Shown here: positions 1 to 64,000 of the stretch, in pieces
Position numbering within the stretch: the stretch's first letter is position 1
How the letters are laid out: every line of letters begins with the position of its first letter
DNA from: Carcharhinus longimanus
Taxonomy: Eukaryota
Direction of reading: 5' to 3'
DNA: 64,000 nt
Assembly (NCBI GenBank): GCA_030264375.1
Contig: JASCQW010000112.1
Coordinates: forward strand, 9,571,648 to 9,635,647
Notes under the pieces: generated by a model
The model's database searches: none
What the model was told of the DNA's origin: nothing
Seen by the model: only the letters and a program-made list of their open reading frames with translations
Position numbers and translations under genes: made by a program

Positions 1-77
1 CCATGATCTTATTGAATGGCGGGGTAGGCTCGAAGGGCCAGATGGCCTACTCCTGCTCCTATTTCTTATGTTCTTAT
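1..77 (+). mobile_element. CR1 3' terminus
   Basis: CATGATCTTATTGAATGGCGGGG...CCTACTCCTGCTCCTATTTCTTATGTTCTTA; near-identical copy at 2647-2721. Confidence 0.75.
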
Positions 78-799
78 CCTCAGTACCCTGCATTCAATTT
101 CAGTCTTGTTGTTTGCCTTGAACATTATTCTTATTTATTTCTATGGTAAAAATATGAAAGCCAACCTTAAATGTTGCATCTGGATGAATAGTTTTAATAT
201 TAAGAAAACATCAAATTAAAATGAATCTGAGACCCTCTTGTCTATAGTTTTGGTATATAGATATTAATGGACTTTTATAGTGGTTCTGAAATTTTTCTAC
301 TGAAAATTTGTGTAAAATCAGTGCCCACAGTGGGACATTATATAACTGGAATTGCCCTTCCTTTGTTTTCTTCCTGCTCTGTCTTTCTCGCAAAGAATCA
401 TGACAAAAAAAAAAGGAATACTTGGAGTAATTGTGGTCAGCTTGTTCACTGAAGAATCATGGAATATTTGAGTCATCTACAAGAGTGTTTTTGTAAAAAT
501 GGTCTTGCAAAATGTCAGCATGTCTGTGCCTCCTGAATGGGAAGATTGTGGGTTCGAGCCTCACTCCAGATTATTTAACCAAGGCTCTCATTTAAATACA
601 GCACTGAAGGTTATACATTGTCACAAGTACCATACTATTGATAGTGTTAAACTGAGACCTTGTCTCACTTCAAATGAATGCAAAAAGTATCGTGCCACTT
701 GTTTAAAGGAGGACAGGGGGCCTGTTAGTGTTGTGGACAATGCTGCCAGACGCATTCATTGATCATTTATCTATTTGCATTGGTGAAAGAGGGTGCTGA

Positions 800-1230
800 T
801 AAGTGAATTCTGGGGAAGGCAGTCCCATGGTGAGTATACCAGTTGATCATAACTGACAATTAACTGCCAAGTGTTGTTTGAAATTTAAACCAGGCAGCTT
901 GATTCTTTTCAAGGCATCGTCATGTAGAATATGGCTATCACTTATTTTGTTTACCTAAAACAGATGCAATGTGTATATATGTTCTTTCTGTCCGCAAAGA
1001 ACTGGTGTATCAATTCCAGTACGTGCATGTGTCACGCTGCAAGCCCAGCTGACAATCTTAAATTCATCAGCGTAATTCTTAGCAACTGAGCGTTATTTAA
1101 CAAACGTCGTCCAAACTGGCAGCTTGAACTGGTCAAGGCATTGCTCTGTGGAATGGACTAGTGAATGGCTATCACTTGTTTTATTTGACTGAAACTGGCG
1201 TGATGTGTGTGCATGTTCTTTTCTGGCTAC
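800..1230 (-). repeat. Interspersed repeat of the same family as 36435-37780, with an internal duplication
   Basis: GGCAGCTTGA...TCAAGGCAT...ATGGCTATCACTT block occurs at about 893-990 and again at 1118-1225. Confidence 0.55.
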
Positions 1231-2089
1231 AATTATATTAATAACACACCCATACACCCTGCTGAGGCCTTGTCCTGATTACAACCTTCCAACCTCCCCA
1301 CCGCCCAAAATCCAATTCACCTGCAAGCTCTAGCCTTCTCTCTCTCTCATCACTTTCAAATGGACCGTTAAACTTACCTAGTTTTGTGCCGTTAAAAATG
1401 TGTCCTCCATCAATCTGACTCCTTGACTGCACTGTTGGGCTTGGAAGATAGGCAGAGCAACTGCGTCTGGTGAGACAGACACAATAAATTTTGCACTGAT
1501 TGGCAATCTGACACTGATTAAGTTGTCATTTTTCAGCAGTACTCCAATTCTGTACTACCAAATGACTAATCAAATTCTAGTCCCTTAATATAAAAGCAGT
1601 GACTACGTTTGGGCTTCCATATGCTCTGAATTACTTCGGTGAATTGTTTCTTGAAATCCAGTGACACAATATCCTAGGCATTTTTAATAGGGACATAGAA
1701 TACAAGAACAAGGACTTCCTCATCTGCCAAAAGGGGCAACCCGTGGTTCATAGTTCAGCTGTGAGATGCTGTAATGCAAAACTCCTTAAATAGTGACAGA
1801 GAAGGTCCTGCAAACAGCAGCAAGGTGGGTGACCTGTTTTGTTTTGGTGATAGTTAAGGGATGAATGTTGGCTTATTAGTTGCAAGAACTCCCTGCTCCT
1901 TGGAAAAGTTTCATTTTGTGATTTTATTTTTAAAATTTGTTCAATTTTGGTTTCATACAAAATAGTTTGAAAAGTGCTATGGAATGTTTCATCAGCCACT
2001 TAAGCATTGGGTATCTGCTTATTATCTCATTCAAAAGACATTAGTCCATTAAGGCAAAAGACAGGTCCCTGTTTGTGAACCCAATTCTT

Positions 2090-2168
2090 CACACTCCTGA
2101 TGAAGGGGCAGCATTCCAAATAAACCTGTTGGACTTTAACCTGGTGTTGTGAGACTTCTTATTGTGAC
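2090..2168 (+). mobile_element. Penelope terminus fragment inserted in a SINE
   Basis: CCTGATGAAGGGGCAGCATTCCAAATAAACCTGTTGGACTTTAACCTGGTGTTGTGAGACTTC. Confidence 0.65.
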
Positions 2169-2414
2169 AGTGCAGCACCCTTCAATACTATTCAAGTATC
2201 TTTCTGGGTTATGTATTATAATTCTCAAGTGGGACTTGAAATCTCAGCCCTTTTTCGTGGAGTCAAACAGACTGAAAGAGCCCTGGCCTATTAAATCTTT
2301 CCTAATAGCTCTAACCCGTCAATTCATTGTACAGAATGAGAATGTGTTTAATAAAGCACACAAAATATCCTAGACATTTTTATTAGGGGCATAGAATACA
2401 AGAACAAGGACTTA

Positions 2415-2721
2415 CCTGTTAAAAACCTGCTTAAATAAGTTTAAAGCACTTTGTTCTTTGTAGAACTGTTTTAAAGCATTTATTTTATTGTATTTACTGC
2501 TTTAAGAATTCTGAGGGAGTGGTTAGAAGGAGTTGTGGGCCAGCCANNNNNNNNNNNNNNNNNNNNNNNNNNNNNNNNNNNNNNNNNNNNNNNNNNNNNN
2601 NNNNNNNNNNNNNNNNNNNNNNNNNNNNNNNNNNNNNNNNNNNNNNCATGATCTTATTGAATGGCGGGGCAGGCTCGAAGGGCTAGTTGGCCTACTCCTG
2701 CTCCTATTTCTTATGTTCTTA
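2415..2721 (+). mobile_element. Young CR1 insertion spanning an assembly gap
   Basis: CR1 3' tail follows the gap. The insertion interrupts a duplicate of 1667-1800. Confidence 0.6.
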
Positions 2722-5700
2722 CTTTCTCACCTCCCAAAAGGAGCAACCTGTGGTTCATAGTTCAGCTATGAGATGTAATGCAAAACTCCTTAAATAGTGA
2801 GAGTAAATAAGGAGTTCTTCATATAGCAGCCTGCTCTTGATAATTGCAGTCGGTGTTTGGAGAGACTGAACATGGTTCAGTGTCTAGGCTATTTATCAGT
2901 AATCGTAAATATATCCTATTCTATAACAGTGCACCATTCCAAAGTTTGAAATGTGTTCGATTTACAAAAATGACCAGTTTGTAATATGGCTGCATCACTG
3001 ACCAGTAAACGAGGCCTAGGCCAGTGATCTGGGGCATAAGTTCTAAAAACACCATGATCATTTTGAAAATTTGAATTTTGTTTTTAAAATTTTCTGGAAA
3101 ATAGAAGCTGGCATAAATAAAAGTAGTCATGAAACTCATTTCCTCTTGAGTAAATAGTTTACAAATGCCGTTGGGGAAAAAGATCTGTTGTTTTTGCCTA
3201 TTTGGTCTACATGTCCAGTGTCACACCTCTCTGGTTAACTTAACTATTCTCTGACCAAATAAACCATTTCTGTTATATCACCACCAACCTGGGCAATTCC
3301 ATTTGAATGATAAATGCCAGTGGTGCCTACATCCTGAGAATTAATTGAAAAGTGGGGAAAAGTTAAAGTCATTGTACTGATGATCTGAGCAGCATACTGG
3401 GGAAGAGCACCTGAGTAATTGTTTGCCACAGAGTGCTGAGCTTTATGGAACAGGGATCTGCAGTAATTTCTCGGATTTCTACCTGATTTCTACCGTTGGC
3501 CTTTTCTATCCCTTCTTGTGCCTCAGTGGATGACACAAAAATCCCATCATGCTATTGAAAGAGCATAATGATCTCGTGGTTAGCATGCAACCCTCAGCCA
3601 ACACCAAAGCAAATTAACTGACCACTCATTTCATTGCTTGAGGATAAGATATTGTTGGAAAGTAATGCATCAATTAAGGATTTTGCAGTGTTTCTAATGC
3701 GCTGTGTGTATGCGGGTCTTAACATAATGGCCAAATTAAACACTACAGGATTTCCACTATGTATCTAGCTTAAAGGCCAGTTTTAGCACGCTCGTTTCTA
3801 ACTTGTTGAAATAGGTTATTTGGGAGTTTGTGCATGATGTTACTGTGCAAGTATTAGTAGATATGTATTTGACATCATTACTACAGTTTGACTTTTTGAT
3901 GGTGCTTCTTTTAAAATCACAAATGGTAACCCATTCATGAGAATTTGTCCAGCATTTATTGCCTTTGAGAATGTGGTGTTCAGCCACTACATTGAATACA
4001 ACTGAGTGGCTAGCTGTGGCATTTCAGAATGCAGTTAAATCAATCTCATCGTTATGGATCTGGAGTTGCACGCAGGTCGGGCAAGCAAAGGATGGCAAAC
4101 TTCCTTGCCTAAAAAATATTGGTGACCCGGATAGATTTTTATAACAATAGTTTGTGGTGACTCATTGAATTTAAATTCTTTAACTGTCATGACGAGATTT
4201 AAACTTCTGTTTCCAGAGCATTGTTCTAGGCCTCCAGATCACTAACCCTGGCACATCAGATCAAACCCAAGATGGGTGCAATGCCAGCTTGGATTTTGTT
4301 TGTCTCCATTGTGGGGACCTTGAATTGGATTTTGGAGCAAGTAAGGAATGGATTTGTTCGCCTGGTCTATTCTGAGTATTGGCTTTGTGGCTTTAAGAAA
4401 TGGAGTTTAAAAAAAGTCTGCTACCATCCCTCTAATTAGAGTCCATGGTATTTCAAGGACTAAGCAGTGATTGTGATTACTGCACAGATCTCAGATAACA
4501 AGGATGGGTAAATTAAATCTACTTACCCATTGAAACTAGTACAACAAATTATAGAGGAGTTAAAAATGTGATTTTTGAACTCGCAATGCATTGAAAATTC
4601 TCAATTAAACAGTGCATGTTTTACAGTGGATTAACTTTTTCCATTTTAAGTAATCTGATGCATGGTGCTATTATCACCCTGCTGAAGAGACGATGCAGCA
4701 AAACAAAACCTAATTCTAATTAAACCAGCCTATTCAATAATTGTGCACTTAATTTTAGCGACCTGAAGCTTGAAGATTTGGACCTATTGTTGCTCTGCAC
4801 TGCAGTGACCACTTCATCTCCTCTACATTACTGGCTAAATAATCAGTGCCTTCAGCAAGGAGTGTTTGTTTAGGCTTTTTTTAACGTCCCTGGTGCTGTT
4901 TCACTTACAAGGCTATTACTTTTAAACACTCTCAGTTTACAAGTTCAGCAGAATTTTGTGAAAACAAAGCTTGTATTTTCTGTTTGATGAATAGATGCCA
5001 ATGCACAAGGCAGGAAAGGGGTGGGAGGTAATTGATAACTAAGAAATTAGCATCATGCACAAAACTCCCAGATTAACTATTTAAACCAAATTTATGTAGC
5101 ATGCCTTCACAATTTAACTCAGTAAGCCTAGAAGATATCATTCTGATGAACCTGCATTCTATCCCCTCCATAGCCAGTGTCATCTTTGAGACTCTGACCA
5201 AAATTGAATGCAATGTTCCAGATGTGGTTTAAGCAAAATTCTCTACAAGTGGACACCATTTTTTGGATCTCAATTTGAGATTAAGGACCAATTTTCCATG
5301 AGCCCTTGCAATTACCTTTGTACCTGTACAAAGGTAATTGATCTATACCACACCATAGTGATATGTTACATGAGCATCTAAATCCTTTTGTTCCTCTTCC
5401 CTTCCTAGTGGCTCAGTATTAAATTAAGTTCTGCTTTGCCCTTCATCCTTGTGCTTCCCTACATTGAATTTCCACTAACTTGGTTTTTTTATCCCTTTAA
5501 CTTCTACTCAACAAGACCTGAGTTGTTATCCTTGGCCCCTGCAACAATGTCTATCACAGATTCTTGATGTGCTCCAGAGCAGTATCTTAAGATCAACTTT
5601 GCAACCATACTAATCTGTTTAACCTTAGCTTAGTTACAGGCCCCATATATTCTGCCACAAGAATTGCCTGCTTCTACCTCTTTTTATTGTCTGTGTTCTC

Positions 5701-6807
5701 TGAAACTCATGCACACAAGAACTGCCTGCTTCTACCCCTGCTAAAGCTCACAAATTTGATTTTGTATCATGTCTGCGCAACTTCCCTGAATTCCATGTCC
5801 AAATATTAAAGTTAAAATTAGCATCCTTGTGTTTAAATTCATCAGTGTCTTTGTCCCGGTCTGACAATATCCTGCAGAACCTGCCCTTCAGCATTCTGTT
5901 CTTCCAGCACCAACATTCTGTCCTTGTTTTCCCCTAATATAGACACATCTAGTTTTTTTTTACCCCTGGTAGTCTATCCAATTATCTTCACCTCTGATAG
6001 CCTAGACCTAAATATTAGTTACTCCATTGTTGGTTCAGCATTTATTTTTCTTGAGCCAATCTGTGAAGCTTCTTGGGGCAGTCTTTACAAGCTACATGAA
6101 ATTTATGATGCAGTTATATACTTGAATTAATCCTTTGAATAGTTGCATTTCCATTTTTGGGTTTCTATACGTACTTTTTAAAATTTGTTGTCCAATTTTA
6201 AATGGAAGCCAGTGGGATGAATTATAAGTGAAGGGGATGAGCTCATATGCACATTGCTCATAGCCATGCTCTTATTGAACTCTGTGGCCTTGTCCAATCA
6301 TACTTCCATCCTCATACCCTCTTGATATTCTTACTCTGGTCTAGTCTGCTCTGCCTTCTCTTTACCCATGCACATGAATCCACCCAGAACCGTTGGTAGT
6401 GGGGCTTCAGACATCTTGCTTCAACATCTAGATTCCACCTCTTTCTACCCTATTTCCACTTTAATTCATCCTTCCTTAACCAGCAGAGCATGCTTGAGAA
6501 ATATGGCAAACACATTCTTGTGGTGCTTAATATCAACATGTTGTATTAAGTGAGTTACACAGCAGCACACTGCAGTGGGATTTTCTGAACTGTCATGGGT
6601 ACGGAGGAAATGGTTTCCCACAGTGTTAATTTGAACCATTGTTGCAGAATATATAGCATGCCACTTGAGAACTTTGATCACCTGAAGAGACAAAGTGTGT
6701 GGGATCCCAACAGATTGGTGTCTGTTGTATTTCAAAATTTTTTGTCATTGAGATAATGGATGGAGTGTGGTCCAGGTGGCAGGGTGAAATATTTTTGTCC
6801 TTGAATA

Positions 6808-7250
6808 GTGTGAGCCAAGTGGTAATACCTGCTTTTGAGTCAGAGTGTAATGAGGTCAAGTCCTACTCCAGAGATTTGAATTTGAATCTCAGTCAACACT
6901 TCAGTCGAGCTTAGGGAATGCTGCACTCGGGTGCTATAATTCGGTTGAGATGATGAAATAAGTTATCATCCTTCCTTTTAATAAAAAATCCTGTGACAAT
7001 GTGAGGAGAAGAGGAGGGGTCTCTATAATGAGTTCTTCTGTTGTGCTGGCTGCTAATTATTCCTCAATCAACAGCACTTAACAAAGGCAAATGATGTGGT
7101 CATGTATCTCACTGCTGCTGTGTGCAAAGAAACCATTGCATTTTTCTACATTATTCCAATGCCTACACTTAACAAAAAGTAATACACTGGCTGTGAAGTG
7201 CTTTGGGATATCTTGCTGTTTTGAAATATGCTATACAAATGTCTGTTCTT
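6808..7250 (+). mobile_element. Deu-domain SINE
   Basis: Homologous to 9338-9775; tail GGCTGTGAAGTGCTTTGGGATATC...TGCTATACAAATG. Confidence 0.6.
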
Positions 7251-8150
7251 TAAGTGCAAGAGCTTCACTTGGTCTGTGTTAAGCAGATCCCCTTGTCGCA
7301 GCAAGAGAGCTATTAAGAATGCAAAGATCTGATTTGAGCCTGCATAGGGAGAATTCTTAGATAAGATCAATAAACCTTGAAAATGCTGAATTCGAGCTAT
7401 GATATTTCAAATTTAATTAGTGTGGCTGTTAACCCTTTGAAAGAATTTGAATTTCTCACAGCTTCAGGATATTCCAAAGCATTTAGCAGATAATGAAGTA
7501 CAGTCATTGTGTAATCAGATGCAGAAATTAATTTATGTTCATCAAGGTTCCACAAGCAGTGAAGCAAACTCCAATTTCACAGCACTTGAGATTTTTTACA
7601 CCCAACTGAGAAGGGTTTAATATCTCATCTCCTCAAAGACTGCGATGATGCAGTGCTTCATGCAGCACTGAGGGTGTCTAAGTCTAGATTGTGCTCAGTA
7701 TGGGATGTGGTGTGAAACAACAGCTGTCACTGTTTTCTGAACCAAATTAACTTTTTTTCTGTCATAGTAAAGCAATTATTTGTATTGATGTAATAACCGA
7801 AAATGCTGGAAAGATTCAGCAGATCTCTGCATTTGTGAAGAGACAAACACAATGCCAGGAAGCCTACTGTGCCCGCCCTAGTCCAATGCCAGCATCTCCA
7901 CATCATGACTGGATGTGACAGGACTGCAAAGCTTGGATCTTATCCATTAATTGTGTAATCACTTGGCTATCTTGTTGCAGGCTGCTTCTGTTTTTGGCAT
8001 GCAAATTCTCCTGTGTTATAATTTCGCTAGGTTGACACATTTTTAGGTGTGCTTGCTGCTGCTCTTGGCATGCCTTTCTCCGCTCAACTAAAAGAAATGG
8101 TGAAATAGGATGTCCGTTTATAAGCATCTTCTTCACTGTTTCTCCACAGT

Positions 8151-8378
8151 GGGATGGCACAGTGATTAGCACTGCTGTTTCATATCGCCAGGGACCTGGG
8201 TTCAGTTCCCAGCATGGGACACTGTATGGAATCTAGCCATGCTAAATTGCCCCTCAGTGTCAGAGGGATTGGCTAGGGTAAATGCACAGGGTTATGGGAA
8301 TAAGCTTTGGTTAGGAATGTGGTTGGTGCAGACACGATAGGCTGAATGGCCTCCTTCTGCACTGTATGATCCTATGAT
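8151..8378 (+). mobile_element. HE1-like SINE with internal deletion
   Basis: Head GCACAGTGATTAGCACTGCTG...GGTTCAGTTCCC; tail GGCCTCCTTCTGCACTGTATGATCCTATG. Confidence 0.75.
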
Positions 8379-8564
8379 TAATTTTGCAGCATTTCATCTT
8401 AATCATTTGTCAGAATTCTTTGGAAATTTCCTCTGTCCTAACTAGTACCACAAAAATGTTAAAATTTCTGGTTGTCACTTTCAAAACGCAAACACATTTG
8501 TGTTGAAGAATGATCTGATTTACTTGTGAAAGTAGAAAATCTTGGATTTATATGCAGCCTTTTC

Positions 8565-8880
8565 TGTTCCAATACAAGTATGACCTATCTTAAATGTGGA
8601 AACCAAAACTGAACATGGTATTACAGATGTGGCCTCTTCAAAACCCTGCACAATTTTAGGAAGGTATTTATTCTTATGTTCCAGACCACTTGCAATAAAG
8701 GCCAACATGTCGTCTGCCTTCCTAATTGCTTGCTTCATCTACCTGCTAACTTACAGGTTTCTCATCTTTTAAAAAAGATTCTGCTTTTGTGACCTAAGTG
8801 AATATCTTCAAATTTCCTGACGTTATATTCCATCTGCCATCTTGTCCAGTCATTTAACCTGTCTATGGGTCTCATGTCCT
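8565..8880 (-). mobile_element. CR1 ORF2 fragment
   Basis: Minus-strand peptide QAIRKADDMLAFIASGLEHKNK matches CR1 QAIKKANGMLAFIARG. Confidence 0.75.
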
Positions 8881-9337
8881 CCTTCAAATCCCAAAAGTAC
8901 TAAATATACTCACTAATTTGAAGCTTCTCAACAGAGTTGTCTTTAATTTTTGTATAGTTTTAGTGATGCTTTGTGATTTGAAATGATTTGAAGTAATTGG
9001 CAACTATTGTACAGTTAAATGAAGAAAAAGTACATTTTGTTCAAAGTCACATCTTTTATCCAGAAAATTCTGCTGTGATATTTGTTTTTAAAAGCTGCCT
9101 TGTTATACAGTAAGGAGATCTCGACATGTCAGTTTTCCTTGCTGTCTGGTGACAGTATTGTCTGACTGACTGGAGCCTCCTGCCTTCCTGAGCAGCTCCA
9201 CTGGTTACAAGGGAGACTGACTATGGAATTTATGGAGTTTTCTGATCTGGGAAAATGTGCCTGTGGCTTAATTTACAATGTACTCGGGCAGCATTTGGAG
9301 AGCTAACCAATGCTAAAATAATTCCTGACCCCATGTC

Positions 9338-9775
9338 AACTGTGGCTCAATGGCCATGCTCTTTCTTGCCTATTGGCCAGATGCTGGGGATTTGAGTCCC
9401 ACTCCAGAGATTTTAGGATGTAATAACCCAGACTAATGCAGTAGCTACTGTTGAAGGTGCCTTATTTAAATAAGACATCAGACCAGAGGCTCTGTTTCAT
9501 GCTGAGACACAGAAGATTCCATTGCACTATGTGAAGGAGAACAGGAAAGTTCTTCCTAGTGCCCAGCCCAATAGTTGTTCCTCAACCAACACTTGAAGGA
9601 ATAGATCTTGTGCTCATTATCATATTGCTGTTTTGGGGCATTTGCAGTGTGTACATTGGCTGCTGCATTTCTTACAATGCAAGAGTGACTATATTTCAGA
9701 AGTATAAGGTACATCATTGATTGTAAAGCTCTTGGGGATGATCTGACAGTCACTACCAATACAAATTCTTTCTAA
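9338..9775 (+). mobile_element. Deu-domain SINE (SacSINE1/AmnSINE1-related)
   Basis: tRNA-like head; AAGATTCCATTGCACTATGTGAAGGAGAACAGG core; L2-like tail GTAAAGCTCTTGGGGATG. Confidence 0.6.
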
Positions 9776-12700
9776 GTTCCAAAGTAAGAGTTTCGGAATA
9801 GTTTCTTAAGCTTGTGTTTTCCCCCTATTAAATAATAGAGCTGCTGGTTTGTAAGAAATTGTACAAAGGCTATTTGGTCAATTAGGTCAGCATGACTGCG
9901 TCTGCTTGGTAGCTAATGGGATCTCTTCCAAGAACAAACGTGCAATTTCCATCAACTCCTCGAAGCAAACATGCGAATGTTACCTATTCCATCTGGACTT
10001 GCTGGCACAATGTGAACAGCCAGTAACCAAAAAGAGCAAATTACTTTCAGAATAACAAGTTTAGCACCTTTTTTGGTTAAAATCAATTTCTCTTCAATTT
10101 TATAAAATAAGAACATCTGTACTCACTTTCCATTAATGACTTGCTGCATCTATATTTGTACAGTAATTTTGTGCACTTGTAAACAGACCTATATAACTAG
10201 ATGCACTGCAGTACCAGTGCTTGCAGGAGAATGCTGCAAAAAAATGTGGACCTGGGCAATTATAATAATTGTCAAGATGGGAATTTTTAAAGGATATATG
10301 AAAGCAAGGATAGCAGATATGACTTGAAACTGGGGCTAGGATTTTGCTTCCACGTCCTGGTCCAATTAAACTTGTTTCTGAAGGCTGCACTGAGCTTTAT
10401 TTCCTGCATACTGACACCGGGGATGAATTGGCTTCAGTTATTGTTTTCAGTGGGGAAAGGAAGCTGTTCTTCGTGTACAACTTGGAAGATTTTCTTTTGT
10501 GCACTTCCAATGGCTAAAAGAATGCCCAGGCTGATACTTTATCTCTTTTGTCACTTCTGATCTCTCTGTTTGCTGTCTAAAAAGCCAGCATCTGTGAAGC
10601 TGCTGTTCAGAGATAATGGCAGTTCCATATATGCTGTAATGTGCCAGGATTACAAGTAAAATGCAAACAGTTGTGGTAAATATGTTTATTTACCATGTCC
10701 ATGACACATTTGGCTCCTGCTGTTGTGAAAGTTGCCCTCATTAAAATACTTTGAACAAGAATGGATTTAGAAGTTGTTAATCGCTACGGAATATTTAGTG
10801 ATAAGGAGTTTGATTATTCTGCTGGCCACTGCCTCTGGAAATGTCCTTGCTAATGTTGGCAAAATAATTATTTTTTTAACAAAACCCATCAATTGCTATG
10901 TTAGAACAAGCATAATTGTGTTTATTTTCTTTGCAACAATATCACCAGGTTTCTGTGCAACAGGTTTGGATGATAAGTATGAATATTGCCAAGTATTTCT
11001 TTGGCAGCAGAGGAACATTAGGACAAGGCTATTCAGCTGTTTAAGCCTGCTCTGCTTTTCAGTAAGATTGTGGCTGGTTGTGTTCCAGGACTCTTTCTCA
11101 GCCCTGAATAAATCCACTGCTTTGAGGGCTAGAACTCATCGGGCAAGCACACTGAGGGGGAAAAGACTCCTTATTTACCCATTATTCTTAAACTGTGTCC
11201 CCATAGTTCCAGCCTCCATGACAAATGGCGTCCCCTCAAGATCTCCTATCTTTGAATAGGATCCCCCCCCTCATTCTTCTGAACTCTTAATAATAGATTT
11301 GGTCCCAATTTGCTCAGCCTTTCCTCGTAAAATGAGCCCTTTGTCCCAGGCTGCTGCTGTTCATTTGGTATTCTAGATATGGTTCCACAGCTTTTTGGAC
11401 ACCTAACTGCAGATAAAAATCAAATGTCTGCTTTAATGGCTGGCAACTATGGCAGTGCCAGGGCTGTGATTGAGGACAGCACTGTAGCGTATGTTGCAGG
11501 AATGTGAAAATGCCAGTATGTAAAATGAAGGCATGAAATTCAATAGATTCTTGAGCTCTGCAGGCACTCGGGTTTCAAATATTTGGAACTGATGCGCAGG
11601 AGCATGATTGTGTGATTATCACTTGTCATGTGTACTCACTGGTGCAGTGCTATAGTTAGAATTGGAAGCGCAGATGGTCGTGATGTATGTGTTGAAATAT
11701 AAACAATTTAGTTGGAATCTCCTGAGGAGATGAGATCCACCTGGATTTCTTGAGAGAAGGCTGACTCGTTAAAAATATTTGCCTTTTCCAGTGTCTTTGA
11801 ACCATCTATAGTGATGCATTTGGGTTAGTACTGTGATTTTTGAGTTCTGTCTTGACACTGGATTTGTCTGCTGTAATGGATAGAAGCAATTCTTGTAAGT
11901 TTGTATGACAGTTCTTTTTGCTTAAAAAATGTGCAATAGGTCAGTCGTCAAAGCAGTAATGAAAGTGTGATATCTACTTGTTTGGCTTGATGCACTTGAT
12001 TTATTCTTTCTGTAACAGTATGTTCCCGTTTTACTTCAGTATCCTGTTTTGATCAGAACAGCTATCCAATTGATGGCTTAGATTTGCAGCCTTTTTTAAA
12101 AAATGCACCTTTTTGAGAGACTGGTGTGGATTTGTTTCTCAAATTTACTGCGTATTGAGGCATTAATCGCCTGGCTGTGCCTCTGATCAAGTGCTTTTCA
12201 GCATAAAGGGGAATTGGATAGAGTCATGAGCTAGCAATGGCAGAAGATCGAAGGAAGAAGAAAAACTAAATTGGAGTGCAAATCAGTTTTGGATTATTTA
12301 CGACAGGAATTATGTTCTGCTCTGGTCTACATCTTTAGTTATACTACTTGTAAGTGGCAATGCACCATACATTCCATATTTACTTTGTTGCCAGAATGTC
12401 CTCAGGATTACAAACATTCTGGACCCACCCATTGCATTCCTCCTTCTGCGGAAGCAGAGATCTGCTGGTAAATAACACAACCAGCTGGAATAGAAGGGGA
12501 AATGGGTCATTAAAAATGTCCTGAATATTTAACAAAAACTCAAAGCCCATTTGATTTGTGTGTGAGAGGGAATAAAATCTTAGTTTCTAAATAGATTCAT
12601 CAATTTGCCAGATCTTCTGACAATTAAGGAAAAACCTAACCCAGTCATGCGAAAGATAAGTTAAATTTAACTTTCATTCCATATCCTGTGACGTGCTCAG

Positions 12701-14529
12701 TGTACACAGTAACATTCATGTGAATGTGAATCATGAGTTTGATTTTTGATCAAATATCTTGCACGCAACATGTTGCGAAATATTTATCCAATTCACTTGT
12801 CATAAATGGGAGACGGACGTTTGAATTCATTAACAATCCTTGGCACCCATTTAGTTCATTAGTATACTGGTGAGGAGTCCTGTAGTATATTTAAAGATGT
12901 GCAACCGAATAGATTTATTGTGAAAATGTAATTCTGTAAATAACTTCATTGCAGTGTTAATGAAAGCCTACTTACAGCACTAGGAAATAAACTTATTAAT
13001 GGTTTTATTGAAGCTGTGGCCAATGCAACTCAGTTTCACTAATCTCTTAGCACAAGCTTATTGGCTTGAATATCCTCCTTTTTAATGTCATTCTACACCG
13101 CACTGAAACATCATGAACGGCAATCTTAATAAAGCGATACCTGATACCACAATTGAGTATAATATAACCAAATTTCTGAGATACAACTACCATACTGAGT
13201 TGCAGAAATATATTTCCGCGAGCACGATAAAATGCTTTCTAGGGGAGCAATAACACTAGTTCTGAAAGATTTGCAGTGCTTTTGGTTTTTATTTGAAAAT
13301 GTGTTTTTTAAAATAATGCTGCTCCCTAACTGCTATCAGATTGCCATTGATATCTAAAACTCTTTGTATGTCCATGGCAGGAGCTTGACCGTGTAATGGC
13401 TCATTAAGAAGCCAACATNNNNNNNNNNNNNNNNNNNNNNNNNNNNNNNNNNNNNNNNNNNNNNNNNNNNNNNNNNNNNNNNNNNNNNNNNNNNNNNNNN
13501 NNNNNNNNNNNNNNNNNNTCATTAAGAAGCCAACATCTAGTCAACAGGATTATAATAGTGATTTTGCTGTTAATGCTAATCTAAACTAATTGCTTTAACT
13601 TGTCGGTTGTGATGAGCAAAACCAAAACAAAACGAGCAGTGGGCATACACAATCTGCAGTATGCTTTATTTTTTAAGAATCAACATTTCACGGTCCCCAG
13701 TGGCTGATTTTTTTTTTCCCCAATGAGCTATAACATATGAGGGAGATTCCAACTTTAGCCATCTGTTATGTGTTTGCTAATATCAGCTGGCATGGGAATA
13801 AAAGGGTTCAACATTCACAGGTTGAATGGTAAAATTATTCTGGATTCCTGTTATTTTCTTAGAATAGAATGGGAAATAGCAAACACAGCCACCTGGTAAG
13901 GACACAATGAGGGTCAGCAATAAGTCTTCTCTTGACAGCCTGCTTACTGTTAGTCATATATGCAATTGAGTTGGAATGAAAGTAAGCTTTTGGAAGGTGG
14001 CCAGAATTTATGCAATCTTTCTGTGGGGGTGTCTTATTTAAAAAAAATAGGGAACACACAGCTGCAGATGAGGACGTGGAGGGGAGGGGGAGGGGGGGGG
14101 GAAGTAGTCTTAAACAATGGATTAAAAACAATTTATGCTGAAACAGAATTTAGCCAAAAATTTGGGGAGTCATTCAATATCATCAGTCTAGTTTGGTAAT
14201 ATTGTTTTAGTGCAGTGAATTGGTTTGTGATATCCACCTGCTGCAGAATTCATAGATGCAACTGTGTGTATGTCTAAGATGATTTAATAAGTCATTTAAT
14301 AAGTTGTTTAATTCACCTGAATATCACCAATGGATAGGGTAATTGTGATAGGGTGACCTGGATTACCCAGAAATATCATTATTACATTACCAAACCATTT
14401 ACAACTAAAGCACTGCTGATCAACCTACTATGTACGTCTAACATTCTCAGACTACACCCAGTTCTTGCCTGTCAGATTCCAGCCTGGTCTGTTGCCAGCA
14501 TCTCCATTTCATAGATTCATTCCACTTGG

Positions 14530-15053
14530 GTGTTGATAAATAATAGCTGGCATGTGATTTCACAGAAGTGCCTCTTCTGTGCTGAATAGTAGCAGAGAAA
14601 ATTCACCAGGATGATGCCTGGGATGGAACATTTAATTTGTGAAGTGTGTGTGCAGGCTTGGTTTGATTTTATTGGAGAAGACAGACGATCTGATCGAGGT
14701 GTACAAGATTGAGACATGGACAGAATGAACAAGGAGCAGCTATTCCCCTTAGTTGAAGAGTTAGTCATGAGGGGCCATAGGTTCAAGGTAAAGGGCAGGG
14801 GTTAGGGGGAGATGAGAGAACTTTTCTTCCCAGAGGGTGCTGACAGTCTGGAATGCACTGCCTGGGAGAGTGGTGTAGGCGGGTTGCCTCAGATCCTTTG
14901 CAAAGTATCTGGATGAGCATTTGGCACATCATAACATTCAAGGCTATGGACTAAGTGCGAGCTGATGGGATTAGGTGGGAGTTCAAGTGTTTCTAATATG
15001 TCGGTGCGGACCCTTGGGGCCGAAGTGCCTCTTCTGTGCTGTATGATTCTATG
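14530..15053 (+). mobile_element. CR1 LINE 3' end (decayed)
   Basis: GAGGGGCCATAGGTTCAAGGT and GTCTGGAATGCACTGCCTG blocks; tail CTGTATGATTCTATG. Confidence 0.8.
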
Positions 15054-16624
15054 GGATCAATTGAGCCAAATATTACACAAGTTGATGTAAATATTGATTC
15101 TTCTGAACCAAACATCTGTTTTTAAAAGGAAGTAGTATTTTATCTGGCTGCTTGTATGTTTTGAAGTTACTTTCCAATAACAATTACACAGTTGAAACAA
15201 GGCAGTAGCAAGACCTGTTTGAGGGTAAGGTGAGTGAGCAATTTATCAGAAACATGAGATTTGATTACAGGTTCATAACTGTACTGACTTGAGAGTGTGT
15301 GTTAGTTAACGCTGAATATTGCTAAAGATTGAGGGAAGCAAAGTCTGGAGATTATACCCCATGTTTTTCAATCTCAAAATGTTGTTATGTGGTACTTGTT
15401 TTGAAATAGTCAGATTAATTCCCTAATGGCAGGGAACCTGCTATTTTGCATCTTGGTGGGAGAACAAAAACACCTGTGCCTTGCAACACCTCAGCTCATC
15501 TGCGGAGGATTCCCCTTACATTTGCAATTGAACCCAGCTGGAAGCTCTGTCCACAAACATAGGAAATTGTCACGCAGGAAGAGAGCTGCTTATTCTTATA
15601 ACTGCCCCGGATCATGATGTGACCCAATCCAGCCCCCTCCCCAATCCTGCAATCGTGTAATTGCCTGAGACAAAATGAGGGAAGGCGAAGCAAGACCAGT
15701 AAGGAAATTAATATTGCGGTAAATCCCCCTCCAACGCTTCAGGCAATTGGACTCGTATAAACTAGCAAATGCAGCACTAACTGGTCCATAATCATGGAAG
15801 CATTTGGGTAGCATAAAAATGATGCATTCTGCATTTTTATTGCATTGACATAGGAAAGCTGATAACAGCACAAGTCTCACAGCTTTTGTGGAATGCTTCA
15901 ATGGTTGCAGTCACAAGCAATCTTAAAATGTGGTCTATTGAGAATGCATTTTAATTTTAGAAGCACTCCAATCCTGTTTATCGAGTTGATTGCATTTGCC
16001 TGGTGTAACTTCGATCTGAATAAGCCACCTTGTGAGCTGATAGAAAGCATGGTTGTACCAATGATAAAACTTCCTATCATCTCCCTGCTAATGTGCTCCC
16101 ATGTTTGTACACATTTTCCATAACAAGTGACGTAGCATGGTACAATCAAGGTGTGATTAATTCATGAAATGTATATCATGAGATCAACAGTGGCTATACT
16201 GAACACCAATATATTGCCTGACTCAACATGTCCTCCAGTAAATTGTAGCTAATCTTGCGTTTAATGCCTTGTACGTGAGTTTGTCTAGAATTCAATGACA
16301 TTAAGAATTTTCCCACAAGCAGTGAAATGGTTGTAGCATTTTTTAAAATTCAGAATGTTTCTTGTATTCCTCATTACAAGCATAGCTGTCTGGTTTTAAA
16401 TACTGACAACTTTGTGGTGTCATGAGGGAAACTCATGTCCAGTGGTGCAAGGATAGATTTTTTTTCTTGAAACTTACCAAAAGCAGCTATAAATTTCCAA
16501 ATACTTTTGGCTTCACCTGTTGTAAGCTTCAAGAATGGCTGTGCTTTCTCCCTAGTTAACCAGCTTGCTCAGCCCTTTTCCCCCCTTCTGTAGGCATGTT
16601 GGTCAGAGGTTAGCAAAAGCAAAG

Positions 16625-17102
16625 GAAAATAAAGACTTGATATACTGGCTTTCACAATCACATCTGCTTCAGTGAACTTCCCAACCAATTACATACTTTT
16701 GAAACCTAATCACTGAAATGCAGGAAATGTGGCAACCAATTTGTTCACAGCCAAGTCCTAAAATAGCAATGCAATAATGACCTTATGATTTATTAGTAAC
16801 TTAGGTTGAAGTATAAATATTGGCCAGGCTACAGGAGGACACTCTGATGTCCTTTAAAATAGTCCTGGGGATCTTTCATGTTCACCTGAAGGAAAAGTTT
16901 GTTTATTAGCCACAAGTAAGGCTTACATTAACACTGCAATGAAGTTGGCATGAAATTATCAGAAAATGGTGCCTCATCCCAAACACAGAACCTCCAATGG
17001 TGTAGCACTTCCTCTGTTAAGCTAATTTATGCATTTAAGTCTCTGATGTGGGACTTTGGCCCACTAATTTGCCAGGGTCGAGAATGGTACCCACTGAGCC
17101 AT
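16625..17102 (-). mobile_element. Deu-domain SINE
   Basis: Reverse homolog (AAATAGTCCTGGGGATCTTTCATGTTCACCTGA; ACCCACTGAGCCA head). Other decayed copies at about 505-785, 1855-2270 and 7455-7745. Confidence 0.6.
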
Positions 17103-19253
17103 GAAATGGCTGAATCGGAATAGAATGTTTGAACCCCTTGTGAGGTCATAAGTGAGTGGACAACACTGCAATCTCATCAGAATGTGCAGTGCTTCTGAGA
17201 GGTACAGATGGAGCATTTAGACCATTAATGCCCAGAACAGCATGGCCAGTAACAGAAACCATTTTAGTCTTTCAAAACTAAACACTAAATAAATCACTCC
17301 CACAATTTCCAGAATTTTGTTAAAAATTGATATTGATGGAAAAAGACCTCAGTGGCAATTTTTTATTCTTCTGTGGGATGTGGGCTTTGCCAAATTCCAG
17401 CATTTATTGCCCAACATTAATTGCCCCTGAAGTTGGTGAGACACCACCCCCACAGTATAGCAAAGTAGAGAATTCTAGGATTTTGATCTAGTGACAATAA
17501 AGGAATGGCAATGCACTTCCAAATCAGGATGTGTAACCTGAAGGGTAACTTGCAGGTGGTGGTGTTTCCACGCGTCTTCTATTCTTGATCTTCGAGTCGT
17601 TCAGGGTCACAAGTTAAGAAGAAGCCATGGTGAGTTGCTGCAGTGCATCTTGTAAATGGTAAAACTCACTCTAGAATTGAGATCTGGCTACCTCCATTCT
17701 ATTGTAATCATTCTTCCTATTTGTCTGGGGATGATTAAATATTTAATTTAGGATGATGAAACTTGTCAGTATTCCATGATTTTACTAGTCTCCAGCTGAT
17801 ATGGTCAAGATGCAGTGTTTAAGAGCTGAGCCTAACTCGTTCATAGTCATGTCTATAATAAAAACAAAGATCCAACTGTTGATTTGTGACAAGACAATGG
17901 TTAGACAGTACATTGGCAAACACTTCTGGTTATTACTACCCTTCCAGTTTAATTCAGCCGTATGTGTAAATATATTCTTGGGTTCAAACTATTATTCTGC
18001 TCTGAGATGTTCTCATGAATGATTAGCAGATTTTGATGGTGGAAAACAGAGCAAACATCAAGTGTAATCACCCCAATGTGGACTTGGGTTCAAAGACTTC
18101 ATAAAACATGCAGAAATGAGGGACTTGTGGTTGTTATAGTGCACTACAGAAACAGAATACCAAGGACAGCTAGAATGTGTAGCGACTATGATAACATTTC
18201 AAATATGAAAAATTTTGAAACGGTGCAATTTAAAAAGGAATGTAAGCAAGAAATGAAGACATGGGAATAATGTCTAAAAAATGTGTAGGTTGTGCTTTAG
18301 CCATGGTGTATGTACAAGTTTATGGGGATAGGGCGGAGTGGAGTGACTGGGTCGGATGTTTTTTCGGAGATTCGGTACAGACTTGGTGGGCTGAATGTCC
18401 TCTTTCTGCACTGAATGGGTTCTATGGATATCTTACACGTTTGAGACCTATTTGATAATCTTGGCTTATTTGCCCCCACATTGTTGGTTTTGTGGTTCTG
18501 AATATTTTAAAGTACATGGAGGAAATCTGTTTATGCAGAACTTTTCTAAATAGCTTGCAAATCCATATCCCTTCAGCCACATTAGTTTAGTTTTCGTTTG
18601 TAGGTGAATTCCCCCTTTTGAGGTCTTGTAACTGGCTATGTTGGAGCATGACACTAATGGTGATGAAGGACTATTTTTAAAAACGCTCCCTCAGGTTTTC
18701 ATTATAAACAACATCATAGTGGCAACTTGATTGATTTACTGAAAACTAAATGAACGTGTCAGTTGGATACTGACAATTATTGGTATTTGAATTCTGAGAG
18801 ATTAGTTGGTCAAAGTTTAGAATGACTATTCAAAGTTGGCTTTTCCATAGACCATGATTTGACAGTAGCCTGACTCCAGCAAGAGAGCTAAAATGCTGTA
18901 TTCTGAAAACTCTCTCCTGCCAGTCCCAGGTCAAAATACATTTGTAAACGTCTTGCCTAACATTGCTCAAGAGCATCCCAAGTCAAATCAAATCAATTCA
19001 ATTCACTTCTTTTTGAATTGATTTAGACTGCAAGAGGTCACGCTGCAAATTTGTCTTGGAATTTTCTTGGAATTTACCCAGATTGCTTCACACAAAATAA
19101 AATTGCAAGTAGCCCAGCACAGTTGGAATAAGCTGTGTAAGAGCTGACTGTACTGGACTCGAGTGGCAGTCTCAGTGGTTCTCCAAGTGAATTTTTGCCA
19201 TTAAAAGATGTGTTACAGAATATTCATGGAGTACATGGACTTTTCTGTTCCAG

Positions 19254-19448
19254 ATTCATCACGTTGCACAGAATGGAGGGCTATACAAAAAGCCATTTAA
19301 TCAATCTTTTGAGGAAACTCCTATGCTCGTTGCTGTGTTGACCTACATGGGTTATGGAATTCTTACGCTGTTTGGCTACCTCAGGGATTTTCTTCGGGAG
19401 TGGAAGATTGAAAAGTGTCATCATGCTACTGAACGTGAAGAGCAAAAG
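19254..19448 (+). CDS. SPTLC2: SPTLC2 coding exon (equivalent to human exon 2), 195 bp
   Basis: Bounded by ttttctgttccag| and |gtaggg. Translates [65 protein letters not shown], close to human SPTLC2 ([31 protein letters not shown]...) and unlike the SPTLC3 N-terminus. Confidence 0.96.
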
Positions 19449-19954
19449 GTAGGGGCAGAATTTCCAAAAATGTCCCTTTTTTTATTAAAATATTGGTGCT
19501 AGATGAATTGAAAAACACCTTGCCTCATGTTGCAGCATTACGTGCTCAAGGATGGGCCTCTAATTTCAATGACTAAGCAGACTAATTGCATAGCATTTTC
19601 AGAAGTCTGGAACTTTGAGCAATAATCCCACATATATTTCAGTAGTAAAGTATAGGGTGTGCCCTTAAGTATAAATGTAAGAAATATTTTCTGGTGATGA
19701 AGCTGCAACTGTCTTACTTTACTTTTGTATAGTGGCTTTGCCATACCATTGCAAACAGGGATGCTTATTGATGATGGACACTCTTAGTCCCCATGCTAAT
19801 TTATATCTGATTCCTGAATTGCTGTTTGTGCATATGGATCACAGACCTTGGTGGGTGTTGCATTGTTGAGTTCTCCTGATGCTCAAAACTGTGGGAAACA
19901 GTACTTCAGAAACTGCTGTATAAAAACATAAATCAATTTTGGTCTTAAATTATA

Positions 19955-20525
19955 CTCTGCAATGGAACGTCACCACTTTGTGTGGTAAGCAATTCCAAGG
20001 ATTCATAGCCACCTGAGTGAACAAAGTTCTCCTCTTCTCAGACCAACAAGACTGTGCCTCCTTAATTTAGATTCCCCAGACATGGGAAATGCTCAATGAA
20101 GCATAACCTTCCTCTTATTGCAAGGTGAATTGAATACAAGTGATACTAGGACATCCATATACCTCTATCTCAGAGCTCTGCAATTTTTCACAATTTAGAT
20201 AAGCTTTTTCATTATTCACAAAATGGACCATTTCACACTTTCCCATATTATTCTCCATTTACCAGATCTTTGCCCACTCACTAATCTATCTATCTTTTAT
20301 GTAGCCTCCTTGTGTCCTCTTTGCAACTTACTTTCCTACCTATGTGTCATCTGTAAATTTGGTGACCATTCCTTCATCCAAATCATTTATATAAATTGTA
20401 AAATGTTGAGATCCCAACACTGCCAACCTGACAAGAGCCCACTGTGCTTCCTCTTAACCAGCCAATCTTGCATCTGTACCAATTATGTTACCCACTATAA
20501 TAGCAGCTTTTATCTTCCACCATGG
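19955..20525 (-). mobile_element. CR1 fragments (decayed)
   Basis: AATTCCAAGGATTCATAGCCACCTGAGTGAA and TGTGTCATCTGTAAATTT (reverse of the KFADDT coding block). Confidence 0.65.
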
Positions 20526-23500
20526 TATTGTGGTTTATCCAAGGCTATAGGTGTCAGACATCAGAGTGGAGAATACCAGTCCATAAAAGATTGTTCATCA
20601 GCCAGTCTTATCAGTGAGACCTCTTGCAGTCTAAATTAAATGTTCTAATGTAGAACTGTCTAAACACAGTCTGGCGGTCAGCTGTCTAGCATATCTGCCA
20701 AGTGATTTTGCTGTTACCAAGTCAGCAGCATTAAACTGCATGTTTGATATTTGTGCAGTGATAACTGTCCATAAAAACAATCTTTTATCATTTGGGATTG
20801 TTCTCACTATCCTCCTGAAGTGAGCAACATTGTTTGGACTTAAACTTGCACTTTAGTTACTGCAGTCCAATCTGAGTATTGCTCATAAAAGAGACATGCT
20901 GTCAAAGTTTTTTGCTTGCATTGATCAGGACATGCAGAAATGCTTAATTTCAAGGGAGCAATAATGTATACAAGAAAAGGGTGAGATTGGCAAGTTGATT
21001 CTACTTGAGGTGTTGCCATGACGTATGCTGCTGGGAATTGGCTACAATTGTTTTCCACTCAGACTTTTGATTAATTCAGAAAGGCGCAATGCCTGGACAT
21101 GTTCCTTTTGCCGGCAAAAGATAGATCCCACAGGATATAAATTGTGGTGATAATTTGAAATTTGGAATTCTTGCATCTGTCCTGATGTTTTTTTGCCAAT
21201 AATCAAGTTCGGGATCACCAAGCGACTATTTGGAATCCAATCAACAGAGCTCACTTTTTTGGAGCAAATCATACTGCAAAGGGTACTTCCCTCAGGACTA
21301 GCTTTTTTAAAAAAAAGTTAGTTTTTCAGATTTGAGTCAGTTGAAAGGATTTCCTCAGATGTGTATCTACTTATTACAGGAAATGTGCTTCCAACCAATT
21401 TGTCTTAACTGTTAGCACATAGGCATTTTCCAAATTTGGTATTCTGATTTTTTTCAGCTGCCAGACCATGTTGTAATCGCCCTAAACATATTGTTTCAGT
21501 TTAGTGATTTAAGGTAATATATTTGTGGAGTTGAAGTGTCTAATCTACAATGACCAGCAATCTCAAGTCTTTCATTTTAATGTGAAAACTATTTTGTTTT
21601 CTTGTACCTGACTTTGTCTCTGACATTCTAGCTGCTAGCTAAGCAAGGCCTCAATTTTAAAATATTTGTATGCTTTTAAATCCATTATGACTTTGCCCGC
21701 CCTATGTCAGTACTGTCATCCAACCTCCCAAGACAGCTGTGCTCATCTAGTTTTAGCCTCTTGAAAATCCCTGATTTTCAGCAACTCGTTAAGCTCAAAT
21801 TGCTCCACTAAAACTCTGTTGTTTGATCTCTCCTTTTTTCAGATGCTCTTTCCTATCTTTTTGACCAAGCTTTTGATTGTCTGCCTTAATCACTTTGTGG
21901 TTGGTGTCTAATTTGCTTTATAATGATTTTGATTTGATGTATTGTCGCATGTATTAGTATGCTGTGAAGAGTATTGTTTTTTGTGTGCACCTGTGAAGTA
22001 CCTTGAGCCATTTTATAACGCTAAAGGTGTTAAATAAATAGTTTGCTACTCACCTTGCTCATACTCCGTAACATCAGATTACACAAGTCTTTCCCAAAGA
22101 CAGATCTTCTGCAGTAACTCATGGCTGTCAGTTTAAAAGCTAACTGTGCAGACCTGAAATAAAAGCTGTCTTCGTTGGAAACTTGGCACTTGAGCAACTC
22201 TCAAACAGCAGCAAAACAGTTCCAGTGAGTTTGGGTGTAGCCATTGTTGCCAACATTTAGTTCCTGAACTGGAATTTAATCAGGTGAAAATATGCAACTG
22301 ACCTGATTGGTATTGTAGGTGTCTGACACCAATTCCATCTGGAGCAAATCTATTTAGTCCTTTGTTGGAATTATCACTTGATGATCTTGGGTCCATTTGA
22401 GATAGGACCAAAAGATTCGGTGCTGGAAAGGGGGCAGGGAGCAAAAGAGTTTTGTTGGTGAAATGTTTTCTTTCAGGAATGATGGTCAATTGACAGAGGA
22501 CCAAATTCAGGCTCGTTTTCATTGCGAGTTGTTTTAAGCTTAAGTCAGCAATCTGACTTGAACGTAACAGTGAAGTGCAAACAATGAGTGTTCACTGAAT
22601 ACTCCACCGAAAGAGGCATTTGTTTTCCATTACTGACCCTCAGATTTTGCTGTGCTCCTATTACTGTTGGCGTACCAGCAATGTTAAACTGGCTATTTCT
22701 TTATACACTGTCATTTTCCAGACCTAAAGTTATTAGAGGTTGTATTTTACAAAAGCGGTACTTTCAAATAGAGATGTTGGAGTTATGCATATAATCAATG
22801 TTAGGAACTCTGAGGCCATGTCTACCCAGCAGCAAATTAAAATCCCCTCAATTGTGGATTCACTTCTCCTTTTGAAACGGAAGGGGAGGAAGGATAAACT
22901 AATTGTGTTTTCCAGTGTTTGCATCCAAGATTAGCAAATGCAGGCCTCGATTAAAAACGCAAAGGAAATCATCAGGAAATAATTAAAATATGATACTAGA
23001 CACAAGTAAATGCTTTTCATACAATTTTCAGCCTGCCAACTTAGCAATTAGGCTAGTAGCCCTGAAAGGGGAAAGAGCATCTCTGATTGCATAGTGATAC
23101 GATCCCTTTGGGGAACTGTAAACTAAAATAAAATTTACCAAAAGATTCCCATGAAATGCCAACAAGATTTCACTTTCTTTGTAACTTTTTACTTCTAACA
23201 TAAATTAACCACAAATCAAAGGACAAATAAAAAGGTACTTCACTTTATATAGTCAAAATGTCACATGCAAGCACCTACATCATTCCTTGCAGACATGTGG
23301 CAGCAAAGTTCCCTAACTCTGACTCACTTTCCCACCCAATAGATTTGGCTCTCGAGACACATTCACCGGCTGTATTCCATTCAAGGTCTCCACAGATGGT
23401 TGTCACCTGAGCGATGCAGTCTTGCAGAGCCTCCTTGGTTTAGGTTCACATCAAATTCCTCTATCCCACCCTTTAAGTGCTATTAAATGGTCTGTTCAGC

Positions 23501-25267
23501 TCTGGCAAAACTGAAGCAGTAGCAGCAAGTGTGTCCAATTCACAAGCCCTGCTCTAATCTTTTAGCTTTCTATCTTGTTTTAACTCGCACGCTTACTTCT
23601 GTCTCAGCTTTTCTTTGCTCTTTGCAGCAGTAGCTTCTATGGCTGAGTTCTGTGTCTGGCCACACAGCCTATGTATGTAACCTGTTCCCATTCAATTGTT
23701 TTGAAATTCAGCTAAAATTAAGATTGAGCCATGAAATTAGTTCTGTTGGGTTCCTGACAGTACTATAATTTATCAATGGATCTTCTTTCACGCTGCCAGA
23801 ATATCTGCAATACTTTTTATAGTCATTTCAAGAACAAAATACCCAAAAACAGTTTCCATGTGGGAAGGACAGCACATTGACTTTGGAGCTCTGATGCCAG
23901 AAACAGTTAACCTCTTAACATTAATTTTCTGGGTGTGTAATAGCAACATGTAGCAGTGATGACTCTGAATCTGCCTTCTATGCTTTTGATCATTTTCTCA
24001 ATTCATACAACAATCTTGGCTACCTTGCAACAGTAACATTGTCCAGTCTTGATCATTCATAAAATCTATGAAAACAGACATATAGCTCACCCAACTAGCA
24101 TCTATTTTTCTCCTTTTGTCTCCATACCAAAGTATAAGCTTCTATTTTGACCCAGTAATTGGGGTATTAGGGTGATGCCACCTGTTGAAGATCCTGCCAA
24201 TACAAATTCAAAATTGTAAGTTTGAGCCCATCGTAGTTTAGCTTTAAGAAAATTCCAAATGCTATTTATATTATGTTGTTTTGTGCACACTAGTCTTACT
24301 TTTACAATCTTTAGCTGTAATACAGTCACTTGATGTTGAGAATCTGTTGTTCTTTATACTCGTTCCAAGGTTTAATGAGTCCTTCGATTTTACTCTATAA
24401 ATTGTACTTAAAGGATCAAGCTTCACAAATCTTTACATTATGCTGTCAGGTGAACTGAAGTATCAGGAGGTCTTGGGTGGGGAGGAGGTGGCAGTGGTGT
24501 GCAGTGGATAGCATGCCCAGCATCGGCCTGGCTAACATTGTTCCAAGGTATGACATCTTAGCTGTTTCTGTGTGCATCTGGGATGTTTGGATGCCAATAC
24601 ATTAGTCTTGCACGCTCAAAGACCACTCTTAGAGAAATGGGCTCATTGATTTTCTTTAAATCCTAACCCTTTGAGGCTAACCTGTTAAAAGAATGTCATC
24701 TGCTTTCCTTCCGCGCCTCCTCATCGCACTAGGAATTGGCGTCACTTCGCCCTGTCTAATGCACGCTGACAAAGCTCCACAAAGGAGTCTAGACTATCTG
24801 AAAAACAGAATATTACAGGTATTCGGAAGCAAGTGATTTGNNNNNNNNNNTGATTTGCAATCAGTGATGGCATTTACCAACAGGGATCTGCAAATGGTTA
24901 ACTCTCATAACTAGCTGATTTAACATGGTATTGCTTTGCTAGTTTCAGGTGACAGTTATATCAATCATCTGGCTCTGCAGTTACCGTTACTGTTCTGATT
25001 CCATTCTGTGGCACCATTTGGAATTACAGATACTTTATTCCTGCGCATGCAGTCAAGACTTCAGTTGTCTGAATCGCTGAGTTTTTAATTGGGCATCTTT
25101 CATCCTATTTTATGTTAGTAGTTGACCTTGTGTATTCAGTGGACCGTAGCCAAACTGGCTTACCTAATTGCAGTTCACAAAACCCATGAAGCAGGGGCCC
25201 TGCTGCTGGAGCAACAAGTTCAGTCCTTTCTGGCAAAGCAAGAATTATGAGAAATATACATTTCCTT

Positions 25268-25566
25268 AGGCAGCCTGATCGCAGAATGGTTAGCACTGCT
25301 GCCTCATAGTGCTAGGGACCCAGGTTCAATTCCCGGCTTGAGTCATTGTCTGTGCAAACTCTGCACGTCCTCCTCGTGTCAGTATGGGTTTCCTCTGGGT
25401 GCTCTGGTTTCCTCCATAGTCTGAAAGATGTGCTGGTTAGGTGCATTGGCCGTGCTAAGTTCTCCCTCAATGTACTCGAACAGCTGCCTAAGTATGGTGA
25501 CTGGAGGATTTTCACTGTAACCTCATTGCAGTGTTAATGTAAGCCTACTTAAATAAACTTTAAACT
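25268..25566 (+). mobile_element. HE1-like tRNA-derived V-SINE
   Basis: tRNA-like head TGGTTAGCACTGCTGCCTCA...GGTTCAATTCCC; V-domain GGGTTTCCTCTGGGTGCTCTGGTTTCCTCC; tail CATTGCAGTGTTAATGTAAGCCTACTT. Confidence 0.8.
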
Positions 25567-27202
25567 CATTAGCTTCACTGTTGAGGATACAATCCAACTG
25601 AAATGTAGTTGATTTCCTCAAAGTTACTTTAAAAAGTAGAGAATAAATGTTGCCCTGTTTATACATTGTGGCACAATGTTTTGGCAATACACATGGAGAA
25701 ATAAAGGAGTTTATTATTTACATTTAATATGCTTACACAATGAATGTGACTCACTTGGGTGAGGTATTAGAACTTGATTAGACATAAAGCATCTCTTGTA
25801 GACTACAGCATTTGGACCAAATAAAAGTGCTACTCATTACCGTTTTGCTTCTAAATGTCAGTGTACATGCAGTTAGATTTGTCAACAGGAAAGTTTGTCA
25901 TGGGGAGTAATTTTTTTGGGGGGGTGGCATTGGCAGTGACTGCAGTGGGGAAACAATGTTTGGAATACACTTGGTGATTTTGAAACTCACCAGGCATATT
26001 TGCAGTGGAAACAAATAGCATTGTTTATGGGATGTGTATGTTTTGGCAGCCAGGTAAGTGCTAGATGCTGCTTTCTGAATTTGAGGTGGACTTCTTTGCC
26101 CACCCAAATCATACACTTCATGCTGGGAAGTCTCTGCAGATAAATAACAAGTTCGCCTAAGGTTGGAAATTGTTGGAATCCCTCCCATCAGATTTCTGCT
26201 CCTGTTGCAGTATAGAAATAGCTCTTATTTGCTTACTATTGGACTCATTTCTTTCTTATCCATGTGAATATAGCTGTGTGTATTTTACAATTTCTCCTTG
26301 CCTTTTTAGTAATTAATAAACTTAACTCAATCTCGTGAAAACTTGATTAAATTGTCTCCTTTTTAAACATGCCTTTTCCANNNNNNNNNNNNNNNNNNNN
26401 NNNNNNNNNNNNNNNNNNNNNNNNNNNNNNNNNNNNNNNNNNNNNNNNNNNNNNNNNNNNNNNNNNNNNNNNNNNNNNNNATTGGCTCCTTTTTAAACAT
26501 GCCTTTTCCAGACCCAATAGTTATTGAAGGTAAAGAGAAACTTGTTCGATTAAACCTTTGTTGCTACCAGCAGATAGCGGGTTGAATAAAGACACTGATT
26601 TATTCCTCCTCAACCCAATTTGTACAATTTTGGGGATATCCCAGCCAGAGGTGACAAGTTGAAGGGTTTCACCTGAACCAGCAACTTTTGGGTAACCTCA
26701 CCCAGGGCTGGTTGTAACAGTTGGGAAATGTTATATTGACTGTATAATTGAATCTTTGCCTGATTTATGTATTTAAAAGACATCATGCAGTTTTATTGCT
26801 AAGGAGCACAAAGAGTACAGGGCTGCTTATTATTGGGCTGTTAGAACCTTGCAAGCTTCACTGATTTTTTTGAAAGCAATGAAAACCTCTTGGGTTGTAT
26901 CTGAATTTAGTCAAATGATGATTCCAATTTCCATGTCACGGGTTGTAAAAACAACAGACTTACAAACGTTTGGGCAACATTTGTATGTGTTCTACAATAG
27001 ACAATCAAGCTCTCAAGTTCATTTTTACCAAACGAGAGTAACATTTGTTTAGTTTAATCATGTGGATGAATTATTAAATGCACTATTCTGTCAAGTATTC
27101 CCAGTTTGGAGCAGAAAATTAATTTTGACATTAAAATTATTTCAATTCCAGAATAAGAAAATGCATGGCCTTGGAATAATTCTGAATAATTCTTCTGTGT
27201 AG

Positions 27203-27357
27203 GATTTTGTGCCGTTGTACCAAGACTTTGAAAATTTCTATACCAGAAACCTGTACATGAGAATTCGAGACAGTTGGAACCGGCCAATCTGCAGTGTCCC
27301 CGGAGCAAAGTTTGATGTAATGGAGAGAGTTTCCCATGACTACAACTGGACGTTTGA
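27203..27357 (+). CDS. SPTLC2: SPTLC2 coding exon (exon 3 equivalent), 155 bp
   Basis: Bounded by ctgtgtag| and |gtgagt. Translates [51 protein letters not shown](E). Phase 0 in, phase 2 out. Confidence 0.97.
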
Positions 27358-28364
27358 GTGAGTCACCTGCCCACACTTAATGTACCTGCTAATCTTATTC
27401 AGGGTTAATGAACCAATTCAAACTGAAATTTGTGGTGTTAGACACTTAATTTTCATTGTCTGAAGCTGATATCTGTGTTTAAGAAACATGTGATCTGCAT
27501 GAGTGTTTAAATTCAAACTGAGGCTCAACAGTAATAAACATCAAAAAGTTTAGATTTTCTGTGTTTTGATCGCTTTTATGTCAGTTATATAAAAGTTAAC
27601 CAAGAGCATTCTTGTCTTTCACAGCAAACTAATTTCATTAGGGATGGTGGGGCTGGGCGTATTATTTGAATGCTTTATTTACCTTTGTTATAGTCAGCTG
27701 TCAGAATCACAATGGTGCTTTACCTCGCATAGCAGCTGCTTTACTGAGGACAAATTCACTGGAGGGTGGGAAGGAAGGAAAATAAGTATACTGTAGACAA
27801 TAAAAAAGGGGGGGGTTAGGGCAATTGTGGTCGCGGAGCAGACCAAGTAACATCTTTCACATAGAAAAGATCCAAGGTGTTTCAGACTCTGAGAAAGTGA
27901 TGGCAGTTTTTTTGGTAGCCAATCAGTAGCGTACAATCCTGAGATTCTGTAAACTGTTACATTTAAGACCCCATAATGCCAGTGATGTTTGAAAGGGGAG
28001 AGCCTGGTTGATGCATTAGATTTCTTAATTGTGTTCCATCATCTAATCATGCAAAAGACAGAATTAATGATAATTGTTTCAACCTGTTGAGGAAAAGTGA
28101 ATCAATAAAGAAAAATCAAGCTTCCATTTATGCCCTTTTAGTTGTGTTGTCTTTACCATTGAAAACACATTAGTGATATCATTTTGACACATTGTGCTGA
28201 AATTAAAAGCAGCCCCTCAGTCATTACAGCTGAGAGTATATGTGAAATATGTAATACTAGTGATGTGAAGAAAGTGTTGTTATATTGTGTCAACACAAGC
28301 CTGTGAATTTTATTCCCACTAATAATTTTCAAGATGGCCATTTAGTTTGTCACGTCTGTGCTGG

Positions 28365-29095
28365 CTGAAAAAGAATGATTCAGCCCAACTCCACTTTCCA
28401 GCTTTTGGTCTAGTTTTGTAGGTTCCAACATTTCAAGTGCATATCAGTTCTTCTTAAATGCTATGAAGGTTTCAACCTCTTGCAGGCAATGAGTTCCAGA
28501 CCACCTCCATCCTCTGGGTGACAACATTTTTCTTCAACTCTGACACTTCCCACCAATTATTATATTAAAACTGTGCCTCTCTCTACTGAGGGAATTTGAT
28601 CCTTTCTATTGTTTGGACCCTTCATTTCCTGAACATCCATTAAATCTTTGTCCCACAATCTTTCCTCATAGCTGAAGTTCTCCATATCTATCAACAGCCT
28701 TGCAAGTCTCCTGCACCCCCCCTTTCTTATAATGTAGTCATTAGCATTGTACAAAGTACTCCAGTTATGGCCTAACTAATGTTTTATACACTTCTGGCCT
28801 AAACCTCTGTTTGGATTCTGTGTCTTGGCAAATGAAGAAAAGATCTTGTATGCTTAACTACCGTTATTCATCTGACCCACATCAGTGATCTGTGGACATG
28901 CACTTCAAGACCCCCCTCTTCCTTTTACACTAAATAGCCTATCATTTATTGTATGATTCCTTTGTGATTAGTTTCCCTGCCCGAAATACATACCTCTCAC
29001 TTCCCGGGCTGGAATTCTTCACCGCTTTTCTACTCCCCTGACCAGGTCTTTGATAGCTTTCAATCTCCTAAGGCCAGTTTTTGTGCATAATTGTT
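28365..29095 (-). mobile_element. CR1 fragment (decayed)
   Basis: Minus-strand MENFSYEERL; GAGTTCCAGACCACCTCCATCCTCTGGGTGA is the reverse of the FFTQRVV..WN coding block. Confidence 0.7.
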
Positions 29096-29908
29096 TTCTT
29101 TTAGATTGGTGTATGCAGTAGACTAGAATTCCAGAAAATGTTTTGCGTTTGTGTGGGAATATATTTATAACACCATCACTTACACCTCCTGGAACAGAAC
29201 ATTCAGGTTGGAGCAGATTCCAGCATCCACAGTAATTTGCTTTTATTCAGGTTGGAATTCTTTGATCTGCAGAAATTGTGAAGTGAGGGGCTGAGCTAAT
29301 CGGGAGCTTGAAATATTAATGGAATTTGCTAGGTTGAATTCAGATGAGCTATTTAGCCTTGCAGGGAAATCCAGTTCCTTCACTGTTCCTGGGTCAAAAT
29401 CCTGGAACACGAGTCCAAAGGTGGGTGGGGCTGGGTAAGATACTCTTTCAGAGAGCTGATGCTGACTCATTGGGCCGATTGGCCTCTTCCTGTGCTGTAG
29501 GGATTCTGTGGTTCCAATACAGCACTTTTGCATTTTCCTTAACAAAACAAGTCATGGTTCCAATGCATGCCAAAGTTAGGTGCAGTGGAACTGAATTGTA
29601 TGTGCACAGCTCACTTCCAACAGGTTTAAGTCAGCAGAGGAGCAATTCGGTTTGAATTGAATTTGAACTCCAGACCAAAGGCAAAAGACCAGTATTAAAC
29701 AAACTGCACCTTGTTTAATACTGTAATCGATTTCCAAGATTGGGATTTAGACCAAATTATTTTCAAATATAGGAAATTTTGTTGCCATAATGAAAGTCCC
29801 CCACAATGAGTCCTGCTGCTGATTTTTCTATGTTAATTATGATTTTTAACAATTGCTTTACTGACACATTAATTGCTAAAGGTGATTGATGGAATTTTTA
29901 AAAATTAG

Positions 29909-30057
29909 GTTTACTGGCACAATTATCAAAGATGTCCTCAACATGGGTTCGTACAACTACCTAGGCTTTGCTGAGCGTCAAGGCTTCTGTGCCGATGCAG
30001 CAACGAGAGCAACTGTCCAGTATGGAGCTGGGGTTTGTAGCACACGGCAAGAAATTG
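29909..30057 (+). CDS. SPTLC2: SPTLC2 coding exon (exon 4 equivalent), 149 bp
   Basis: Bounded by aaattag| and |gtgagt. Translates [49 protein letters not shown](G), with the [10 protein letters not shown] motif of the alpha-oxoamine synthase family. Confidence 0.96.
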
Positions 30058-30277
30058 GTGAGTTCTAATACCACCAGCACAAATCTCTCTCAAACATTTA
30101 TTTTGACTTGTTGATAAATGTTAGAGAAAATAGTGTCGTTATGTTGACCGAACACACTTTTAAAAACAACTTTCCTTCTACTTCACATTTAGTTGTATAG
30201 CATTTTTGTGCTTAAGGAAGTACTCTTAAAGAAGAAACATGCCCAATCATGTAAACAATTTTACAGTGAGTAGCGAT

Positions 30278-30468
30278 GGGTGGGATTTTCTGGCCCTTCC
30301 CACTGGTGGGATTTTCCAGTCCCACCAAAGGTGACACCCCATGGCTGGACAAGCGACCCATGCAAAATACTGTAGACATCTGCGGGACTGGAAGATCTTG
30401 CTGGCTGCCAATGGCAAGCCATCTCCACCGCTGGAAAACAAGCTGCAGAGGGTCAGAAAATCCTGCCC
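30278..30468. mobile_element. MITE, probably PIF/Harbinger superfamily
   Basis: TIRs GGGTGGGATTTTCTGGCCCT and AGGGTCAGAAAATCCTGCCC; 3-bp flanks GAT and AAT; no ORF. Confidence 0.7.
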
Positions 30469-30487
30469 AATTACTTTTTTTAAATGC

Positions 30488-30527
30488 ATCACTTGTTGAC
30501 CTTTTGGCTAAGATCAAGTGTAATATC
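30488..30527 (+). pseudogene. U2 snRNA 5' fragment (nt 1-40), 3'-truncated
   Basis: ATCACTTGTTGACCTTTTGGCTAAGATCAAGTGTAATATC matches vertebrate U2 ATCGCTTCTCGGCCTTTTGGCTAAGATCAAGTGTAGTATC at 35 of 40 positions. No Sm site or 3' stems follow. Confidence 0.9.
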
Positions 30528-30598
30528 GACATGCTGTGCTTGGTTGAAGTCATTAGGTTACATTTTAGCTTAATCTGAAGCAATTTTTAAAAGCGACG

Positions 30599-30617
30599 TC
30601 TCGGCCTTTTGGCTAAG
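30599..30617 (+). pseudogene. Second U2 snRNA fragment (nt 7-25)
   Basis: TCTCGGCCTTTTGGCTAAG is a 19/19 match to U2 stem I. AGATCAAG (U2 nt 24-31) recurs at 30627 and 30680. Confidence 0.8.
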
Positions 30618-31156
30618 TTGCAAATGAGATCAAGCCTTGCAGAAGGTGCAATGCCTCTTCCAATCAGCTTGGATCATGTAGATCAAGCCCAAGACTGGAG
30701 GTGAGAGCCCTGTCTTGTCAGCTTGGATCAGGAATGTCTCAACTTGAGACTCTGAATTGGACTTGATTTGACTGAATTGGATTTTTAAAAAATTGCAGCA
30801 GAGGAGGACATGTATTTGAATTCTTCACACTGCATCAAACATGTTGCTATGCTGTGATTATTGCCTGTATTGGCTCACACTGAAGAAAGTGTCTACTTGC
30901 GAACAGGGTGAAAGGAAAAGAAATGAAAAGATCTGGTATCTCGAGTGTTTACTTGCAAACGTACAATGAGAATGGCAGAAGGCAGCAAATCATTTATTCC
31001 TTTTAAAAATCGTTCCAATACAGGACAGAGAGGTGCATTTTTTTACTCGTCATAAGGTGCAGTGATGTAGTTCTACAGTACCTTTTGTTTCAAACATCTT
31101 AATGTGTGATTAGCTAATCACTTTGAAATGCAGTGATGGTTGTTGCATAGGCAGTG

Positions 31157-31379
31157 ATGTGAAGTTGTCAGCATTGGACTGGAGTAGGCACAGTAAGTAG
31201 TGTCTCAACACCAGGTTAAAGTCTAGCAAGTTCACTTGGTAGCACAAGCTTTCGGAGCACTGTCCCTTCATCAGTGAACACTCACTGATGAAGGCACTCG
31301 CCTATGAAGGAGCAGCACTCAAAGCTCTTGCTACCAAATAAACCTGTTGGACTTTAACCTGGTTGTGAGACTACTAGCT
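31157..31379. mobile_element. Palindromic non-autonomous Penelope-terminus element with 14-bp TSD
   Basis: Arms CAACACCAGGTTAAAGTCTAGCAAG... and ...AACCTGTTGGACTTTAACCTGGTTG are inverted. TTGCATAGGCAGTG occurs at 31143-31156 and 31380-31393. Confidence 0.8.
31243..31276 (-). ncRNA. Minimal type I hammerhead motif (Penelope terminus, minus strand)
   Basis: Reverse complement reads CA-CTGATGA-A-GGGAC-AGT-GCTCC-GAAAGCTT-GTG. Core is intact; stem II has one mismatch. Confidence 0.65.
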
Positions 31380-31829
31380 TTGCATAGGCAGTGCTGTGAT
31401 TTTAAAACCTATTAATAATTGCAGATGTTTCATTGATTAAATATTGATAGGAGTTACAGATTAAATGCAAGAAATCTGGGACTGAGAGCAGCAGAAACTG
31501 GCTTCATGTAGGGTAGTGAGACTCTGGCATGCTTTATTGGAGCTGTGTGATGAAAGTGGAGATCTTCTCAACATTTGAGAAGAGGTTAGAGAGGTGATTG
31601 AAGGGAAGGAGACAGCTGAGTGGTATTGGGTCTGGTCTGTATGGAAGTAAAGCAACAGTACAAGTTGCTTCAACTGAATTACTATTACCCTGTTCTATGT
31701 AAATGATCCTATTGTAAAGAAGTTCCCAGAACACAGCATGCTGGGTAGCTCTCAGTAACACAAATGGCAATGTTTTGTTAATGACCTGTTTCTATGATAG
31801 TGGAATGATATTTATTTTTAAGGTATTCT

Positions 31830-32080
31830 AAGTTTATTTATTTTTGTTGCAAGTAGGCTTACATTAACACTGCAATGGAGTTACTGAGAATATCTCCTGA
31901 TCACCACACCTGGGGTCTGTTTGAGTACACTAGCCATGCTGAATTCTCCCTCAGTGTATCTAACCACATCATAGACATGGGGAGAATGGGCAGACACCAC
32001 ATAGACAGTGACCCAAGGCAGGAATCAAACCCAGATCCCTGGCGCTGTGAGGCAGCAGTGCTAACCACTGTACCACCGTA
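31830..32080 (-). mobile_element. HE1-like SINE
   Basis: GTGAGGCAGCAGTGCTAACCACTGT is the reversed head; AAGTAGGCTTACATTAACACTGCAATG is the reversed tail. Confidence 0.75.
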
Positions 32081-32532
32081 CATTCTGGATGTACTAGCAA
32101 GGGATATTCAATGCTGTATAACCAAGTGACTCCAATATATGGACATATCCCAGGGTGAACCTGAACTGGTTGTTTTTCTTTGTTCCTAATGACGATTCTG
32201 TTGCATATGTATAGTGAGAATAAAAATGTTTGTCTTTGTTTCCTGCTCAATACAGTTGCTTAGCTGGAAATGCAAAACCACAACCTTGTGATAGTGTGAA
32301 AATCCATTTCTGTCTGATCTGGGTAATGCATTCCAGAGCTAGTGTTTGCTGTTTTTTCTCCACAAATCGTGGTTTCTTAACACACCATCTTCTGGTTCAT
32401 CCATCTTGTATTCAAATTCAACCCTGGCGCATGAAAGCTGACAGACCAGTCTATAAAACACTTCTTTGGAGGACGATTTAGATACAAGACATTAATTCTG
32501 TTACTCTCCACAGATACTGCCAGACCTGCTGA

Positions 32533-32781
<249 letters not shown>

Positions 32782-33159
32782 TAATGACTCCCTTCTGGGA
32801 AGGCAGTGGCTTGGAATATGAAATCACAAACAATGATATTCCTCTGCAATCACATGGCTGTGGTGTACAATAAATAGCAAGCTATTTGCCAGTAGCTAAA
32901 ACCAAGCCTTTCTTGAAGTTTGCACAGTTGCTCTCCTGCAGGGATGAAGATCAAGTCTGACTGGTTCTCTTGCTCTCTTCCCTGTCCCCAGCACTTTGAA
33001 GTAGAGAACAGCCAGAACCAAAAGCATTCATGCTAATTGTAGTACTGAGGTCAGTTAGTTCAGATCCTGTTATTGAATCTGGATCTTCACTGTTAGTTGA
33101 GCAGTTTATCCACTTTGCTAACAGGGGAAATAGCAAGCTTATAATTTCACACATTTTTT

Positions 33160-33364
33160 TGATATGGAGATGCTAGCATTGGACCTGGGTGGGCACAGTG
33201 AGAAGTCTCTCAACATCAAGTTAAAGTCCAACAAGTTTATTTGGTAGCACAAGCTTTCAGAATGCTGCTCCTTGGCTCATCTGATGAAGGAGCAGTGCTC
33301 CAAAATCTTGTGCTACCAAATAAACCTGTTGGACTTTAACCTGGTGTTGTGAGACTAGTTACTA
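33160..33364. mobile_element. Palindromic Penelope-terminus element
   Basis: Same inverted arms around a central CTGATGAAGGAGCAGTGCTCCAAAA (decayed hammerhead). Confidence 0.8.
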
Positions 33365-33614
33365 GGATTTTTTAAATGGTGCACTCCTTTATTTGTAGTG
33401 ACCAAATTATAATTCCAGAGTTATATAAGTGTCAAACTGTAATCTAATGACTTTGGTACGAAATTAGCTACTCAGACTAAGTGCAATGGTCAAATAATTT
33501 GACAATGTGCTGTATTTTTCTCGTGTAAGAAACTTGCAGAATTGTCAATGTGCCTTTGATAGTGGTTGTAAAGTTATGTCTCACCCTGGAATTCCTCCCC
33601 AATACTTATTTTAT

Positions 33615-33985
33615 ACTTTCATGGAATATAGTGTTTTTAGCAAGGCCAGCATTTGTTGCCCATCTCTAATTGCCCTTGAATAGAGCAACTTTGCTAGGCC
33701 ATTTGAGAGGGCAGTTAAGAGTCAACCACATTATGGGTCTGGAATCATATGTAGGTCAGACCACATAAGGATATGATATTTCCTTCCCTAAAGGACATAA
33801 TGAATCAGATGTGTTTTTTATAACAATTGCTGATAGTTTCATGGTCACCATTACTGAGAATAGCTTTATATTTGAGTTTATTAACTGAATTCAAATTCCA
33901 CCAGCTGCCTTGGTGGGATTTGGACCCATGTCTCCAGAGGCCTGCCCTCCTGGATTGAGTCCAACAACATTGCCACTTACACCTC
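33615..33985 (-). mobile_element. tRNA-derived SINE family sharing its 3' tail with the 47.8/54.4 kb LINE
   Basis: Reverse of CCTTTAGGGAAGGAAAT...GTGGTTGACTCTTAACTGCCCTCT...GGGCAATTAGAGATGGGCAACAAATGCTGGCC. Confidence 0.7.
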
Positions 33986-34410
33986 TGTCTCATAGCATGA
34001 TGGGGAGCGTACTGACATTGAGTATGAGCATTTATGCCCACACAGGTATCTTGACACTCATTGATTTGTGTTCTGGAGTTACATAGTGACATCCACATTA
34101 TGGGATTAACTTCATACCTAATAAGACTGATAATTAACAGTGGATTAAGCAATAGCAACTTTTCACTGCGTTATCTCTTAGACTGCAACTCTAACAGTGC
34201 ATTTAAAATATAGCAGAGCTGCTGAAGCTAATTTGGAGCGTAACCTGATTTGTGTTACCAACGTGCTGAAAGTTGTAGGGTGGGTATTCACACTCAGATT
34301 CCCATTTGTCTATGCCCCATTGAACAGACACTTGTTACTTTGCAGAGCATTATGGGTGTAAATCCCTCAGTTTAGAATAAAACAAAACATGGATCCAAAG
34401 TTTTTTCTAA

Positions 34411-34530
<120 letters not shown>

Positions 34531-36434
34531 TAGAAATAAAGTTTGACTAATGGAGACTGAGCATGCTGAAATAAAGGCAGAATAAAGCATACCTGGATGT
34601 GAACTGCCAATTAGCTAAATTTTGTTGAGCTAGTTGTGAGCACCAGGATTGTATTAGTTTTCCTTTTACTGATGTCAGTTTATATTAGGCAAAAGCTATA
34701 TATTTTGAAAACTTCTCAATCATAACTTTTCAGGCACTTGAACCTTCAGCTGTCCGGGCAGTGAACCCCACAAATGACAGCTCCCCGGTTCAATTGATCT
34801 GTGCTACGTCATCATATCCAGATGAGTTACAGAGGCATACTAGCTAATCTTGATGCCTGTGAGTTGGAGAAATTATAATCAGCCAGCCATTCTGCTTGTG
34901 ATTTTTTTTTATCTAGAGAATTCTGGGTTTCAGATGAGTCAATTTCAACTTGACTATATTTGAGAGTAGACATTGAAGGAGTGATTGCCCATGAAAAAGT
35001 GGCCAAGTGACATGTACAGCTCGTTGCTGCTGAAAATTGAAACATTCGGAGAGTACCCTGAGATAGTGATGGTGTTTATGACAAGGCAGTGGCTCATCCC
35101 CTCAATTTCCCATCGGACTAAGTTTTGAACCAGGTGGTTGATTTTTTCAAAGGGAGAACTGTGGAATTGTCAGCTTGAACTGCATTTTCTTTTGGAGACG
35201 ATGTCTGGCACAAATAGAATGGGCTGAATGGCTTCCATCTGTGCCATGAATTTTCTTTGCTTCCACGTGTTGATGTTTCCATGCAGTGATGATGCCTCTA
35301 AAGTATTATGTATGATGACTATTCTAAAATGGCACTGCATGTAATTTTTCAGCAGCTTACTGTTGCTGTACCAGTGTTTATCGTAGGAAATACTCTAAGT
35401 ATTAAAACAAATTCCAGAAAGGATGCAATCTGCTTGTCACAATTGGCTGGACAACCCAATAAAAGCTTAAATTGTGTGGAAATGCATTACAGGCCAATCA
35501 GTAACTGGGGTTGAAACATTTTGGGGAAAGCGTCTTTTCATTGGAACCAAGGGCTTTCTATTCCCATTCTTGGTTATCTTCATTTAGTTTCTATCTGTAT
35601 TAAGGATGGGCTGAAATCTGTTAGAAATACTTGTCTCTTTTACACAAGACAAAGCTATTGGATTATTAACCAATAATTCAAATGTTGAGCTCTGCTAGAA
35701 AAATCCTATTGCTTAATGTGTTGACTACTGACTATTGGTCAATTATTGAACCAGCTCACTTGCATTATAATCCTTTCCTCTACAGAGAATCCTGCTCGCA
35801 GGTTTAGCAGTAAAGTGACAACCATTGTTTTACAAAGGAAGAGACCAGAGGCAAATAATTCATTTGCTTATTCATAGAAAAGAAGGAATTTCAATGAATA
35901 AACCTATGTTCATGGGATTATTAAGTTCATTTAAAAGATGCTCATGAATCTAATGGGCTGGAAACATAAATTATTTCTGTGAAGAAGAGTTGAATTGTTT
36001 GTGGCCATATTTCTGAAAATTTACATCACTACAACAATTTTGCATTAGCAACTTTGAGGTTGGGGGAGGTCTATTCTGCTCATTTTGAGTCATCCTCAGG
36101 ATGTGGGTATCACTTGGAATGCTGGCGCTTATTGCTTATCCTTAGCTGTCCTCAGGAAGGTGGGTCACTACCTTTAACTCCGCTTGCCAGTAATGGTTGA
36201 AGCAAATAGTGGAGGGAAGGGGGATACATAACCAGCTTGATGGCTACAGTTAAATCTGAGGAATCATTTAATATTGGAGGGAGGTGGCAGCTGATTATTG
36301 AAATATCATAGTAATGCCGTTATGTCCACTTTAGAGCCTTGTTGCCATCAGTGAATAGGAGTTTCCTTTTTTTTTACTCTTTCTCTCTTCTTCCCTCTGC
36401 CCCCCCACTGCATTTTTGTCATTAATTGAACAGA

Positions 36435-37780
36435 ACTTCTGCAGTGTTGAAAAGAGACATGCTGTCTACGCTTTTCATCTCCCACTCATCAGGATAGATC
36501 ACAAGATTACCAACAGTAAAGAGAACAATAATTTACACTATATAAGAAGTGTGCGGCTTTGGTTGCCAAGTTGACATTTGGCACAGACAGTCATGAAAAA
36601 TGTGGCAGGACACAGTTAACTACTAAGCCTTTATTTGAATTCAAACCAGGCAGGTAGGCTCTGGTCATCGTGGAGATACTGGTGTTGGACTGGGATGGAT
36701 AAGATGAGGTCACATGACACCAGATTAAAATCCAGCAGGTTTATTTGAAATCACAAGCTTTCAGAACACTGCTCCTTCGTCAGATGAAGTGGAGCAAAGT
36801 GCGCAGGCACAATAATTGGGTGGAGTGACGATAGCCTGACACTAACAAGTACTCGAGTGTCAAAGGATAAGTACAGTGTAATGCAAAGTAGGCTGACAAA
36901 AAATCATGAGTTCTATTGGATGAATGCAAGCAGTTAAGTATGTGTAAAGTGTCGACAGGCTGTATAACAAGTGAAAGGATGACTTAAGAACCGATAATTT
37001 AAAGCAGAGAGAGAATTACAAACAGTGAGATGGTGCTAAACACTACGCAAACTCAGGTAGAGAGATCATCACCATAATCAAGGTGTGCACGGTATCAAAA
37101 CAGGATAATGAGGGAGATTTTCCCCGACCGAACAGTATGATGGGGTTACATATAGCATGACATGAACCTAAGATCACAATTAAGGCCATCTCATGAGAGC
37201 AGAACTTCGCTACCAGTTTTTGCTTGGCGATTCTGCATTGCATGTCTCTACGGCTGCCTTGGAGAGCACTTATTCAAAGACCGGAGGCCGAATGTCCTTG
37301 GCCACTGAAGTGTTCTCCAACTGGGAGAGAACATGCCTGCCTGGCAATTGTTGCGTGGTGTCCATTCATCCACCATCATAGTGTCCAAATGGTCTCATCG
37401 ATATATCATGCTCTGGGGGCCTGCTGCATACGAGAGACTATGCTGGCCAAGTCACATGAGTACATACATACCATGTACCTGGTGGCTGGTGTTCCCCTGT
37501 GATGGTGGTATCCATGTCAATCTTGCATGTTCTGCAGAGGTCATGGTATTGCCATGGGAAATAAACCTTGGGATACCTGTCTCCCAAGATTTTGTTTTAA
37601 TTGAAAAGGGTGCAATGTGTGGGCGTGCTCCTTCTGCCTGTAAAGGACCGGGTCCTGTGTGGTGAATAGATATAACTTCTGGTTTGTATAAATGAATCAC
37701 ACTGCAAGCCTGCCTGATGATAAATTGGTTTTCAGTGTAATTCATAGCACAATCCGAATTGTTTTGCAAGCATTGTACAA
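36435..37780 (-). repeat. Older interspersed repeat split by the Penelope insertion (pieces about 36435-36668 and 37545-37780)
   Basis: Homologous to 850-1230 (AAACCAGGCAG, GCAATGTGT, CACACTGCAAGCC, GTAATTC) and to 20885-21050. Confidence 0.6.
36669..37540 (-). mobile_element. Decayed Penelope-like retroelement 3' part (GIY-YIG endonuclease remnant plus terminus)
   Basis: Minus-strand frameshifted peptides GNTSHQVHG..., a YIDET (YIG-box-like) motif, VGEHFSGQGHSAS and QCRIAKQKLVAKFCSHE. Its terminus at 36669-36790 is homologous to the palindromic elements. Confidence 0.8.
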
Positions 37781-38366
37781 ACACAGATTCATAATTAATG
37801 TTAAACATTCTTGAGTTTTGAAAGCATGGTTGGATGCAGTCTGGGCTGCCTGCTGCAAACAGCCAAAGGCACATGTTGCTTGATTCAATCTGTTGGTCAT
37901 TGGAATGTTTGGCCTACATACCTGGCATCATAACTGGAACTGAAATCCATATACCACATTACTCAGTAAGATAGGCAGAATGTCTTCATGGCTTGAGGGC
38001 AGCATCCAGTCAGTGGACGAAACCACTTGTGTGACTGCTGCATAGTAACAGCGTGAAAAAACTAGCTTCATCTGTTAATTAAATGTTTGAGACACATGGC
38101 TCTTCCAAGGTAGACTGGGCACTTTTCAGGACCGTGTGTGGCAGTCTTGTGATATACAACGAGCAATGATCTGATCAGGATAATGGAATAATGGCCACCC
38201 CAATCAAATGATTGTTCCCTTCTGAATTCTCCATGGCAGTACCTCTATCAATCAGAGTCCACATTCCTACCAGCTCTTTCTTCTCACACAGCACAAATTG
38301 TTGTTTCCTCTACTGTTGGTGTCCTTATGATCTGTGGTCTAGTGGTTAGGATTTGGTGCCCTCTTC

Positions 38367-38398
38367 GTTCTGATGAGTGCAAGATGAAAAGCTTAGAC
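38367..38398 (+). ncRNA. Minimal type I hammerhead motif of a second repeat family
   Basis: GTT-CTGATGA-GT-GCAAG-AT-GAA-AAGCTT-A-GAC. Related reverse-strand copies at about 20890-20932 and 36455-36495 share the flank GACAGCATGTCTCTTTT. Confidence 0.6.
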
Positions 38399-38814
38399 AG
38401 CATGTTTTTTTTTTAAGCAATACCCAAGTTCCTCTTTGGTATGCAGCTTTCAGGATGTGGAAATGATGTATATGGATCTTGGTTTTTTTATTACTGAGCA
38501 GTTGTATTCCTACACGAGAGTCATACAGCAATAAGGAACCATTAAAGTTATAAGTATGAACACAGTTGAATTTTTTTGAGGTAATCTAAGATTGTCACAG
38601 TGCAAAGTTAGACACGGGAATTCAAGAAAATGTCCCACCCTCCAAGACAAATGCACTTAACATTGGAAGTGCATTGGAATAATGCAGCATTTGCTTGCTT
38701 CGCACCCGCCCTTGGTCAATTAATACCTTGCAAAGTTTATCAAGGCATTTCAAGTTTCAGTAAAGTTGTAACCTAATGGCAGGTTGTATACTTAAATACA
38801 CAACCCTAGAGGTG

Positions 38815-39150
38815 CTGTGGCCTGGTGGTAATCCAGAGGCCTAGGCTAATGCTGTGGAGTTCAAGTGGCTGTGGAATTTAAATTCAATTAATAAAGATCT
38901 GGAAATGAAAGCTAGTTTCCAAAATGTTGACCATGAAGCTATCATTTGTTGTGAAAATCCATCTCCTTCCCTTTAGGGAAGGAAATCTGCTATCCTTATC
39001 TGGTCTGCCTGAAGGTGTCTGTAGATTCACACCAATGTGGTTGGCTTTTAAATGCCCTCTGAAATGGTCGAACAAACCACTTTCTCAGTTCAGGGGCACT
39101 TAGGGATGGGCAACTAATACTGGCCTTGCTAGCAGCACCGACATCCCATG
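38815..39150 (+). mobile_element. SINE, same family as 33615-33985
   Basis: CCTTTAGGGAAGGAAATCTGCTATCCTTATCTGGTCTG...TAGGGATGGGCAACTAATACTGGCC. Older copies at about 3100-3345 and 3990-4250. Confidence 0.7.
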
Positions 39151-39617
39151 NNNNNNNNNNAATCATTGCTGATCTGTATCTGATCTGCCTTGTTTTCATA
39201 ATCTTTATTGCCCTTGAATATCAGAAGTCAGAAATCTCAAATCTCACTTCTGATTTTTAAATTGATCCCAGCCTTTTGGGTTGGTGTTCCAGATTTCTAC
39301 TAATCTGGAATGGGAGATTGCAGGGGAGGCTGAAATGTTGGAATTATCTTAAAAATGCACAACGGGAGCAGTGTGGATTCTTTCTGGATGGTTAGGCTAC
39401 CATAGGCCAAATTTCTTCACCTACTAATATTGAGCTACTGTTTGCTTCAGTTCTCATTTTTATTTGCATTTGTCTCAATATTTTAAGGTAACAATGAGGA
39501 TTTTTTTATTTTGCGGGCCCTGACAGCTGGCTGTGGCTGAAAGTGCAGGCTGGTTTATCAATGGATGTTTGTGTAATGCCAACTCCATAGTCATTACAAT
39601 GCTTGTTTTATTTTCAG

Positions 39618-39723
39618 ATATGCAGAGCTTGGATAAATTGTTGAAAGACGCTATTGTCCATGGGCAGCCTCGAACTCGTAGACCATGGAAAAAGATTCTC
39701 ATTGTCGTAGAGGGAATTTACAG
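39618..39723 (+). CDS. SPTLC2: SPTLC2 coding exon (exon 7 equivalent), 106 bp
   Basis: Bounded by ttttcag| and |gtacaa. Translates [34 protein letters not shown](S). Confidence 0.97.
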
Positions 39724-42700
39724 GTACAAGCACAAATCCTTGCATTGAATTACAGAATTTAATCAGAATAAGACCTTGTGCATTTACAGTGCGTCAGCCG
39801 GAGTGGCTGGTGAAATGCTGGGAAGGTACCTTGTGTTCACTGCCTTACAAGTTTTACTGCTCGCCACCAATTCCTATGACAACAGAGGTGACATTTAAAA
39901 ATGCTGCCTCCTCTGCAGTCTGCATGCCCTGTAACCACCTCTTCCAGGTGATACTTCAGTCAACCAGAGTGCCTTTAATAAAATACCATAAAGTGCTTCA
40001 CAGAAGTGTATTCGAACAGAATTTGACACTGAGCCACTTCAGGGAAAATTGGAAAAGTTGGATCAATCTCGTCAGAGATCATTCATAATGAGCGTCTTGA
40101 AGGAGGAAAGAAAGCTAGATACACCGAAGTTTGAGGAAATTCCCAACCTTAGGATCTAGGTATCAGAAAGCATAGTTACCAGACGTCGTCATTCTCATAT
40201 CTGTATGAAGGGCCTTAAGATATTCTTCTGATAAAGACTATTAAAGTGCGTTTTGCTGCTTTTTTGCAGTGGCATATTGAGAGAAATGTGTTAATTGATT
40301 TTTCCTTTTTTGAGTTCTATCACAGAGGTGTTTTAATCCCGTATAACAAAGGACTTTTTTTGATTTATTATTGTCACACGTATTGGTAGGCCACCAAGTG
40401 TTTCTTTCCTCAAATTGCCTTGCATTCTCTTCTGTTGGTCATCTTTTTCTTGAGAAGTGCGCAACTCTGCAATAGCAGCTTCTGTCTTCATAAATGCAGA
40501 TTTCTTGATCCATTCTTTTGGCTTTACGTTCACTGACAATCTTTTGAAATTAACAAGCAAATATTGTCTAAGTAATGGGAAAACTTAAAATTGCACTGTC
40601 AGCAGTGTAGAAAAGGGTTGCCTTAGAGGTCAGGCATAAACCCGTTTTTCATGTGAAAGTGGCAATGCGTTTTTTAAAAGCTAGGATTGAAAAAGAACTA
40701 CTAATTTTATTGAAACTCCATTCTATTTATCCCTCCCTTTTCAAAAACAAAATTCTGAAAGTAAGTATTTTAAAAAGAAATTGCCTGACAAAGCGTAGCT
40801 CAGACCTATTAATTTTGAGGATGTTAGTGTAGGACAGATGCTTACTATTTGTATTCAGTGCCTGGCAGTAAGACAGTAAGTTTGTGATGTTGGTATTAAA
40901 CTGACATAAGTGGCAATGGAATTCGGCAGGCAATTGCTGTAAAGTTACATTAAGGATGTTTGTCCACCAGCACATTGACAGCTGGCTATCTTTTTTTTTA
41001 AAAAGACTAAACTAAACTGGTCAAATCTACTCAGCTGCTAAGAGCATGCAGTTAGCTCTTCATTTCATGTTAAGCATCCTAGAGTTTCACACAATGAATA
41101 GCTTTGGCAAACTGCGTAACTGTTTTGTTTACAATCATTTTCTGTAAATAGCTCTGTTTTGGCCCAGTCTGTAAAATTTTTAACATTGGCTGAATTGCAT
41201 AAAAGGGTAGATGGGACCAAGTGATCTGCAGGTTAAATATTTGTCTGCGTGGCTGAGTGGTATTCGTCAGCACTTTAACCACAGAATGGTGGTGTTGATA
41301 ACCAGGATTTATGCACCTTTGATCTTTATTGCTATCAACCTAAAACAGAATTGAATGGAGCACTGCCTAGCTGAGCAGAGTGCTCAGGAACCCTTCGATT
41401 TATAAGGGATTGTAGCCAAAACTGCTGACTTTAGTGGGGCAAGAGGTACTATCAGTTTAACTAAACTGTCGCTACTTGTAATGAATAGCTTACTATGAAT
41501 TCAAGGCCATAATCTGAGTGTGCAAAATCTCAGATAGAAAAATGAAATGGTGTTCATACATCATCGCTTTGTTATTTATCATCTGAAAGGGAAGGATGGG
41601 TTTGGTGGCATCATTTCAAACGAAGGATTCTCATGAAAATACTGCCCTGTCTTTTACTTGTAATTCAAATCTTGCTGGGTTTTCTGCATGGCAGGTTTTA
41701 TATAAATGCAAGTTATTACCTTTTGAGGTTGTTAAGTCATAGCTTTGCATTTATTCAGGTGGCTGAGCTTGTTCTTGGTTTCTTCCTCCCTCATTTAAGT
41801 GTGATTCACATACAAATGTGGCAGGGGAGTCTAACTTTCATGCAGTCAAAGCAGGAATTAGTCTGTGGATGCTAAGGTTTGTGAGCATGCCAGCAATCTG
41901 CATTGTGTTAAGTGGTTTGCACTTCAAGTTTAATTACATCAAAATGCTATGGAGCTGGATTGACCCTTACTTTAGAGGGCCATTGTATTAATACATCAGC
42001 CTATAATTTAAGTGAAAAATAGGAGCAAGATAGTCCACTCAGCCCCTCGAGTTTGTCATCTTGTACTCTTAATAGAGGGCTGGAAAGTTGGCTTATACCC
42101 TTATGAAATAACTAAAATGCTTTTCGTTGCATTCCATTTTCCATCTAATTACAAGAGAACAGTCTCCATTGTGGCTGTTTGTTTTTTATGTTTGTCAGTC
42201 TCTGCAAGTATCCTGAGCTTAACTATAATCTGGAAAGCAAACAATAATTCTCTATTTACATTAAATTGCTGATCCATGACACATTTCTCAACACTCATCA
42301 TTGTGGCTGAATGTGTGATACCACCTGAACTTTTATTGTTTACATGGTGGATTTGAGGCGGCTGAGGGAAATTTGTAGTGTCTACAGTTGCCTCTCTAGA
42401 GCATGGTTGGTATGACAGACACTTGCAGTGATCTTGGGGAAGCTCACCACCCCTTGCCTGGGCTTTGATGCTGATTGAACTTAATGATAAATGTTTTATT
42501 TGCAGATTTCCTGTGGTAATGCTCAGCGTTCAGAGGATTCATTTGAAGCTACAACAAAACTGAATCAGCACAAGTGGCATCACCAAGCCTTTGACGTTTT
42601 AGAATTTTTTTCTGTAACTGATAGTCATTTAATTTTATCTCAAGTAGGCATTTCTCTTCAATGTGAAATGATTAAATACAATGCATTTCATGTCCCAATG

Positions 42701-42774
42701 TTACAAATATGTACTTATTCAATTTCAATTTAGTGTTCTTTTAATGTGACCGTTTCTGGCTCAACCTATATTGA

Positions 42775-43035
<261 letters not shown>

Positions 43036-43171
43036 TGACAACAGGCCTGGGACTTCCCATTTCATGGTGGGCATTTTTGTAAGCATTGACTGCACTAAAG
43101 TATCATAGGTTATCTTGTGGCTAGTTAGTTTAGTTTGCATCAGGGAGCTGCTTTGCTCTTTTCTTTACATC

Positions 43172-43710
43172 TCTCTCGCCCCCATATCTAAGGAAGGATG
43201 TGCAGGCCTTGGAAAGGGTCCAGAGGAGATTCACAAGATCCCTGGAATGAAGAACTTGTCGTATGACTAATGGCTGAGGACTCTGGCTCTATACTCACTG
43301 GAGTTTAGAAGGTTGAGGGGGGAATCTTATTGAAACTTACAGAATACTGCAAGACCTGGATAGAGGTCTGGATATGGAAAGGACATTTCCACTAGTAAGA
43401 AAAACTAGAACCAGAGGGCACAACCTCAGGCTAAAGGGACAATCCTTTAAAACAGAGGTGAGGAGGAATTTCTTCAGCCAGAGAGTGGTGAATCTGTGGA
43501 GCTCTTTGCCACAGAAGGCTGTGGATGCCAGGTCATTGAGTGTCTTTAAGACAGAGATAAATAGGTTCTTGATTAATAAGGAAATCAGGGCTATGGGGAA
43601 AAGGCAGGAGAATAGTAATGAGAAAAATATCAGCCATGATTGAATGGCGGAGCAGACTCAATGGGCCGAGTGGCCTAATTCTGCTCCTATGTCATATGGT
43701 TCTTATGGTT
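43172..43710 (+). mobile_element. CR1 LINE 3' end
   Basis: ORF2 C-terminus TRGHNLRLKGQSFKTEVRRNFFSQRVVNLWSSLPQKAV, followed by a 3' UTR ending CCTAATTCTGCTCCTATGTCATATGGT. Confidence 0.9.
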
Positions 43711-44648
43711 CCTGCCACAAACTGTAAATGTATATATTTGAGAGAAGTCTAGTAATCCAATACCAATAATTCCATACATTAAAACAGCCCTGGCATGATC
43801 TCCTCTTATACCTGCCCTCCTCCCCACTCCCTCCAGAACTAATCGTGAATATGCATGGAATTTAAGTCAATCGTAAATTTACAGAATAAGTGATGCAGGC
43901 CAGATCCATTTCCAGTCATTTGTTTAATGGCATGTGGCCTGGTATCATTTGGAGGCTTAAGCCTGACACGGCTGCAAAATGTAATTATTTTCTGTTTAAT
44001 ATCTCATAGATGCCCAATGCAAAATCGATGACTCTCGAGTAGGATGGGTGGTAAATATTTTGACATCAATTGGAGAAGAGGAAGGATTAGTGTTGGCAAA
44101 CTCTATTTGACCCTGGTCCAACTGTAATCAGACTCTGTAGTTTCATGATCTCTTGACCTCCAGCAGTCTATAGCTATTAAGTGCAGATGGCAAGTGCAAG
44201 TGAGGTGCAAGGCAGTAATTGAGTTAAGGGAATGTGGCAATGCCTTAAAATGCAAGGGCAAAGCAGAGCTGTTCCCTGCGATATGCAGTTACTATCTCCT
44301 ATCTCTTATAGTTGTACCTTGTTCTTTAGAATACATACGAAGTAATGTTTCATTTATTTTCAGAGCACATTTCATTTGTTGCCTGTGTGTTATTTTTGTT
44401 GTGGTAAAGCAACACTCAGTGGTACGATTCATGTCATATTTTATCTTTGAAAGTAAGTGAAAAATGGTTTGCAGAATACTTTTGCCTTTTCAGATTTTTT
44501 TAGAAGTGGGAAATTCAAATCAAGGGGTGGATCTTACCCCCAATCCCCAGCAAAACAGCACCCAAAGCCCAAACAACTCAGTCCTAAATCTGGCATATTG
44601 GAATTCTGTTTGACCTTGGTTTTTGCAAAAGGTTGTTTCAATGTCATC

Positions 44649-44650
<2 letters not shown>

Positions 44651-44681
<31 letters not shown>
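44651..44681. repeat. (TG)15 microsatellite
   Basis: Read directly from the sequence. Confidence 0.95.
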
Positions 44682-44683
<2 letters not shown>

Positions 44684-45139
44684 ACAAAACGGTATTTGTG
44701 CCTTGCATGCACATTTCTGGTACAGACCATGCTAGATGACATTTTGGTGGCTACTTTGATGCAGTTGTTAGGAGTGCGTGCTGCAAGTGTACAGAGAAGG
44801 GGATGCCAGTCAGTGTGTCATTCTGATTTGACTGTAGCAATGCCATTTGCAAATTCAAATCTCCAACACATGACCTGTCATAACTTCACTTAGCTGATTG
44901 AACATGCATTCAGCAGGAAGGATACCTTATCAGTGCTAGGTAAGAGAATCATCAAATACATTCAGTTTAGTTGCTGATTAATTTTGACTGCTGCTTGGTT
45001 TGTAGAAAGCGAGTTTTCTATTGTTATTTAAAAGTTGGTGAAATCTACAGGATGTAGTGCAGTATGAGGGCCTTAGTTCTCATTCTAAGGGTTGTGTTCC
45101 CAATCATAGTGCTGTAATTTCTTTCCCCATTGATCTGCA

Positions 45140-46100
45140 GCATGTCAGGGAGAATGAGGTGAGGCCACTCAGAGGATTACGAGCTGCGCAAGGAGGGGGA
45201 GAAACGTTCTGAGCATTAATCCAGTGCCCTTAGGGAGTGAGTTCTCTGTTTTACTAAGGCAAGGCTAATCAAAGGTACTACCTGCAGCCCATGAGCCAGG
45301 AGGAACAGCAATGCCACTCACTGGTGACCGTGGCCATGAACTTCACACCAGACTTCTTCCAGGCTGGAGCAGGTACTGTCCTAATGTTTCATAGTTCAGT
45401 GTCCACTGCTGCTTGAAGTAGGACGTTGACGTATTGTAAGCCATGAAGGAGAATACCAGTATTCTCTCTTTTCAGAGAAAAGTAGACAGAATGAGCTTGC
45501 AGCTTCAGCAGACTAGCAGGCTTCCCAGTAATAGAGGATGCCTCGACTGCACACACATTGATTCGCAGACAATGCATCTCAATGCAATGACATTCTGCAG
45601 CCACAAAAGGTTCCACTCCCTGAACGAGCAGTTGGTTTTTATCCGTGCTCAGTACACCCCGCAGGTCAATGCCCAGCACCCTGGCAACAGTCATGGAGCC
45701 TTCATTCTGCATCAGTGCAATCTACCGTTAGTATTTTAGCCACAATATCAACTGATGATTCCCAAAGGATGATAAAGGCTTTCAACTGACCATCTGGCAC
45801 ATGACTCTAGCGTATAACCCATGTACGCATGAGCAGCCTCCACATAGTGAGAACCATACTATCAGATGAAATGCAATCAGGCAGACCACCGGCCAGTTTA
45901 AGAAATGCTTCAGTTGCCTGGTCCACTCACTGGTGTTTCTATTAGGTTTTGCCTTGTTCTACTACATCCTGCAGAATCTTACCATCATGTGGGCATGTCA
46001 CTTGCCACCTGGTACATGTGAGCAGCAGATGAGGAGGAGAAGGAAGGGAGGAGACAGCCCCTTGCTAGCTGTGCTATTTATGGTCGACTCATCTGACTGC
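45140..46100 (+). mobile_element. Harbinger (HARBI1-like DDE) transposase fossil
   Basis: ORF 45443-45739 contains RGCLDCTHI, HKRFHSLNEQLV and NAQHPGNSHGAFIL, matching the family motifs GAIDCTH, RKGFHSLNVQLV and ARxPGSxHDAFIL. Flanks are frameshifted. Confidence 0.85.
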
Positions 46101-46869
46101 AATACTGATGACCTCAACCCCAATCCCATATAAAGCAACAGTGCCTCACATTGCCTTTCTTTTCTTACTGACCATTACCGTGTCCTCTTGGTTACAATGC
46201 TGAAGTAAAACCCACTGTTAACGAAACGTCCCAAAGCAATTTTATTTAACAAGCCACATATCGCATATAAAAGTCAACATCTCAGTCTTGTACATACTTT
46301 TAATGCCTATCTTCTGTGTATTTTTTGCTACCCTAGAAGCTACAGCATGCTGGTGGAAGGGATCTGACCTTTCCCAGGCAACACTGCAGATGACCATGTA
46401 GACCTGCCTTTGCACTGCCCAACTTTGACACAGGCAGCAGCAGTCTGCATTGATTGGCTGCCTTGCAAGCAATAGCAAGGATACTAACAAAGTGACTAGT
46501 GATGGGAGTAATCAGTGGCTGAACCCTGCATGCCTCTTAATGCACTGGTAGCATAGCCATGAATGATGTCAACATTCTGAGCCTGCATGGCAGTAAGTTG
46601 CACCAGCACGACTTCAGTCATTATGTGGCTTCTGCTTGTGCTGCAGTGGAAGCTGAGACGTCAGCCGTTGGTTGGGTCCACAAGAATTCTCATGCTATGG
46701 ATGGGCTCCAGTGTCAAGTTGATGTTGGAATCCTCCAGTGTCCTCAACAATGACTCCAGACTTTCTGGTNNNNNNNNNNNNNNNNNNNNNNNNNNNNNNN
46801 NNNNNNNNNNNNNNNNNNNNNNNNNNNNNNNNNNNNNNNNNNNNNNNNNNNNNNNNNNNNNNNNNNNNN

Positions 46870-47083
46870 TTTCCACTATTAAGAAAAACTACAACCACAG
46901 CGCACAACCTCAGACTAAAGGGACAATTGTTTAAAACAGATGAGGAGGAATTTTGATTGATCAGGGGTTATGAGGAAAAGGCAGGAGAATGGGGATGGGA
47001 AAAATATCAGCCATGATTGAATGGTGGAGCAGATGTGATGGGCCAAATGGCCTAATTCTTTCAGCTCTTTTGTCTTATGGTCA
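46870..47083 (+). mobile_element. CR1 3' end next to a gap, same subfamily as 43172-43710
   Basis: TTTCCACTATTAAGAAAAACTA...AATATCAGCCATGATTGAATGG closely matches the 43 kb copy. Confidence 0.8.
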
Positions 47084-47779
47084 AATCATTAACTTAAAAT
47101 GCCTGTTAGCCTAATTAATTCCATTACAAGCAAATCTGCCAGCCAATTTGGTATCCAAGGTTGCTGAGATCCAATGTCATTACTGGTGAAGTATTCCTGT
47201 TTGAACGAACCTCATACAATTTACCTGAACTCTGCGCTGATAAATTGCATGGATTGGTTGGTTAAACTCCCAGTGGTGTTTGTGAACACACTTTGCTATA
47301 CTGACTCTATGCTGTCCAGTTGGGCTGAGTGAAATGTCTCCCAGTGGGGCAAGAAACAGATAAAGAAATCTTTATTTCACATTAGGTCAGCAAACCATCA
47401 TTGATTTCACAATTCTTTCATTTGGTTAATCTTAATTGTTGGTTAGTGACCATGTCTGACATCCCACTGACAAAAATAATCGGCACTTGAGGTCATTTGA
47501 AGTTCTGATTAAGATCTTCTAGCTTGGCAAAACTAATAAACGAGAATGAAAAAGGCAGCACAATATTTCAAACTTAGCATGTAAATAAAGCACGAGGTGG
47601 TTTTGGATGCAAGGTCGTTGGTGCTCAACATCTCCACCTTCTGGCAGTTACCAGTAACACTATCACTAAACTGTCTTTAATCTTGATTTACGTATCACTT
47701 GCAAAATTCAGCAAATTTAACCTATTGCTTTTAGTCATTGATCAGTGAGTTATCATTGACCGTGGACAATCCATGTAAA

Positions 47780-48585
47780 TACCATGGCTGCTTGAGCTGA
47801 TAAGAGGCTAGGAATTCTGCAGCCAGAACTCAGTTCCTGACTCCCAAAGCCTGTTCACCGTCTTATAAGTCAGGAATGTGATGGAATAATCTCCATTTAC
47901 CTGGATGCAGACGCTCCAACAATACTCGAAGCTCAACAAAGCAACCCATTAAATTGGTACTCTTTCCCCATAAATGCACAGTGACAACAGTGTGTACCAT
48001 CTACAACATACTGTGCATCAACTCACCAAGCCTCCTTTAACGATATCTTCAAAACCCATGACTGCTACCATCTAGGAGGACACGGGCAGCAGATACATGG
48101 GAACACCACCATCTGAGAGTTTCCCTCCAACATAAAGTTTTTAAAGTTTATTTATTAGTCACAAGTAAGGCTGAATGAATGAAGTTGCTGTGACATTCCC
48201 CTAGTTGTCACACTCTGGCACCTGTTCGGGTCAGTGCACCTAACCATCATGTCTTGCAAACTGGGAGGAAACCGGAGGACCCAGAGGAAATCCATGCAGA
48301 NNNNNNNNNNNNNNNNNNNNNNNNNNNNNNNNNNNNNNNNNNNNNNNNNNNNNNNNNNNNNNNNNNNNNNNNNNNNNNNNNNNNNNNNNNNNNNNNNNNN
48401 NNNNNNNNNNNNNNNNNNNNNNNNNNNNNNNNNNNNNNNNNNNNNNNNNCCCCCCACAATAACAATGCATGTACCTACACCGCATGGACTGCAGTAGTTC
48501 AAGAAGGCAACTCATCACCTTCTTGTGGGCAATAAGTGCTGGCATTGCCAACAATGTCCACATCCAGTGAGTGAATTAAAAAAAA
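47780..48585 (+). mobile_element. LINE 3' end (CR1/L2 group) interrupted by a SINE and a gap
   Basis: AAGTCAGGAATGTGATGGAATAATCTCCATTTACCTGGATG encodes a VRxVMEYSPLAWM-like motif; tail GGGCAATAAGTGCTGGCATTGCC. Confidence 0.65.
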
Positions 48586-49817
48586 CTTAAATGCATTGTC
48601 TTTGGAAGTCATACAGTTAAGAGTCATGTACGCAGTACTTGAAATACTCCTACAGTGATAAATGTAATGTTTGCATTAATGGAACCTAGGAGGTACTTGG
48701 TAAATTTAGTCCAGCTCATTTTAAAGATCAACTGTTTGATTCTAAAACAAACAGAAAATGTTGGACAATCTCAGCAGCTCTGACAGCATTAGTGGAAAGA
48801 GAACAGAGCTAACACTTTGAGCCCAGACTATCATTTGTTTCTGTTTCAGATTCCAGCACCCACAGTAATTTGCTTTTATCTTCGTGTTTGAGTGTAGTCT
48901 GAGGTTGCTGACCCAGTATGTCTTTAATTAAGATCATTGGAGCAAAACTGCTGCAGCTGATAGTTTTGTGCAGTACACAACTCCTAAGACAAGATTAAAG
49001 TAAATTGCGTCAGTTGTCATATTGGTGATTATACTTAGATGTGAAAATCATACATGTCATGCGTGATGGACTATTGGCAGTATTTCTACAGACAATGTTT
49101 GTGATGCACTGAGATAACGTATTTGATTTTGCGATGATGAAAGTGAATTGCTGATTTTTCTGATTTGAGAGTAAACCTAGGCGCATGTATTTTTACTCCA
49201 GCTTTTAAATCTTGGTAAATGTTACTTGTTACCAATGTTTTTCTAAAGCTGAGAGTTATGTTATTCATTGAGTGGTTGTAGGTTGGAAATTGTTGCACAT
49301 CCCACCTGAGAACACCTTGTGGTTAAGGAATGATTCCATTTCCTAACACCATCCCTTCTGTAGGTCAAAGTAACCTGTTCTTAATCAACCTTGATCGTAA
49401 CTGACAAAAACACACAAAGTATGTTATGGGATGCAGATGTGCTTTCATCAATTGATTGTGGAGCTTCGATATTAGTTAAACCAATTTTTTTTAAGTTAAG
49501 CAGCTCATAAAGGGGAAAACAGTTATATTCATTTTGAATTTGTCCTAATAAGGCCTCCTGCCTGTCAGCAATGTTTGGGTTTAAATGTTTCTGTCAAAGT
49601 ATTAAGTTCTGGCATGTTGTACACAGCACTGAATCAAATGGGTTTCTGTGCAGTATCTGAGAAATCTATAAGAGCTAATTGTGCACTGATACTTGTATAA
49701 GCGCACAAACCTTCAGAGAAATCAATAGTTGAGTTTACAAGCTACTGACAGTTTATTGATTTTAATCTTTTCTCACCTAGTGTGAAATAGCTTAACAAAT
49801 ATTTGTCTACATTACAG

Positions 49818-49944
49818 GAGCTAGTAGACTACCTTCGGTCACATTCTCACAGCACAGTCTATGCCACCTCAATGTCTGCACCTGTTGCAGAGCAAATCAT
49901 TGCATCTATGAAGTGCATCATGGGAGAAGATGGCACGACGCTTG
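49818..49944 (+). CDS. SPTLC2: SPTLC2 coding exon (exon 9 equivalent), 127 bp
   Basis: Bounded by attacag| and |gtaagt. Translates [42 protein letters not shown](G). Confidence 0.97.
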
Positions 49945-50511
49945 GTAAGTCCCTTTCTTCAGGAAAAGATGATTCAACTTTGCCCATAATAATTTTGGCC
50001 ATCAGTCTGAGATTGCAATGAAGTAATGACTGTTGCGTAAAAGGGTACCGAATTTTATTGGTCAGACATTTCTGTATCAGCTAGGCTATGTTAGTATCAT
50101 TCTCAAGGCAAGGTGTGGTGGACCTATTATAGCAGAAAATCTAATTGTTGTTTACTAATGGTGGAGCCAGCATTTGTCTACCTCTAGTTAGTCACTATCC
50201 AGGTGGCAGCTGGCGCTGTTTGTAGGAGTTTCATAATCCTTCACAGTGAAGCATTTCAGTTTTTGGGTGCAAGAGATGCATGAGCATCTAGTGGTAATAT
50301 TTGAGATTTAAAGTGTGTTCAGATTGCCTAATGGTTCATAGGGTCAGGTTACATTGACTTTGTGATCTTAAAATAGAAAAGGAACAATCTGGACTATCAC
50401 TAGTCAGGATTCGGTTTGTATCCTTTGTTTATAATATCGCCCTTCTCTGTCAGACTGCAGTTCCAAGGCAAGCCCTCACCCTTCCATTCTCAACAGCAAG
50501 CTACCACGATA

Positions 50512-50710
50512 ACAAATGCAAAACACTGTTGGAAATCTGAAAGAAAGGTAGAAAATGCTGGAAATATTCATGAAGCCAGGCAGTATCTGTGGAGAGAAAG
50601 AGGAGTTAATGTCGAGAACTCAGATGAAAGGTTACAGACCTGAAACATTACATGTTTATTCCTGTTCCCAGATGCTGTCCGACTACTGAATATTTCCAGA
50701 GCTTTGTTTG
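50512..50710. mobile_element. Quasi-palindromic element of a third hammerhead-bearing (Penelope-type) family
   Basis: AAAATGCTGGAAATATTCA... is inverted to ...TGAATATTTCCAG; centre reads CAGATGAAAGGTTACAGACCTGAAACATTA. Related pieces at about 7795-7850, 32495-32592 and 48745-48880. Confidence 0.55.
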
Positions 50711-52876
50711 AGTCCCCACTATTGTTCTGCTAAGCAACAGTTAGTGTTTCAGATAAAGTTGTACCCCTGAGATAGTGTGGCATCTTGCCTTTTGGTTGTT
50801 TCTGTCACAGCCCAGCTTTGAAATCAGCAGACTGTGAATCACAATGTATTTTCTAGTAATTAATTTGTATTGTCTGATGCATCTTGATGGTTCACAAATA
50901 TGTAATCATGTTCACTATTAAAATGTTTAAACATAACTCAGACAATCCAGTAAAGCCTGCATGTTTTACTGTTGGATAATGTAAGTGTTCATGAGTGGAC
51001 CCTGATAATAGTGATGGTGTTCTTCTGGCAAATTCTTAGATTGGGGTGGAGGAGCAGAAGCCTCAATGTTCTCTTTTTGTTTATTTGTTCGTTGAATGTA
51101 AAGACCGAAGGCAATTATTGGCCGTCCCTAATTGCGTTTGAGACGATGCTGAGCTGCTGCAGTCCATGTGATGCAGGTATGCTCACATTGGTGCTATGTA
51201 GGGAGTTCCAGGTTTTTGACTCCCCATGTGGAATGTGCTTTCAGCAAGCGGCCTTCACCAAATTGTTTGTACATCTCTACATCTTACTTTGCTCCAGTGT
51301 TAAGTCAGGGTACGTTTCGTCCAAGTTATAAATTGAGTCTGAATTGCCTTGTCAGCTCTACTTCCAATGCTGCTTATTACCTGATGGTTTCAATGAATCT
51401 GTCCTCTCCCTCTGAAAGCACTCAAGGATTCCATATAAGACATGCTTTTAAAATAAAGTTCAGCAAGAGTGCATCAACCATGGGTTGATACTGCTCTAAA
51501 CTGTATTTAATTTCATCATACTGTGTGCTCTTCCATAAAAGATTTAAGATGCTACATATTCCAAGAATCTTAACTTGAATAAGTTTTCACCAAATCTTAG
51601 AAAACAAATCATACAAATACATAATTCTAAAAACTGAAGTTTCAAACCACTCTGGGTCTTTCCTTCTGTCTGTAATTTGTACATTCTATAAAATAGAAGT
51701 ATGTCACTGCCTGATGGACGCTTCCTCGTCTCTCTAGTCAGTCCCACCGTATCTGTACAGTGGGTCTCGCCTTTTCTACAAGTGCTGCCACTCGTTTCCA
51801 TCACATTCAGGAATCCGTTCTGATTTATGCTGGATCCAGCTCCCTGGTCTTGGAGAGACAATGGAGATGTTGGATCTATAAACTTAATTGCAGTGACTGG
51901 AGTTGAATGTGGTCTTGTCGATGCCAGGAGGTGGCTTGCTGCCAGTTTCCAACAATCTGACCTGCCGAACAGAAGCTAATTCAGAGAATTATTAAAAGAT
52001 CAGTTTTCTTCAGATAGTGTGTGTGTCTTCTCTTGCTTCCTCCCTGACAATTCCATTCATTTGTTGCTCACCGCCCTGTAAAGGCCTGAGACTTTTTGTA
52101 TATTAAAAAGTCCTATAGAAATGTTTGTTTAAATGTTGGAAAGATATTTGATCTTTTAATTATATTTATGCTCAGAGTATAAATAGGAAATCATTTGGTA
52201 CTTAAGCTTGAGCTACGATGCATTTGGTTTAATCTTGTTCTAAAATTACAACTGAATTTGTCTGCTTTTTAAAAAAAAAGGTTTAACCTGATTAATTAAA
52301 TTAAAGGTGGTGCTTTGTGCATTTATTGTGGGAAATCTAGTAAAGCAGCATAGCAGAAGGGGGAAAAGTGACCTTGTAGTCACGTTTTTTAACTTTGAAC
52401 AATACCACAGCCATTGCAGCTTTACCAATTGGTATTTTTCTAAGTTAAACATGGTGCAGATTTAAATTGGTTGAAAGGGGAGCAGAAACACCACAGTGCC
52501 ACTGGATGGTGCTGTATGTGTGTGAGAGCACTAATGTATGAGTAATGCCTTGAGTATTGGCAGTTAGCCTTTGTGTTGTAAATTTTCCAGCATCACTCTT
52601 CTTCCTGCTTTACCTCCTTCCACCCCTCTCTCCCAAACAATAGTTTCCAGTTTTAAATATTTAATGACAGATAAGAATATGTTTGAAGCGCACTTCAGAA
52701 GTGTCTCATTATGGACGGAGAGTATCTTGGGATTTATAAAGCTTGAATGCTTTTTCTCTGAGCATGTCTGGTATTATTAGCATGTTTAATTTTTCATAAA
52801 CTATATCAGACTGAGTTAGGGTAGTAGAAGTTGGAAGCTGGGGGTACTTAAGCATTTGTTTACTATTTGGAGACTT

Positions 52877-52981
52877 GATGTGGAGATGCCAGCATTGGAC
52901 TGGGGTAAGCTCAGTCAGAAGTCTCAAGTTTACCTGGCAGTCTGTAAATATAGTAAGAAGTCTCACAACACCAGGTTAAAG
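52877..52981 (-). mobile_element. Penelope terminus fragment with partial tandem duplication
   Basis: TGATGTGGAGATGCCAGCATTGGACTGGGG... followed by AGTAAGAAGTCTCACAACACCAGGTTAAAG. Confidence 0.65.
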
Positions 52982-53177
52982 CGCAGAACAGGTTATACTG
53001 ACAGATTTTCCTATTTCAGTCCAACGTTGAAGTGTTCCTGCTGCATGTATGTGACATTCCATTTCCCACAACCATTTCCCATACTTTGATTTGAGTCACC
53101 TTATTGCTGGTATGTGCTGAATTCCTACCAGGCCCACACAGGCTAACAACCCATTTGAAACTGCCTAGATTACTGCA

Positions 53178-53236
53178 CAAACACAGTAAAAAGTCTGACA
53201 AAAAGACTAAAACCTGGTGTTGTCAGACTTTTTACT
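53178..53236. mobile_element. Miniature palindromic Penelope-terminus insertion with 13-bp TSD
   Basis: Perfect 17-bp arms at 53185-53201 and 53220-53236. CTAGATTACTGCA occurs at 53165-53177 and 53235-53247. Confidence 0.7.
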
Positions 53237-53926
53237 AGATTACTGCAGACAGGCCTTTCAGAAAGATTTATTCCATCGTTCGTTGTGGTTTAAAAACTCA
53301 GTTCCTGACAGTACATTTGCGAGTATTTGTCTTGGGTAATGCAACCTGAAATGTTGCTGTTCCTGCTGATGTCTGATCACAAGCAATTTTAAGTTGCTGC
53401 CAGCCTAAGTATTCTTGACCCTACCCCAAGCCTGTGAGCTGAAAGAGCTTTTTAGCTTTACATCAGAAATTCCAATATTACCTTTTTCTTGTGTGTCTGC
53501 AACTAATTTTGTTTCCCCTATTTCCCCCTCTGTATTCCTCTTTCTAAAACACATGGTTCCCACACTGACTGAGGAGAAAGGGGCAAACATGTTGCTGTCA
53601 AGCTTCTGATTGCTGTTTGTTAGGAAGAACGTTAGTTCACTTTCTGACCAGGTTTGTGCAGGTTTTCTCAAACACCAAATATAGCTTGTTGAATGAACCA
53701 GTTGAGTAAGTGTCTTGCTATGATTCACTCTGGTGTTCACAGGTATCTAATTTGTACTGACGTTCTTGCTGACATGGTGAAAAATATCTCTTTCTAATCA
53801 ACGTTGTCCGCTAATGATCCAGTTTTGCTTTCCAAGTCATTCGAACACAAGATAATTTGTGGTATTCCAATTAATACACAACAGCACTTTTCCAGGTCAT
53901 TAAATGGAAACTGATTGCAATGTACT

Positions 53927-54233
53927 TATAGAATAGAATCCCTACAGTGCAGAAAGAGGCCATTCATCCCGTTGAGTCTGCACCAACCACAATCCCACCC
54001 AGGACCTATTCCTGTAACCCTATATATTTACCCTGCTAATCCCCTTGACACTAGGGCAATTTAGCATGGCCAATCAACTTAACACACACACCTCTGGACT
54101 ATGGGAGAAAACCGGAGCACCCAGAGAAAACCCAGGCAGACACGGGGAGAATGTGCAAACTCCACAAAGTGTGACCCAAGGCCAGAATTGAACCCAGACC
54201 CTGGTGCTGTGAGGCAGCAGTGTTAGCCACTGC
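53927..54233 (-). mobile_element. HE1-like V-SINE, near full length
   Basis: Reverse of the same head and V-domain; CR1-type tail (ATAGAATCCCTACAGTGCAGAAAGAGGCCATTC on the + strand). Confidence 0.85.
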
Positions 54234-54357
54234 CAATGGAAACAGACTTAAGAATGTAATGAAATTCATGTTTGAAAGTGGACCAGTTAATATATTAGAA
54301 CAGCAAGATATAGTACAGTGAATACATTCTGTGCAATGAACTCATGAACAAAAAGAT

Positions 54358-54835
54358 TTTTTTATTCATTCGTGGGACATGGGTGTTGTTGGCTGGCCAG
54401 CATTTATTACCGATCGCTAGTTCTTGAGAAGGTGGTGGTGAGCTACTGCCTTAAAACGCTGTAGTTCACAATGTAGACCCACAATGCAGTTAGGGCGGGA
54501 ATTTTAGGATTTTGATCCAGTGACTGCAAAGGAACGGCAATATATTTCCAAGACAGGAGGGCAAGTGCCTTGGAGGGGATCTTGCAGATGGCGGTGTTCC
54601 CATATATCTGCTGCTCTTACCCTAGATGGAAGTGGCCATCTGTTTGGAAGGTGCTGTCTGAGATACTTGGCGAATTGCTGCAGTACTTGTAGATAGTACA
54701 ACCTGCTGCCACTGAATGTTGGTGAATGGAGTGGATGGCTGTGGATGTGGTGCCAATCATGCAGACTACTTTGTCCTGGATGCTGTCCAGCTTCTTGAGT
54801 GTTGTTGGAGCTGCACCCATCCGGGCAAGATGGAT
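54358..54835 (-). mobile_element. LINE 3' end, same family as 47780-48585
   Basis: Minus-strand HLARMGAAPTTLKKLDSIQDKVVCMIG with the same tail. Further copies at about 17360-17665 (-) and 56765-57025 (+). Confidence 0.7.
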
Positions 54836-55994
54836 AAAGAGAGGCATTAAATGATGCTTGAGAAAGGATTTGATGCATTTGCCTTTAGGAAAACACTCAC
54901 TTGAGATGCAGGCTCTACACCAGAGACATCAGTACCATGACTGCATCAAAAGTGAACAGGCTAAACTTAAGGTCTGACTGAAGCTTCCTTGCTGTAAATT
55001 CCTGGTTGCCTTCCTTACCAGTGTTTCTTACCCATTGGCGAAGGTCTGATTGAAAATTTGCAAATGGCAAGTTCCTGGTATCCATGTGCAAACCCCACTT
55101 ACAATTGTTGCTTTGACATCTGAGCTTGCAGGGGCAGGGCTTTCTGTGGCTCTGGGTGTCTACAATGTCTAACGAAACATTGTTTCAAGCAAGCGTTTGA
55201 GATATCAACAGTGCACTGTCTTGTGCACCTTCTCAGGTTATCAACTGATATTAGCAGACGGCATGTATGTATATGTTTAATCTGCCATGGGGAGTGTAAA
55301 GTAGGAATGTGCAGCTTTCAGGAAATGTGGTTTTGTTTAAATTTACGCCCCCCCAAACAATGGGAGAATTAGCCTTGGCTGTATCTTGGAAATTACAGAT
55401 GTCATGTATCTTCTCTGTTTTTAGAAATAGTTTCTTGCAGAATTTACTGTGCTACCGTTCCTTGTTTTTTGGTTGTTATTCTGTACTGTAGAATGCTTAA
55501 AGTGATGCACTTTGGAAAAGCAGCTGTTTTTGAAATGAGCAGAGTAAGATTCAAAGGAGTTTGCCTTGGACTTTAATTTTCCCAAGGCACCAAAGGTAAG
55601 TCAAAAATACATCTTGATAGTCTGGAAAGCAGATCTTGAGTCTGATCAATCAGGATTCACCATGGCCTTGGCTCTGTTTAATATACAGACATCTTGACAA
55701 AAGTAGCTCAGTTTCTTCTCTCTCAATGCTGTATTTAGAGAGGCAAGTGTGTATGTCTGTGTCTATGTAAAAGTCTCTCTCTCATATATACATTAATAGA
55801 AAATTGCATAAACAACCGAAATGTGGGAGATGATTTATAGGTGGTTTTCATTTTAATTTTTTCCACCCAGGACTGATCTATGATCCTCCTGTCTGCTGGT
55901 GTTGTAAGCTTTCCATTTGATGTATGAACGTGTGAAGTTAAAAGGCTCAAGTACTTGAGTAAGGAGGTGGGAAGAACAACCTTGATGAAAGGAA

Positions 55995-56245
55995 ATTCAA
56001 AAGTCATCTTTATGCATGTAAATAGTAAAAGGGTAGCAAAAGCAAGGGTGCGGCCAATTAGGGATCAGAAAGAGATGAGGGCAGAATGCATTGCCTGAGG
56101 TATAAAATGAGTACTTTGCATCTGTTTTTACCAAGGAAGAATGTGCTGCCAAAGTAGTGAAAGAGGAGTTGTTGAGACACGAGCTTAAAAAAATGCTAGA
56201 GGAGGAATTAGAAAGACTGGCTGTACTTGAGCAAAATATTATCCT
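55995..56245 (+). mobile_element. CR1 ORF2 internal fragment interrupted by a SINE
   Basis: AATGAGTACTTTGCATCTGTTTTTACC encodes NEYFASVFT. Confidence 0.7.
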
Positions 56246-56271
56246 GGAAATTTTCAATAAAAACAATGTTA

Positions 56272-56560
56272 GAACTAGAATCATAGTATCCCTACAGGCC
56301 ATTCTGTCCATTGTGTCTGCGCCAACCACAAGCCCACCTAGGCTCTATCCCATAACCCAATGCATTTGCCTCAAAAAGGGGCAATTTAAGGTAAAGGGAC
56401 TAGTTAACATTGCTAGTCCACCTAACCAGCACATCTTTGGACTGTGGGAAGAAACCTGGAAGAAACATGGGGAGAATGTGCAGACTCCACACAGTGACCC
56501 AAATCAGAATTGATCCCAGGTGCTGTGAGGCATCAGTGCTAACCACTCTGCCATCATGCT
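56272..56560 (-). mobile_element. HE1-like SINE
   Basis: TAGAATCATAGTATCCCTACAG...GTGAGGCATCAGTGCTAACCAC. Confidence 0.75.
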
Positions 56561-58551
56561 GCCTCACTAATTAATAGGCCTAGCAGCATCGGCAGACAGA
56601 ACCACAGCTCACATTTCGGGTCAGTGACTTCCATAATAATGGATTCCAACAATTTTCCAACAACAGACATTTTGTACTTTCTGCCTTGCTTCCTTTTTCC
56701 AATCCATTGGAACATTTCCAGAATCCAGGGAATTTTGCTGGAATTTACTTGAGCTCCTTTAAACAGCACCTTCAAGATCTATGACCACTCCGATCTAGAA
56801 GAACAAAGACAGCAGACATGCCTGCAAGCTTCCATCCAAGCTATTCGTCATTCTGATTTGGAAATGTAGCGCCATTCCTTCACTGTTGCTAGGTCAAAAT
56901 CCTAGGACAGTGTACCTACACCACAGGGACTGCCAGGATTCAAGAAGGCAGCTCCCCTCCACTTAAGGGCAGTTAGGGATGGGTAATAAACGCTGGTCTA
57001 GCCAGCGATGCTCATATCCCATGAATTTTTTTAAGTTGGCCAATCACTAGGACAACAGCCTTTGTCCCTGGCATCACAGCAGTAATGAAGTTCATGCATG
57101 ACGTTCAGTTGTATGGTAGGCAGAATGTCTGCAACTTTGTGAATTTGTTCAGTTTTAGGGCCACCTTCAACTGCAGAAAGCAACAGTGTTACTTAAAAGT
57201 TTGCATGTTTTCACAAACATTAGGTTCGTGATGTACTTGGGCATGCCCCATATCCATCATGGAGTTGCTTTGGCCAACTGATATCTAGTTGAATTCAAGT
57301 CCAATGTGATGAAGAAGCTGCACTTGTGCTACTCAGCATTTATCTTTACTGAATTCTAATACCACAAATCAAAAGAGTACAATGACTATTAAAAGCCAAG
57401 AGAGTAAATATACAGCTATATACACCAACAGTCCCAATCCTAATAAACTGTTAATTGTGTGACAGTCATGCCTTTGAGTTTTGGTGGCTGGAGTAAGTTG
57501 AGAGAACAGACATTTAGTGCAATTAATAGTTGTAATTAGTTTAATTAGTTAATAATATCAGACATATCAAGATTGTAATACGCAGGGATATGTCTAAGGA
57601 AAGAAAACTGTTTAATACTCAGTGATATTAGCACCTACTCCACTCTTGCATTGCCATGTGTCAAATAAGAATCAAAAAATGAGATATTAGCAGCTGTGCT
57701 CTACAATGCACCGTGTTTGCCCCAATAAATAGGACCCAGTTTTTTGATGGGTTTTTTGCATTATCCAGACATAGATCTCTCAGCTCCAAAGCTGATGGAT
57801 TCACACTGCAGAGCAGTATATAGTCTCCTCCAACTAACTTAACGGCATTTTCAGCTGAGCCTCCTTTGCATCGCTTTGACATTCAGCATGAAAAATGTGC
57901 AGAGTGGATAGGAGTCTGTGAGACTCGAGAGTTGGCATGCATCCATTTTTTAGTTTCCTTTTAAAACTGAACACAAAGGTGCACACACCAGTCGTAGTGA
58001 AGCTCGTGACAGGTTGCTAGCGGGCATCTGATAAGGTGGTGACGTTTTTTCTGCCTTTCAATGAAACAGCCCTGTGGTGCCATTTGAGTCACTTCATTTA
58101 AGTGCATTTTTAAAATGTAAAATGGTCTGTTGGATGTTGTGGAACTGGAGAATTTTTTAATGCATTCCGCTTGGAATGTTGATTAAGCTGAACCATAAAT
58201 GGGAAACTGTAGAGAAAGCATCTGCGGCTGGAGAGACAGATCTCAGCATATTCTCCAGTCAGTGTCATTGAGTTTATTAATATTAGATTCCCCCTTTGAA
58301 TTTTTGTTCTAAGGCCACAGGAACAGGTTGTAAACCACAAACATTGTACAAACAATTCATGGTGTTTTTTTGAATTCTGGTTGTGTACTTGGCCTTCATG
58401 AGGCCACAGCACTGTGGGAGGGTGGTACAAAGTTTAAATCTACAAATCATACAAAAGTTTCCTTATCAGGAACGGGATGCTCGTGATACTTTGCCCATAA
58501 TTCACAGAACATTTGAAAGTCAAAGACAAATAATTTTTATACAGTCCTGAA

Positions 58552-58799
58552 GCACTGGTGTGGACTGAACAGTAAGAAGTCTCTCAACACCAGGTTAAAG
58601 TCCAGAAGGTTTATTTGGCAGCACAAGCTTTTGGAGGGCTACTCCACCATCTGATGGAGTAGCGCTCCATCATCTGATGAAGGAGCAGCGCTCCGAAAGC
58701 TTGTGCCACCAAATAAACCTGTTGGACTTTAACCTGATGTTGTGAGACTTCTTACTGTGCTTGCTTACCTAAGCCAAACATCGACATCTCCACATCATG
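58552..58799. mobile_element. Palindromic Penelope-terminus element
   Basis: ACAGTAAGAAGTCTCTCAACACCAGGTTAAAGTCCA... is inverted to ...TGGACTTTAACCTGATGTTGTGAGACTTCTTACTGT; ends CATCTCCACATCATG. Confidence 0.8.
58671..58705 (+). ncRNA. Minimal type I hammerhead ribozyme motif (Penelope terminus)
   Basis: CAT-CTGATGA-A-GGAGC-AGC-GCTCC-GAA-AGCT-T-GTG. Core boxes are intact, stem II is 5 bp, stem III region is the palindrome AAGCTT, and stem I is 3 bp. Confidence 0.75.
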
Positions 58800-60439
58800 G
58801 TTTGAGAAGACAGTTGGCTAGGCTGGAGATAAGTGGGTGGGTAAGCAGCAGTCCTAAGCTTAAAATAAGTGGAATAAGAAAGCGAAGGAAAATGAGGGGA
58901 ATTTTTAAAAATTTTGTTGCGAACCAATCATGTCCTAAAAAGGACGTGGATTCCACACAAATTTCAAAAGACAACTTGTCATTTACTTGATGGACTAATT
59001 TGCACGATTGGGAGGAGAAACCTGGGGTGTGGGAGTACTTTGGGCTAGACAAGCCAAAACAGGCATGAAGAGCCAAAAAAAGTTGCTTCCTGATAGTACA
59101 TCGTTAACCAATGTTGGGGCACTTTAGCTGGCAGAGCACTACTTTGCTCCAAATGATGCCATTAGATTACCAAAATATTGTGAAGCAGTTCTATGAAGTG
59201 AAGAATTAACGAGGCTGAAGTGGCCTAGAAACTTCTGGAAAATAATTATTCCATGTCTCGTGTGTTTTAGGGTGTATTTTAAACTTCAATTTGAGCATTT
59301 CATTCATTTTATTAGCTTAGTCTCTCTCTGTATTTAATTAAGAAATTGTTGTCCACTTATCATAATGGGGATGTTTTGAACTTAGCTATAATTTGAGCTG
59401 GAGGAGGAGTGGATGAACACATTTATNNNNNNNNNNNNNNNNNNNNNNNNNNNNNNNNNNNNNNNNNNNNNNNNNNNNNNNNNNNNNNNNNNNNNNNNNN
59501 NNNNNNNNNNNNNNNNNNNNNNNNNNNNNNNNNNNNNNNNNNNNNNNNNNNNNNNNNNNNNNNNNNNNNNNNNNNNNNNNNNNNNNNNNNNNNNNNNNNN
59601 NNNNNNNNNNNNNNNNNNNNNNNNNNNNNNNNNNNNNNNNNNNNNNNNNNNNNNNNNNNNNNNNNNNNNNNNNNNNNNNNNNNNNNNNNNNNNNNNNNNN
59701 NNNNNNNNNNNNNNNNNNNNNNNNNNNNNNNNNNNNNNNNNNNNNNNNNNNNNNNNNNNNNNNNNNNNNNNNNNNNNNNNNNNNNATAAAACCTCATGAT
59801 ACAATGTTGCTTATAAACTGAGGTCAGCGGAAGTCCTCGTTCCATCCTCTTGTTCTAAATATTAGACGTTTGTCTAATGGCTTTATCTAAATGTGAAATA
59901 CTGAGCCAAAAACAATACCCTTTGTTTCTGAAAAGCTTTTGAAATGCTTTCCCTTCCATTCCCAGCACTTACAGAATTGATAGGCAGGAGAAGACTGGCT
60001 GCTGCCCCAAGTCTGCCCAACATTCCTGATTGCCAGAACATAGGGATTAAACTCCTCCCTCCCTCCATTATCCCCTCCACCTTATCCAACAGTCATATGG
60101 AGAGACAATAAAACAAATTAAGAAAAAGATTGCTGAATTCTGGCCAGTTGGTTCACAATCGCTTCGGCAAAGGAAACCTATAAACCCACTTAATATTGCC
60201 TAGGTGTAACTCCAGTTCCACAATACTTCATTGACATTTAATTGCTTCTAAAGTGAACCAGCAATTCAATTTCTTCAAGAAAGTCCACTAGATAAATAGG
60301 GATGGTCAATGTGTGGCCTTGGCAGTGATACCCACATTGCAACAATAAACACATTACTTTTCATAGCTCTTTAAGGTAAAACTTGGTGAAACAAGATTTA
60401 AATTGATTTTTGCCTACAACAAATTGCATTTCTAGCGTC

Positions 60440-60890
60440 GTTTGTGTAATTGCAAGGCACTTTGCAAAATTTGACACCAAACCACGAGTTATTGGGACAT
60501 TTGATTTTAAAGCTTGCTCAAGAGAGAGGCTTATAAGGAGCATGTTAAAAGACAACTGGGAAATAGAGGCTGAGGTATAAGAGGTTGGATCCAGGCAGTT
60601 GAAGACATGGCCACCAGTGGCAAAATGATAATGTCAGAATATGAAAGAGGCCAGGATTGAAGAAGTGCAGAGATCTCGCCTGGTTGTAGTGATAGAGAAG
60701 GTGAGAGAAATAGGGAGGGTGAGACGAAGGAGGGAATTGGGAAATGTCAGAATTTTTAAATCGTGGTGACATTGGAGTGGAAAGCAGGTTCAAAGAGCAG
60801 AGAGGTGGGGTTAGAATAAAGGCAGCAGAGTTTTGGCACAATTTCAAATTTATGGAGCATAGAAGATGAGAGCTTTTCAAATTGGCTAAC
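60440..60890 (-). mobile_element. L2 LINE 3' end
   Basis: Minus-strand LKLCQNSAAFILT...PPYFSHLL matches L2 LQLIQNSAARILT...PPYL. Related pieces at about 39960-40190 (-) and 21690-22045 (+). Confidence 0.7.
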
Positions 60891-61629
60891 ACTGCAATAT
60901 GGAAATTGAGTATTCATAATAGGTTGTTCTAGAAACAGAACCTGGCCAATAGTTCCCAAATTCCCAAGCCTGTCGTAGTTTGATTAAAGTACAATTGGAA
61001 TCATTCAGGTTATGCAAGTTGGTGATTTGCCAGAATTAATTCACAAACTAAGAAGAAAAACATGGAAATGATTAGTAATCTGCTGTTCATAAATAGTCAT
61101 TATTTTTGGAATAAGCCATTTTGACTGAAGGAAGTAATTTAAAATATAAAGTGAGTGTTTTCCCAGAGCTGCTGTAGTTAGTATTGGAACTGTAGAGTTT
61201 CCAGTACACTTTATTGGCACAATGAATCCATCCATTCAATCCAAGGTATCATATTTTCTCAATCAACTGTAAATTATATGCTTCCTGACATTATCTCAAA
61301 AAATGACACAGTATTGGAAATCTGGAACTCTCCCATAAGGGTAGATCAAATGGAAATTTAAATTATTATTTATCAGGAGTATTCCTGAACCAAAGTTGGT
61401 AGATGGAGGTGACATTCAGATCAGCCAGACCAGACCAAGTTAGCCACATGGACTGTTGCCAACTATGGCCAGGTCTGCAAAACATAGACTACAAGGTGAA
61501 GGCATGTAAAAATCACCGGCATCAATTCGCCCTCCCTCAATGCTCCACTGCCCATTTTGAGCAAGACATTAGCAAGAGCATGCCCTCCACTGCTGAAGCT
61601 TAGGACGAAGGGCCTCTTTCTGCACTATA

Positions 61630-62520
61630 GGGTTCTATGATTCTATGACGAAACTGTATCCAAGGTCATCATTGCAGACATCAGAGCAACCTCCTTGAAA
61701 ATCAACTTGCAGAGAGAGACGAGCACTCAGATCCTGCATGGACCAGCTGGCAAGGGTATTCAGACATCTTCAACCTCTCTTTACATCAATCTGAGCTCCC
61801 TATCTGCTTCAACAAGATGACCACTGTCCCTGCACCAAAGAAAAGCCAAGCAGTGTGCCTTAATGACTGTCATCTGGTGGCTCTGACATTCATCATTATG
61901 AAGTGCTTCAACCAGTAGGGATAGGTGACATCATGTCATCCTCAGCACTGGTGCCCCACAAGGCTCTGTCCTCAGTCCTTTACACACCTATGACTGTGAG
62001 GCCAAATTTCCCTCCAACTCAATTTTCAAGTTTGCTGTTGGCGCCACTGTAGTGGGTTGGATCTCAAGCAATGACAAGACAGAGTACAGGAAAGAGTGAG
62101 CATCTGGTGAACTGATGCGACGACAATTTCTCCTTGAGTATAAACAAAATGAAGGAGATGGTCATTGACTTCAGGAAGCGTAATGGAAGGCATGCTACTG
62201 TCTACATCAATGGGGATGAAGTACAAATGGTCAAGAGCTTCAGGTTTTTAAGTGTCCAGATCAACAACCTCTCCTGGTCCATTCGTGCTGACGAGATAGA
62301 TAAGAAAGCCTCTACTTTCTGGTTGTATCACAGCTTGTTATGGCTCCTACGCTGTCAAAACCACAAATTACAAAGGGTCATGAACGAAGCCTAGTCCATC
62401 GCTCAAACCAGCCTTCCACCCATTAACACCGACTACACTCTGCTGCCTCAGAAAAGCACCCCACATAATCAAGAACCCCATGCACCCCAGACATGGACTC
62501 TTTTTCCACCTGTTCCACCA
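61630..62520 (+). mobile_element. Rex1/Babar LINE reverse transcriptase fragment
   Basis: Decayed DQLA..DIFNLSL, TTVPAPKK, CLNDCHLVALTFIIMKCF and LSINKMKEMVIDFRK motifs. Confidence 0.85.
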
Positions 62521-64000
62521 CTGTTCAATTATTGATTTGATTTGTCACATTAGTATACCATGAAAAGTATTGTTTCTTGTGCACTGTACAGGCAAAGCCT
62601 ACCATTCATAGAGTTAGTGTTGCTGCTTCATTTAATTGTTCAATATGTATGCAATTGAAGTGTATGGCTTTACAAAAATATTTTTCTGCATATTGTGCTA
62701 AGTGTATATAATTTCAAAGCTATAATGTTGGTGATTAGGTTAAAAATCATTTTGTGCTTTGCTGTTGTCCTTCACTATCTCCAAACCTGCCCCTGAGCTA
62801 TTTAATTACACTTGCTGTAGGTTATATTTTATTTTCCAATTTAATTTAGTACTGTGTAGCTCAGTTCTCCCTGCTACTGATGGTTTAATAATATGCTTGG
62901 TTTAACTGCACAGTAGAGGCTGAAAAGTACAGTTTCATTCTTTTGGACTTTAATGCTCATTTTTGTTGAAAGGCAAGACTGCTGCAACGAAATACTAGCT
63001 TTGAAGAAAAGTTTTTTTCCAAAATTTGCTGTGCAGGGAAAGTGTTGAATTTGAGTTCAAGTTGACATATGAACTGAAGATTAGTTTCTAAAATTGTACG
63101 CTGCTTCTGTGCTGTTCAAATGTTTTAAAATCCTGATTGTGATCTGTGGGGCAGCTGGTTGCAGATTAGATGTTGTCTACGTTGATTCAGGTGAGTAGGT
63201 GGACTCATTTATTTTACTGTTTGCAGACTAGTTTTCCTTCTATAGATCTGTACAATTTTTAAGGGGCATAATGTTCAATTTTGGCTTTGTCAGATAGCTA
63301 CCTATCTGTCACTGGTATCGGCTTATTGTACCATATCTAGATCACCTAGTGTTTACTGGCTGAGAATACAAACAGTTCCCTGTTAAACCTTGTGGATGTT
63401 TTTCTTAAGTACCTGCATGCTGCTGCATCACGAGTGACAACACAGAGGAAATGAATGGAAACCACAGTACTTTGGAGTAATGGCTGTGCAGCCAGCATTA
63501 ACCATTGATGTGCATAGTACGAAGAGCTGGAATGATTCAATGTGCTTGGAAACAGGCCAGAGAGGAACTCTCAAACCAATTGGTCCATCCCAGAAGGGTC
63601 CAACCTGCACCCTTCGTCAAATATCCATCCAGTGGCCTCAACTCACGTAAATTTTCTGGAAATGACAGAACACAAAGTACCAGGAGAGGTGTCTTGGAAA
63701 TTACTCTTCAGTAATCAAAAGCAATTAAGCCAATTTCAGGAGAGCAGTGACATTTGTTAGTGCTCCAAGATGCATTCAAAGTCTTCAACTCTGATATATC
63801 TACTTTCTCTGGAAGGCCCACAACAAATCTGCATATACTGGCAACTCAAAGCCGAGGTCAATGATTCTGCAAAAAGTAAGTACTTAGCTTACACCTTACC
63901 AAAACTGTTTCCATAACTTGTTCTCCGGCCACCGATTTGGCTAATGCAAGTAATCTTTCCAAAGATTGGGCATAGCTACTTGAAAATATGCTAAGAAAAG

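Follow-up and report, generated by a model that had tools for sequence, protein, structure and literature searches.

Twin hairpins apparently remodelled from the U2 branchpoint-interacting stem-loop in a SINEU-like retroposon of Carcharhinus longimanus

Alu dimers, which arose from 7SL RNA, carry a structural RNA domain that was duplicated in more successful later subfamilies, and are known to use an internal Pol III promoter and to have an identified binding partner. Retroposons headed by snRNA sequence have been described in crocodilians as SINEU-1, -2 and -3 (Kojima 2015, PMC4494074). That report describes elements of fewer than 500 bases with A tails, U1- or U2-derived heads, repeated 5′ additions, partial duplications, tandem insertions around a target duplication, and a partner LINE that shares the targets and has a similar snRNA head; SINEU-3, too, is a remodelled U2. 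The report found no SINEU outside crocodilians and left the mode of transcription open. Our own searches of open literature returned no snRNA-headed SINE outside crocodilians; the present family may be catalogued in Repbase or Dfam. Keno, a LINE of the Tx1 clade, inserts in U2 genes, and PMC4640811 and PMC6136364 give its 3′ target there as TCTGTTCTTATCAG, starting at U2 nt 39, the reported site of both Keno and Utopia. For U2 itself, PMC13019295 lists two mismatches in the stem-loop that interacts with the branchpoint (BSL), U27-U43 and A30-C40, and describes A30G and U43A as stabilising mutants, named M1 and M2. Of the sets examined there, M1/M2 alone was expected from prediction to favour the BSL; reporter splicing was slight or absent with M2 and with M1/M2, a result confounded by low expression.

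Here, we analysed a stretch of 64,000 nucleotides from C. longimanus (GCA_030264375.1, contig JASCQW010000112.1, positions 9,571,648 to 9,635,647; hereafter the window), in which a sequence-only reading had noticed tandem hairpins with identical outer stems. These hairpins belong to a 305-base retroposon copy (Table 1) whose span is common to 29 other loci, with homology extending no further on either side (oriented alignment of 30 loci, about 300 bases, from the U2 5′ end to the A tail). The copy lies about 430 bases into the intron that follows an SPTLC2-like exon. Its family shares with SINEU all of the features listed above, a likeness of description and not of sequence. The two differ in that here the 3′ body is itself a diverged U2, the branchpoint stem-loop is locked and duplicated, and the new head is masked; furthermore, the shared target is a Mariner element in crocodilians, whereas here the shared targets include U2 nt 38/39.

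Table 1 Features of the retroposon copy and its context (window positions; nt, U2 snRNA numbering).
Feature	Position	Strand	Basis or remark
Coding exon, serine palmitoyltransferase 2-like host gene (context)	29931–30056	+	phmmer E 1e-13 to human SPTLC2 chains
Whole retroposon copy	30488–30792	+	youngest subfamily (A), sense to host gene, short A tail at end
Head, U2 snRNA nt 1–40	30488–30527	+	35/40 identical to U2 of same genome
Inverted arm, predicted to pair with head U2 nt 25–39, burying the branch-point recognition sequence	30531–30545	+	consensus 15/15 pairs, 5–6 of them G-U
Middle segment, inherited from U1-headed subfamilies	30546–30596	+	alignment through subfamilies
Second, older U2 5′ piece (stem-loop I)	30599–30619	+	alignment to U2
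Hairpin unit 1	30628–30675	+	outer helix 30628–30635/30667–30675
Unit 1 inner stem, U2 nt 22–31/39–48 (BSL)	30637–30646/30654–30663	+	U2 alignment
Unit 1 loop, U2 nt 32–38	30647–30653	+	U2 alignment
Hairpin unit 2, duplicate	30681–30729	+	inner stem 30690–30698/30709–30717; 9/9 Watson-Crick pairs in consensus
Third hairpin, from U2 stem-loop IIb	30736–30750	+	3 consensus bases missing in window copy
3′ tail, from U2 about nt 85–105, with short repeats	30751–30792	+	A tail 30787–30792

The twin units were found where they had been claimed, with AGATCAAGCC-N-TCAGCTTGGATCA matching 30627–30676 and 30680–30730 (0/100 shuffles), and the third inverted repeat was likewise present. RNAfold drew all three hairpins on the window copy, as had been expected, but at an energy no better than that of shuffles (z −0.48, 59/200; z −0.71, 66/300); the family consensus of the same region folded better than its shuffles (z −3.59, 1/300). 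Compared with the consensus, the window copy carries five inner-stem substitutions (30640, 30643, 30657, 30658 and 30696), and the 3-base deletion in its third hairpin leaves a 1-base loop where the consensus has a 4-base loop. The expectation that the consensus would restore pairing was borne out at 30640 and 30696, but not at one G x A mismatch in unit 1, which is fixed across the family. GNRA-like loops, put forward as a shared feature, did not survive comparison: other subfamilies have AGCTATG, AGCTACA or loops of 9–10 bases. The window copy is a decayed, ordinary insertion that is unlikely to have a function of its own. Elsewhere in the window, a dispersed repeat (31155–31384, 33160–33374, 36701–36777, 52876–53239 and 58534–58767) carries CTGATGA...GAAA around a short stem; it had no Rfam match at threshold in the window scan, and we take it to resemble the minimal hammerhead of Penelope-like elements.

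We then investigated the family. A genome search with the window element yielded 1,600 candidates; the 40 that we scored had 89–92% identity, and the outer motif with a free interior occurred 4,140 times in the genome (reversed control, 0). From at least 100 pattern matches we took the leading 30 loci and then a further 60 regions in the order of the list, and three seeded searches contributed 20 loci each; leaving out duplicated loci and U1/U2 gene loci gave 172 loci with 207 element matches, among which a single gapped element is in some cases counted as more than one match. The retroposon is non-coding, dispersed, A-tailed and 200–390 bases long across subfamilies. Target-site duplications (score 10 or more) were observed for 21/152 copies, some of these 21 being tandem junctions, against 6/300 mismatched flank pairs, and 5′ truncation was also found, as in SINEU-type elements. 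Subfamily members share diagnostic changes and the duplication, which indicates amplification from source copies and not independent chimeric retrocopies.

Eight subfamilies form an age series (88–95% identity to their own consensus), in an order read from that identity and not from a tree: S (one unit, U2 head, long body; mean 88.4%, 26/28 copies scored), US (U1 heads, one unit; 88.9%, 20 copies), D (U1 heads, two units; 89.5%, 20 copies), B (90.9%, 20 copies), C (91.5%, 7 copies), and A1, A2 and A3, the window's type (94–95%; 17, 39 and 8 copies). Identities of D, B, US and part of A are biased upward because these copies were drawn from best-match lists. By this sequence comparison the single-unit subfamilies are the oldest, and the twin units arose by internal duplication; the identical outer stems, seen correctly by the sequence-only reading, are therefore explained first of all by duplication of the unit within the element. 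Simpler subfamilies are likewise the older ones in SINEU-1, according to PMC4494074. Five loci (L110, L113, L121, L103 and L131) hold older single-unit copies nearer to U2, some with a U-U mismatch, and may represent a still older subfamily. At another, L045, a longer U2 head (to about nt 50) stands ahead of the usual one, like the 5′ extensions of crocodilian SINEU-2.

Head-to-tail junctions numbered 11, in 10/172 loci (4/85 pattern-sampled loci), and wherever a junction joined different age classes the younger label was upstream (6/6). Arrays of this kind, whose members are separated by the target duplication and have the younger subfamily on the upstream side, were observed at L174 (oriented 706–1801, four SINEs), L170, L168, L016, L038, L105, L082 and L186. 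A shared target repeat at the insertions, other than the LINE end and the SINE itself, was considered and none was evident among 312 flanks.

The origin of the hairpins was examined by alignment with U2. The unit ends had been read as a loose echo of U2, as if the branch-point recognition segment had been replaced by a hairpin; the link to U2 holds, but the hairpin is, by its ungapped alignment to U2 19–60 (24/42 identical; 3/2,000 shuffles as good), that segment's own stem-loop mutated in place. The S body aligned with a U2 gene of the same genome (L061) over nt 19–169 with a score of 120, compared with at most 83 in 2,000 shuffles. On this alignment the oldest subfamily is a near-full-length, diverged U2 (nt 19–169) behind a duplicated U2 head, with one hairpin. 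Its inner stem aligns in register with the BSL of U2, described in PMC13019295, with both natural mismatches closed: U27-U43 by U43A and A30-C40 by A30G. The U-U mismatch is retained in 6/22 S copies, which supports descent from U2, and the stem changes are not ordinary U2 variants, since U2 22–52 is identical in the three main U2 types and in 8/12 U2 loci. The unit further differs from the U2 region in its mutated branch-recognition loop, in the loss of stems IIa and IIc, in its duplication and in a new outer helix, in which a duplicated GATCAAGC pairs with the former stem IIa region.

The third hairpin, stem-loop IIb, stays paired along the subfamily series, which is weaker evidence because the U2 types of this genome differ in IIb. 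Several U2 types (at L061, L062, L063, L064 and L070) share their first 66 bases and differ in stem-loop IIb, the 3′ half and the upstream regions. The retroposon lacks the features of a functional U2 (free branch-recognition sequence, stem IIa, Sm site and 3′ stem-loops); the U2 Sm site is gone from the youngest subfamily. The proposed Rfam scan for a known fold gave no match at threshold in the window, the only hit being U2 (E 1e-4; 32.6 bits against a cut-off of 46, match from 30488). Two other sources were considered and gained no support: a U1 origin of the middle segment, whose direct U1 match was not above shuffles (615/2000), and RNA editing as the cause of the changes, since the subfamily series shows no A-to-G excess (A>G 26, G>A 26, C>T 26, T>C 25).

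The sequence-only reading had further proposed that the same fold is formed from different sequence, and compensatory changes between the subfamilies of this one genome agree with it. With the observed substitutions placed at random and pairs counted, the 8 substitutions from U2 to S raised the pairs from 8 to 10 of 10 (P 0.0015), the 10 from S to A unit 1 kept 9/10 pairs (P 0.019), and the 4 from S to A unit 2 kept 9/9 (P 0.045). Taken singly, only two of the six steps in the series, from U2 to S and from B to C, reached significance; unit 1 of subfamily B falls to 7/10 pairs, and a G-U intermediate is visible at pair 3. In a covariation sample of 78/140 first or single 48-base units (at most 10 per subfamily), cells changed on both sides numbered 83 versus 47 in shuffles (0/500) and 9–24 in slid controls, related copies inflating these cell counts, with double changes at 6/10 inner pairs. 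Two of the five covariation measures (pairs with a double change, and pair types) were not above shuffles. RNAalifold partly recovered both helices, with double changes in 5/11 pairs.

Consensus units gave fold z values of −2.0 to −4.1, and the older ones were 6–9 kcal/mol more stable on the sense strand (S, −20.9 vs −14.5 kcal/mol). The outer helix is conserved in sequence, whereas the inner stems change as fast as the rest of the element and yet stay paired: between consensuses, changes numbered 4/189 in the outer motif, 35/242 in the inner part and loop and 120/842 in the rest, a comparison in which the motif was favoured, as subfamilies were found via the outer motif or seeds carrying it. 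Within subfamily A, copies have decayed at similar rates in inner stems (5.0%), loops (6.7%) and elsewhere (6.6%), which places selection on the source genes and not on the copies. In the full-length fold the outer helices were partly formed (0.34–0.55; terminal GATC pairs, 0.04–0.14) as cross-pairing between the two units is possible. In B, the added U2 head precedes its own inverted copy, giving 11 Watson-Crick pairs in B and the longer, partly G-U arm in A, with head/arm pair probabilities of 0.62–1.0 by fold prediction. These results suggest that the fold was kept while its sequence changed, likely reflecting selection on the RNA of the element.

We also characterized a LINE associated with the SINE; five SINE heads have the 3′ end of this LINE just upstream. 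In 5 of 29 further copies of the LINE the SINE follows directly, and in 1 copy U2 follows, starting at nt 40, an adjacency with a chance below 1e-14 even assuming 20,000 SINE copies; longer stretches of 20 of those loci revealed two further adjacencies. At L295, a SINE copy (2563–2777 and 7890–8187) stands on each side of a near-full-length LINE. The LINE has an APE-type endonuclease and an L1-group reverse transcriptase, as Keno does (L1 ORF2p match, E 1e-37; unnamed APE-RT-zinc-knuckle proteins, up to 54%); no named Keno or Tx1 protein was among those matches. As its 5′ head and insertion sites, including U2 nt 38/39, are common to LINE and SINE, it is likely the SINE's partner.

Poly(A) abutting U2 nt 39 was found at 5 places, 3 with a LINE tail and 2 with a SINE tail; a second pattern also gave 5 places, 2 in common with the first, of which 4 continue as U2 and 1 holds only ten bases of U2. 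In all, 4 SINE copies continue into U2 from nt 39. The LINE itself stands at U2 nt 38/39 at 3 places, and near the site in 1/30 sampled copies. Most LINE copies lie elsewhere, so that its specificity appears loose, and a Keno-like target motif was not general at SINE insertions (3/158 vs 32/1408), most copies being at unlike sites. Relatives of the partner share APE, RT and zinc-knuckle with Keno, and some partner copies abut U2 nt 39; this dispersal is the difference from Keno as described in PMC4640811 and PMC6136364. We regard the partner as Keno-like and as a putative member of the Keno clade, with the SINE as its likely non-coding passenger. Two kinds of locus were observed in addition. 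L253 (oriented about 1863–1930) carries U2 nt 1–37, a bare A run and then U2 again, resuming at nt 39, and has the look of a Keno-site insertion with extreme truncation. L265, L109 and L161 have a SINE tail, 8–10 bases of U2 from nt 39 and a second A run, an arrangement that read-through of a source copy lying in a U2 gene would produce.

The SINE heads end at U2 nt 37 in B and C and at nt 40 in A. Among 21 long LINE loci, 6 reach the 5′ end, of which 4 start with a U2 head, 1 with a remnant and 1 after a SINE tail. Behind the head, 6/7 LINE copies (these six and one shorter) match the S junction at 9–13/16 bases, versus 5–6 for U2, and one continues as U2. About 150 bases past the junction, 6/6 LINE copies hold a TCAAGC...GCTTGGA hairpin like the outer helix of the SINE; the exact motif occurred in 27/20,000 shuffles in a post hoc test, and the hairpin was predicted to form, with probability above 0.6, in 3/6 copies.

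Taken with the U2 alignments, we consider it rather probable that the twin hairpins represent a remodelled U2 segment, duplicated in tandem within an abundant retroposon, whose fold was selected in source genes for copying by a U2-targeting (Keno-like) LINE. Source copies would sit in U2 genes at nt 37–39 and be transcribed from the U2 promoter, which would explain why heads start at U2 +1 and end at nt 37–40. The locked stem and the masked new head would prevent the RNA from serving as U2 in splicing. For a LINE protein, the likely handle would be the outer helix, which is like the short hairpin near the LINE 5′ end, and two units would work better than one. Loci retrieved with the upstream regions of four U2 and six U1 genes contained no source copy behind a promoter, and 3 other matches to one promoter type were not followed by the SINE; copies inside U2 sequence do exist. 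At L202 (oriented about 1490–1590), a fragment of a U2 promoter is joined to no more than about the first 15 bases of U2, beside a retrocopy that we take to be ribosomal-protein-like. A bolder form of this account, which we hold as a tentative possibility, describes an independent SINE lineage almost wholly derived from U2, with sources in U2 genes at the Keno site using the U2 promoter, a BSL locked by the very pair of changes that silences U2 in human cells, and LINE recognition through a helix copied from the LINE 5′ end and not through a shared 3′ tail. If true, it would explain the transcription of snRNA-headed SINEs and give a new mode of SINE-LINE recognition.

The stems may instead serve avoidance alone, with stable pairing that hides the U2 branch-recognition sequence and protects the RNA from decay, and no protein reading the hairpins. 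Both copies of that sequence are indeed buried: the locked stem holds the older copy, and the new head lies under the inverted arm, which grew from 11 to 15 pairs through G-U-tolerant changes, and the loop and inner sequence vary freely. We nevertheless judge this unlikely, as it leaves unexplained the sequence conservation of the outer helix and of its 1x3 internal loop, and the perfect pairing of unit 2, whose loop has lost all likeness to U2. Less probable again, and argued by analogy, is that U2 snRNP proteins hold the locked stem-loop and that the SINE gains its capping, export and stability by way of the snRNP pathway, much as SRP9/14 serves Alu. The natural register is kept, together with stem-loops I and IIb, but the loop touched by those proteins is not conserved, stem IIa is lost and the Sm site is lost in the youngest subfamily. 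PMC13019295 reports SF3B1, HTATSF1 and SF3A3 bound to the natural stem-loop, and also that the stabilising mutants lowered U2 levels in human cells, which runs against this reading.

We give still less weight to an origin without RNA selection, in which the stems would merely follow from duplication together with the correction, at the DNA level, of inverted repeats within a small number of source genes. Such an origin fits the similar decay in stems and elsewhere, the mostly non-significant single steps and the small number of independent events; however, DNA correction would yield Watson-Crick symmetry, whereas the older units depend on G-U pairs and show stability on a single strand, and three separate stems (inner, IIb and head mask) share one trend. 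Finally, a self-cleaving ribozyme or a domesticated host small RNA, suggested by the conserved fold and by the need of SINE RNAs within longer transcripts for processing, is hardly credible given that no Rfam family except U2 and no Rfam ribozyme model matched, that single-unit subfamilies were mobile, that loops are not conserved, and that 5′ ends lie at U2 or U1 +1, away from the hairpins.

The account that we prefer, selection of the fold for copying by the LINE, resembles the Alu dimer in that a structural RNA domain is kept in fold and duplicated. The twin hairpins are thus genuine and probably shaped by selection on structure; they belong to a SINEU-like family from a group of hosts new for such elements, their origin can be traced, and a partner LINE is likely. 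This family provides a second snRNA-headed SINE lineage with a full series of intermediates and a partner LINE, and its copies at the Keno site of U2 make the U2-promoter model testable. Furthermore, it offers a natural experiment on the U2 branchpoint stem-loop, in which a parasite RNA has fixed stabilising changes that were incompatible with splicing in laboratory mutants.
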